A stretch of 64,000 nt of DNA from Eledone cirrhosa (lineage: Eukaryota), in NCBI GenBank assembly GCA_964016885.1, contig OZ024740.1, forward strand, positions 192,324,001 to 192,388,000. Reading direction: 5' to 3'. The notes beneath the pieces were generated by a model. The model saw only the letters and a program-made list of their open reading frames with translations. It ran no database searches and had not been told where the DNA came from. The number at the start of each line of letters is the position of its first letter. Within the stretch, counting starts at the first letter, position 1. Both the position numbers and the translations under genes were made by a program. Positions 1 through 64,000 of the stretch are shown in pieces.

Positions 1-140
1 GTTTCGAAGGCTAATTCTGTACTGAATGAAAAATAAAATGTATTTTTATATATATATATATATATAATTAAATAAATATATATATATATTATATATATTA
101 TATATATATATATATTATATATATATATATATATTATATA

Positions 141-196
<56 letters not shown>

Positions 197-201
197 GTTT
201 A

Positions 202-371
<170 letters not shown>

Positions 372-515
372 GAGTTTATGTAGGTTGTATACCAACACCT
401 CAGTATGCAGGCTGGAGCACTCGACGAAGTGCGCAGGTTGGTTTGGTTACTCCGGAGTAGTGTAAAATAAAGTTAAATAAAAAAGTCAAATGATTAAAAT
501 TTAGCTTCGTTTATT

Positions 516-570
516 ACTGCTATATATATTTCAGTGACAGCCATCTTTGGCTGTGACCTCTTCAGGCAGT
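516..570 (-). ncRNA. Type I hammerhead ribozyme (PLE pseudo-LTR)
   Basis: actgc-CTGAAGA-stem II hairpin-GAAA-tatata-TA-gcagt on the minus strand; stem III is the palindrome ATATATAT. Confidence 0.85.
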
Positions 571-1802
571 TTGAATTAGTATGGTATAGACAAGTACATA
601 TGTTATTTAGGTGTATGATATTGTCAATACTCTGATATGCCCAGTTCCTTGTTGGGTTGTTAATTCACTGGGGAACTGGAGTCATATGAATTCAAACAAA
701 CGAATTTTCGTGTCACAGGTCCCCTTCTCCTCTCATTGGTCAGTTATTAGAACATTCCTCATTCTAAGTGTTGTTATTGTTGGAGTTAGCTTAACAATTG
801 ATAAAATGGTAGAAGGGACAAGGTGTTAAAGGAACAAAATAACAAAAAACGTGTCAAACTTCCCATTGTTCAGTTCTGAGAGCATTCCTCAGTCAGAAGT
901 CTACAGAATTATTTCTGGGGTGAGGCTCCCTGTAGTGTTTATGCTTGCTATTGTTCAGTACATTTGACCTCCACCATTATTTTGGTACTGTTGTTGTTGT
1001 AGTGGTCAGCTTATATCTTGCTGCTGCTAACAATTTAGAAGTATCCATTTTGTGTTTTTTCTTCATCCCTCCCGCCACCATCGTAGTGGTGGTGGTGGTG
1101 GTGGTGGTGGTGGTGGTGGTGGTGTGGGTGGGTGGGGGTTATTTCATGTATATGAAGAAATATAAGGCAATAAATGAAGAAAACAGAAAATAAATAAATA
1201 ATATAATAAAATAAAATAATTAATATAATGTGTGTAATTTGAAAATAAATAAATAAATAGAGAATAATGAATAAAGAGTAAATGAGAGATTGTTGAAAAA
1301 GTAATGATAATGTATATGGAGAAGTGAGAAATAATGTAGGATAAAGTGTGTGTGTGTGTGCTATAACCAATTTCAAGGTCAGAATATGTTGGATAGATTG
1401 GTATGATACAAGATGTTAAGATGAGATATTCAATGTGTTTGTGTTATAATCTATCTCAACTTAAAATAAATATAAGGTGATACAGTGAAGAGGGCAGAAA
1501 ACAAATAACAAATTAATAAAGAGAAATCAAGATTTAAGATTGGAACTTAAAAGTCAGAAATCTGGTAAATTAAAAGTGTTTCTGTTATAGATGTTGGCCA
1601 AATTATTATGGCTGTGTCCGATTCTATCTCTAGGCTATCATGGTGTCTGCTCCGCCTGGGTTGTTCCCTGTGGCTTGAGGGGAGTTCACAACCTAGGGTG
1701 TTGTTATTCCCCATATAGCTTGAGGGAGGTCTGGCCGAGAGGTGTTTTCATGTTCTATAGAAGTCCCTATAGCTTGAGGGGAGTTCACATCTTCTTGTGT
1801 TA

Positions 1803-2442
1803 CTACTGTCCATATATTTTGAGAAAAGTCCCGGCTCTAAGGTGTCTGCATGTCCCGAAGAAGTCGGTTCTGAGGTTTATCAGGCCGCTTCCACCCCTTA
1901 GTATCTCGAGGGTCTCGTTCAGGCATAGTTTGCATATGCAAGATCCCCCTTTATCAGGTGGTACTTTCCTGATAATGTACCAGGCCAGAGAGTATGGGGT
2001 CCTGTCCAGCTTAAGCTTCCAGATCAGGTCGGATAGAGCTGTGCTTTTCCTTTTGGCCTCTTTCTTGAATGAATGGCGATGGTTGTACCAGCGGTCCTTA
2101 AAGCTCGTTGATGTGGCTCCTATGTAGAGGTGTTCGGAGTTGGGGGTTTTAACCCTACAACCGTACACTAAGTTCTTCTTGAGACATTCATTACCAAGGG
2201 GGCATGATTCGGGGTTTCTGCAGTTGCAGAGGGTGGTCGGCCTCTGCGTGCCTAGATTAGGGTTCTCATTATGTGTTACATGTTGGTCTCCCCCCATGCT
2301 CGGTGGGGGGTCCTTGGGTCTGTTTGTGTTTCTTGGGTGGGCTCTGGGTCCCCTCTTCCCCTCCTTTCACATGGTTCTGCTGAGTGTTTGTATTGCCATC
2401 TTCTGGTTGTGTGTGGCTTTTAAGCCTACTTCTGTTGATGCT
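1803..2442 (-). pseudogene. PLE C-terminal GIY-YIG endonuclease fragment
   Basis: CNCRNPESCPLGNEC (CxCx5Cx5C), LVY...YIGATSTSFKDRWYNH, CKLC and CRH motifs; upstream part frameshifted and truncated. Confidence 0.9.
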
Positions 2443-2563
2443 ATTCATATGACTCCAGTACCCCAGTGAATTAACAACCCAACAAGGAACTGGGCATATC
2501 AGAGTATTGACAATATCATACACCTAAATAACATATGTACTTGTCTATACCATACTAATTCAA

Positions 2564-2618
2564 ACTGCCTGAAGAGGTCACAGCCAAAGATGGCTGTCAC
2601 TGAAATATATATAGCAGT
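2564..2618 (+). ncRNA. Type I hammerhead ribozyme (inverted pseudo-LTR copy)
   Basis: actgc CTGAAGA ggtcacagcca-aaga-tggctgtcact GAAA tatata TA gcagt. Confidence 0.85.
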
Positions 2619-2667
2619 AATAAACGAATCTAAATTTTAATCATTTGACTTTTATTTAACTTTATTT

Positions 2668-3308
<641 letters not shown>

Positions 3309-3363
3309 TTACTTTAATATATACATATATATTTTGTAACAGCAGAATGAGTTGTATTATTTT

Positions 3364-3745
3364 TGGCAGTATCGGTAGAGGGCCGGACGCCATGATTTGA
3401 TGCATAGAATTACGGCCCTTGCCATTCTGAGTTCGAATCCCGCCGAAGTTAACTTTGCCTTTCATCCTTACGGGGTCGATAAAATAAAGTACCAGTAATG
3501 CACTGGGTAATTGCTGGCCTTGTGCCAAAAATTTGAAACAATTATTTATATTCCTTTGCGGTGGATTGGCAACATCGGTAGAGGGTCGGGCGCCATGCTT
3601 TCCAGCATAGTTAGTCTCTTTGCGGTCTGAGTTCAAATCCCGCCGAGTTTAACTTTGCCTTTCATCCTCACGGGGTCGATAAAATAAAGTACCAGTAATA
3701 CACTGGGATAATTTTTGGCCTTGTGCCAAATGTGGAAACCATTAT
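3364..3745 (+). mobile_element. Two tandem tRNA-derived SINE copies
   Basis: A-box-like TGGCAGTATCGG and B-box GAGTTCGAATCC; shared body aactttgcctttcatcc...ggggtcgataaaataaagtaccag recurs at 13.3, 39.0, 47.4, 47.9 and 48.1 kb. Confidence 0.85.
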
Positions 3746-4147
3746 TTATATTCCTTGAAATAATATATTTTCTATATTATGCATAGATTAGGCCCCGATA
3801 TTGAACTCTTATCCCCCCTAACATTCCTAAAACCTCATAAAATAATGTGTTATTATAATTAAGCAAAGTTCCCGCCCTCTGTTTTTTAATTTAATTAATT
3901 AAATTTATCTAATATATATCTTTAATTTTTCGTTTTTTTATGACCAAGACATTATGCTATTTTAAAAAAAAAACATATGAAGCATCTAAATTAACTGTCC
4001 TTATTATTTATTCATTTGTTTATTTCTAGATTTCCCAATGACTTTAAATCCTAGAAAAGTTCTAAATTCTGAATCAGATAACCGTTTTGAGCTGATCGTA
4101 TACGATCTCTTTCACGAGTCTGTCATATAATATTTTATATATCTAAT

Positions 4148-4210
4148 ATTGTATTTTGTCTGAAGAAGGCATACTATAATTCAGTATCCATGAAATATAT
4201 ATAATACAAT
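4148..4210 (+). ncRNA. Degenerate hammerhead-like motif
   Basis: CTGAAGA-hairpin(atact/agtat)-GAAA tatata TA; stem I is weak. Confidence 0.5.
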
Positions 4211-4631
4211 AAATAATGATGCTATAGTATATATTCCTTTTATTGCTATTATTATCGTAATACACCAGATAAATGTACTAGTCGAGTGCTTCGGATCTGT
4301 TAAGAACATGACTTTCTTGATGACATATCAACAAAGTCTCTTTGTTTATATATATATATATGTAGTGGTACAACACTGGAAGGTAATATAGTGGTAGAGC
4401 ACTCAGTCCATGGGACGAGTTATGTAGAACTGGTTCCACATCAGTTACATACCCAGAACAATTGTTTCACCGGCATGTAGCTCAAGACATGATCACTTTA
4501 TGTATCTGGGTGATTATATGGGTGCAGGTTCTTTCGGACACATGAAATTCGTTCGGGGCAAAGTTTCTGACTAACAATTGTAACACGCAATAAACTGAGT
4601 CCAGAAGCATCACTGATATTTGGTTTTTGTA

Positions 4632-6582
4632 TCTTTATATATATGAAAACGAGGATGTGTGTGTGCCTGTGTACAAATTTGCATACGTAAGGCTTTTTCA
4701 ATTACCAACTGAATTTGACAAAATTGTATGTGCACGTTGCACAGGTCGCTAAGATTGTCACATCACAAACATTTCTCAAATCGACCCACGTTGAGCAATA
4801 AAAAATCGATATCAAAATTATCGGTAGAAAAATTGATGTAATGGTGATAACAAACTTTATTGACAATCCTTATAAAAAAGGGAAATAACCAACTTTTCAG
4901 AAATATAAACATCACATTCATTTGAAAATAAATCACTAATATTATCCTTTGTTTCTTGTTTATTCTTTGTTGCCCTTTCAAAGTTAAAAAAACACTTGTT
5001 TTAACTTGTTTCACTATATTAACTGTTAATTTTCTCGTTAAGGGCCTAATCTCGCAGCAGTCACGAATTGACGAGATGTTGATGATGGTTTGTTTATTTT
5101 TAGAACAATCGTTATGGGACATTACATTAAAACCATTGGGACCTACAACTTTTACATTTTTAAAACTTTCATAAGCCATGTTGATACTAAAAAAAAATCT
5201 GTTGCACTTTCAAAGTTAACTGTAACGCTTCAATTCATACATTTTGACTTTACAGCTTTTCACCAAATATGCCCCGTAAAAGAAAGTATGCAAATAATGC
5301 CTATCGGTCGAAAGAAAACAATGAGTGTAAATGACGCTCCGCCGATAACCTAACATAGACAATCACTAAATGCGGTGAGTACAGCTTTGCAACAGCTTTG
5401 TCCGCCGCTGAGCGTCAGTTAGTGCGGCGAACCAATAATGCTAAAGCAACTGCTGCAGCCGAGCTGCAGAGACTACAGCGCAACGTGAAACACGCCTTGC
5501 TATGGATGCTACAGATATTTCTGCAGCAAGATCTGCAGAGACAGTACAAAAATATGAAAGACGCCGTGCGCGTAATGCTTCAGCTAATGTTGCAGCAAGA
5601 GCAATTGAGACTGAGCAAGAACGTCAAAGTCGGCATTTGAGAAATGCTTCAGCTACTGCTACGGCACGAGCTGTAGAGACTGTAACAAGTCGAGCTATTC
5701 GGCTGGAGGGTAACGTTCAACGTAGAGCTTTATCGCGGGGTATTTCAAAGGCATCACGGTCACGATGGTAACATAAGGCAGTTAATTATGACCCTAATGT
5801 AAACTATCAAATCGATCCTGATATTCAAATATATGCCAACATTGTAAAGATAAAAAGTAGGGGGGGATTCAGCTGGAATGTGCTGCTCCAACGGTAAGGT
5901 TAATTTACCCAACCTTAGGCAACCACCGCAACCTCTCCAGATGCTTCTAACAGGTAGGCATTCACAATCACGAAGCATATCCGACAGAACAACATTGCGT
6001 TTCAAATGACCTCTTTCGGTGCAAAACTTCTGCTCACGAGTTGGCAGTCGAGATAATCTCTTTGCGTTTGTTCCAAAAAGAAAGACAAAGAAGTGTTTTA
6101 GTGTTAATAAAAAAATTATTACAGCTCTGCCTTGACTACACCTTACTCATTACAAAACATACCAATGTATATGTCATGCAGGATATTTTGGATTATAAGT
6201 TAAAAATGTAACCATTCACAGCAAAGTATGCTCTCGATGGATAGATTTTCTCTTATTCTACTCCCATTGTTTTTCTGTTTGTATACAGCTCTGCTTTCAT
6301 TACAACTTTTTGTACTTAAGCAAAACTGCCTGTTTTTTTACAGATTTGCAACGTGTATTGTCTTTAATCATTTGTAAAACTACATCCTGTTCAGTGTTTA
6401 CCTTCATTATCAGCATAGTTTTATGTGTACAAAGATTGCACTACATATTCGTTTGCATGGATTATTGAAGACTTCTGCTTATTTTGACAGGGTTGGGGAG
6501 AAATAATGTTCTTCTTTTACTTCCTAGGTGTATATTCATAGCATACTTTCAAACTCCGAGCAACGCCGGCTAAATCTGCTAG
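4632..6582 (+). mobile_element. Internally deleted Helitron
   Basis: A|TC start; 3' hairpin ccgagcaacgccgg then CTAG|T; remnant Rep N-terminus with RAxETxxxRxxR repeats, NYDP, CCSNGKVNLP...PPQPL and FQMTSFGA. Confidence 0.85.
5298..6030 (+). pseudogene. Helitron RepHel N-terminal remnant
   Basis: Frameshifted translation: ...ARAIETEQERQSRH...; GMCCSNGKVNLPNLRQPPQPLQMLL; FQMTSFGAK. Confidence 0.8.
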
Positions 6583-6585
6583 TAC

Positions 6586-6674
<89 letters not shown>

Positions 6675-6691
6675 TACATGTATATACCATA

Positions 6692-6832
<141 letters not shown>

Positions 6833-6907
6833 CTATATATATATATAACTATATATATATATATATAACTATATATATATATATATAACTATATATATAT
6901 ATATATA

Positions 6908-6953
<46 letters not shown>

Positions 6954-6988
6954 TATATATATATATAAATATATGTAGTAAATATATA

Positions 6989-7041
<53 letters not shown>

Positions 7042-7152
7042 CATATGTATATACTACATGTATATATACATATATATAAATATATATATATGTATATATA
7101 TATATTAGTGAAAAAGAACAAAGGAACTATTATGACATTATAACAAGTTTAT

Positions 7153-7199
7153 TGCCGACAGCCGTTTCGTCCGACCATATAGTGGGACTTTTCAAGGCA
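7153..7199 (-). ncRNA. Variant hammerhead (UUGAAAA core) in a PLE 3' end (about 7105-7900)
   Basis: tgcc TTGAAAA gtcc...ggac GAAA cggctg TC ggca; U3/A8 replaces C3/G8. Confidence 0.7.
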
Positions 7200-8145
7200 T
7201 ATAACATGTGATTGTAAGATCATTATTTACATCAACGTATCACTCAAGACTAGCAGTTTGAAATTGTGGTATACATCCGCAGCTCCGCTTGTATAGTTGG
7301 GGTCTATATTCTAAGGGGGCTCTTTTATATTAGTTTTCGGGCGTCAGGGATTTAAGGTTAAAAATTAGATAATATATAATTTACGCATTAAAAGTAAAAA
7401 TTCGAAATTCAAAATTCAAAATTAAAAGACTTGCGATCTCGTAGAAGCACCTTAAAAAATCCCTCAATAAGTGCATAAAGCTTACAGGCCCCAATAAACC
7501 TAACAAAGTAGAAGAGATTAAGAGGCTAATAAAATAAAAAAATAAAAATATAAAGTTTCCCTGAAAAATATAAAGTTTCCTAAGAAATCCCTTCGAGAGA
7601 AACATTTTTTTTTTTTTTCGATTTTTTTTTCTACGAAAGAAAAAACTTTCTTCCCCCGATATTACGTTAAACAATTTCAGAAAATTTACGAAGTTTTGAT
7701 ATTCCCTACTAAGTTGAAACAAACTAATCAATTAAAGGTTAGTTCAGAGAGCCTTCAATAAATCTCTCAGAAAAGGCCCCTTTAATATTTTTAATAGGAA
7801 CCTCCTCCGAGAGACCCTTCGAAGAATTAAAATGTTAGAGAGCCTTTATGGATATATATAAACGAATTGAGGAAAATTATAAATTAAAAGTTAAAAATTA
7901 CGGTATTTGGGATATATGTATATATATATATTTCGTTTCTGAATTTGTTTAGCAAGATTCTTTATCTGAAATCGTGTGTTGAAACCGATATTGTTATACT
8001 TTGGGAGGGTCATGTTGCCAATAAGAAACACACGCACCAGTTGCTTTCACTTCAGTTTATTATATATTTATAAATTTACAAATTTATAAATTTATAAATT
8101 TCTGGTTGGTTGGTTGGTTCCACAACTAGATAGTTGTTTATATAT

Positions 8146-8190
8146 AGTCATAGTCTTTTCGTCACACACTCTGTGACCTCTTCAGTGACT
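8146..8190 (-). ncRNA. Hammerhead motif, slightly degenerate
   Basis: agtca CTGAAGA ggtcaca-gagtg-tgtgac GAAA agac TA tgact. Confidence 0.7.
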
Positions 8191-8401
8191 GGTGATTCCT
8201 TTTTTGTTTCTGTGCCTCTCCTTTGTTCTGTCCTACGCCATTTTGTTTCTGTGTGTGTGCTGTGTGCTCAGTCTGCGCATGCGCCACATCCGGGTGTCTG
8301 TGTGTGTTTCTGTTCATTTATCTATTTGTTTATTTATTTGTTTATTTACATGTTACTGGTTGGTTGTTTGTTCTATGTGTGTGTGTGTTTTCATTTTGTC
8401 C

Positions 8402-9801
8402 TTAATTGTAAGTTGTGATGTTGCTGTTCCACTCATACTTTCTATTTAATTTTGGTTGTAATTCTTTTATGTTTATTGCTTCTGTAATTTGTCTAAACAT
8501 TGCATCTTTTCTGTGTGTAGATTCTATTTTCATTTCTATGTTCTCTAATTTACCCTTGTGTTCTATCTTAGCATGTTGGTAGAGTACAGATGATTCTTTA
8601 TTATCCTGAAGGTCTCGCCAGTGTTCATTTATCCGTTCCCCTATACTACAAGCTGTCTCACCTATGTACACTATATTTTTTGTCTCTACATTGTCCTTCA
8701 GTACATCTTATGCTATACACTACATTTCTAGTTTGACAGTTAATATGGGGGCTTATTTTACAGGTTATACATTTCTTATCTATACATGAGGGTCTTTGAA
8801 AAGGGTATGTCTTGCTAATAAGTGTTTTTACGGAGGTACCTGGTCTTTCTACTATCTTAATATTGAGTTTATGTTTATTTAGGGCCCTTCTAAAGTTGTA
8901 GGCTAGTTCGCCTCTAGGGGTTGTATCGATGAACATAATACTCTGGTATTTATTGCTATCATACCATGAGTTTATTCTATTAGCCTTGTTCCTAGTTCTT
9001 TCTATTCTATTCCAAAATTTGCTCCTGTACAAGGGGCAGGTCCCATTTATGTCATTATTTACCATTTTTTCCTATTTGGTTCTGGCTCCTCTATACACTC
9101 TGATTCTATCTCTCTTATTGTAGCCAGAGAACTGCATTAGGTGGATGAAGTGTTGTATGTGTCTCTCTAGTTCTTCGGGGTTGCACATGCGGGACACATT
9201 TCTCATCACCCGTACCAAATCCGCAATCAGTATGTTGATTTTGGTATGGTCTGAAATGGCCGAGTTTCGGTGGATCAGATGTTTGGAAGTCATGGGTTTG
9301 GCATAATGGGAATGGAGGATTTGTTTTTGGTTGTTAATGGTATCTAACCAGAGCTCTGTGTCTAGTACAGGTAATCGATGGTTGGGGTGTTTACTTGGGT
9401 AGTCTATAGTAACTCTAATGCTCTGGTGGATGGAGTTTGCTATTTTCTGGATGCTTTCCATTGTGTTTTTCTCTAGTTCCTGACTGTTCTCTAGTGGGGG
9501 TGTCTTAACTACGATGTTTATATCATCTACGTAGCGGGAGTACATTATCAGGGTTGAGGGGTCTTCTAATTGTTCTTTAAGTTTAAGTTTAAGTCTACTG
9601 TCCCACCATACCATGAATAAGGTAGCTATGTCGCCTGCAATGCTAACACCAATGGCTGCTCCTTCCTCTTGGGCATATGTTTTTCCATTAAATTTGAACA
9701 TATGTTCCTTAAGGGTTAGTTTTATGCTGGCCCCTACCGCATGTGCAATCATTTTCTTCAGTTCATCGTGTTTTCGGGTGGAACAGAGCCATACGGACAC
9801 A
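8402..9801 (-). pseudogene. PLE reverse transcriptase + GIY-YIG endonuclease (two frameshifts)
   Basis: FKFNGKTYAQEEGAAIG, RYVDD, LPVLD, HYAKPM (RT); Cys-rich linker, NVVYSIRC, YIGETACSIGERINEH, EAINI (GIY-YIG). Confidence 0.92.
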
Positions 9802-10181
9802 TTTGTAAACAAACTGAAAAGCCTGAATTTTTATTCCGTACGGTATTAAGGCAACCACGTCACCTTTTTGTTCAACACTGACACAGGAACGATGTACTAG
9901 TTTCAAGCTTGTTAGCTATCAGCCGTTAATTTTCATAAGGAAAGTATATATACTTTGGAACGTTCAACTATCTGGCAGATGGGTATACGGTGCTGATGAT
10001 AGCTGACAAGCTTGAAACTAGTACATCGTTCCTGTGTCAGTGTTGAACAAAAAGGGGACGTGGTTGCCTTAACACCGTACGGCATAAAAATTCAGGCTGT
10101 TCAGTTTGTTTACAAACGAACAAAGCGGCGTTATAATAAGCGTCCGCTAAACTGATACGTGCATATATGTATGTGTACCTG

Positions 10182-10263
<82 letters not shown>

Positions 10264-10313
10264 TGCTACTGTACGTCTGTATACATATATGTATGTACGT
10301 ATACCCACATACT

Positions 10314-10318
<5 letters not shown>
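9802..10318 (+). mobile_element. Partial copy of the 467-bp HHR repeat (retrozyme-like) with an inverted arm
   Basis: Near-identical to the units at 32.5-36.3 kb; inverted arm at 9802-9922; HHR at 9986-10030. Confidence 0.88.
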
Positions 10319-10389
<71 letters not shown>

Positions 10390-10592
10390 TATATATATAT
10401 ATATATCCAAAGTACTCAATACTTGAGGTAGTAGAGTGGGTAATAGGAACCCCTTACTGGTTCCTATATATATATATATATATAACATATTACTACCAAT
10501 CGTATATAAATATTGATTTTGTCATAACTAATCACTGCCCAAACTGGAATTGAACCATCAGCACAGTTGAGGTATGTCAGACATCAATTTAT

Positions 10593-10652
10593 TTTATCTG
10601 ATGAGGACATACTGATGAAACAGCTCAGTGCCTCTGAAATATATATAATAAA
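10593..10652 (+). ncRNA. Type I hammerhead in a solo pseudo-LTR (about 10485-10700)
   Basis: tttat CTGATGA gga..actga/tcagt..tct GAAA tatata TA ataaa; same family as 61495-61774. Confidence 0.8.
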
Positions 10653-10713
10653 CTATATTTGATCACATTAATGTCTCTATTTATTAATATTTTGAAATAA
10701 TATGATATATATA

Positions 10714-11145
10714 TAGTAATGATAATACATTTGAAGACTAAAATCCCAAGAGAGCTCGATAAGGATAAATATATATCAAATATATAAGAACCGTAGAGCA
10801 AATATTTATTAAAATAACAGATTAAATTTTAAGCAAATAATCGCTGCTTTCACCCTTAACGAGATCTTCTGAAACTAACAAAGTCAGTCTGTGAACGCAG
10901 AAGTGAATATTTCAAAACACCTTGCAACCGGAGGAAGACAGGAAAACGATACTTTGGTTCGTGGAAACGTTCCCTGGCAAAGATCGGGAAAAAAACGAAT
11001 ATAATACGTCATTATCCGGCTGCAACGTTTTTTGAAATATTCACTTCTGCGTTCACAGATTGACTTTGTTAGTTTCAGAAGATCCCGTTAAGGGTGAAAG
11101 CAGCGATTCTTTGCTTAAACTTTAATCTGTTATTTTAATAAATAT
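10714..11145. mobile_element. Short PLE-type inverted insertion with variant HHRs (CAGAAGA core)
   Basis: Inverted arms at about 10802-10917 and 11029-11145, tail at 10714-10801; HHR-like motifs at 10826-10876(-) and 11071-11121(+). Confidence 0.8.
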
Positions 11146-13087
11146 ATATATATATATATATAGATGCATAAATATATGCATATATATTCATACACATTCA
11201 TATATATGTGAGTGAATGCGACTGTGTGTGACAAAATGTACCTATGTGTAATGATACTTTTTGCGTCTTTAAAATGACCACCTTTGCTTAATACTTGAAT
11301 GAAGTATGTAATCCTTCCATGTACAGCATTACATTTACTATGTAATTGCGTTGCTTAAACTATAATTATATGGCGGTAATTGCGAATTACTGCATAGTTT
11401 GGAAACAATTCGTGATTTAGAAAGTGATTTTGTCTCATTTTGAATGGATATTTTTTATTGAGGAAAATATATAACGTTAGAAAAATCAGGCCTAATAATA
11501 TTTGTAATACTTGAAAAGATTTTAACACTGAACAGTAAGTAGTATCATTATAATAACATCCATAATAACATCCATAATTCTACACAATTTTATGACAACT
11601 CATCTTCTAATAATAGCTAAAATAAATGTTCTCTTAAGCGGGCTGTCAATAACATGTCAGTCGGCTTAATACTGATATCATGGGGTCAGGAAAATAATAT
11701 AATAGCCACTTACACGATGAAGTATATCGATTGATATAAGATAGATAATATAAAGAAGGCGCCTGCTGTTAACTCAAACCTGCCTTTTATAAATTTGCCA
11801 TCAAATTCCGATATCAAAATAAAATAATAATTTCACATATTATTGATATCGGATACATTTAAAGGCTATCACGTTATATAAAAGTTTTATACACAAGTTT
11901 TGCAACAAAATAATTGTGATTTAAAATGCTATAACTATCAAATAATTACCTCCTAATTACCCTGCTGAGCAGCTTTGTTAGAGGTGTAATTAAGTGAATC
12001 AACTTCAATATATAACTAAACATAACGTAACTATATGAGTATCATAAATTCTCATTTGTGGTGTGAAATATGGTTTGCAAAATACGTTAGAATACCAATA
12101 GTGTCGTGATAAGCCAGTTTGAAAGGACCTTCAAATCAACGTATTAAATAGAAATTATCTAAACCTTTAAAACCTTCGGAGTAATTTATAGCAGATTAAT
12201 ATTTTAGTTATTATATTTATATCAGATTATATTATTATACAGAAAATAGTTGGCAAATAGGGAATATTTATCTCGCCATAAAGAAGACACTTCTCTTACG
12301 GATTGAAACGTTTGTTTGAATGAAACGACTTGTTTACTAATATAACAGACGAAATAATTTGGACAACATGATATTGCTACAATAATGAACAATAAATAAA
12401 AGGTATTATGAAATGACACGGATACATTGTTGTTACTAGGATTTAAAGTACCACCAATTAGGGAAGAATTTAGTATTAATAATATTAAGTTTTGTTATAT
12501 AGGAGTGGGTTATGACTGTAGATCATATATTTGCGATTAGCCATTTAGTTGTCCATCCTTTAACTTTGACATACATCATATGCTGATGCTGATATTATAT
12601 TGAGCATGATCTAACGACAAATTGTTCAGTATATGAATAGCAAAGAAGTTGGAAGGGCTCATATATGTGTAAACATACCATATATCTCTGGATATACAAA
12701 TACACATACATATATGCATACTGCTGTCTAATTCTGTACCGTAATTCTATTTTCAGGCCGAGCGGGCCTACAGCTCCATATTCAAATGAGGTTTATCAGC
12801 CCATGTACTTAGGCATAAAAACTATATTTATGTTTGTTTTTGTGTATGTACACGTGTGTGTGTGAGTCCTTGTGTGTGTGTCACAGAGACAGAGAGAATG
12901 AGACTATAGGATAAATGAAATGGAGAAATAAACGTATCAATAAGTGGTTGATAGAGTTTATATATCAGTGTAAATATGAAGCAACATCAATCTCTGATAA
13001 ACACAAAAAAAATACATACATCGCAGGTGGTATGAAGGCATAAACAAAGCTCGGTTTGATATATATATGTGTGTGCGGGTGTGTGTG

Positions 13088-13124
<37 letters not shown>

Positions 13125-13289
13125 CTGGTGCCATATTTCCCTTTGTTTTTCATGCGCAATTATTCCTCTTTTTACTTCGTTTAAGCTTTGCCAAAAAGAA
13201 AGAATATGTGGCAAGACATTGCATTTCAGATAACTTACTTTATCTTCGTATAACTTATCAATGTCTGTATACACACCATTAATATACGT

Positions 13290-13447
13290 CCGACGCCATG
13301 CTTTGACGCATAGAGTTATGGCTCTTGCCATTCTGAGTTCAAATCCCGCCGGAGCTAACTTTGCCTTTGATCCTTACGGGGTCGATAATATAAAGTACCA
13401 GTAATACACTGGTTTTTGCTGGCCTTGTGCCAAAAGTAGAAACAATT
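13290..13447 (+). mobile_element. tRNA-derived SINE, 5'-truncated
   Basis: GAGTTCAAATCC B-box and the family body. Confidence 0.8.
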
Positions 13448-13577
13448 AATATATATTCCTTTCATCCAGGATTTTATCACATTCTTTTTATTTGTAGTCA
13501 AACTTTTAGATTTAAGAATCCTATATCTATGTACATATGTATTTATTTTATAAACTTCAAAGTCAAACATAATTTAG

Positions 13578-13733
<156 letters not shown>

Positions 13734-13773
13734 TATTTTTATACATATATATATATATATGTATGTATATATG

Positions 13774-14214
13774 AATAAAATGGTCCTTCATCAGTGATGT
13801 TCCAACCATCATTGATATTTCTTCGCTTTAAAGACCATCAAACCTGGTTGGAATGTGAGCAAGGAAGGAATTTCGTACAGGTCTAACGGGAGGAAGAAGG
13901 AATCTATTCTGTGAATTCAGTGAACATAAGTTCTGTGAAATCGTAGACGAGAGAGAAAAAAGCGAACCAGCCTCACCAAGCGTGCGAAAGAAAAGAAATA
14001 CGCACAGGTCAAACGGGAAGAAGGAGGAGGATGAGAGGTAGTAACAGAGAGTGAGTGAGTGAAGGGTGAAGAAGAGGCTAACAGAGAGAGTGACTGTTAG
14101 AGAGGGTAAAGATACCGAGAAAGAGGAAGCAGTAAGAACGAAATAGACGGGTCACAGAGGGGGAAAAATATGTGTAAATATGAGAATAAACGTGCTGCGT
14201 GGTTGCAAATGGGT

Positions 14215-14219
<5 letters not shown>
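13774..14219 (-). mobile_element. Diverged monomer homologous to the 495-bp repeat
   Basis: Reverse complement aligns by eye with the 495-bp unit from atgtaacccat to attttatt; flanked by (TA)n. Confidence 0.75.
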
Positions 14220-14278
<59 letters not shown>

Positions 14279-14402
14279 CCCAGCAAGCATGCCTTTCGAG
14301 GGCGACCGGCTAAGATAGAGGGTGCAAGATAGCGGTCGCCCTCGGGTCCTCGATGTTCAGCCCCATGGATTTTATCTATTACATTCACGTATTATATTTC
14401 GA

Positions 14403-14460
14403 ATACCTGATGATATCACCGGATTCATACGGAACCCGGTCTTTGAAATGATCATAGTAT
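14403..14460 (+). ncRNA. Type I hammerhead in a solo pseudo-LTR (about 14273-14510)
   Basis: atac CTGATGA ..accgg/ccggt.. GAAA tgatca TA gtat; stem III is the palindrome ATGATCAT. Confidence 0.8.
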
Positions 14461-14506
14461 AATAAACCTTTCAAGGATTTACACAAATCCAGACTCCTGT
14501 CATTTC

Positions 14507-14576
<70 letters not shown>

Positions 14577-14581
<5 letters not shown>

Positions 14582-16207
14582 TATGAAGAGAGAAGAAACA
14601 TTTAGATATAATTAGTAATAAAGTGTATCATACCTAAACTGCTCCTAAATTCCTCGACTACGTAGTTTCGTGGCATAAACAAAAACAATATATCATAAAG
14701 ATATAGAGTCCTTGCGAGGTCTGCCGACTTATCAAGAGGATACCTCATTTTACTAGTCTCAAGAACGCGTCTACACGACGTGAGAAAGAATCCCAAAAGG
14801 CGGAGGGGGAGATAGTCACGCGATATAACGGTCGAGAAACAGAGCTAAGCCTCCTATAACCACGAAGAAAATACCACGGAGGCGGAGGGGGTATTCATAT
14901 CGAGGCCGTAGAAGAGGTGGTGAAGAAGGCGAGAAGTATGAGTAATGGAAGCTTTCCAGTTGTCCCCACACTTCAAAGATTGCTCGACCAGAGGGAGTTA
15001 TTAACAATATATTTAGAAACAAACAGATACATGCGGACACACACATATATACATGAATGCATCCGCACCCAACTGTGAGTTAAGGGTGCCAACTTCACCG
15101 ATGTTGCTCAATGAATGACTGGGACAGACCAATTCAGTTGAACTAGACTGAACCAGTATCAGAGTTAAAAATACATTATGAAGAGAGAAGAAACATTTAG
15201 ATATAATTAGTAATAAAGTGTATCATACCTAAACTGCTCCTAAATTCCTCGACTACGTAGTTTCGTGGCATAAACAAAAACAATATATCATAAAGATATA
15301 GAGTCCTTGCGAGGTCTGCCGACTTATCAAGAGGATACCTCATTTTACTAGTCTCAAGAACGCGTCTACACGACGTGAAGAAGAATCCCAAAAGGCGGAG
15401 GGGGAGATAGTCACGCTATATAACGGTCGAGAAACAGAGCTAAGCCTCCTATAACCACGAAGAAAATACCACGGAGGCGGAGGGGGTATTCATATCGAGG
15501 CCGTAGAAGAGGTGGTGAAGAAGGCGAGAAGTATGAGTAATGGAAGCTTTCCAGTTGTCCCCACACTTCAAAGATTGCTCGACCAGAGGGAGTTATTAAC
15601 AATATATTTAGAAACACACAGATACATGCGGACACACACAGATATACATGAATGCATCCGCACCCAACTGTGAGTTAAGGGTGCCAACTTCACCGATGTT
15701 GCTCAATGAATGACTGGGACAGACCAATTCAGTTGAACTAGACTGAACCAGTATCAGAGTTAAAAATACATTATGAAGAGAGAAGAAACATTTAGATATA
15801 ATTAGTAATAAAGTGTATCATACCTAACGTGCTCCTAAATTCCTCGACTACGTAGTTTCGTGGCATAAACAAAAACAATATATCATAAAGATATAGAGTC
15901 CTTGCGAGGCCTGCCGACTTATCAAGAGGATACCTCATTTTACTAGTCTCATGAACGCGTCTACACGACGTGAGAAAGAATCCCAAAAGGCGGAGGGGGA
16001 GATAGTCACGCGATATAATGGTCGAGAAACAGAGCTAAGCCTCCTATAACCACGAAGAAAATACACGGAGGCGGAGGGGGTATTCATATCGAGGCCGTAG
16101 AAGAGGTGGTGAAGAAGGCGAGAAGTATGAGTAATGGAAGCTTTCCAGTTGTCCCCACACTTCAAAGATTGCTCGACCAGAGGGAGTTATTAACAATATA
16201 TTTAGAA
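14577..16207 (-). repeat. 595-bp tandem repeat (about 2.7 units), one variant hammerhead per unit
   Basis: Unit starts at 14577, 15172 and 15767; HHRs at 14651-14740, 15246-15335 and 15841-15930. Confidence 0.92.
14651..14740 (-). ncRNA. Variant hammerhead (UUGAUAA core, GUC site)
   Basis: tcctc TTGATAA gtcggca...tgccac GAAA ctacgtag TC gagga; stem III is the palindrome ACTACGTAGT. Confidence 0.8.
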
Positions 16208-16445
16208 TATATAGTTTTCCGAGGTTTTTATATGAAATCGTGTGTCGAAACAAATATTGTTATACTTGGGGAGGGTCATATTTGTGTAATATTGCCAGAA
16301 TTAATAACAGAACACACTCACTGTTTTGTTGGTTTTCGCTTTTCGCTTCTGTGTCTTTTATATCGGTAATCTAATTTATTCGGTCCTCAATGTTGCCATT
16401 GACTGACCGACGGTCAAAAATAATACACATGCAATATAGACACAA
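16208..16445 (-). mobile_element. PLE 3'-end fragment related to the 7.9-kb element
   Basis: gaaatcgtgtgtcgaaac...ttgttatacttggggagggtcat resembles 7968-8013. Confidence 0.6.
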
Positions 16446-16474
16446 ACACATATATATACATATATATTTATATT

Positions 16475-16522
<48 letters not shown>

Positions 16523-16527
<5 letters not shown>

Positions 16528-17818
16528 ATAATAAATTTGAAGACTAAAGTCCAAAGAGGGCTCGATAAGGATAAATATATATCAAATATATAAGACTCGT
16601 AGAGCATAAATTTATTAAAATAACACATTAACGTTTAAGCAAAGAATCGCTGCTTTCACCCTTAACGGTATCTTCTGAAACTAACAAAGTCAATCTGTGA
16701 ACACAGAAGTATATATTTCAAAAAACCTTGCAACCAGAGGAAGACAAGAAGATGATACTTTGGTTCGTGGAAACGTTCCCTGGCAAAGAACGGGAAAAAA
16801 AAACTAATATAAAACGTCATTATTTGGAGCGGTTAAAAACAATTGCACGCAAAGACAAAACCACGTTCATGGTATAAAAGAAGTCGTAGACTAATATTCT
16901 CATAGGTGATTCATAGAGACGTTCTCTGGCAATGAACGGAAAAAACGATGGTAATACGTCATATATGGAGCGTGGAGAACAATTGCACGCAAAGACAAAA
17001 CCACATAAATGGCATAACTGAAGTTGTAGACTAAATTTCTAACTAGGATACCGAATGATACTCGGCTTCAGAGTTAAGAATAAAGTAAATAAAATACAGA
17101 GGTAATTGAAATTAAATAAATACATACACCTCATCCATATACGTACATACACAAGCATACGCGAAAAACTCGCCATAGGTATACAAAAACACGCACATAT
17201 AAATATGTGTGTGTGTGTTCGTGTATACAAATAATTAAATAAACGTATATAAATAAATATATACGTATATAACAAGCGCACACACATATCTTGCGTGTAT
17301 GTATTTATTTAATTTCAATTACCTCTGTATTTTATTTACTTTATTCTTAACTCTGAAGCCGAGTATCACTCGGTTTCCTAGTTAGAATTTTAGTCCACGA
17401 CTTCAGTTATACCATTTATGTGGTTTTGTCTTTGCGTGCAAAAATGTTCTCCACGCTCCACATATGACGTATTATCTTCGTTTTTTCCGTTCATTGCCAG
17501 AGAACGTCTCTATGAACCACCTATGAGAATATTAGTCTACGACTTCTTTTATACCATAAACATGGTTTTGTCTTTGCGTGCAATTGTTTTTCACCGCTCC
17601 AAATAATGACGTATTATATTCGTTTTTCCCCTGTTCTTTGCCAGGGAACGTTTCCACGAACCAAAGTATCGTCTTCTTGTCTTCCTCCGGTTGCAAGGTT
17701 TTTTTAAATATTCATTTCTGCGTTCACAGATTGACTTTGTTAGTTTCAGAAGATCCCGTTAAGGGTGAAAGCAGCGATTCTTTGCTTAAACTTTAATCTG
17801 TTATTTTAATAAATATAT
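16523..17818. mobile_element. PLE-type inverted insertion (same family as 10714-11145)
   Basis: About 520-bp inverted arms at about 16610-17133 and 17295-17818; variant HHRs at 16632-16682(-) and 17742-17792(+); tail at 16523-16609. Confidence 0.85.
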
Positions 17819-17823
17819 ATATA

Positions 17824-19362
17824 CTGATGAGGGACTTATTTTATTACATGTTACCATGTGCTACCTGCAGTATTTTTCTCTATATTTTAATACATATATT
17901 TACCACTGCGATTCTGTGTTTTTTTCTCTCTCTCTTACTGTTCCCCCATTCTCTCTGTTTCTCCCCCTCTGTCTTGTCCGTTAACTCTTCCTCACACTTT
18001 CACTCACTCACTGTTTTTCTCCCTCTTCTTTTCATTTCATCCTGCACTCACGAACGCTATTTTTTCTCTCTCTGCTCAATAGCTTTCGTTCGTGTTGGTA
18101 CTATTCTCTAAGCTCTCACATATTCACCTAGCTTATGCTAAACGAATAATTTTTGAAGCTTGTTTCTCCCCTAAGGTATGCTATATTTTCTGTTGTTCTC
18201 CTGTCTCACTCGCTTTACGCGTTTTAATTGTCCTAATAACTTATTTTGGTTATTATTGCACCGAAGTGAGATATATGATTTTTAATGCAATGAAATATCT
18301 ATGATCTTCGGCAAATCACTGATGAGGGACTTATTTTATTACATGTTACCATGTGCTACCTGCAGTATTTTTCTCTATATTTTAATACATATATTTACCA
18401 CTGCGATTCTGTGTTTTTTTCTCTCTCTCTTACTGTTCCCCCATTCTCTCTGTTTCTCCCCCTCTGTCTTGTCCGGTAACTCTTCCTCACACTTTCACTC
18501 ACTCACTGTTTTTCTCCCTCTTCTCTTCATTTCATCCTGCACTCACGAACGCTATTTTTTCTCTCTCTGCTCAATAGCTTTCGTTCGTGTTGGTACTATT
18601 CTCTAAGCTCTCATATATTCACCTAGCTTATGCTAAACGAATAATTTTTGAAGCTTGTTTCTCCCCTAAGGTATGCTATATTTTCTGTTGTTCTCCTGTC
18701 TCACTCGCTTTAAGCGTTTTAATTGTCCTAATAACTTATTTTGGTTATTATTGCACCGAAGTGAGATATATGATTTTTAATGCAATGAAATATCTATGAT
18801 CTTCGGCAAATCACTGATGAGGGACTTATTTTATTACATGTTACCATGTGCTACCTGCAGTATTTTTCTCTATATTTTAATACATATATTTACCACTGCG
18901 ATTCTGTGTGTTTTTCTCTCTCTCTTACTGTTCCCCCATTCTCTCTGTTTCTCCCCCTCTGTCTTGTCCGTTAACTCTTCCTCACACTTTCACTCACTCA
19001 CTGTTTTTCTCCCTCTTCTCTTCATTTCATCCTGCACTCTCGAACGCTATTTTTTTCTCTCTCTGCTCAATAGCTTTCGTTCGTGTTGGTACTATTCTCT
19101 AAGCTCTCATATATTCACCTAGCTTATGCTAAACGAATAATTTTTGAAGCTTGTTTCTCCCCTAAGGTATGCTATATTTTCTGTTGTTCTCCTGTCTCAC
19201 TCGCTTTACGCGTTTTAATTGTCCTAATAACTTATTTTGGTTATTATTGCACCGAAGTGAGATATATGATTTTTAATGCAATGAAATATCTATGATCTTC
19301 GGCAAATCACTGATGAGGGACTTATTTTATTACATGTTACCATGTGCTACCTGCAGTATTTT

Positions 19363-19363
<1 letters not shown>
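17824..19363 (+). repeat. 495-bp tandem repeat (about 3.1 units) with an atypical hammerhead-core motif
   Basis: CTGATGAGGG at 17824, 18319, 18814 and 19310; non-coding; flanked by (TA)n. Confidence 0.93.
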
Positions 19364-19396
<33 letters not shown>

Positions 19397-19400
19397 GATT

Positions 19401-19462
<62 letters not shown>

Positions 19463-19475
19463 TAGATAGATATAT

Positions 19476-20608
19476 CTACCAAAAGTTTACGGTAGTGTCC
19501 AATCCGTATGAAGAACTCAATGTAATCTGGATATCATGAATAGAGAAGATGCATTCAAAAACTACTTTCGGTGAAAAATAAACGGAAAACAGAGTCAAGA
19601 TAAATTAATAAAATAATGAATAAACAAAGAAACAGTTCCTTATATTAAAAAAATTCATCATTTTACGATCGTTTCTAGGATATATATGTGTTAGAGTTGG
19701 TATGCATATTCTATAGATCTATGTACAATATTTATACAAACTATCAGAGGGAATATACATACTTACACATATATATGCTGTCTTCAGAAATAATGATATT
19801 TGTTTATTGAAAAAAACAAAGATTCAATACAATAGGTCTGTTTGGGAACAGGTTTTGAATTGACCAATAGAGAGATAGTGTGGGCCAGGATAGTAATATA
19901 GTAGTAGAAGAACCTTAAATTATGGGTAGAGGAAGGTAGATTTCAGTTTTCGATGGAAAAGAATATTATGAATGAAGGATTATTTTAGGGAAGAAATAGG
20001 TCTTATGCTGACCTCAGAAATAATCTTATTTTTTCATTGAATAAAACCAACAAAGATCTAATATATTCTGTCTGTTTGGTAATAGGTTTAGAATTAACCA
20101 ATAGAAAGTTAATAATTGGCCAAATGGTAAAATAGTAGTAATTGAAGCTTATTTTAGAGGTGAAAATAGGTCAGGTGGTCAGTAAAAGGTATACAAGCAG
20201 TTGCTGTTATAAAATAGTAATGCCAATACAAATATCTAAGGTGACTAAAGTTTTAAGATAAGAATGTTAGTGAAAAAAATACATCTATGAAAAGAATATA
20301 AATTAATTTAATTGATGGGTATATTTATATTGATAAAATTATACTAATACATATAGATATGATAAATAAGAGTTAGATGCAGTTGAAAAGTGCTGTTAAA
20401 GATGAGGGGAAATTAAAAGAATATAAAATAATATATATATATATATACTCATACATATATATATATATACATATATATACACATACACACACATATATAT
20501 ATATATATATCTATATATACACTCATATATATACATATATATACATATATATACACATACACACACACACACACATACACACATATATATATATACATAT
20601 ATATATAT

Positions 20609-20659
<51 letters not shown>

Positions 20660-21709
20660 GATACATATATGCACATATACATACATACACATACATTTAC
20701 ACACACATATACACTTATATATACATATAATTATTGGGGGGGGATTAAATTTATTAGTGAGAAATAGTAAATATATATAGTTTTCAAGGAACATAGAGTC
20801 ATAACCTGAAGTTAAAGCATTATATATGTTTACTTAATGGTATCAGTTTTAGGAAATGATATTTGTAAGAAGGAAAGCAAAATTATGTAGTTGATCAGTA
20901 GTAGAATATTAATTATAGGTTAACTGAATTAAAAATAGTTTATATATTAATTTCAAAACTGTATATTAATTAGGTTTATAATTTTTAAAGCAGAATTATG
21001 TAGTTCATCAGTAGTATAATATTAATTATAGGTTAACTAAATTTAAAAAATAATTTATAAATTAATTTCTAAAGTTGAAATAATGAAATCTAAGGATATC
21101 CTATTAAATAAGCGACAGGAATTAATAATATCGTGTAATCATAAACTGAGAAAAACCTTTAAATATTATAAACCTAATTAATATACACTTTAGAAATTAA
21201 TTTATAAATTATTTTTTAAATTTAGTTAACCTATAATTAATATTCTACTACTCATGAACTACATAATTCTGCTTTAAAAATTATAAACCTAATTAATATA
21301 CACTTTTGAAATTAATATATTAAGTATTTTTAATTTAGTTAAACTATAATTAATATTCTACTACTGATGAACTAAATAATTTTGCTTTCCTTCTTACAAA
21401 TATCATTTCCTAAAACTGATACCATTAAGTAAACATATATAATGCTTTAACTTCAGGTTATGACTCTATGTTCCTTTAAAACTATATATATTTTCTATTT
21501 CTCACTAATAAATGTAATCCCCCCCCCCCCAATAATTATATGTATATATAAGTGTATATGTGTTTGTAAATGTATGTGTATGTATATGTGCATGTATATA
21601 TCTATGTATATATATATATATATGTGTATATATATGTATATGTATATATATATATATGTGTGTATGTGTGTGTGTATGTGTATATATATGTATATATATG
21701 AGTGTATAC

Positions 21710-21747
<38 letters not shown>

Positions 21748-22086
21748 ATGTGTATATATATATATGTATATATATATATGTATGAGTATATATATAGCAC
21801 TTTTCATCTGCATCTAACTCTTATTTATCATATCTATATGTATTAGTATAATTTTATCAATATAAATATACCCATCAATTAAATTAATTTATATTCTTTT
21901 CATAGATGTATTTTTTTCACTAACATTCTTATCTTAAAACTTTAGTCACCTTAGATATTTGTATTGGCATTACTATTTTATAACAGCAACTGCTTGTATA
22001 CCTTTTACTGACCACCTGACCTATTTTCACCTCTAAAATAAGCTTCAATTACTACTATTTTTACCATTTGGCCAATTATTAACTTT
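19476..22086 (-). mobile_element. PLE 3' region with HHR and a large internal palindrome
   Basis: Terminus homologous to 58908-59250; HHR at 19657-19797; inverted arms at 20105-21075 and 21188-22086. Confidence 0.75.
19657..19797 (-). ncRNA. Type I hammerhead with extended stem II
   Basis: ttt CTGAAGA [about 110-nt arm, atatatatgtgt/acacatatatat] GAAA cgatcg TA aaa; stem III is ACGATCGT. Confidence 0.7.
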
Positions 22087-22629
22087 GTTATTATTGTACA
22101 TGTAACAATATATTTATAACACCTAAAGCCTGCCTCTACTTTTTTTGTGTTATTGTATGTACGTTTATATGGTTCATATATTTCACACGTGTGCGTGCGC
22201 AGAGTGGTATACCCACACTATTAAGGAGTCTCATTAGGTCAGTCACTACACTGGTAAACTGAAGCACAGTCACACAAACTCTCGTACATAATACTATATT
22301 GACAGTAGCCCTTCACTCACATCACACTCCCACAACTTCATTCACGAAAACAAGCATACACAAAGAATTATACACATATAAAACATGAGAACTACTTTAC
22401 AAAGTATATTTCCCTGCTTCTTATTATTTGATATATGAGTGTCATTGTTATCTGCATTTGTATAATGTTTGACTGACAACATACATGTTATAATCCAATA
22501 AATCAAAACGATTTCCTATGCTTTTACTCTTATATATATTTCTTTGTTGTTATCGCTCTCATTCTATACTCCGATGATTGACTAACATCAGGATCCCTGA
22601 GAAACTTTCGCTAACATACCAAGCTTCAA

Positions 22630-24620
22630 TTCTTCTTTTTCTTCTTCATCTTCATCTTCATCTTCATCTACTTCATCTTCTTTGTCCGTATATTCCTGAA
22701 AGGGTCGTGGGCGAAGATTTCTCAAACACTCCTTCCAACCGATCCTGACAGAAGCAACCGTTTCAATTGATCTGGGTGGATCCACAAGCGAAACCGACCG
22801 AGCTCATGGATGTTATCAAGCTATTTAGCTCAGCGTCTACGACTTGGTGTTCTGCCGCTTAGTTTTGCACCTTCTGTCTAGTTAAATAATACAATGTGGT
22901 TCACACATTGCAGCCGAATGATTTTATACCCGCCAGTTGTGATACCTCTTCAAACCCCGCTTCCCAAGTCAATATTGTTCCAGAAGGTTTGAGGTAAGCA
23001 CACTTGGTGGAGACATAACAAGGAGCTATAGCTATAATTGGAGCAAGCTCTCTTGTCTCCCCTTTTTAAAATTGAGATTATCACTCACAATTGTCGTTGC
23101 ATAAGTGTTATTGCAGAGATCCATGCCACTCTGCACACATGAGTGAGTGTGAGAATACATTCTCTGTGTTAGTCTTTTAAAACACCTCGGACCGAATGTT
23201 TTCCTTCCTAGCAGCCTTGCCACATTCGTGTTCTTTTTTTGTTCTCCTGCCCTCAGCCTTCCAGAGATTAGCCAGAGCTCCCAAATGCACTTCGTATACA
23301 CCACAATATTCTATTGTGGTCGTGTGTACGAGATCAGCAATGTATTCTATCCACCTCTGAAGAGAGGACAACCACAGTTGCAACTCTAATAGCATGTGTG
23401 GAGCAGGACTACTTTTTACTAAGGCGTCGGTTAGTCTGCCAGTAACATTTATGCTTGACTGTAATCGGATTCCAGTTTAACAACAAAATCAGCCCATGTC
23501 TAAACTTTGGACGCATTTACTGTCTCTACTGCGATTCTTCGTGCCTGATTGTACTGCAAGTGCAAGAAAGACGACTTATTTCCAAGCCAAGGTTTATAGG
23601 TCTCCTTCTTTGACTTTATAATTAAAACAAATGGTCCTCTTACCATCCAGTGTCACACAAAGCATATAACAACTGAAGCAGAAGCAAAAGGGCTGAACAA
23701 TCACCACTCTGTTTCAGCACCCTCAATTTGTTCAGATCATTCTCTGAATTTGCATGCAATAATATCTGCATAACTGATCCTGACTTCTTTATCCAGCAAC
23801 TTCTACAGCTTATGTAGGCCGACCTCGACCTGTCAGTTTTATGGGCTTCTTTGGCTTTAGTCATTATTAAGTTGCAGATAACTAGATGAAAGTTAGTTGA
23901 AAGCTCAGGCCCTGAAAAGGATAGAAGAGATCAGAGATAATAACCAAATATAATTATTTATCTCATTTCCTGTTTCCCCTTATTCCATGAAGATTTATGG
24001 ATGTTCCTGTCCTGAAGAAGATATTCATAATAAATGGTCCATTGCTACAACAGATGTATAATAAAGTATCTCCATTCATAATGAGGTCGCGATCACCGTT
24101 TCATCCAATCACTCCTTTCCATGTCCAGTGATCAGTGCCAGCATATGCATTGAAGTCTCCCATTAAGTTACATGACCCAGTCTTAACTACACCTAACGCT
24201 GCAGTGACTTCATCAAGTAAGGATCTGTATTCGAACTCCTTACTTGTTGCATAAACTTGCACCACCCGCAGAGAAATATTTTTCAGCCTAAATTTCATGA
24301 GGCAAATCCTCTATCCTAATAGTATCCGGTCCAGCACACATTCTAACAGCGGGATACTTGAGTATCCCCATGCATATCTGTTTAATCATTTGTGGCGATA
24401 TACCTGAATAGTGGACATTCTATTCTCCATCCAAATCTACGGTACCAGAACCATGAAACATTGTTGAGGAAAACCTGCCTATATCTCGCCGAGTTTGAGA
24501 AAGTACCAGAATGGTGAATGGCACGAAAAAAACCACCATAACGGCAATACGGTGAGAAGTGAAAAACCAAACCAACCACACCGCATCGTTCTTCGCACGT
24601 TAACAAGAGACGCATTCAAG
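22630..24620 (-). mobile_element. Highly degraded APE-type LINE (RTE-like)
   Basis: VVQVYAT...LMGDFNAYAG...WKGVIG endonuclease motif at 24101-24298; (GAA/GAT)n tail near 22630-22680; boundaries approximate. Confidence 0.65.
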
Positions 24621-24894
24621 CCTGAGGTAGCCGGGCCTATTTGAACAATATATTACAGTCTCTATTTTACGCAGTAAAAAGCTGGCAATAAGCTTACGAA
24701 ATGTCCTGGGAGTGTGTGGGATAGAATCTCAAAGATTGCATATCACGAAACTTCGAGGGCGCAAACTTTCCATGATAATTCGAACTTGGAACATCACAAC
24801 CCTCACAGGATAATAGCAAGAGCTAGAGGAGTGGGCTAGCTGGAAACAAATGAGACGGAAACATAGAGGAGTAAAGCAAGATTTCGCTTAATGA

Positions 24895-24960
<66 letters not shown>

Positions 24961-24969
24961 TAGATAGAT

Positions 24970-24983
<14 letters not shown>

Positions 24984-25002
<19 letters not shown>

Positions 25003-26200
25003 TGTTTCTTTTATTTGCCACTAGGGCATCAAAAGTGGGACAAGTACAAAGGGGGAGTTTACACAAAAAGGCGTCCTCAATAAGGAGAAGGCAATAACAA
25101 AATATAAAAATAAAATAAGATATAACAAAAAATAAAATTTATAACAAAATCCTCAATAGAGAGGAGGCGCCTTGGTGGGTGGGGGTGGTTGGGGGGGGTC
25201 GCACACACCCCCGAAAAAAGTGTGCAACCCTTCTCCTCAGGAGCACAGAGAAGGGGTGCTCCCTTGGTCTTTCATCTTCCTCACCTATAGTCTGATGTAG
25301 AGTGAAGGCCCATTCGCACGGGCCATTCTCGCCACTTTCACCCATCTTTCATAGAAACGGCTGGGGTGCAGCACCTCTCTCTCCATCCTGATCCTTCTTC
25401 CGAAATGATATCGGAAGAAACGGACCAGTTGTTGGCCAGAGAGAAAGGTGCCTGACCTCAGTCCTTTCAGACGCGTCCACCACACAACCTCTTTCGCCAT
25501 GGCTATTACACACAGAAACACCGCCTCTGCTTCATCTTTGAAGGGGGGAGGCGGCTTGATCATTACAATAGACTCGGTGGTCAACCGGATCGGTCCCACC
25601 CTTGACAGCAGTTGTTCGACATAGCCCCACAGATCGGCTACGCCCGAGCAGTGTACCAATGCGTGTGCAACGGTTTCCTCGTCGCACACGCATCTGGGAC
25701 AGATCTTTTTGGCGGGGTCCCTACCCGGGATAGATAGATAGATAGATAGATAGATATGTTTCTTTTATTTGCTACTAGGGCATCAAAAGTGGGACAAGTA
25801 CAAAGGGGGGAGTTTACACAAAAAGGCGTCCTCAATAAGGAGGAGGCAATAACAAAATATAAAAATAAAATAAGATATAACAAAAAATAAAATTTATAAC
25901 AAAATCCTCAATAGAGAGGAGGCGCCTTGGGGGATCGCACACACCCCCGAAAAAAGTGTGCAACCCTTCTCAGGAGCACAGAGAAGGGGTGCTCCCTTGG
26001 TCTTTCATCTTCCTCACCTATAGTCTGATGTAGAGTGAAGGCCCATTCACACGGGCCATTCTCGCCACTTTCACCCATCTTTCATAGAAACGGCTGGGGT
26101 GCAGCACCTCTCTCTCCATCCTGATCCTTCTTCCGAAATGATATCGGAAGAAACGGACCAGTTGTTGGCCAGAGAGAAAGGTGCCTGACCTCAGTCCTTT
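24984..26200 (-). mobile_element. Two tandem 3' fragments of a Tx1/L1-like LINE abutting (GATA)n
   Basis: CPRC..ETVAHALVHC knuckle and AKEVVWWTRLKGL, homologous to 54330-54748; copies at 24984-25728 and 25757-26200 end AATAAAagaaac then (ATCT)n. Confidence 0.85.
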
Positions 26201-26202
26201 AT

Positions 26203-26287
<85 letters not shown>

Positions 26288-26546
26288 CAGTATTTTCCGT
26301 TGTGTTGTAATATAAATATTACACACAGTAGATTATCAGCTCACGTAGAGTTTGCTCGACGGTTCCAGTTGTAGTTCCAAAAGTAATCCGGAGAAAAATA
26401 GAAAGATTTGAATGGATACAGTTTAGTTGAAAGGAATTTCTTGACACGTGTTTCTATAACAGTTACATAACCTAAAACAGCTAATTTGACTATAGTTTTC
26501 CTAGCTTCTAATATAATCTTAATTTCATCTCAATTTAAACTCTGGT

Positions 26547-27647
26547 TTGATTAAACCGTTTCATAAATTGAATGAATATCTCAAATACGTAAATGTTGGG
26601 TCTAACCCCCCCATCTCTATAATTAAATCTATCCCTAAAAATATTTCCCTTAGAATCTCGGGTCTATCTTCTAACATACAAGTATTTAAGGAACACGCCG
26701 AGTACTACGATAACGCCCTTAGTAAAGCAGGCTACCTCAACAAAATAGAGTACATAGATGGGAACAATCAAAACACCCAAAATAAATCCCACATAGGTAG
26801 ATATAATAACACAACACCAAACCACACTTACTACCATAGTATGCATACCAGTAAACCAACAAACAAAACTAATAGAAAGCGATGCAAAGAGTACTTATGG
26901 TATAACCCCGAATACAATAGTTCCATTAGTACAAATTTACCAGTATTCTTCTTTAAAATAATTAAAAGACATTTTCCCACATCACACAAATACCACAAAA
27001 TCCTAAACCCTACCACTATAAGACTGTCATACTCTACAGCGTTAAACCTTGAACAACACATAAAAAAGATCAATACTAGAAGGTTAAACGAAAACACTAA
27101 GAACTTAAGTACAAAGAACACAAAAAAAACAGTAAACAAAACACTACAGAACATAAATAAACCACACCTAAGTTCGTCCGCAATACTACTCCAGAGAAAA
27201 CCCAACGTACACAACTGTAACTGCACCTATCCTGACAACTGCCCCCTCGGCAATAACTGCCTGGAAAAAAATATTATTTATAAGTGTACCATTAAATCCG
27301 GAGGCAACGAGTGGTATTACGTGGGATCAACGGCAACATCGTTTAAATCTCGATTGTATAGGCATTCTTACTCAATAAAACACCAGAGCCAAAGAAATGT
27401 AACAACTTTAGCAGAAAAAGCTTGGACGCTCAGGGATAGCGATCAAAAGTTTACCCTAAAATGGGAAAAATTAGCTAAAACCCAAAGCTTTTCCAGGAGC
27501 CAACATTTCTGCAAATTGTGTAATCTTGAGATTTATTACATAATCACACACAAGAAGAAACTGCTGAATAACAGAATTGAACGAACATTATTCTGCCGTC
27601 ACAGAACTAAAACCCTTTTTTCCCACTACAAGCCGAATATTACATAA
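26547..27647 (+). CDS. C-terminal part of a PLE ORF (RT thumb, linker, GIY-YIG); open but 5'-truncated
   Basis: PFHKLN..YVN..SNPP, WYNPEY, IRLSYS, CNCTYPDNCPLGNNC, IIYKC...YVGSTATSFKSRLYRH, CKLC, CRHR. Confidence 0.9.
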   Translation: MIKPFHKLNEYLKYVNVGSNPPISIIKSIPKNISLRISGLSSNIQVFKEHAEYYDNALSKAGYLNKIEYIDGNNQNTQNKSHIGRYNNTTPNHTYYHSMHTSKPTNKTNRKRCKEYLWYNPEYNSSISTNLPVFFFKIIKRHFPTSHKYHKILNPTTIRLSYSTALNLEQHIKKINTRRLNENTKNLSTKNTKKTVNKTLQNINKPHLSSSAILLQRKPNVHNCNCTYPDNCPLGNNCLEKNIIYKCTIKSGGNEWYYVGSTATSFKSRLYRHSYSIKHQSQRNVTTLAEKAWTLRDSDQKFTLKWEKLAKTQSFSRSQHFCKLCNLEIYYIITHKKKLLNNRIERTLFCRHRTKTLFSHYKPNIT

Positions 27648-27916
27648 AAGAGGGACATCCCCCAACTATATAAACCTTAATCTAGTTAGAAAAATATAAA
27701 AACAATCTCTTCTCAACATATATTAATAACCTTAAATGACCACACTAATAATGGAAAGATATGCTGATGAGAATAGGTACAAATATGCGATAATGAATGT
27801 GTCTAAAAACGTCCATAAGTATGTATATATATGTGAAAATGTATATAAATAAGTAAATATATATATATGTTTGATGTGTATAGTTAGATGTAAGTGTATT
27901 CATGTATTAAAGTGCT

Positions 27917-28003
<87 letters not shown>

Positions 28004-28560
28004 ATATGTGTATATGGATGTGTATGTATGTGTATGTGTGTACACATGGACTAGAGTATGTATGTATATATGTGTGTGTCTATACGTGTGTATATAAAGA
28101 TAAGTTGAGTATGAAAATGTATACACATGAGCGCGTATGTATGTACATGAATACATGTGTGTATATATATGTGTATGCATGTGTATATAAATGTAAGTAT
28201 GAATATGTGAATTGTGAGTATATGTATTTTGTAGAGGTGTGCAAATATATTTGTTTGTGAATGCGTGGGTGAAAGGATACGTACACTTGAAAGAAAAATT
28301 TAAGTCTGAATGTTAATTAAGTGCAAACACAAAACCAACCACGCATATCTTTACTATCTCTAATCCTTCTATAGATTTAGAAAAATAACCAATAATATAT
28401 TCTATAAAAAATGTCAAAACAACAGATGGGAATCTAATTACTCACTGCCACCAAGAATTCCCACTGCTATCGAAAAACCACTCCTTCAACTATTCTTCTA
28501 ACAACTTCACCCCTCCCTCCTAATATTCTCTATAAAAACTAAATAGGTCCTCAGTAATAT

Positions 28561-28678
28561 TATTCTGATGAAATGACAGTAAATAATAACATTGAAATAT
28601 TGAATGTCTGCATAACTAAAAGTTTGTAGATAGCAGCTGTTTTAGGTTATGTAACTGTTATAGAAACACGTGTCAATA
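28561..28678 (+). ncRNA. Type I hammerhead with extended stem II
   Basis: tatt CTGATGA atgacagt...actgttat GAAA cacgtg TC aata; stem III is ACACGTGT. Confidence 0.78.
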
Positions 28679-28713
28679 AATTCCTTTCAACTAAACTGTA
28701 TCCATTCAAATCT

Positions 28714-28906
<193 letters not shown>

Positions 28907-28907
28907 G

Positions 28908-29234
28908 GAGGCGCATGGCTTAGTGGTTAGAGCATTGGCCTTGCAATCGAAAGGTTGTGAGTTCAATTCTCAGACCGGGTGATGTGTTGTTTCCTTGAGC
29001 AAGAGACTTTATTTCACATTGCTCCAGTTTACTCAGCTGTAGAAATGAGATGATAGGGACTGGGGTCTCTATCATTCCACTGCAAAGTGGTCGTGGAGGT
29101 TCCACGGCAAAAAAGCACCCACCACTCACTGTAAATGAGGTTGGTGTTAGGAAGGGCATCCAGCTGTTAAAATCAAGCCAGAATCAGTTACCGTCCCACC
29201 CTTGCACGCAGGGAAAAGCTGACGTAAAATGAAA

Positions 29235-29238
<4 letters not shown>
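28908..29238 (+). mobile_element. tRNA-derived SINE with CORE-like body
   Basis: A-box TGGCTTAGTGG, B-box GAGTTCAATTC, ccttgagcaagagactttatttcac core, (GAAAT) tail. Confidence 0.85.
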
Positions 29239-29269
<31 letters not shown>

Positions 29270-29271
<2 letters not shown>

Positions 29272-29857
29272 ATTAATCTCCAGAGTCTAGCTATTGAGCA
29301 GTTAATTTTATTGATTTTTTCAGTTACTTATATTGACTGTTGAATAGCTCTGTTATATTTAACCATTCTGTCGAGAGCTTTATTCGATTTGTGATATTTT
29401 GCATTCTCGTAATAATACACAACTGAATCATTCGCTTAATAGAGGTGTTACCTCCCTTGCTGAATCCCACGAGGGGTCAGTAATAGCCACACTATCTATA
29501 GCATCTTGGAGCAAAACCCGTTGATAACACGACTGCCTTGTTCATCATCTCACCAGAAGCCCAACATGCTTTATGTAGGCGGACAGTACCTGATTTGGAG
29601 TCGCAGAAACCAATACTGGATTTTACCATCAGTCCAGGGTCCGGGAAAGTATCAACACATATATTTTTATTGTTTGACCCGAATTACTTGGTCGTTTTGT
29701 TTTGGCTGTGCGGATGATATGTTTAACCATCATCTCAGTGTGTTTGGCCCTTAACGTATGTTGTAGCTCTGATTCATATGATTCATCGAGCGCTTGCCAT
29801 ACATATCGGACGTTGATTTTCGTTAATTCCTGAGCTGAAAACGATTCTCGCTAATTT
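29270..29857 (+). mobile_element. Diverged monomer of the 628-bp non-coding unit at 60.2-61.0 kb
   Basis: Shared blocks tagctattga.cagttaattttatt, tattgactg.tgaatagctc, ctcccttgctgaat and cgattctcg; (TA)n flanks. Confidence 0.7.
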
Positions 29858-29858
29858 A

Positions 29859-29900
<42 letters not shown>

Positions 29901-29902
<2 letters not shown>

Positions 29903-30233
29903 AGCAAATTATAAACGTAAACATGTTAGTATGTTTTTGAAACGCTGCGCGAGTTTGAAATGAGAAATTAGAAATTATAAGCTTTCACCGTATTTTAGAC
30001 TAAAGACATTTCTAGCCTGATAGTGGGGTTTATAACCCTCGGAGAAATGGAAAAAGATGAGTGTTGCCGTACATGGGAGTCGAACCCACATCTTTGGTTA
30101 TCCAGATGTCTGGATAAACAAATATTTTTTTCCACTCATCTTTTTCCATTTCTCCGAGGGTTATAAACCCCACTATCAGGCTAGAAATTTCTTTAGTCTA
30201 AAATACGGTGAAAGCTTATAATTACTAATTTCT
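29901..30233 (-). mobile_element. Short inverted insertion containing a tRNA-like B-box segment
   Basis: 101-bp inverted arms at 29963-30063 and 30133-30233; GGTTCGACTCC on the minus strand at 30076-30086; tail at 29901-29962. Confidence 0.7.
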
Positions 30234-30271
30234 AATATATATATATATATATTTATATATGTATATATATG

Positions 30272-30341
<70 letters not shown>

Positions 30342-31129
30342 GATGACTGCAAACTCTGCTAAGTGTATTGCAATCGCTTCTTAGATTATAGAGTGTGGTG
30401 CACTTTTAGGCTACGGCCAGCCATACGAACCTGTATCATATGCTGAACATACAGTGCCTGTGCTTTGAAGGTTTTTTAAGTGGGGAATAGCCTTTCACTC
30501 GACCAATCCCACTCTCTGAGCATCGAAAACACTATTCGAAAAGGAGACTGGTCGCCACCATTGGATACTTCCGAAGCCGCATGTTTTTTTTCAGACTATT
30601 CTTCTCCTAGAAAGGTGTTGTGATAACACCTGGGGCCTTTCTCTTTATTCTGAGAGGGTCGTGGGGACCGAGTCCTCAAACACTTCTTCCATCGGATCCT
30701 GTCAGGAACAACAGTCTATAACCTATCCGGCTGGAGTCCCAAGCAAGACCAGCCAAGTTCAAGGATATTATCCAAACATCTTTGCTTGGAATCTACCCCG
30801 GTTCTCCTGCTGGATGATTTTACCCGTAAAACCTGTCCAGTGTTTCTTTCCTGAGACAGAGTAACCACATGCTAATATTATCGGAGATATAGACATTGAA
30901 AGCAACAGAATCATCGCTGAAAAGAACACGATCCCCCAAACACAGCCTCTTCCGTTATTTTTTCACCGCGGAAGATGTATATGTGCACAAAATTACAGAT
31001 CAAATGTTACGTGTGCTGATGTTATCATTGTCTGATGGTGGGGTCCTAGATTATCCTTTTGTGACCTTTATGCATATGTGAGGATGTAGACTTGTACTAA
31101 TAATAGTGGTGATGTTGAGATAGCTATAA

Positions 31130-32130
31130 TCTGGGAAGGATTGCAAAATAGTTTAACGTTATTATAGGAAATGGGAAGGAAATACCTGACTGATTGACAA
31201 ATGACTGACGTTTTATGCATGAAATACGTGGAAAAGGGTAACACTGTCGAGAACCCTAGACTAATATCTTGTTTACCACTCATGTGGAGGCTATTCACAG
31301 TGACAATCACGGATAAGATTTTCAAGCCATTGAATAAGACCAACGTTCTTCCAGAAAAATAGAAGGGTTGTAAACGAAAATGGAGAGGCACTAAAGATCC
31401 GTTGCCAATTGATAAGACACTCTAAAAGATCGAAGACTAATCTCACTATGCCATGTATTGATTAGTAAAAGACATATGATTTGACTCCACACTCACAGAT
31501 TATCGAATGCCTAAAAGTATACGGAATTGCAAATAAATATAATTGATTTTATAGGTAAAAGTATGGAAAATTAAAAGACCTATTTAGTAAATAATAGACG
31601 GTTGGTTTCAACTGAAATCAAGAGAGGCATATTTCAATGAGATACTTTGTTTCCATTTCTTTTTATATAGAGAATGATGCCACTGGCGATGGTGTTGAGA
31701 AGAGCTAAAGCTGGGTAGGAGTTTAGGGAACGACAGCAAATAGTCAATCATCTATGGTTCATGGGTGATCTGAAATTATACGGAAAAATCGGATCCCAAA
31801 TTATTTCACTTACAGACATAGTGCATGGCTTTAGTTTGGACAGCTGAATGGAATTTGGCTTACAGAAATGTGGTGTACTCATTCTGAAGCAAGGCAAGAT
31901 GAAACATGAGGATAGAATAGCAATAATATCAGGAAACGTCACGAAATAAATAAATGATAACAGCTACAGATATCAAGAGAAGTATGGAAAATAATAATTT
32001 GATGGAATAGGAAATGAAAACCAAGTTTACAGAAGAATACTGAATACTGGCAGAAACAAATATGAAACGCTTAATATTTGGACAGTATCATTGATAATCT
32101 AGGGTGTTGGGATGATTAGATGAACAGTAG
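31130..32130 (+). pseudogene. Degraded R4/Dong-clade non-LTR reverse transcriptase
   Basis: KGNTVENPRLISCLPLMWRLFT, KGCKRKWRGTKD, IKRGIFQ*D, NHLWFMGDLKLYGK, with many stops. Confidence 0.8.
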
Positions 32131-32490
32131 ACCAGGGATGGCGTAAACATTTCTGAATTGGGTTCCAAATTTGGAAAATTTAGTTGTGGCGATTAGTGTA
32201 GCTCTTTGGACTCAACAACGTTCAGAAAACTTCGATATGCAATAAATGTCATTTATATAAATTGTAGCGCATATCGAAATGGATATCCGTTTTGGTATTT
32301 TGGGGATAAAAACATAATTATTTGGCACACACCCAGTTCCATCGCCCCCCTATATAGATATCTATATATAATGTAAAAAGAAATAATACTATGTACCCTT
32401 TCCTAAGTGATTGATATATCGAGCTTCATCGCATTTGGTAATACACTGGTAATATACCTTATTTATATATATATATGTATATATATATAA

Positions 32491-32544
<54 letters not shown>

Positions 32545-33118
32545 TGAAACAAAATGAAAACGAAATTTCATTTCTCACTCTTAGTATGGCACTTACTTAA
32601 ATGTAAGTATGCATGTATACGTACATACATATATGTATACAGACGTACAGTAGCATGCACATATATATATATATATACATATATACATACATATGCATAC
32701 AGGTACACATACATATATGCACGTATCAGTTTAGCGGCGCTAACGTCGCTTTGTTCGTTTGTAAACAAACTGAACAGCCTGAATTTATGCCATACGGTGT
32801 TAAGGCAACCACGTCACCTTTTTGTTCAACACTGTATATACTTTTTGTTCAACAAGTATATACTTTCGAACGTTCAACTATCTGGCAGATGGGTAAACGG
32901 TGCTGATGATAGCTAACAAGCTTGAAACTAGTACATCGTTCCTGTGTCAGTGTTGAACAAAAAGGTGACGTGGTTGCCTTAACACCGTATGGCATAAATT
33001 CAGGCTGTTCAGTTTGTTTACAAACGAACAAAGCGACGTTAGCGCCGCTAAACTGATACGTGCATATATGTATGTGTACCTGTATGCATATGTATGTATA
33101 TATGTATATATATATATG

Positions 33119-34363
33119 TCAGGTCACCACTTGGTGCTACTGGTAACATGTATCCCAGTACAACCTGTCTCATGGTCGGGTCGTTGGCGACTAAACTGGC
33201 AACCCCACCAAGGTTTCTCGGTGAGGAGGGTGACTTTGGACATCCTGCAGGACTAAAAACAAAACCTGTCAAAGGGCAAAGGAGCTCTTAAGAGTCAATG
33301 GCCATCCAAAATCACTGGGAGAGATGACCCCTTAGCCTTTGTCAAGGCAGAATTCTAGGAGAGGGAAAACTCTGATATAACACCTGCAACCCTGATGGTA
33401 TCCAATGATGTTGACTTGTTCTTCTTTTTGGTAAATATCATCTTGGTTAAGAGAGTGGGACTGGCTTTGTGCAGTGCCTTTGCTCACTATAAAAGCTTCA
33501 CGGCACAGGCATTGCTTTATATCTGGAGATCTCTCTGCACTTGTCGTCGCATGGTACCAAGGGCCCAGCACTATGTGTCAATAATTGTCACAGGTGTAGT
33601 GTTTGTACCAGAGTTTTCAAGTCGCTGGCTGGACTAAAAAGTCACACTCGTTCAGCGCATCGGTAGGGGTTCTCCTACATGGATATAAAGTAGTGGCCGT
33701 ACTCGAAAACGAGTTGGCAGCCACCATATATATATGTATGTATATGTGTATATATGTATGTATATGTATGTGTATGTATATATGTATGTATATATGTATG
33801 TATGTGTGTATGTATATATGTATGTATATATGTATATATGTGTGTATGTATGTGTATATATATGTATGTATGTGTATATGTATGTATGTATGTATGTATA
33901 TATATGTGTGGCCATCCAAAATCACCGGGAGAGATGACCCCTTAGCCTTTGTCAAGGCAGAATTCTAGGAGGAGGAAAACTCTGATATAACACCTGCAAA
34001 CCTGATGGTATCCAATGATGTTGACTTGTTCTTCTTTTTGGTAAATATCATCTTGGTTAAGAGAGTGGGACTGGCTTTGTGCAGTGCCTTTGCTCACTAT
34101 AAAAGCTTCACGGCACAGGCATTGCTTTATATCTGGAGATCTCTCTGCACTTGTCCTCACATGGGCCCAGCACTATGTGTCAATGGTTGTCCTACCATGG
34201 GCCCAGCACTATGTGTCAATGGTTGTCACAGGTGTAGTGTTTGTACCAGAGGTTTCAAGTCGCTGGCTGGACTAAAAAGTCCACTCGTTCAGCGCTTCGG
34301 TAGGGGTTATCCTACATGGATGTAAAGTAGTGGCCGTACTCGAAAACGAGTTGGCAGCCACCA
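33119..34363 (+). mobile_element. Bipartite non-autonomous RTE-derived element plus a truncated tandem copy
   Basis: RTE 5'UTR-type motif ctaggagagggaaaactctga; RTE C-terminal CSVC...GLKSH zinc finger; 3' end actcgaaaacgagt; copies at 33119-33726 and 33909-34363. Confidence 0.7.
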
Positions 34364-34618
34364 TATATATATATATATGTGCATGCTACTGTACGTCTGT
34401 ATACATATATGTATGTACGTATACATGCATACTTACATTTAAGTAAGTGCCATACTAAGAGTGAGAAATGAAATTTCGTTTTCATTTTGTTTCAATTTAT
34501 CGTTTTCGGTATGCCTGACCGATTTAACTCACTCAATATGCAAATTGGGCTGCTCAGCCGTTAATTTTCATAAGGAAAGTATATACTTTCGAACGTTCAA
34601 CTATCTGGCAGATGGGTA

Positions 34619-34663
34619 AACGGTGCTGATGATAGCTAACAAGCTTGAAACTAGTACATCGTT
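34619..34663 (+). ncRNA. Minimal type I hammerhead (representative of 6 copies)
   Basis: aacggtg CTGATGA tagct-aaca-agctt GAAA ctag TA catcgtt; stem III is the palindrome ACTAGT; predicted GUA cleavage after 34656. Confidence 0.85.
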
Positions 34664-36303
34664 CCTGTGTCAGTGTTGAACAAAAAGGTGACGTGGTTGC
34701 GTTAACACCGTATGGCATAAATTCAGGCTGTTCAGTTTGTTTACAAACGAACAAAGCGACGTTAGCGCCGCTAAACTGATACGTGCATATATGTATGTGT
34801 ACCTGTATGCATATGTATGTATATATGTATATATATATATATATGTGCATGCTACTGTACGTCTGTATAAATATATGTATGTACGTATACATGCATACTT
34901 ACATTTAAGTAAGTGCCATACTAAGAGTGAGAAATGAAATTTCGTTTTCATTTTGTTTCAATTTATCGTTTTCGGTATGCCTGACCGATTTAACTCACTC
35001 AATATGCAAATTGGGCTGCTCAGCCGTTAATTTTCATAAGGAAAGTATATACTTTCGAACGTTCAACTATCTGGCAGATGGGTAAACGGTGCTGATGATA
35101 GCTAACAAGCTTGAAACTAGTACATCGTTCCTGTGTCAGTGTTGAACAAAAAGGTGACGTGGTTGCCTTAACACCGTATGGCATAAATTCAGGCTGTTCA
35201 GTTTGTTTACAAACGAACAAAGCGACGTTAGCGCCGCTAAACTGATACGTGCATATATGTATGTGTACCTGTATGCATATGTATGTATATATGTATATAT
35301 ATATATATATATGTGCATGCTACTGTACGTCTGTATACATATATGTATGTACGTATACATGCATACTTACATTTAAGTAAGTGCCATACTAAGAGTGAGA
35401 AATGAAATTTCGTTTTCATTTTGTTTCAATTTATCGTTTTCGGTATGCCTGACCGATTTAACTCACTCAATATGCAAATTGGGCTGCTCAGCCGTTAATT
35501 TTCATAAGGAAAGTATATACTTTCGAACGTTCAACTATCTGGCAGATGGGTAAACGGTGCTGATGATAGCTAACAAGCTTGAAACTAGTACGTCGTTCCT
35601 GTGTCAGTGTTGAATAAAAAGGTGACGTGGTTGCCTTAACACCGTATGGCATAAATTCAGGCTGTTCAGTTTGTTTACAAACGAACAAAGCGACGTTAGC
35701 GCCGCTAAACTGATACGTGCATATATGTATGTGTACCTGTATGCATATGTATGTATATATGTATATATATATATATATGTGCATGCTACTGTACGTCTGT
35801 ATACATATATGTATGTACGTATACATGCATACTTACATTTAAGTAAGTGCCATACTAAGAGTGAGAAATGAAATTTCGTTTTCATTTTGTTTCAATTTAT
35901 CGTTTTCGGTATGCCTGACCGATTTAACTCACTCAATATGCAAATTGGGCTGCTCAGCCGTTAATTTTCATAAGGAAAGTATATACTTTCGAACGTTCAA
36001 CTATCTGGCAGATGGGTAAACGGTGCTGATGATAGCTAACAAGCTTGAAACTAGTACATCGTTCCTGTGTCAGTGTTGAACAAAAAGGTGACGTGGTTGC
36101 CTTAACACCGTATGGCATAAATTCAGGCTGTTCAGTTTGTTTACAAACGAACAAAGCGACGTTAGCGCCGCTAAACTGATACACATGCATATATGTATGT
36201 GTACCTGTATGCATGTGTATGTATATATGTATATATATATATATATATGTGCATGCTACTGTACGTCTGTATACATATATGTATGTACGTATACATGCAT
36301 ACT

Positions 36304-36375
<72 letters not shown>

Positions 36376-36380
<5 letters not shown>

Positions 36381-37057
36381 ATACTTGGGGAGGGTCATAT
36401 TTGTGTCTATATTGTATCTGAATAATTCTGGAAATATTACACAAATATGACCGTCCCGTGTAGAATCTACACACAGAAAAGATGCAATGTTTAGACAAAT
36501 TACAGAGGCAATAAACATAAAAGAATTACAACCAAAATTAAATAGAAAATGTGAGTGGAACAGCAACATCACAACTTACAATTAAGGACAAAATGAAAAC
36601 ACACACACACATAGAATAAACAACCAACCAATAACATGTAATTAAATAAACAAATAGATAAATGAACACAAACACACACAGACACCCGGATGTGGCGCAT
36701 ACGCAAACTGAGCACACAACACACACACAGAAACAAAATGGCGTAGGACAGAAGAAAGGAAAGGCACAGAAACAAAGAAAGGAATCCCCAGTCACTGAAG
36801 AGATCACAGAGTGTGTGACGAAAGGACTATGACTATATATAAACAACTATCTGGTTGTGGAACCAATCAACCAACCAGAAATTTATAAATTTGTAGATTT
36901 GTAAATTTATAAATTTATAAATATATAATAAATTGAAGTGAAAGCAACTGGTGCGTGTGTTTCTTATTGGCAACATGACCCTCCCAAAGTATAACAATAT
37001 CGGTTTCAACACACGATTTCAGATTAAGAATCTTGCTAAACAAATTCAGAAACGAAA
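36376..37057 (+). mobile_element. Short 3' copy of the 7.9-9.8-kb PLE
   Basis: ESTHRKDAMFRQITEAINIKELQPKLNRK, HHR at 36790-36834, tail; short inverted terminus at 36376-36406. Confidence 0.88.
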
Positions 37058-37419
37058 TATATATATATATATATATACTTATATATATATATTTATATTT
37101 ATATTTATATTTATATATACATTGATTTATTATGGCTATTGGTGAGCTGCCTCACTCTAACGTTTCGCCTGCGCACTCACAGGATCAGCAGTCATATAAG
37201 TTCGCAGGTGAAACTTCAGACAAACAAGACTTATCACTTTGTCATAATAAATGTATATTTAAACTCTATTTCGGTATTGAGTTTGCATTCTTACGTCTGT
37301 CAATAATTTGCGTACTCTCAGATCTAATTATTTTATTTTACATTAAAACAACATTATATACAACAAAAAAATGACATTACAAGTAATCCCATATTTACGA
37401 ACATAAAACAATTACCGGA

Positions 37420-37950
37420 ACTCTCCTTCACCCCCCTCTCTATATCAATAAACATCTATCTCTCCCATTCTCTATATTTAATATACAACAAGCCCATTCC
37501 CTCTCAGTTTAACCATCATGAACAAACTCTTACTCTCTCTCTCTATCTATCAATACTTATCTCTATCATTCTTCTCACTCTATTCATTACCACAAAACTC
37601 TCCTCTTCTCTATAACTACTACAGTGAACGTTTTAGCAATCACCCGCTCTATTTCAACACCAAACCCTCCCTCTCTCTATCTACTACACAGAAGTCGCTT
37701 CCAATAACCCTCTCTATATCAATTAACACCTAACCCTCCCCTGTCTATATGTACTACACAGAACTCTTTTCCAATACCACTCTCTATGTCTACCTCAGAG
37801 AACTCTCTTCTAATCGTCATCTCTATACAAATTAACCCCCCCCTCTATATCTAACATACAACTCACTCGACCAACCTTCCTCTCTATATCAATTACCGCG
37901 AAACTCTCCCACTTGCTATATCCATATATATATCTCCCATCTATCACGTT
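37420..37950. repeat. Degenerate CT-rich tandem repeat (ctctctatatcaatta motif)
   Basis: Recurrent ctctctatatc/aactctc motifs. Confidence 0.55.
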
Positions 37951-37979
37951 CATATATTGTAACTCATATACAAATAGAT

Positions 37980-38940
37980 GTTTGTTTTGGTATTCTTGTA
38001 GACGAGTTAAAATGTATTCGAAGGAGTGATGCTAACAGATTCTACTTGTTACGAAAGAAAGGAGAGAGGGAGTTATCAGCTGATGTGAAGGATGTGTGAG
38101 AGCAGAAGAGAATAGTATAGCCTGGTATATGAAGAATACCATCGAACCATTGTTGTTGGATGTGAACAATTCAAATTTGAAAAAAATTGAAGATTGCAAA
38201 GAAAAACGGATTAGAAGATGGAGAAGTGAATTGTGACTGAAACGAGAGGGAAAGAAAATAAGTTAAACATGCGATTTTACACGGGCGCAGACGAGGTGGC
38301 TGTGGATGCAGAAATGTGACCTGAAAACCGAAGCAGAAGATTTAACTTGTGCAGTATATGGGAATGCCCCATGTACAAATTATATTAAGTACATGATTGA
38401 CAATATAGGTGAAGCAAAAAAGTATAGGATGTGCGTAGATAAAGACGAAATGTATGGTATATCTCCAGTTAGTGCACAAAGCTGACACAGGAATACAATC
38501 GATATCAAGATATCGTAGTAAAAATAATTCATTGGAAGGTTTGGGGAAAACACAGCCTCGAAACAGAAAGCCAGTGGTATGAACGCCAACCAAAAGGTGT
38601 TGTGGAAAATGACCACGTAAGATTCTATGGGGCGTTATTATCCAATGTGACCATTAAAGTTGAACATCGCAAACTAGATATTGTGGTGATTAACAAAGTT
38701 AACAACAGTGTTATATTCTGGATGCAGCTTTCCCACTGACAATAAGATTTAAGACCAAGAATTACAGAAGGTTGAGAGATAGGAAACGTCGAGATAAACC
38801 GTTTGTGGGCAAAGGAATTGGTTGAGATAGACCCATTTGTAATCGCAAGCACCAAAATTGAAAATAATGTTTAACAATTCAGGCAGACATTAGAGTGGGG
38901 ACCTCTAAACAGCTGGAATATCTTTTTTTAATGTCCTTGA
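37980..38940 (+). pseudogene. Degraded R4/Dong C-terminus (zinc knuckle + RLE endonuclease)
   Basis: NRFYLLRKKG, LKTEAE, IIHWK, WYERQPKGVVEND, EHRKLDIVVINK. Confidence 0.75.
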
Positions 38941-38999
38941 CGTCCGTATTACATTAACACCAACACTTACTGGATAACTAGCGGAAAATAATAAGAATA

Positions 39000-39210
39000 A
39001 TGGTTTCATATATAGGCACAAGGCCAGAAATGTTCGGGTACGAGGAAGTCGATGTAATCGACCCCAGTGCGTTACCGGTGCTTTATTTTATCGACCTCGT
39101 AAGGATTAAAGGTAAATTCAACCTCGGCAGGATTTGAACTCAGGCCGTAAAGGGCCTTAACTCTATTATGCAAAGCATGACATCCAACCGATACTGACAA
39201 TCCACTACCC
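39000..39210 (-). mobile_element. tRNA-derived SINE
   Basis: Reverse B-box ggatttgaactc and the family body. Confidence 0.8.
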
Positions 39211-40883
39211 TAACAATAATAATAATACATTTCTATCAATAATTCGATTAATCACAACCGAATGAAAGAGAACTCAGATAAATGCAGACAAACGGCACAT
39301 ATCTTTGAAATGTATACTGTAAACGTTTATACATATAATCGAAACACAGCTTTGTTTTATCAATTATTATTAATGTAAACGAATATTTGGAAATGTAAGC
39401 ACTAGTGAGATTGCTTTATATACTTCCTATGATCACAGATTAAATATATTAAAATGATTCTTCCAAGCTTATAACTATCATAATCAATGTGAACTTCTAT
39501 ACAGTTGCAAAAAGGAAATAATGTAATATCGGTTGATAAAAGAGTGTCCAACAGTTCTTTTTTTAATAAAATATTTGTATTCGTGACATCAAAAATTAAA
39601 CTATGATCTTGATATCAACTTTTCCATTTCTTTTTTCAGTTTACAATCAATTTTCTCTAAGTAAGGTTAATGTGTTCAATACATGTCCCATTTATTCATA
39701 GTTGGTTTTACTTTAATATAAAGGTACTATGTCATATAGTCTGCAAAGATGAACTTTATCTCACATGTTGTGACCTTTTTTGTAGTTATGAACATTTTCT
39801 TAGTAACGATTTGCTAATGTAATAGAGATTGTCAGTTTCACTCATTCACTTAGGTTTTCAATAAGCACTAACATGTTTAAAGTGTCGTAACCTTAAACGT
39901 TAGCTCTTTGCTGTAATCAAATAAACAATGTTCCTGATATGCCATTCATAGATTTCTAAATAGGAAATTTGATTATGCTCTCATATATGACAGGTAATGT
40001 ATGAACGTTTTATGAGTATTTTATGAACAGTATATGAGCCATTAGTGAACTTCTATAGCATTTCAAGCATGCATTCATTCATTGTAACATCCTTAATGAG
40101 TATATGGCTATCGGAACCCATTTACACATTCCTTTGTATAGAATCACCCATTTAATTTCCCATAGAGATGTTGAATTTGTAATCTCCTTTATTTTATATA
40201 TTGTCATTTTTCGATATATTTCTCTGTGTGTGGAAACAATTACATGAGATATTTATTGCAGCTCAGTCAAATTGTGCTTATAATATTATATATAGAAATA
40301 AGAATAAACAAGTCTAAAATTAATTATCTGTTCATATAATATACGTGAAAACCGAATTATCTATAGAGAAATAGATTGTTTTGATGAATATTTGGAGGTG
40401 TATTTAGAACATATATATGAGGCGTATGTGTTTGTGTGTATGATTGAGTGTGTGCATGAGCGTGTGAGTGTGTACACATGCATTTATACATGCATCGTTC
40501 GTGGAAAAAATCTCCCTCTTTATAAATGTCAATAAATTTTATAAGTCGATTTTCTTAAAACATGTATTTTGAACAGTATAATTGTAGAAGAACAGTGCAG
40601 TGGGAAGTTTCTACACAGGCACCCGTGTTTCCGAATGTGTTTATAATCGTATGCGCAAAATCTCGACTAAATTGATCAAGCATCAAGGTGGTATGTTGGC
40701 TAGTACGTGACGAATGCGTTCCTCCAACGTCCTATACATTAGAGGTCACGTAACTCACAGACAGTGCATGCATGATGCGGAGGGGGCATAACCTTCATGA
40801 ATAAGAAGTCATGATGTCCCATTAGGTACCAGTAGGCCAAACGTTAAAAATAATTTTCAATATGGAGTTTCAATCCACTCACT

Positions 40884-40947
<64 letters not shown>

Positions 40948-40950
<3 letters not shown>

Positions 40951-41112
40951 GAAGTATTTCCGTAGGAAAGGTAAAGGAAAAGAGAATGCTCTATGTAGGC
41001 TACAGAGCTTTTTCGTTATGTAATAAACAACATAAGATAATTAATTCATTTACCAGTGGTATCTGTCTTCAAGAAACCACTGGTAAATGAATTAATTATC
41101 TTATCTTGTCTA
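40948..41112. repeat. Mini inverted insertion in (TA)n
   Basis: Perfect 29-bp arms at 41032-41060 and 41076-41104 plus a unique tail. Confidence 0.75.
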
Positions 41113-41113
41113 T

Positions 41114-41154
<41 letters not shown>

Positions 41155-41157
<3 letters not shown>

Positions 41158-41752
41158 TTTCAGTCAGAGACAAAGAGACAACTCATACAATGGGAACACC
41201 CGCTCATCATCTGCTTCAATGATGGCCAAGTTCATTTCATCTGCAGGAAAGATGGAGGCCTCAGTTTTAGGGGATGCGTAAAGCATTGTGTTCATTGACT
41301 ATCTTTAAAAGGGCAACACTATGAATGTAGAGTGCTATGTTAACTTGCTGAGGCAGTTATGAAATGCAGTCTACGGTAAACTGATGAAAGGAATCATGTT
41401 TCATCAGGACAAAGCTCCACTACACAATCCCTTGATTTCAATTGTTGGCTTTGAACTGGTTGATCAGCCTCCTTATTCTCCTGATTTGACCCTATCTGAC
41501 TATCATCTATTTTCCAACATGAAAAATCATTTGGTTGGGTACTAATATTGCAGTGAAGATGACGTCATTTTAGTTATTGATGACATGTTTTATCAACCGA
41601 GGATGAAAAGGTTCCTCACCAATTGGTTCCAAGCTTTGCAACACACATGGAAGAGTTTTGTGGAACTCAAGGGGTATTATATAGGGGTATTATTGAAGAA
41701 TAAACTACATTAGGTTAAATTATGTGTGAGTATCTTGTTCAGCCGACCCTCG
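41155..41752 (+). mobile_element. Mariner transposon 3' remnant
   Basis: SAGKM, VFIDYL, FHQDKAP, PPYSPDLTLSDYHLF; ends ccctcg|TA. Confidence 0.88.
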
Positions 41753-42662
41753 TATATTCATGTACATATATATGCACACACATATATACATACATATATG
41801 CTCGTGTGTTGACGAGGTGCATATACTGGTGGGTCTATTATTACTTATAAGCTTACATATTATACGGCTCTCCCAGTATTTACCTTACAGCAGATAATGC
41901 AATTTCTTCTTCACCTACCTTCCAACATGACAACCTCGTATAATATGTCATTTTTCACACAAGTTTATGCTTGACATACCTTGACTATGTTGATGGTTAT
42001 AATTTAGTCATGGCATTACATATTTATGTATATATATGTGCGTACGAACTTCTGCATGTTTTTTTTATTTATTTTCTAGTGTTACTTTATAATTGATAAC
42101 CCCTCCGTCTTATTTTCTCTTTGCCTTAATTTTTATTCTTATCTTATATATTATTTCATTAATTTTTCATATTTTATATTTTTATATATGTATCGAACTT
42201 CAGTCTGACACCGCTTTGACTGATACACTCCCTTCCCTGTATATATCACATATATGTATGTCGTTGCGCGTGTGTATGTTTATACACACGCGTCTTTTCA
42301 TCCTTGTATGTGTATATACTTCAATTCTCAGTCCCTGTGTCTGAATGTACGCTAACTCTATTATCTTACAATTCATTTTCCAACATATATTATATACGTA
42401 TTTGTGGCACACATACACTGATATGCTTGCCCTCATGTATGTACTTACGCATACATTTTTTTACTATACACATGCATTTGTACATACATACATATGTACA
42501 TTTGTAGGTGCATATACACACATTTATACACATCCCCTTACTATATTTCTTTATTATATTTTTATATATCTCTTGTATTATTACTTTTATTTATATTTTT
42601 TTTTTGCCCGTTAAACTTTTGCCTTTCTTGAGGAGATTTTTCAAATATTTCACTATGTTTTA

Positions 42663-42740
42663 AATTGCCTTGTCTGACGAACGAATGCGGACGTGTCTTG
42701 TACTCGTCTTATTCGGGAAACCTCTAGTAATGAGGTAATT
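42663..42740 (+). ncRNA. Type I hammerhead in a PLE-like 3' end (about 42030-42820)
   Basis: aattgccttgt CTGACGA acgaat...attcgg GAAA cctctag TA atgaggtaatt. Confidence 0.75.
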
Positions 42741-43765
42741 ATATTATATTGTTTATTATTCATTAAATTTAGCTCTGTAACTTACATAGAGCACTCTTTA
42801 CTCCTATGACTTTTTCAATTTTCAACGGAAACTTCTATACCTATATATGTATATAACTTTGCAAATAGCATCACAGCACCATTCAATGCATGGCAACAGG
42901 AAGATGCAAAGATAAGAGGACCTATGTAAGCTATGCGTGACATCCTCTCAGTAGTTCCTGCTTTAACAAAGATCAACCGCGACATAAAATTGTATACGTT
43001 GGAATTTGTCAACATTCATTACGATATAAAAGAGTCTAAGGCATCTATCTTAGACGGTAAAAAATACATTACCATGTGCACGGGATGCCAATGCAGTTTG
43101 TTCTGATTCCTGAGTTATCGATTATCTACCATGCCATCCGATTGACCCTCATATCAGTGTTTCACCAGATCGAAAAACTTATAACCGCACCTGGCTCTTT
43201 CCATGCTGGAGAAGATATTTGCCATGCCGAAACTCTTTTTCTGCTTTTCCCAATGCCGTCATTCACCCTCAACTCTCATATCACAATGCCTCTATTCTGT
43301 GTCGTGATGATGAGATATGAAACCTCTAGTTATATGAAAGTTAGTTAGCAACAAGCCATGTTGGCAGATGTGTTGGGCTTTAGTCACCGGATTCCAGTAT
43401 TATTTTCATTGTCGGTATTTCTTTCGTCGCTAAACTCTAATCTTCACCTATTTTGAAACTATCGAATCTATACAAAATATCTCTGGATACATGCTAGTAA
43501 ATAGAGTGCTTAAGGAACAAGGGTTAGTCTCATATTTGTATAAAAACCTTCAGAGAATTACTAGTCCTGGTGCTGAAAATGAATTGTCGTCTCTTTAATG
43601 TAGCTACTAACTTTTTTCTCTCATCAATCACAGAAGTTTCACTAAATTAATGTCACTTAAGTGTGCTGTAACAAGACTACCAATTTTTATCGCGGTTCCA
43701 AACTATATGAAGGGATTCAGATAAAATCTTTCGTATCATCAAAACAACTTCCATATTATCAAAAA

Positions 43766-43792
43766 TCTGTATATATATATAAAATTAAGTAT

Positions 43793-43832
<40 letters not shown>

Positions 43833-44807
43833 TACCTATTGGGGCCTACTTCTTACGACCGATTTTGATGAACCATTACAGGCTCATAGATTAGTCATCG
43901 GGGAGTGTTTTCTATATATCCGCGTATCGTTTTTTTTTAATTCCGGAGTCCTTCTGCAGATAAAAATAGATAGGGGGGGGGGGACATCTTTTTTTAGGTA
44001 TCGAAAAATAAGATTTTTGGCTCTAGCTCCCACATTTTGCCACTGACTTCGTTCAAATTTTAAAGCAAAATAGAATGTATCATTGCACATCCTGAAATCA
44101 CTTTATATTTTGCATTTTTTGTTCAGCGACGGCGTGGCAACCGCTTAAATATCCAAAAATACCACTTTTATACTCAAATTTCCACTTTTTCAGCTCTAGC
44201 TCTCACATTCATCAACCTACTTTGTTAAAATTTTACATTACGCTAGATCTGATTATTTCACGTCTTAAAGTGTCTTTACATTTTGGATTTTTTGTTCAGG
44301 AACGGTGTCGCTGCCGCTTAAATATTCAAAAATACCAGCTTTTCGCTCAAATTTCCGCCTTTTCGGCTCTAGCTCCCACATTTTTCAACCGATTTCGTTC
44401 AAATTCGAAACCGGCTCCACCTCACACATAAATTAATTTATTTTGGTTCAACTTTTATAATACCTATCATTAGCTCCCACATTTTTCAACCCATTTCGTT
44501 CAAATTCAAATCTTCGGCTCTACCTCACACATAAATCAATTTATTTGGTTCAACTTTTATACTACGATAGAACCTATAATTGCACATCTTTGCATTTTTT
44601 GTTCAGGGACGGTGACCTAGCATTAGCTCCCACATTTTTCAACCGATTTCGTGCGTTTCTCGGTGATAGAGGTCATCACCACCCATCCCTGCATAGTCTG
44701 TGTGCGGCCATAGATGAGTCATCGAGAAGCAGTCTCTAAGATCAACCTCTTTTCATCAAAGCGGATATTATTTTACCTACCCAGGTAACGCTGGGTACTG
44801 CTGCTAG
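43766..44807 (+). mobile_element. Non-autonomous Helitron with internal repeats
   Basis: A|TC start; hairpin cccaggtaacgctggg then CTAG|T; repeated tagctcccacattt blocks. Confidence 0.82.
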
Positions 44808-45396
44808 TAATATATAAAATGATTAATTATAAAAAGAAAAAGAAATGCAGTATCACCGTACATATTTTATGGTTATGGTTGTGGTTTTATCAAGAAACAC
44901 CAATGATTGCTTTTCACCCTTCAGAATTATATTCAATATAGACTAACTAAATATTCTTCAGGAAGGCAATCATATATAGGTTTTCAAAAATGTATAAATC
45001 TTATATTAATCGACGTCAAACCTATTTCCATAATAACATTCTTAGTATCTAATTTAATTATGTGCAATATTTATTTATTCATTTTAACATTTTAAATATA
45101 TCGTATTACCAGCACGAAGTCATATGATTCACTGTTTGACGAAAGTGTGTAGTCTGGTCAACTGGGTTCGAATTTAAATAATATGAATTCGATTTCCATT
45201 GAGGAAAGCGTCGAAGCTCTGTCTTGTTTCGAATCCTAATCATCATAATATATATGTATGTATGTTTTATATATATGTATGTATATATTTATATATATAT
45301 ATATATATATATACGTTATTCCGGGTTGAATCGGAGGTAACCACAGTAAGTAAGGTACTCAATACATAGCAGAGTATAACAGTTTTAATATAGATG

Positions 45397-45447
45397 AGAT
45401 TCTACAGGACTAGAATTGTTTCATTCTTTAGAAATCATCAGGAATCT
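45397..45447 (-). ncRNA. Hammerhead motif in a PLE-like 3' end (about 45315-45870)
   Basis: agattc CTGATGA tttctaaagaat GAAA ca...tg TA gaatct. Confidence 0.65.
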
Positions 45448-46035
45448 GGGTATCAAAAAATAAAAATGGTATTTATAGGTCTCTACAAGTGGTAGGAGAG
45501 GGTGGGGAGTGGGATGGGTGTAGGTCATTGGTTGATAGAAAAGGGAATTCATTAAAAGCTAATTCTACAAAGCTATAGTTTATTTTTATTTATTTATGTT
45601 TTTAGAGTAACAAGGGCAGACAGAATTCTATAAACAGGTTCCCGATGGCATACCATTCCTTGTCATTAAGTTTCTCTTAAGCTAACAGATGTCTATAAGA
45701 TCAGTGGGGGGTCAGTCATGGTCGATAGAATTAAAGAAAAGGGAGATTCTTTAAAAGCTAAAATCATTAAGGTTCTACCAAGTGACAAAGGTTTAGAGAA
45801 TTCTGTAGACAGATTCAAAATACTGAGTGCATATCTTACAATTATCTTCGAACTTCTCTTAAACTAATCAACTATATGCCAAAAATCAACAGACACATTC
45901 ACAAAAAAAACATACTCACTCACACACTCACGCGCAACCATAAACACACATACACATACACATATACACACATAAAAACACTCACACATATATATAAATA
46001 TAAATATATTTATATACATATACATACACACATAC

Positions 46036-46078
<43 letters not shown>

Positions 46079-46203
46079 TATACATACACACACACATACA
46101 TATATATACACACACACACACACATATATACACATATAAATACACTCACACATATACATACAAACACAAATATACATGTGTATACATATACACACAAATA
46201 CAC

Positions 46204-46262
<59 letters not shown>

Positions 46263-46306
46263 CATATATATATATAAAACACATACACACACATATATAC
46301 ATATAC

Positions 46307-46359
<53 letters not shown>

Positions 46360-46402
46360 CATAAACAAATATATACATACACATACACACACACACATAC
46401 AT

Positions 46403-46445
<43 letters not shown>

Positions 46446-46604
46446 TATATAAGGAAAAAGCACCATACACACATACATATATATATATATATATACATAT
46501 ATATATACACACACACACATATACATACACATATACTCACACACATACACATACATACATATATACACAAATACATACACACATATACACATACACATAT
46601 ATAC

Positions 46605-46691
<87 letters not shown>

Positions 46692-47249
46692 TACACACAT
46701 ATACATATATATAATATCATTTTGAGGAGTTGATATTACAACCATATAAAGACAACAATTATTCAAATCTCAAATGTAAATTTATAGTGCGCAGCACGAT
46801 AGATAAGATACCGTTCAGAGTTTAATCCAATCGGTAAATTTACGATCTCATCAATTTTACAATACTACAGCGCATAAATATATTTAAAAAAATAGATACC
46901 TCTTCCAGAAATTGTTTAGATCATTTCTCGAATTTAAGAGGAAATTGAAAATATTTTCTTGAGGAACGCAAGAGGAAGGTAGCCGACAACGATGATCTGA
47001 AATAAAATAATCAAATAATTATATCCTGATAAATAAATAATACATAGGAGACTGAATATGTCCCTGAATATGACTGACATAGGTCGTTCGTATTCTATAG
47101 ACAACAATCTTAATGCATTCTTTTTACGACTATTTTGATTGTCTTTATAACAAATCATGTACGAGGATTTAACTTCTTATAAGCAATAGTCCACGCTGCC
47201 TGATATAAAAGGCTATTTAGCTTGAGACACAGACAGAAAAAAAAGATAC

Positions 47250-47296
<47 letters not shown>

Positions 47297-47354
47297 GTAG
47301 GACCCTCTACCAATACTGCCAATCCAGATAATAATATAATTTCAGCATTAATAT

Positions 47355-48263
47355 TGATTTCTGATTTAGGCACCAGACCGATAAGTGTGGGGGAGGAGAC
47401 AATCGATAATATTGACCCCAGTGCATTGCTGGTACGTTATTTAATCGACCCCGTAAAGTTTAAAGGCAAAGGTAATCTCTGCAGGATTTGAACTTTAAAT
47501 GATAAAGATTGTTTTCCGCCGCTCTACCGATGCTGAAAATCCACCACCCTATCTAAGCATTAACATTGAAATCTTGTTGATGTCCATAATATTTAAGATA
47601 TCTATACAAAATGGTGAAAATACTTACTAACATATCTAGCATCTATTAATATCATTAACAATCCTGTTGGTAAATAAAACCATATTACCAGTCCGTTAAT
47701 GTTTTAATTATATGCTAATGCAATATCTAATTTGAGTATTCATCCCTTCCCACGTCACTCCCGTCGATCTAGGAATCTCGTAAGAGCTTCATTGCAGATG
47801 CTTGTGCCTGCATGGTTATCAGTAAACAATTATGAATAAATAATAGTTTATGACTTAAGCACAACGCAAGTAATTTGTGGAGGAGTTTAAAGTCGATTAA
47901 ATCGACAGCAGTACGTCACTGGTGCTTTATTTAATCGACCCGTACGGATTGAAAAGTAACGCTAACCTCACCGGGATTTGAACTCAGAACGTAAAATGCC
48001 TTAAATCTCTGCCGCAAACATGGTGTCTCACGTTCTACTAATACTAATAGTATAGGTACAAGACCAGCAATTTTGTTTATTTTTTGGGGGAGGTCGATTA
48101 AATCGACTCCCAGTACGTTACCGGTGCTTTATTTAATCGACCCCGTAAGGATGAAAGGCAAAGTTAACCTCGGGTGGATTTGAACTCAGACCGTAAAGGG
48201 CCATACTCTATGATGTAAAGCATGGTGTCTGACTCTCTACTGATGCGGCCAATCCACCGCCCT
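47355..48263 (-). mobile_element. Cluster of three tRNA-derived SINE copies
   Basis: Copies at about 47355-47550, 47845-48040 and 48050-48263, each with ggatttgaact and atcgacccc. Confidence 0.8.
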
Positions 48264-48611
48264 TATATGTGAATAAATAATGAAATAGATACAATAAGGT
48301 TATATTTCACCGCATGATAATTTAATTCGTTTTGCTTATTTGCACTGTATATGATGAGTGATTTTAAACATTCAGATACGATAATATCAGTGAGCCCTAA
48401 CCTATATAAACATTAGTGATGTAATTTAGTGATTATATCGACCGGAGTGTTTCAGTGTTGATTCAATATTAACGCTTACACCAAATATATTGATCGAGAT
48501 TTGCGAAGGCAAAACTAATCACTGATTAATTGACAAGAAATGACCACTGCTACAAACACACAAATGCACACACACGCACACACACACACTCACACGCACA
48601 CACACACATAA

Positions 48612-48644
<33 letters not shown>

Positions 48645-48671
48645 CGTATAATTATATATATATAATGTATA

Positions 48672-49455
48672 TGTGTCTGTTGGTTTGTAAAACCAAAACA
48701 GACTAATTTTACACACCAATACTTGAATGTTCGATCAGCACACCACTCACATACCAAAAGAAACATTCCCTTTAACATGGCAAGACGCATTTGCACCATA
48801 GTAACACACCACACACTACAGGAAAAAAAGATTATATGAACTAAAATAAAATGTAAAAAACATTTATTCCTTTTGTTATCACTCACAATCCAAGGAACTT
48901 CAACATCGTGAAAGCCGCTAAACAATATCTTCCGTTTCTCCAGCAGTCCCCTAAAATGAATGCACTCGTAAAAGAAGCACAAATAATCTATAGTAGACGC
49001 CAAGCACCCAACCTAAACAAACGGCTTACCAAGGCAAAATTTACGTCTAATAAGAAAGCAATGCAAGTCAAGAAATGCGGGTACCCTCGATGCGGAACTT
49101 GCAAACACATTGAAGAGGGTGGGAAAATCTTCTTTAAAAACAACCAGTCTTTCACAATTAATGCAAACATGAATTGCAAAACAAAAAAAACTTGATTTAC
49201 TGTGCAACCTGCCCACAATGTAAATAATACTACATTGGTGAAACCGGAACGGGTCTACATGACAGAGTTAGTATACATAAACAACAAATTAGAGAACCCT
49301 TTGTCAGAAACACCACATGCAGTGAACACTTCGCAACATGCGGAAAATGAAAATTCACAATTTTCCCCTTCTTTAAGATATGGTCGGACAACGAATATTT
49401 CAGAAAATGTAAAAAAGAATTCTTTATTAGAAGATGCAAACCACTACTGAACACA
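48672..49455 (+). pseudogene. Degraded PLE (Neptune-like) RT thumb + GIY-YIG
   Basis: THQYL..HHSHTKRNIPFNMARRI, RRQAPNL, CGYPRCGTC, CKTKNLIYCATCPQC..YYIGETG..RVSIHKQQI. Confidence 0.85.
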
Positions 49456-49745
49456 AAAAAAAAATGATATTCCATCTTCAAATAACGGAATACCCCACCA
49501 CTTTGTTGTTTTTTTAAATCTCACATTGAAAAAGAAAAATATCCAAATAGAAGTTGATGACAACCATACTTTCAAACATTCGATCGCTGAAAAGAAGAAA
49601 AACCCAGAGGTACACTAACATTTCATTAATTACCCCTTCTCCACCCCAATGTATATGTAAAATTAAATCGTAGAGTAGATGTGTGTGTAGATGTGTTTGT
49701 ATGTATGCCTGTAGGTGTAGAGGTATGTTTATGTATGTGCGTGTG

Positions 49746-49883
<138 letters not shown>

Positions 49884-51064
49884 ATATATATGGGCTGTAA
49901 TTACATTTACATATAGGGAAATGAATATGTCAGCTAGCAGGCCCCCCACACATTTCCCATCCCAAAACAATATCAACAACATACATTTCTGCCAAATATT
50001 CCAAAACTATCCTTATTTTTTTCTTTGCTGTCATCCCATTCTTATCAAAGGACATGTATCTTACAGCTTATTAACCCCACCACAACCAGACACGCAGCTA
50101 AATTCATCTTTAAATTGTGGAAGGTATTCTTTAGAAAATTAAGAGAGTTCATTCAGCTATATGAAACGAATTTGACAAACATCTTGCCATTATGTTGATC
50201 AAAGGTCATTGATTGAAAAGGAATCAGCATGAGGGGACTTTTGCAGCACTTTCTTAAACACTCCCATCCCATTATATTCTTGCTGTCAACGTTCACCACA
50301 ACGTTCACCATGTTCTGTGTATATATGTATAAGTGTGTGCATGTTTGTGTGTCTGTTTGTGTGTGTGTGTGCTTTAATTCCTTTAAATCTTCATCAACAC
50401 TCCTTCACTCCCACACTCATTAACACCGCAGCAACCCCTAAGACACATCCAAATCTATCTTATATATAGAGTCACACATCACAACACAACCTGATCACAG
50501 TTTGACAATCGCCACCGACGAATGCGAGAAAGTTCTCCAGGGAGGACCACAACCAACACCAGCACCGGCAAAACCACTAACAACAACACCAATAGAAAGA
50601 CCCCACCAACATAGACCACCCAGGGGGGAAACGGGGTATGCTGTCAAATCCCCCCCCCCCAATACACACACCAATAAAACCATAAACACACACACAGACA
50701 CACTTACAGACACATACCCCTCATCTACCAGTAGTGAAGATGAGGGAAAACCCAAATCCCGCAAAATACAAAAAAGGAAGCACAAAAAACTCTACAAAGC
50801 ACAAAATCACCCACCGTGAAAATCGCAGACACCACCCACGCAAACATCTCTCCAATAACACCAACATCAACACCACCATCACCATCACCAGAATCACCCA
50901 AATGCAAACAACCTAAACATACGCAAGAACAAATATACACACAAACATCTGAAACCACAGACACCGCACTCACAACAAACACACACGCAACCGAAACAAC
51001 ACCACCAAAACCATCACCACCACAGCCACGCAAACAAATAAATTAACACCAACAAAACATACAA

Positions 51065-54000
51065 CACTTCGTGCTCGTCAGGAGGGCCAACAAGGAACTG
51101 ATGGCCCTCGTGGCACGAAGTGGAAAATATACAAGAAGAAGGGGAAAATGTTTAAATCGAGCACATTTCGCGTGCCGGAAGATTTGTCTCTGGTGCGAAT
51201 GTCGCTCGATTTATACAGAGAAATACGAGACAGCTTTCCTCAGGACGTCGGAACCACGAACGTAAAACCCACTTCAAGGCTTTTAAAGGGGTTCCCAAAA
51301 GAAACCCCACCAACTATGGAGGTCGAACCACCCGACCTTCACAAGAGCCCGGAAGGTAAGTAAACCTTTCCTCTCTCTCTTTTTAACCTGCCAATATGGC
51401 CGTATTAAGAGTAAGAAGTTCAAATGTTCGAGGCCTGGGATCGTCCTGGAAGCAGGGTCACCTGCTCAACGTCATCAGCCGTCAGCGAGACCAGGATTTC
51501 CGACACGCGCGCACCAGCCCCCATTTTCGATGACTATCAGATCCTTGCATCTGTTAGCCGGCCGGGAATGGGAGGCGGGGTGGCAGTGCTGTTTAGGAAA
51601 GGCCTGGATCTCGAGGTAAGGTCGATCTTCCGGGACCCGGACGGGAAGTTGGTGGTCCTGGACAATAACGAAGGTGGTGCCTTTATACTGGTGGCCGTCT
51701 ATGCTCCTACTGGGGCAGGACAGCCGGACTTCTTTAGACGCCTGGAAGCCTTTCTGGGTACGTCTCGCCCTTTACTGTTAGCGAGGGACTGGAATGACAT
51801 CTTAGACGCACGCTGGGACTGTGTGGATAGGAGCGATAGGAGCGGGAGGTGCAAAAGCCTCAAGAACCTGATCAGCCAGTTCCAACTGTCTGACAGGTAC
51901 CGACTACATTTCCTTAATGCACCAGTGTGGACCTGGACTAACCGCATAGGGTCATCTAGATCGTATATAGACAGGATATTCATTAGGAAAATATACATAA
52001 ATAGTATAAGCTGTCCACGTTTTGAAACGGTCTCCTATTCAGATCACAAGTTTGGTCGACCTAGATAAGACGCGTAGGTTAGGACCTGGTTACTGGAAGC
52101 TAAACATGTCATTTCCGGTACGTAAGGCTTACAAGGACCAGGTCAAGAATTTAGTTAAGAAAGGGTTGACAAGGGTAGTCGTCAACAATAGATAGTGGGG
52201 AGCTCTCAAAAGAGAGATTAGAGTAATGTCGATAGAGTTTATCAAAGTAGTAGCGGTGGAGGAAAATAGAAAGAAGGGGGAGTTGGTAGATAAATTAGAC
52301 GAGGATATTGGTAGTGGCATTGCAACTGACGTGCTAGCGGCGAGAATGGCATTAGACCATTTCTTCAATGCGAAACACGAAGGTTATATTGTCAGAGCTA
52401 AGGCGCGTGCTCTGAGAAACGAGGGAACCAAAGCTGTTCGATGGGCCCGCGTGACAGAGGCGCAGCGTGGTAATAAAACCACGATTCGCTCCTTGACGGA
52501 CCGATATGGACACGAGCTGAGCGATTCCAAGCGGAAGTGTGAAGCCTTTCGCCAACATTTTGCTCTGTTGTTCGGCGGAAGTGGCGGGTCAGAGATGGTG
52601 GCGAACTTCAGTCCCTACTTCGATGGCTGCCTCAACTCTCGACTGCTGACGCTGGGCGCTGCGAAAGGCCAATTACTTCAGCCGAGATTCAGGATGCCCT
52701 TGTCGGCCGCATGAGGCGCAAGTCACCCAGTTTGGATGGTCTGCCCTACGAGCTTTACGTAAATATGCCAGACTTGTTCTCCAATCTCCTCGAAGCCCTC
52801 TACTGCAACAGGCAGCAAAACGGGAGTATTCCCAGTTCTGTGAGCCGGGGCGTAGTGAGGCTGATAAGGAAAGACGAGAACAAGAGGGAAACATTAGACA
52901 ATTTCAGGCCCATAAATCTGCTCATCACAGAGTTTAAGATTTTGGCCAGGGTGTTAGCGAAACGGTTGGCCCTTGTCGAGGATTGGTTGGGGAGGCGCAA
53001 ACTTACGAAATGCCAACCAGGTCCATACATTACAACCTCCATTTAATACGATACATCATAGAGAGGGTAGGGTGTAAACCTGGCTTCGGTGGGGCTCTGA
53101 TCAATTTAGATCAATCGAAAGCATTCGATAGGGTCTATCATCGGTACCTGGAGGATGTCCTCAAGGCGGCTAGCTTCGGCCCCGTCTTCAGAATCTGGAT
53201 CGCTGCAATGCACAGCAGCACCTGCTCGGTGGTCAAAATTAATGGCCACCTCTCAGAACCGTTTCAGGTCTCCCGATCGGTCCGTCAAGGGTGTACTCTC
53301 TCCTCCCTTCTGTACGTATTGTCTCTCGAGCCTTTACTGCGGAAGCTGGAGTTGTTGAAGGGCATCGCGCTCGAACCAGGACGCGGAAAGGTTGTGTCGG
53401 CTTATACAGACGACATCAACGTGATGGTGTCGGACACCTCAGAAATCGACGTGGTCGGCAACTTATTGGAGGAATATGACAGGTTGACAGGAGCAAAATT
53501 TAAACCGGAAAAGTCGGTGGTCTTGCAACTCGGCACATGGAGAGGCAAGTCTATGCCGTCTAACAGCGTATTTAGGCGCTGGACGGACGGACCGGTAAAG
53601 TTGCTCGGTATTTGGTTCGGACCAGACTTCCAGGTGGATAAGAATTGGGACGAGGTGACGGGCAGGGTAGCCAGTCTCACCTAGAATTGGGCTTGGGGGA
53701 AGCTATCACTGAAAGGTCCGGCGGAGGTGGCGGACGCGTACATCGCGTCTGTCATCTACTACCGTCTGACTGTCTCGCCATCTTGAAGCGGCTCCTCTTC
53801 AAATTATTGTGGAGGGGTCAGGTTCCGCTGGTGAGGCGGTCCATCTGCTACCAGCACCCTCTACGTGGAGGGCTGGGCATGCCGTGGCTAATGATGTGCA
53901 GATATACGCTGAGGCTGCGGCATCTCCAGATATTCTGCCTAAACGGTGAACAGGTGTGGTCGCCGTTTGTCAGACGGGCCTTTCCGCAGCTCGTTTCTTT

Positions 54001-55013
54001 GACTGAGCTGCAGTCCTGGGTCAAGAAGAAACCGAGACTGGGTGACTGGCATCTGGAATGTTGCCAGGCACTCACTACCCTCTACCAGGTGGGCAATGCG
54101 GTCATTAGAACTTCCACTCTCGGGTTTTATAGAGGATTAGTGATGGGAAGTGCGACGACGCACTCGGAGCGGCTCTGGGAGTCGACGAAGTCGAACTAAC
54201 CAGTCTGTTCCGGAGGACTTTCGAGCCGGGGACGATGGATAATTTCCAAAATCCCTCGCTTGGCAGTGCTACCGGGGCGCCCTGCCGGTTCGAGATAAAC
54301 TCTACAGGTACGGTAGTGCTGTCAGACGGACCTGCCCGAGATGCACGGAGAGCGACAAAACCGTTCTGCACGCACTCGTCCAGAGTCCGTGCATTACTGA
54401 CTTGTGGAGTTATGTTGAACAGTTATGTCGCGTGTAGAACGGATCCGGCTATCCGCCGAGTCCATATTGAAGATCGACCCGCCGCCTTCTTTTGGCCAGG
54501 AAGGGCAGGCAATTTTCCTCTGTCTGGTGGCAGTAGCGAAAGAGGTTGTATGGTGGACGAGGTTGAAAGGACTGAATACAGACACTTTTTTCTTTGGCCA
54601 ATACCTCATCAACTTTTTCAAGTTTCACTTGGAAAGGAAGGTGAGGGTGGAGAGAGAAGTGCTGCACCCCAGTACATTTGCTGAAAGGTGGGTGAATGTG
54701 GCGAGAATGGCCCTTGTGAGTGAGCCTACTCTGGTCATGCGGCTGTAGGTAGGTACATTTGAGGAGGAGAGGGGGTGTCCTTCCAGGGTGCTCTCGAAGC
54801 GTCGGTTCGTTCAGGACTGGTGGGGTATCTAAGCGAAGCCTAGGTGGTCATCCTCCCTATTGGGGAATTTTTTCTTGTAATTTTCTTGTTACTTTATTGT
54901 TACTTTGTTCTTGTTATTCATTTGTTTACTCGATTTTTCTGTAAAACACCACTGTTCCAGTATTTTGTATTGTCCCCTATATGTCGGTCCTTGTGGCCAA
55001 TAAATGAAATCAT
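51065..55013 (+). mobile_element. Tx1/L1-clade LINE, degraded
   Basis: ORF1 remnant then ORF2; 3'UTR ending AATAAA next to a (TAG)n microsatellite. Confidence 0.9.
51396..54748 (+). pseudogene. ORF2: APE endonuclease + RT + zinc knuckle (frameshifted)
   Basis: NVRGL, GGGVAVL, AVYAP, DWN, YSDHK; KSPSLDGLP, NFRPINLL, LDQSKAFDRV, VRQGCTLS, AYTDD; RGGLGMP. Confidence 0.92.
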
Positions 55014-56064
55014 TATTATTGGTAGTAGCAGTAGTAGTAGTAGTAGTAGTAGTAGTAGCAGTAGAAGAAGAAGGAGAAGGAGAAGAAGGACAAGAGAGAG
55101 CATGAATCACTGTTTTAGTCTCATATCCCTCTAGGATATGAGACTAAAAGACTGCAGTAGAAAGATTTTAACATATGAAATATATTCAAATATAAAATAA
55201 TCAAGTTGATTATTATTTATTGTTATAAACTCTCAGTTAGATTTTCTATCATTTTATGTTCATAAATATTCATGGTACTTTATTTGGGCAAAATAAGACA
55301 TTATGTACGACTTTAATATGTAGCAAATTTAAAAATGACCCCACTTAAAAGAAGGGTCGTATATTTTCAATTAAATTGTTGGGTCCCAAGTTGACGACAC
55401 TTTCGTAATGAACATTGGAAACAGATTAAAAAATTAAATTGAAACCAGTAATGTTTATATTCGAATAGTAGAGGTTATCGAAGGAACATAGATACAGCAG
55501 GAAAGATTTCTGGTAAACCGGTCTTTGGACATTGTTTGTATTAAATCTCGTTGGCATTATAAAGTTGTATTAAGATTGACGCAATTTATTATTGGAATAC
55601 GAATTAACAACAACACGAAGATTTTACAAATTTTCGAGTTCCAGGAATAAAATATATATCTGGAAAGCAAGGTATTAAAATCCAATTTATTTCATATTAA
55701 TGCCATCCAATGAAAAACATTTAAGTCTATATTGCAATTAACGAGGCATATAAAAACACACTAAAGCTCTCTGCGTTAATCAAATTCAGATGTACTTTAG
55801 ATCTATTTGCAAAGATAAGTCTAATGAGATCTCATAACAACAAAACAAATTCAAGATTTATCTCCAAAGAGATCAAATTGCAACAGAATTTCATAACAAA
55901 TTAAATTTATATTCATAAAACACGTGTATCAAAAAGGTAATATCTTTCAATCTTGAAGTTACGATCTGTGCAGTACACTAATTTGAAACGTTAGAAAAGA
56001 GTGAGAAACCATATCATTCAATCAAAGACCAAGTTCATCAGGATTTTTTTCATAGTCACCGAAA

Positions 56065-56182
<118 letters not shown>

Positions 56183-56198
56183 AATATATATGTATATG

Positions 56199-56242
<44 letters not shown>

Positions 56243-56302
56243 AATATATATGTATATATATAAATATATATATATATATATAAATATATATAAATATATA
56301 TG

Positions 56303-56338
<36 letters not shown>

Positions 56339-56341
56339 AAT

Positions 56342-56416
<75 letters not shown>

Positions 56417-56422
56417 TATATG

Positions 56423-56496
<74 letters not shown>

Positions 56497-56520
56497 AATA
56501 TATATATAAATATATAAATA

Positions 56521-57096
56521 TAATTAAGTTAAAAATGTACATCCACATATGTATACTGAAATACTAGTATGCATATGAATACACACACGTATACATATGT
56601 AGATGTACCGAGTTTTTCACTGGTCACTTTACTGTGAGTGTACAGCTATTCTGTATGTAAACACACAGACAAACCGGTTTTTAGAGTCCGGAAGATAGGT
56701 AAATATTGCTGATGAGATGTAACAACATCGAAACAATTTAGAGGCCGGAAGATAGGTAAATATTGCTGATGAGATGTAACAACATCGAAACTAGTTCAAT
56801 ATTCCTTGTCTGGCTTTCTGGAGAATAGAGGAAAGGTGTTTCCTCAAAAACCAGTATGACTCTAAAAACCGGTTTGTCTGTGTGTTTACATACAGAATAG
56901 CTGGACACTCACAGTAAAGTGACCAGTGAAAAACTCGGTACATCTACATATGTATACGTGTGTGTATTCATATGCATACTAGTATTTCAGTATACATATG
57001 TGGATGTACATTTTTAACTTAATTGTTTAAGCGTCAGTCATACAAAAGTGAGTTACAAACGAAACGAAATTTAATTTCGTTTCGTTATTTGTTTTT
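56521..57096 (+). mobile_element. Inverted-repeat HHR element, sister of the 467-bp family
   Basis: About 167-bp arms at 56522-56688 and 56858-57024; duplicated HHR core; tail at 57025-57096 homologous to the 467-bp tail. Confidence 0.85.
56759..56803 (+). ncRNA. Minimal type I hammerhead
   Basis: aatattg CTGATGA gatgt-aaca-acatc GAAA ctag TT caatatt; all stems perfect. Confidence 0.9.
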
Positions 57097-57122
57097 ATAT
57101 AAATATATATATATATATATAA

Positions 57123-57167
<45 letters not shown>

Positions 57168-57214
57168 TATATATAAATATATAAATATATATATATATAT
57201 AAATATATATATAA

Positions 57215-57259
<45 letters not shown>

Positions 57260-57272
57260 AATATATATATAA

Positions 57273-57303
<31 letters not shown>

Positions 57304-57356
57304 AATATATATATAAATATATAAATATATATATATATATATAAATATATATATAA

Positions 57357-57459
<103 letters not shown>

Positions 57460-57468
57460 TATATATAA

Positions 57469-57501
<33 letters not shown>

Positions 57502-57514
57502 AATATATATATAA

Positions 57515-57575
<61 letters not shown>

Positions 57576-57584
57576 TATATATAA

Positions 57585-57633
<49 letters not shown>

Positions 57634-57700
57634 TATATATAAATATATATATAAAAATATATATATACAAATATATATATAAATATATATATATATATAA

Positions 57701-57731
<31 letters not shown>

Positions 57732-57796
57732 AATATATATATAAATAAATATATATATATATATAAATATATATATAAATATATATATATATATAA

Positions 57797-57827
<31 letters not shown>

Positions 57828-57828
57828 A

Positions 57829-57861
<33 letters not shown>

Positions 57862-57862
57862 A

Positions 57863-57979
<117 letters not shown>

Positions 57980-57998
57980 TATATATAAATATATATAA

Positions 57999-58031
<33 letters not shown>

Positions 58032-58032
58032 A

Positions 58033-58091
<59 letters not shown>

Positions 58092-58222
58092 TATATATAA
58101 ATATATATATAAATATATATATAAATATATATGTATATATATAAATATATATATATATATATAAATATATATAAATATATATATAAATATATATAAATAT
58201 ATATAAATATATATAAATATAT

Positions 58223-58255
<33 letters not shown>

Positions 58256-58357
58256 AATATATATAAATATATATGTATATATATAAATATATATGTATAT
58301 ATATAAATATATATGTATATATATAAATATATATGTATATATATAAATATATATATG

Positions 58358-58410
<53 letters not shown>

Positions 58411-58417
58411 TATATAA

Positions 58418-58498
<81 letters not shown>

Positions 58499-58565
58499 TA
58501 TATATATAAATATATAAATATATATATATATATATATAAATATATATATAAATATATATAAATAT

Positions 58566-58652
<87 letters not shown>

Positions 58653-58725
58653 TATATAAATATATATATAAATATATGTATCAATATATATATAAATATA
58701 TATATATATATAAATATATATATAA

Positions 58726-58768
<43 letters not shown>

Positions 58769-58843
58769 TATATATGAATATATATAAATATATATATATA
58801 AATATATATATGAATATATATAAATATATATATATATATATAA

Positions 58844-58878
<35 letters not shown>

Positions 58879-59097
58879 AATATATATATAAATATATGTA
58901 GATAAATCTACCAAGAGTTTACGGTAGTGTCCAATCCGTATTAAGAACTCAATGTAATCCGGATATCATGGAAAGAAGAGATGCAATGAAAAATCACTTT
59001 CGGTGAAAGATAAACGGAATACAGAGTCAAGATAAAATATTAAAAAAATAATGAATAAAACAATGAAACAGTTCCTTATATTAAACAAAAAAAGTTC

Positions 59098-59246
59098 ATT
59101 ATTTAACGATCGTTTCTAGGATATATATGTGTTAGAATTGGCATGCATATTCAACAGATCTATGTACAAAATTATACAAAATTATACAAACTATCAAAAT
59201 TAAACATACATACCAAACACATATATATGCCGTCTTCAGAAATAAT
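59098..59246 (-). ncRNA. Hammerhead with extended stem II in a solo pseudo-LTR (58908-59250)
   Basis: attattt CTGAAGA [long arm] GAAA cgatcg TT aaataat. Confidence 0.75.
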
Positions 59247-59290
59247 CATATATATATTTATATATATATTTATATATATATATATATATT

Positions 59291-59330
<40 letters not shown>

Positions 59331-59341
59331 TATATATAAAT

Positions 59342-59374
<33 letters not shown>

Positions 59375-59391
59375 AATAAATATATATATAT

Positions 59392-59428
<37 letters not shown>

Positions 59429-59431
59429 AAT

Positions 59432-59997
<566 letters not shown>

Positions 59998-60028
59998 TAT
60001 ATATATATATATATATATAAATATATAC

Positions 60029-60061
<33 letters not shown>

Positions 60062-60086
60062 CATATATATATGTATATATATAAAT

Positions 60087-60117
<31 letters not shown>

Positions 60118-60154
60118 CATATATATATGTATATATATAAATATATATATATAA

Positions 60155-60193
<39 letters not shown>

Positions 60194-60198
<5 letters not shown>

Positions 60199-61049
60199 GA
60201 ATAATCGAGAATCGGAATATCAGCCCACGAAATCACGATAAACAATATCCGACATGTGTGGCAGAGGGCCAATAATTTGGGTAAATCAGAGCTATAACTA
60301 TCGTTAAAATACCAACACATAGAGGTAAAGCCTAAAATCACCCGTGCAGCCGAAAAAGAACGACCAGGAAGATTCGGATCACTCAAATATAATATCAATA
60401 AATTAATAAATTAAATGAATGTAAAAAAACTCACCCGGACCCGCTATCAAGATGTTAAATCTAGCTTCTTGGGTTTCTGCAATTCCTTAATCCAATCACT
60501 ATCAGCCCACATAAAAAATATATAAGACTTCTAGAGAAGGGATGAACGCGGAACAGCTTTATCAACGAGTTCTCGTCCAATAATACAGAGAGGACCTATA
60601 GCCAAAAACGCACATGGTATTCAGCAAGGGAGAGAACCTCTATATTAGCGAAAGAATTCGGTGATGTGTAAATTATGTAAGAATATAAATTATCACATAT
60701 CGAATAAGAGTGCTCAACAGACGTGCTAAAATAAATAAGAGCTATTCATCAGTCAATAAGATCGACAAAAAAAATCATCAATAAAATTAACTGGTCAATA
60801 GCTAAGGTCTAGAGCTAAATATAGTAGAATAATCGAGAATCGGAATATCAGCCCACGAAATCACGATAAACAATATCAGACATGTGTGGCAGAGGGCTCA
60901 ATAATTTGGGTAAATCAGAGCTATAACTATCGTTAAAATACCAACACATAGAGGTAATGCCTAAAATCACCCGTGCAGCCGAAAAAGAACGACCAGGAAG
61001 ATTCGGGTCACTCAATTAAAATATCAATAAATTAATAAATTAAATGAAT
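60194..61049 (-). repeat. 628-bp non-coding unit with a 227-bp direct terminal repeat
   Basis: 60194-60420 is repeated at 60822-61049; (TA)n flanks. Confidence 0.88.
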
Positions 61050-61207
61050 ATATATATATATAAATATATATATAAATATATATATAAAAGCGATTCTTTG
61101 CTTAAACTTTAATCTGTAATTTTAATAAATATATATATATAAATATATATATAAATCAAGAAAGAAGAGTGAAACGGTTTGCTATACAAAAAAGGTTTTT
61201 AATCACT

Positions 61208-61317
61208 TTGCTGACGATTGTTTCTCTGAACTGGTAGGTCTAGAGATCGCTACCCGCCTGTTTTCGCGTCAATCGACCACCAATGCATAGTTGTAACCAG
61301 TCAATTCATCAGAGCAA
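61208..61317 (-). ncRNA. Type I hammerhead with extended stem II
   Basis: ttgct CTGATGA ..actggt/accagt.. GAAA caatcg TC agcaa. Confidence 0.75.
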
Positions 61318-61494
61318 GCGAGAATTAAGGGAATACACAGGCATGGCCTCTATATATAGTAGTGGTGACATTCAATTAGAACAATAACAACAATACTAAC
61401 AGTGCTAGCAATAAATTATTTGAAATAATCACAACATCAATCTAAGTGAGACACAGAGTATACTTAAGACTTTAGCATGTAAAACGAGTTGATA

Positions 61495-61774
61495 TATTAT
61501 TCAGAATATAAATAAATGAAGACATTCACATAATCAAAATATATGTTTTATTATATATATTTCGAAGGTACTGTGCTGTTCTTTCAGTACGTCCTCATCA
61601 GATAAAATACATGAATTGATGTATGACATACCTCAACGGTCTGGATGGTTCAATTCCAGTATTGGCAGAAATAATTTATCTGACGATGACATACTGAAAA
61701 AAACAGCACAGTACCTTCGAAACATATATTTTGATTATGTGAATGTCTTCATTTATTAATATTCTGAATAATAT
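61495..61774. mobile_element. Inverted pseudo-LTR pair with HHR
   Basis: Arms at 61495-61607 and 61675-61774; intact HHR at 61546-61607(-); the plus copy lacks the cleavage strand. Confidence 0.82.
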
Positions 61775-61964
61775 TAATACTTCCAGAAAACGTCATTGTA
61801 GAGTGATTTTAATCTATTGTAAAACTATATTCATTGAGTAAACAATGAACCATATTAAACTTTGGTTATATATATATATATAATGTGTGAATGTGTGTGT
61901 GCGTGGGGATATGCGAGTGAATGCAATTAAGTTTGCGCGCGTCTTAATAATAATAATAAGAAGA

Positions 61965-62002
<38 letters not shown>

Positions 62003-62417
62003 GAAGAAGAAGAAGAAAACGCACATGGTAGATATATAGCGTTATGGAATCGCTCCCGTAAGTTTTTGATTGTTACTTCTTTAAAACAACTGTGATATAA
62101 TAATTCTAATTACAAATGAACAATAAGCTTACAGTTTTCACGCTCAGCAAGCCATAATGCATCACTTAACGGCATAGAGCCCCAATATTTAATATTTAAT
62201 TTTGGATCAGAAATGTTATAGTCGAAAAAGAGGAAAATGGCAAAATGGCTAAATAGCTAAATAGCTAAATGGCTAAGTGGAGATACAGAAAAATAATTTC
62301 ACCACCAACACCACCACCGCCACCATCACCACTACCACGCTATAACTCTAGTCAAGTTACTTCAACTTCTATTTCTACTTTAACTTCAACACCATCACTA
62401 CACTACTACGTTCACAT

Positions 62418-62558
62418 CAGCACCACCACTGCCTCATTATCGCTACCGCCGCTATTCTCTCCCACTACCTCCTGCTAAGTACTACTAGCACAGCACCACC
62501 ACCACCACTGACTCATTATCACTACCGCCGCTATTCTCTCCCACTACCTCCTGCTAAG
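62418..62558. repeat. About 62-bp local duplication in an (ACC)-rich tract
   Basis: caccaccactg..ctcctgctaag occurs twice. Confidence 0.8.
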
Positions 62559-62852
62559 ACATGCATCGTAGTGTCCCCACTAAAAGAGGAAGGCATCAAC
62601 AGATATAAATAGACTGATTTGATGACCCGGCCAAAAAATAAAAAAACCAAAAATAAAAATCAAAGCAGCACAGCAACAACGTAAAACGTAAAGAAAAGAA
62701 AAATGAAGAGAAGAACAAACAGAAAGACAGAGAAGGGAGGGGAATAGCTAAGTCATACATTCAAACATTACATTACAATGAAACTTATGCTTATTCTTTT
62801 GGGGGTTTTTTTGTTTGCCTGTTTGTTTGTTTGTTTATTTATGTTCGTCTAC

Positions 62853-64000
62853 AGCGTGATAGTGCCACACACAAATCACCGGGAGTGATGAAATCACCGG
62901 TGGTTATGTAACCAAACATTCACCAATCCTCGATAAGAGTGTTTAAATGTCGAGCCTAAAGAGTTCGATAACGGTGAAGTGGAAACTGGAATGTCATGTG
63001 ACAGACTCTGACCCAGCAGGTGCCCCCTGGCTCAGCAGCAGGGACCTGGCTGTCAACCAAATACTGCGGGTATCGGAGGAAGAAGAAGAAGGAAAGGGAC
63101 CGGAACCAACTGTACGAAATAATTTAATAGAACTGTTATGCAATGTTACCTGAAGTGTAACCCCGAGGAGAAAGGCTATAGGAAACGGATGCATAACATC
63201 TGGAACGAGATTGGTCTATTTAAATTAGATGAGCAAAAATTGGCCGGGCAGGCTCGGGTAATAAGAACCAATGGGTGGATAAGCGAGCTGGAACTGGAAG
63301 AACTGAGCAGAGAGATTAGGTTGGAAATTGAGAGTGGACTATGCCAGGCAAACGAGCCAGTGGGAAATGAGAGTGAAGAGGTTGAGAGAACGGAGGAAGC
63401 ATCCGAAGCAGACAATGATCTGAATGCTGAAATAAATAATACCTGGAACAAAGATACGGCCATTGAGGAGATGAATGCTGACGGGCTAGGACAAGATTTG
63501 GTTGATATCCTAAACTTAGTGGTAGATGAATTGAACAATGATAGTGGGAAACCTATGAACCTAAGATTTGAAGACAGGAAAAAGTTAAAAGAAACAACAG
63601 CTAATATAAACAAAGTCATCCCATACCTTGAGGCGAGGAGCCTTCACCAGTGCAACAATATCCTCAAAGCAACTGCAAATGTGGTGAGGAAATTACTTGG
63701 TATAAAAGCGAGAGGAAACAACAAACAAGAAAGATCAGAGACTTGGTGGAAGAAACGACTGAATGGTCAAATCAGGGAAATGAGAAATGACATTGGAAAG
63801 CTTGAGTCCCTACTGAATGGGACACTAAAAAACATAGACACTAAAAATAGACTGGAAATAAAGTACAAAACTAGGAGGAAAAAGCTAAATATTATCATAT
63901 AGGAACTGAAGCAACCCATTGTAGCAAAGAGTGCAAAAATTAGGCGATACGAGAGCAGAGTCAGTCAGTATCGACAGAACCGCATGTTTGACAACAACCA
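62853..64000 (+). mobile_element. 5' part of an R4/Dong-clade non-LTR element (runs off the window)
   Basis: CYLKCNPEEKGYRKRMHNIW...EQKLAGQARVI...WISELEL, WWKKRL...R.DI, AKIRRY..R..QYRQNRMF; frameshift near 63130, stop at 63902. Confidence 0.82.

What the first reader, a model, noticed from the sequence alone, without database searches (positions are those of the whole stretch)
9780..10318. Direct fusion of a PLE RT gene to the retrozyme: candidate autonomous partner
Seen: the 5'-truncated RT (minus strand) is joined at about 9801, with no (TA) spacer, to a same-sense 120-bp piece of the 467-bp unit, which then flips to an inverted copy. The 3' end of the same PLE family also lies right after the main array (36376-37057). 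Inference: the PLE RT switched template onto retrozyme RNA, which would identify the helper element. Alternative: independent insertions into shared (TA)n targets with a target-site deletion.
Basis: partly seen in the sequence, partly recalled or inferred. Interest (0 to 1): 0.75.

Follow-up and report, generated by a model that had tools for sequence, protein, structure and literature searches.

The report
Penelope element joined to hammerhead repeat
A broken copy of a Penelope-like jumping gene is joined, with no TA spacer, to a two-armed copy of a hammerhead-carrying 466-base repeat; the join was likely made when the Penelope element inserted beside a repeat that was already there, so it does not by itself identify the repeat's helper.

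Summary
Homology to the Penelope-like element (PLE, minus strand) ends at 9780, not 9801. Bases 9781-9800 are an inverted copy of the 20 PLE bases around the break, 9801 is one unassigned base, and 9802-9921 is a same-sense 120-nt piece of the 466-bp unit. That piece pairs at 96% with 9997-10116. The 70-mer across the join is unique in the 3.0-Gb genome.

The 20-nt patch has the layout of twin priming, so the join was probably made during PLE reverse transcription. That does not tell whether the repeat strand that primed it was resident DNA or new cDNA.

- 0 of 53 positionally sampled repeat loci touch the PLE.
- 0 of 127 repeat-associated (TA)n tracts are PLE-adjacent, against 5 of 321 others.
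- At the second site (36461-37059) the PLE and the array differ in age.

Best reading (about 0.55): ordinary PLE insertion beside a resident two-armed repeat, with loss of target DNA. A single hybrid event stays open (about 0.3).

Separately, the repeat family copies this PLE family's insertion style, which supports a PLE-type helper. That idea is already published, and this scan had noted the family in this genome before.

The parts
7102..7915 (-). Left flank: a 5'-truncated copy of another dispersed repeat ('X'). Its 3' end abuts the (TA)n tract at 6586-7105.
   Evidence: at least 1142 candidates. Partial copies all start at the query's left end and stop at varied points; other copies run on past ...gggatat; about 530 nt of X are missing here.
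7916..7931 (.). Short (TA)-type remnant at the PLE 3' end, which is the site of target priming.
   Evidence: Sequence (atgtatatatatatat).
7932..9780 (-). 5'-truncated Penelope-like element. It covers about positions 2222-4050 of an element of about 4050 nt: the C-terminal half of the RT, a CX4CX2C linker, a GIY-YIG-like endonuclease, the 3' UTR and a 59-nt 3' tail.
   Evidence: 96.4% identical to the L045 copy. Frameshifted into three frames. 25 of 1848 sites are private.
8140..8192 (-). Hammerhead-like motif in the PLE 3' UTR: AGUCA CUGAAGA G GUCACA..UGUGAC GAAA AGAC UA UGACU in this copy.
   Evidence: Motif reading and MFE only. Rfam finds no hammerhead in full-length copies even at E up to 5.
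9781..9800 (+). 20-nt patch: PLE sense sequence lying on the plus strand, so inverted relative to the PLE copy. It copies the PLE bases from 17 nt upstream of the break to 3 nt inside it.
   Evidence: canonical ...gacCAGAGCCATACGGACAC|CCGAAAAC... in 29 of 29 fetched copies, up to single-base differences. The window has the reverse complement with one mismatch.
9801..9801 (.). One base that fits neither the PLE nor the repeat unit.
9802..9921 (-). Same-sense (as the PLE) piece of the 466-bp unit, unit positions 252-369. It spans the predicted hammerhead cleavage site (unit 278/279). It is the inner remainder of the repeat's left arm.
   Evidence: 3 of 120 sites are private.
9919..10187 (+). Forward partial unit (unit 176-466) with the hammerhead core at 9993. 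It shares the 3-nt overlap 'tca' (9919-9921) with the left arm.
   Evidence: 3 of 265 sites are private.
10188..10259 (.). Expanded TA-rich part of the unit.
10261..10318 (+). Terminal partial unit (unit about 2-61): the short type of 3' end of the repeat family.
   Evidence: The same end type is seen at 36249-36308 and in 7 ends of the sample.
10317..10406 (.). Right-flank (TA)n tract, followed by a truncated MITE-like element from 10407.
32539..33117 (.). Two-armed repeat piece: minus 1-122 and 293-466, then plus 199-462. It is 99-100% identical to the main-array unit. It is likely the other arm of the main-array insertion, split off by 1.26 kb of inserted DNA.
34363..36308 (+). Main array: 4.2 units of 466 bp at 98%, with four hammerhead cores.
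   Evidence: 2 of 466 sites are private.
36377..37059 (+). Second PLE insertion. A 23-nt inverted canonical start (ttgttatac...) and a small hairpin filler are followed by the forward 3' 575 nt with its tail (36461-37059). (TA)n lies on both sides.
   Evidence: 94.05% identical to the first copy, no closer than to other copies. 14 of 599 sites are private.
59858..59999 (.). Third PLE insertion of the same family, very small: inverted 38 nt plus forward 78 nt, inside the 3-kb (TA)n region.

Best explanation
A 5'-truncated Penelope-like element is joined head-on to a two-armed copy of a 466-bp hammerhead repeat, and the join was likely made when the PLE inserted beside a repeat that was already there.

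Inferred steps:
1. The repeat first landed in a (TA)n tract in its usual two-armed form. The left arm ran outward to its normal end and the right arm ended in the short end type.
2. Later a PLE RNA was reverse-transcribed from a nick in the (TA)n tract on the left. This gave the minus-strand copy whose tail is at 7932.
3. The opposite strand was open not in (TA)n but inside the repeat's left arm, at unit position 369. Its 3' end, plus one extra base, primed a second short cDNA on the same PLE RNA just upstream of where the first cDNA stopped (twin priming). That produced the 20-nt inverted patch with a 3-nt overlap.
4. Joining the two cDNAs removed the rest of the (TA)n tract and the outer part of the arm. 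The loss is at least 97 nt, and about 250 nt if the arm carried the usual tail.

Shown directly: the anatomy, the uniqueness of the join, and the lack of genome-wide association. Inferred: the order of events and the priming steps.
For: - Four segments match two standard events. 27 of 53 sampled repeat loci have the same 5'-to-5' two-armed form, with 0-5 nt overlaps at varied breakpoints. 25 of 54 distinct PLE loci also do.
- Inverted patches taken from just upstream of the truncation point recur in this PLE family where no repeat is involved. Examples are L015/L045 (116 nt, 7-nt overlap) and L018 (55-nt snap-back).
- 5 of 11 distinct solo PLE 5' joins abut non-(TA)n DNA, so loss of the (TA)n on the 5' side is common.
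- The left arm stops at unit 369, which is not one of the family's three normal 3' ends. The arm was therefore cut short rather than ended.
- No association genome-wide: 0 of 53 loci; 0 of 127 against 5 of 321 (TA)n tracts; 0 direct joins in 64 PLE-centred loci.
- A nested PLE in a repeat's internal (TA)n (L043) shows that this PLE does land in resident repeats.
- At the second site the PLE (14 of 599 private sites) is older than the array (2 of 466).
- The neighbourhood is a stack of (TA)n-targeted insertions: repeat X, the PLE, the hammerhead repeat and a MITE.
- No sequence similarity was found between the unit and the PLE (blastn word 7).
Against: - The repeat copy and the PLE copy have the same private divergence within error: 6 of 385 (1.6%) against 25 of 1848 (1.35%). 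The repeat cannot be shown to be older, and a single event predicts this equality.
- The composite obeys the 'one tail per insertion' rule as if it were one event. The PLE end carries its 59-nt tail and the repeat end is the short, tail-less type. In the sample, all 6 two-armed insertions with a short end had the tail on the other arm. This reading therefore needs a loss of roughly 250 nt or more.
- Two of the three PLE insertions in this window abut the window's two repeat loci, among 59 (TA)n tracts. That is roughly a 2% coincidence, assessed after the fact.
- No empty or intermediate allele was available. No second near-identical copy of the flank exists in the assembly, and no read bridges the join.
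Confidence: 0.55

Rival explanations
1. One hybrid integration event. A PLE enzyme complex at a single (TA)n break would have copied PLE RNA from one DNA end and repeat RNA from the other. The repeat cDNA would then have snapped back on itself for 120 nt, jumped onto the PLE RNA for 20 nt, and finally copied the PLE cDNA. This would be physical evidence that this PLE reverse-transcribes the repeat.
For: - Equal private divergence of the two parts (1.6% against 1.35%).
- One tailed end (PLE) and one tail-less end (repeat), as in single two-armed events. 0 of 25 repeat twins and 0 of 7 PLE twins with both ends visible carry two tails.
- All 5 differences between the arms are singletons among 113 family copies, so the arms could have been identical at birth.
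- A 3-nt overlap at the arm flip and one extra base at the PLE patch fit template jumps.
- The repeat family shares this PLE's target and insertion style.
Against: - It needs three template switches, including a 120-nt self-copied patch. None of the 28 5'-to-5' arm junctions in the sample needs such an extra inverted piece; 22 join within 5 nt, and the rest have longer overlaps or gaps that were not inspected.
- No second PLE-repeat chimera was found in 53 + 11 repeat loci or 64 PLE loci.
- The piece ends at an internal unit position and spans the predicted cleavage site.
- Every feature is also produced by two ordinary events.
Confidence: 0.3
2. A later deletion or repair event, unrelated to retrotransposition, fused a longer PLE copy to the repeat arm and left a templated filler.
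For: - Break repair by end joining can leave short templated inserts (general knowledge, recalled).
- The region is rich in unstable (TA)n and inverted repeats.
Against: - On the PLE-sense strand the patch is antisense and covers bases that are mostly absent from the retained copy. Its template must therefore have been PLE sense sequence, such as the RNA. Snap-back on the retained DNA end would give the wrong segment (reasoned).
- The same layout recurs at other PLE 5' ends.
Confidence: 0.08
3. Assembly or long-read fold-back artefact.
For: Inverted repeats are a common site of chimeric reads. No public run could be laid across the join.
Against: - The arms differ at 5 of 120 positions, each a private change. 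An artefactual fold-back would be a perfect copy.
- The two-armed form is found at 27 of 53 other loci.
- The patch layout matches other PLE copies.
Confidence: 0.04

Closest known systems
Complex tandem and inverted insertions of Penelope-like elements (Craig et al. 2021, PMC8557442; section 11 and passages read)
   Same: 5' truncation; an inverted 5'-truncated copy abutting the forward copy; a short 'tail' present at one end only; microsatellite (TA)n target. All are seen in this PLE family.
   Different: Here the DNA upstream of the inverted patch is another mobile repeat instead of (TA)n or an inverted PLE copy. The tail is 59 nt, against the 30-40 bp described in that paper.
L1 twin-priming inversions (recalled: Ostertag and Kazazian 2001; PMC2837659 seen as a search listing with the start of its abstract only)
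   Same: An inverted segment taken from just upstream of the forward segment, with a small overlap at the inversion point. The outer end of the inverted segment lies next to the upstream DNA end that primed it.
   Different: The inverted segment is only 20 nt. The element is a PLE with a GIY-YIG nuclease. Target-site duplications cannot be read in (TA)n.
U6/L1 and other LINE-1 chimeric retrocopies made by template switching (PMC4476161 and PMC13174262, search listings with the start of each abstract only)
   Same: A same-sense foreign piece fused without spacer to the 5' end of a 5'-truncated retroelement.
   Different: In those chimeras the partner ends at its natural RNA 3' end and the type recurs many times (recalled; neither paper was opened). 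Here the piece ends at an internal position, is itself half of an inverted repeat, and no second case was found.
Metazoan non-LTR retrozymes and the proposal that PLEs mobilise them (Cervera and de la Pena 2020, PMC7229834, passages read; Li, Clavereau and Pollet 2026, bioRxiv 10.64898/2026.07.22.740005, abstract and sections 14 and 16 read)
   Same: Tandem units of a few hundred bp, low G+C (36%), one type I hammerhead-like motif per unit, and co-existence with PLEs.
   Different: The unit shows no sequence similarity to this PLE, whereas Li et al. report similarity of Xenopus retrozymes to PLE terminal repeats. Neither paper, in the parts read, describes a physical PLE-retrozyme join.

Membership tests
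Penelope-like element (C-terminal endonuclease type) | Reverse transcriptase domain | tested here: inconclusive
   Pfam RVT_1 scores only 19-20 bits, below the 29.6 cut-off. YVDD and the preceding motif were read by eye. The nearest ESM Atlas clusters carry RVT_1, GIY-YIG and HTH_animal at score 0.96; this is a lead only.
Penelope-like element (C-terminal endonuclease type) | GIY-YIG endonuclease C-terminal to the RT, with a Zn-finger-like linker | tested here: inconclusive
   No Pfam GIY-YIG hit at E up to 0.1. Motifs were read by eye in the 712-aa frame: CX4CX2C, then IVYIGET..R..EH. Atlas look-alike clusters carry PF01541 in 26-47% of members.
Penelope-like element (C-terminal endonuclease type) | Partial tandem or inverted 5'-truncated copies (pseudo-LTR architecture) | tested here: met
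   25 of 54 distinct loci have a 5'-to-5' flip and none has a 3'-to-3' flip. Head-to-tail copies are seen in L049, L036 and L059.
Penelope-like element (C-terminal endonuclease type) | [quoted passage not shown] | tested here: met
   Of 7 two-armed loci with both ends in view, 5 have one 59-nt tail, 2 have none and 0 have two.
Penelope-like element (C-terminal endonuclease type) | Hammerhead ribozyme in the terminal repeat or UTR | tested here: inconclusive
   A hammerhead-like motif lies about 200 nt from the 3' end. 24 of the 47 instances found with a 14-nt anchor have the same 58-nt stretch, and the MFE gives helices I and II. Rfam gives no hammerhead at E up to 5.
Non-LTR retrozyme (animal) | Short tandem repeats (about 150-450 bp) of low G+C, non-coding | tested here: met
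   466-bp unit, 4.2 copies at 98%. G+C is 36.3%. Arrays of 1 to 10 units occur at 53 sampled loci. Coding capacity was not examined beyond the frames listed.
Non-LTR retrozyme (animal) | Type I hammerhead ribozyme in each unit | tested here: inconclusive
   Core CUGAUGA...GAAA, helix I of 6-7 bp, helix II of 4 bp, and a 1-bp helix III capped by the palindromic loop CUAG were read. Rfam Hammerhead_HH9 gives only 18.5 bits (gathering 52) and nothing at gathering. The exact 32-mer occurs 10,672 times, with 0 in the reversed control. There is no cleavage assay.
Non-LTR retrozyme (animal) | Expressed as linear and circular RNA | not testable with these tools
   No RNA run was listed as a holder.
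Template-switch chimeric retrocopy (U6/L1 type) | Same-sense partner fused directly to a 5'-truncated element | tested here: met
   9802-9921 is joined through 21 nt to the PLE at 9780, with no (TA)n between.
Template-switch chimeric retrocopy (U6/L1 type) | Partner ends at the natural 3' end of its RNA | tested here: not met
   The piece ends at unit 369. The family's 3' ends are at unit 466, about 63 or 122. The piece also spans the predicted cleavage site at 278/279.
Template-switch chimeric retrocopy (U6/L1 type) | Recurrent, independent chimeras of the same pair | tested here: not met
   0 of 53 positionally sampled loci, 0 of 11 similarity-picked loci (one nested PLE, with (TA)n on both sides) and 0 of 64 PLE-centred loci. 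The samples are small beside the roughly 2,400 loci extrapolated for the genome from 53 loci in 66 Mb.
Twin-priming inversion | Inverted segment from just upstream of the forward segment, with a small overlap or gap | tested here: met
   The patch covers the bases from 17 nt upstream of the break to 3 nt inside it, giving a 3-nt overlap.
Twin-priming inversion | Target-site duplication around the whole insertion | not testable with these tools
   Both flanks are (TA)n, and the left flank is a truncated repeat.

The most novel reading that the evidence does not exclude
The locus is a single hybrid integration. One Penelope enzyme complex at one (TA)n break copied its own RNA from one DNA end and the hammerhead repeat's RNA from the other, then stitched the two cDNAs together by template jumps. 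That would be the first physical record of a PLE reverse-transcribing a retrozyme, and would name this PLE family as the helper.
Probability: 0.3. Interest if true: 0.7.

Novelty: new member of a known kind. Interest (0 to 1): 0.38.

Why it matters
Which enzyme copies animal retrozymes back into DNA is an open question. PLEs are the published candidate, on the grounds of co-occurrence and of shared ribozymes or terminal sequences. A true PLE-retrozyme chimera would be direct evidence. This work shows that the one join found here cannot carry that weight: it is unique, it shows no genome-wide enrichment, and two ordinary insertions explain it. The better evidence in this genome is statistical. 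The repeat and the PLE share the target, the frequency of two-armed insertions (51% against 46%) and the one-sided 59-nt tail. Those figures define what a genome-wide catalogue or a mobilisation assay should look for.

Tried and rejected
- Rfam on the whole window at gathering thresholds found nothing. On full-length PLE copies it found no hammerhead.
- Read support: the look-up of sequencing runs listed no run holding half of the words and no RNA holder. Laying X1-X4 gave only short contigs of the two repeat families. Depth collapses in 9781-9817 and no listed piece bridges the join. The join is therefore neither confirmed nor denied by reads.
- Search for an alternative haplotype contig using the left flank found only 83-93% copies of a dispersed repeat. 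No empty or intermediate allele was found.
- Local duplication as the cause of the two PLE-repeat adjacencies in the window is rejected. The two PLE copies are 94.05% alike, no closer than to other copies (mean 93.0%).
- L043 looked like a second direct join. It is a tiny PLE insertion nested in the repeat's internal (TA)n, with the repeat continuing on the far side.
- Sequence kinship of the unit with the PLE: blastn with word size 7 found none.
- Clustering of arm breakpoints at the hammerhead cleavage site: only 1 of the 56 inner arm ends of the 28 5'-to-5' flips lies within 10 nt of it (275).
- Earlier notes of this scan on the same family were seen only after my own analysis of the locus. 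I treat them as leads, not evidence.
Full report
**What is in the sequence**

The window lies in a 3.0-Gb animal genome rich in (TA)n. On the minus strand, from about 7932 to 9780, lies a copy of an abundant, young retroelement. Searches with two different stretches of it returned 1105 and 1608 candidate places, and the scored copies were 98-100% identical to the query. One copy (L045) has an open 712-aa frame. [quoted passage not shown] Pfam gives only a sub-threshold RVT_1 hit. The nearest ESM Atlas clusters combine RVT_1, GIY-YIG and HTH_animal.

Head-to-tail copies show a full length of about 4050 nt. The window's copy covers about 2222-4050 and is broken into three frames. Insertions of this family sit in (TA)n. 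Of 54 distinct loci, 25 carry an inverted 5'-truncated copy joined 5'-to-5' to the forward copy, and none shows the 3'-to-3' arrangement. A 59-nt 3' tail is present on at most one side. These are the hallmarks of Penelope-like elements described by Craig et al. 2021 (PMC8557442, section 11 and passages read).

**The join itself**

All 39 other scored copies match the window only up to 9780. The 29 fetched copies continue upstream differently from the window; 28 share one upstream sequence and L038 shares it for about 34 nt. Bases 9781-9800 are the reverse complement of the canonical PLE bases around the break, with one mismatch, and they overlap the forward copy by 3 nt. Base 9801 fits nothing. 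From 9802 to 9921 runs a 120-nt piece of the 466-bp unit (unit 252-369) in the same sense as the PLE. At 9919-9921 ('tca') the sequence flips to the opposite-sense partial unit (176-466). That is followed by an expanded TA stretch, a terminal partial unit (about 2-61) and (TA)n.

The arms 9802-9921 and 9997-10116 are 96% complementary. Each of their 5 differences is a singleton among 113 family copies. The 70-mer across the join is unique in the genome, with 5 of 5 candidates scored.

**What the unit is**

The unit reads as aACGGUG CUGAUGA U-AGCU-AACA-AGCU-U GAAA-CUAG-UA|CAUCGUu. This is a type I hammerhead layout with a 1-bp helix III capped by a palindromic loop. By recall (Lünse et al. 2017, no call) this is the minimal form described for PLEs; the passages of PMC7229834 read here say only that minimal type I variants occur in PLEs and that axolotl retrozyme hammerheads cut better as dimers. 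Rfam scores it far below threshold (18.5 bits against 52). The exact 32-mer core occurs 5449 + 5223 times, against 0 in the reversed control. G+C is 36%. I call it a retrozyme-like repeat. Cleavage and circular RNA are untested.

**How the repeat inserts**

The first 100 places of the exact 32-mer form a sample chosen by position rather than similarity. They fall into 53 loci in C1:2.5-68.5 Mb, which I fetched with 3-kb flanks, 342 kb in all.
- 27 of 53 loci have a 5'-to-5' flip with varied breakpoints and mostly 0-5 nt of overlap. One has a 3'-to-3' flip.
- Three kinds of 3' end occur: unit 466, about 63, and 122.
- Among 25 clean two-armed clusters, the end at 122 is never on both sides. The pairs are (466,122) 12, (122,63) 6, (466,466) 4 and other 3. 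Two further clusters with mixed strand order (L106, L115) were set aside.
- The end at 122 is nevertheless the commonest end of one-armed copies (16 of 29).

The stretch 64-122 therefore behaves like the PLE's one-sided tail, and it is also 59 nt long. The repeat family thus copies this PLE family's target, its frequency of two-armed insertions (51% against 46%) and its tail rule. This is my main support for a PLE-type helper. It does not depend on the join. It also does not single out this PLE family, because the unit and the PLE share no detectable sequence.

**Is the join a sign of co-mobilisation?**

The patch has the layout of twin priming: an inverted segment from just upstream of the forward segment, overlapping it slightly. 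On the PLE-sense strand the patch is antisense, so its template was PLE sense sequence, most simply the RNA. The primer was the 3' end of the repeat's sense strand at unit 369 plus one base (inference). Similar patches occur at other 5' ends of this PLE with no repeat nearby (L015/L045, L018). The join was therefore probably made during PLE integration. What cannot be read from it is whether the priming strand was resident DNA or nascent repeat cDNA.

*Evidence for two ordinary events:*
- The four segments equal one standard two-armed repeat plus one standard PLE with a patch.
- The left arm stops at a non-standard position, so it was cut short.
- 5 of 11 distinct solo PLE 5' joins abut non-(TA)n DNA.
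- L043 shows this PLE nested in a resident repeat.
- The neighbourhood is a stack of (TA)n-targeted insertions.
- There is no enrichment. No PLE lies closer than 738 nt at any of the 53 sampled loci. 0 of 127 repeat-associated tracts are PLE-adjacent, against 5 of 321 other (TA)n tracts (Fisher p = 0.33). Of 64 PLE-centred loci, one has a repeat piece, 1.2 kb away.

*Evidence for one hybrid event:*
- Private divergence is the same in the two parts: 6 of 385 against 25 of 1848.
- The composite has exactly one tailed end (PLE) and one tail-less end (repeat).
- The two-event reading needs a loss of about 250 nt, because all 6 sampled twins with a short end had the tail on the other arm.
- Two of the window's three PLE insertions touch its two repeat loci, among 59 tracts.

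I weigh these at about 0.55 for two events, 0.30 for one hybrid event, and the rest for later repair or artefact.

**The second adjacency**

The second adjacency (36307-37059) is a canonical PLE insertion with (TA)n on both sides. Its private divergence (14 of 599) exceeds that of the array (2 of 466). The two window PLE copies are no closer to each other than to other copies. It reflects a shared target and not co-integration.

**Comparison with what is known**

That PLEs mobilise animal retrozymes was proposed by Cervera and de la Pena 2020 (passages read). Li, Clavereau and Pollet 2026 proposed it again (abstract and sections 14 and 16 read). Two full-text searches found no paper describing a PLE-retrozyme join: 'retrozyme' with 'Penelope-like', and 'Penelope-like', 'template switching' and 'twin priming' with two of three terms required.

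Earlier notes of this scan had already described this repeat family in this genome as Penelope-driven. They also describe two-armed insertions with two fixed ends in other genomes. My counts agree with them, but I reached them from my own sample.

**Limits**
- The samples cover 53 of the roughly 2,400 loci I extrapolate for the genome from 53 loci in 66 Mb of C1.
- The hammerhead and GIY-YIG assignments rest on motif reading.
- No reads bridge the join and no alternative allele was found.
- The order of events is inferred.

Noticed in passing
window 56680-56791: Two tandem 57-bp units, each with a neat hammerhead-like core: CUGAUGAG-AUGU-AACA-ACAU-CGAAAC (cores at 56709 and 56766). They lie beside the 3-kb (TA)n region.
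   Followed up: no
window 17823-19371: A 495-bp tandem array, 3.1 copies at 98%, whose unit begins ACTGATGAGGGAC. My simple CTGANGA...GAAA scan found no complete core there.
   Followed up: no
window 7102-7915 and L132-L136: A dispersed repeat 'X' of at least 1.3 kb with at least 1142 candidate copies. Its copies share one end at (TA)n and are truncated to varied lengths at the other, like a target-primed retroelement. The window's copy lacks about 530 nt.
   Followed up: partly
window 10407-10460; L002 1100-1165 and 1853-1985; L045 7998-8200: A MITE-like element with terminal inverted repeats (...ggaacgagtaggaccccgacggc...) that repeatedly flanks (TA)n tracts. The window's copy is truncated at its left end.
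   Followed up: no
window 9746-9780: The window's PLE copy has a 1-nt deletion (CCGAAAACACG against the usual CCGAAAACCACG). The four other places matched fit this 35-mer at 97-100%, so they probably share it; this suggests a small subfamily copied from a frameshifted source.
   Followed up: partly
L045 1959-4367 (minus strand): A second, unrelated PLE-type frame of 802 aa (DKG motif, YVDD, C-terminal GIY-YIG-like block) lies next to the intact copy of the family studied here. A candidate for other helper families.
   Followed up: no
window 32539-34378: A two-armed repeat piece, 99-100% identical to the main-array unit, is separated from the array by 1.26 kb that includes 36-bp repeats (34151-34227). 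It is likely one insertion split by later DNA.
   Followed up: partly
L098 3690-3830: A SINE-like insertion of about 130 nt inside a repeat unit, flanked by a direct duplication (ttataataaacatc).
   Followed up: no
window 10598 and 61601/61680: Short CUGAUGAGGAC(A/G)UACUGA..GAAA motifs that may be further minimal hammerhead-like sites.
   Followed up: no
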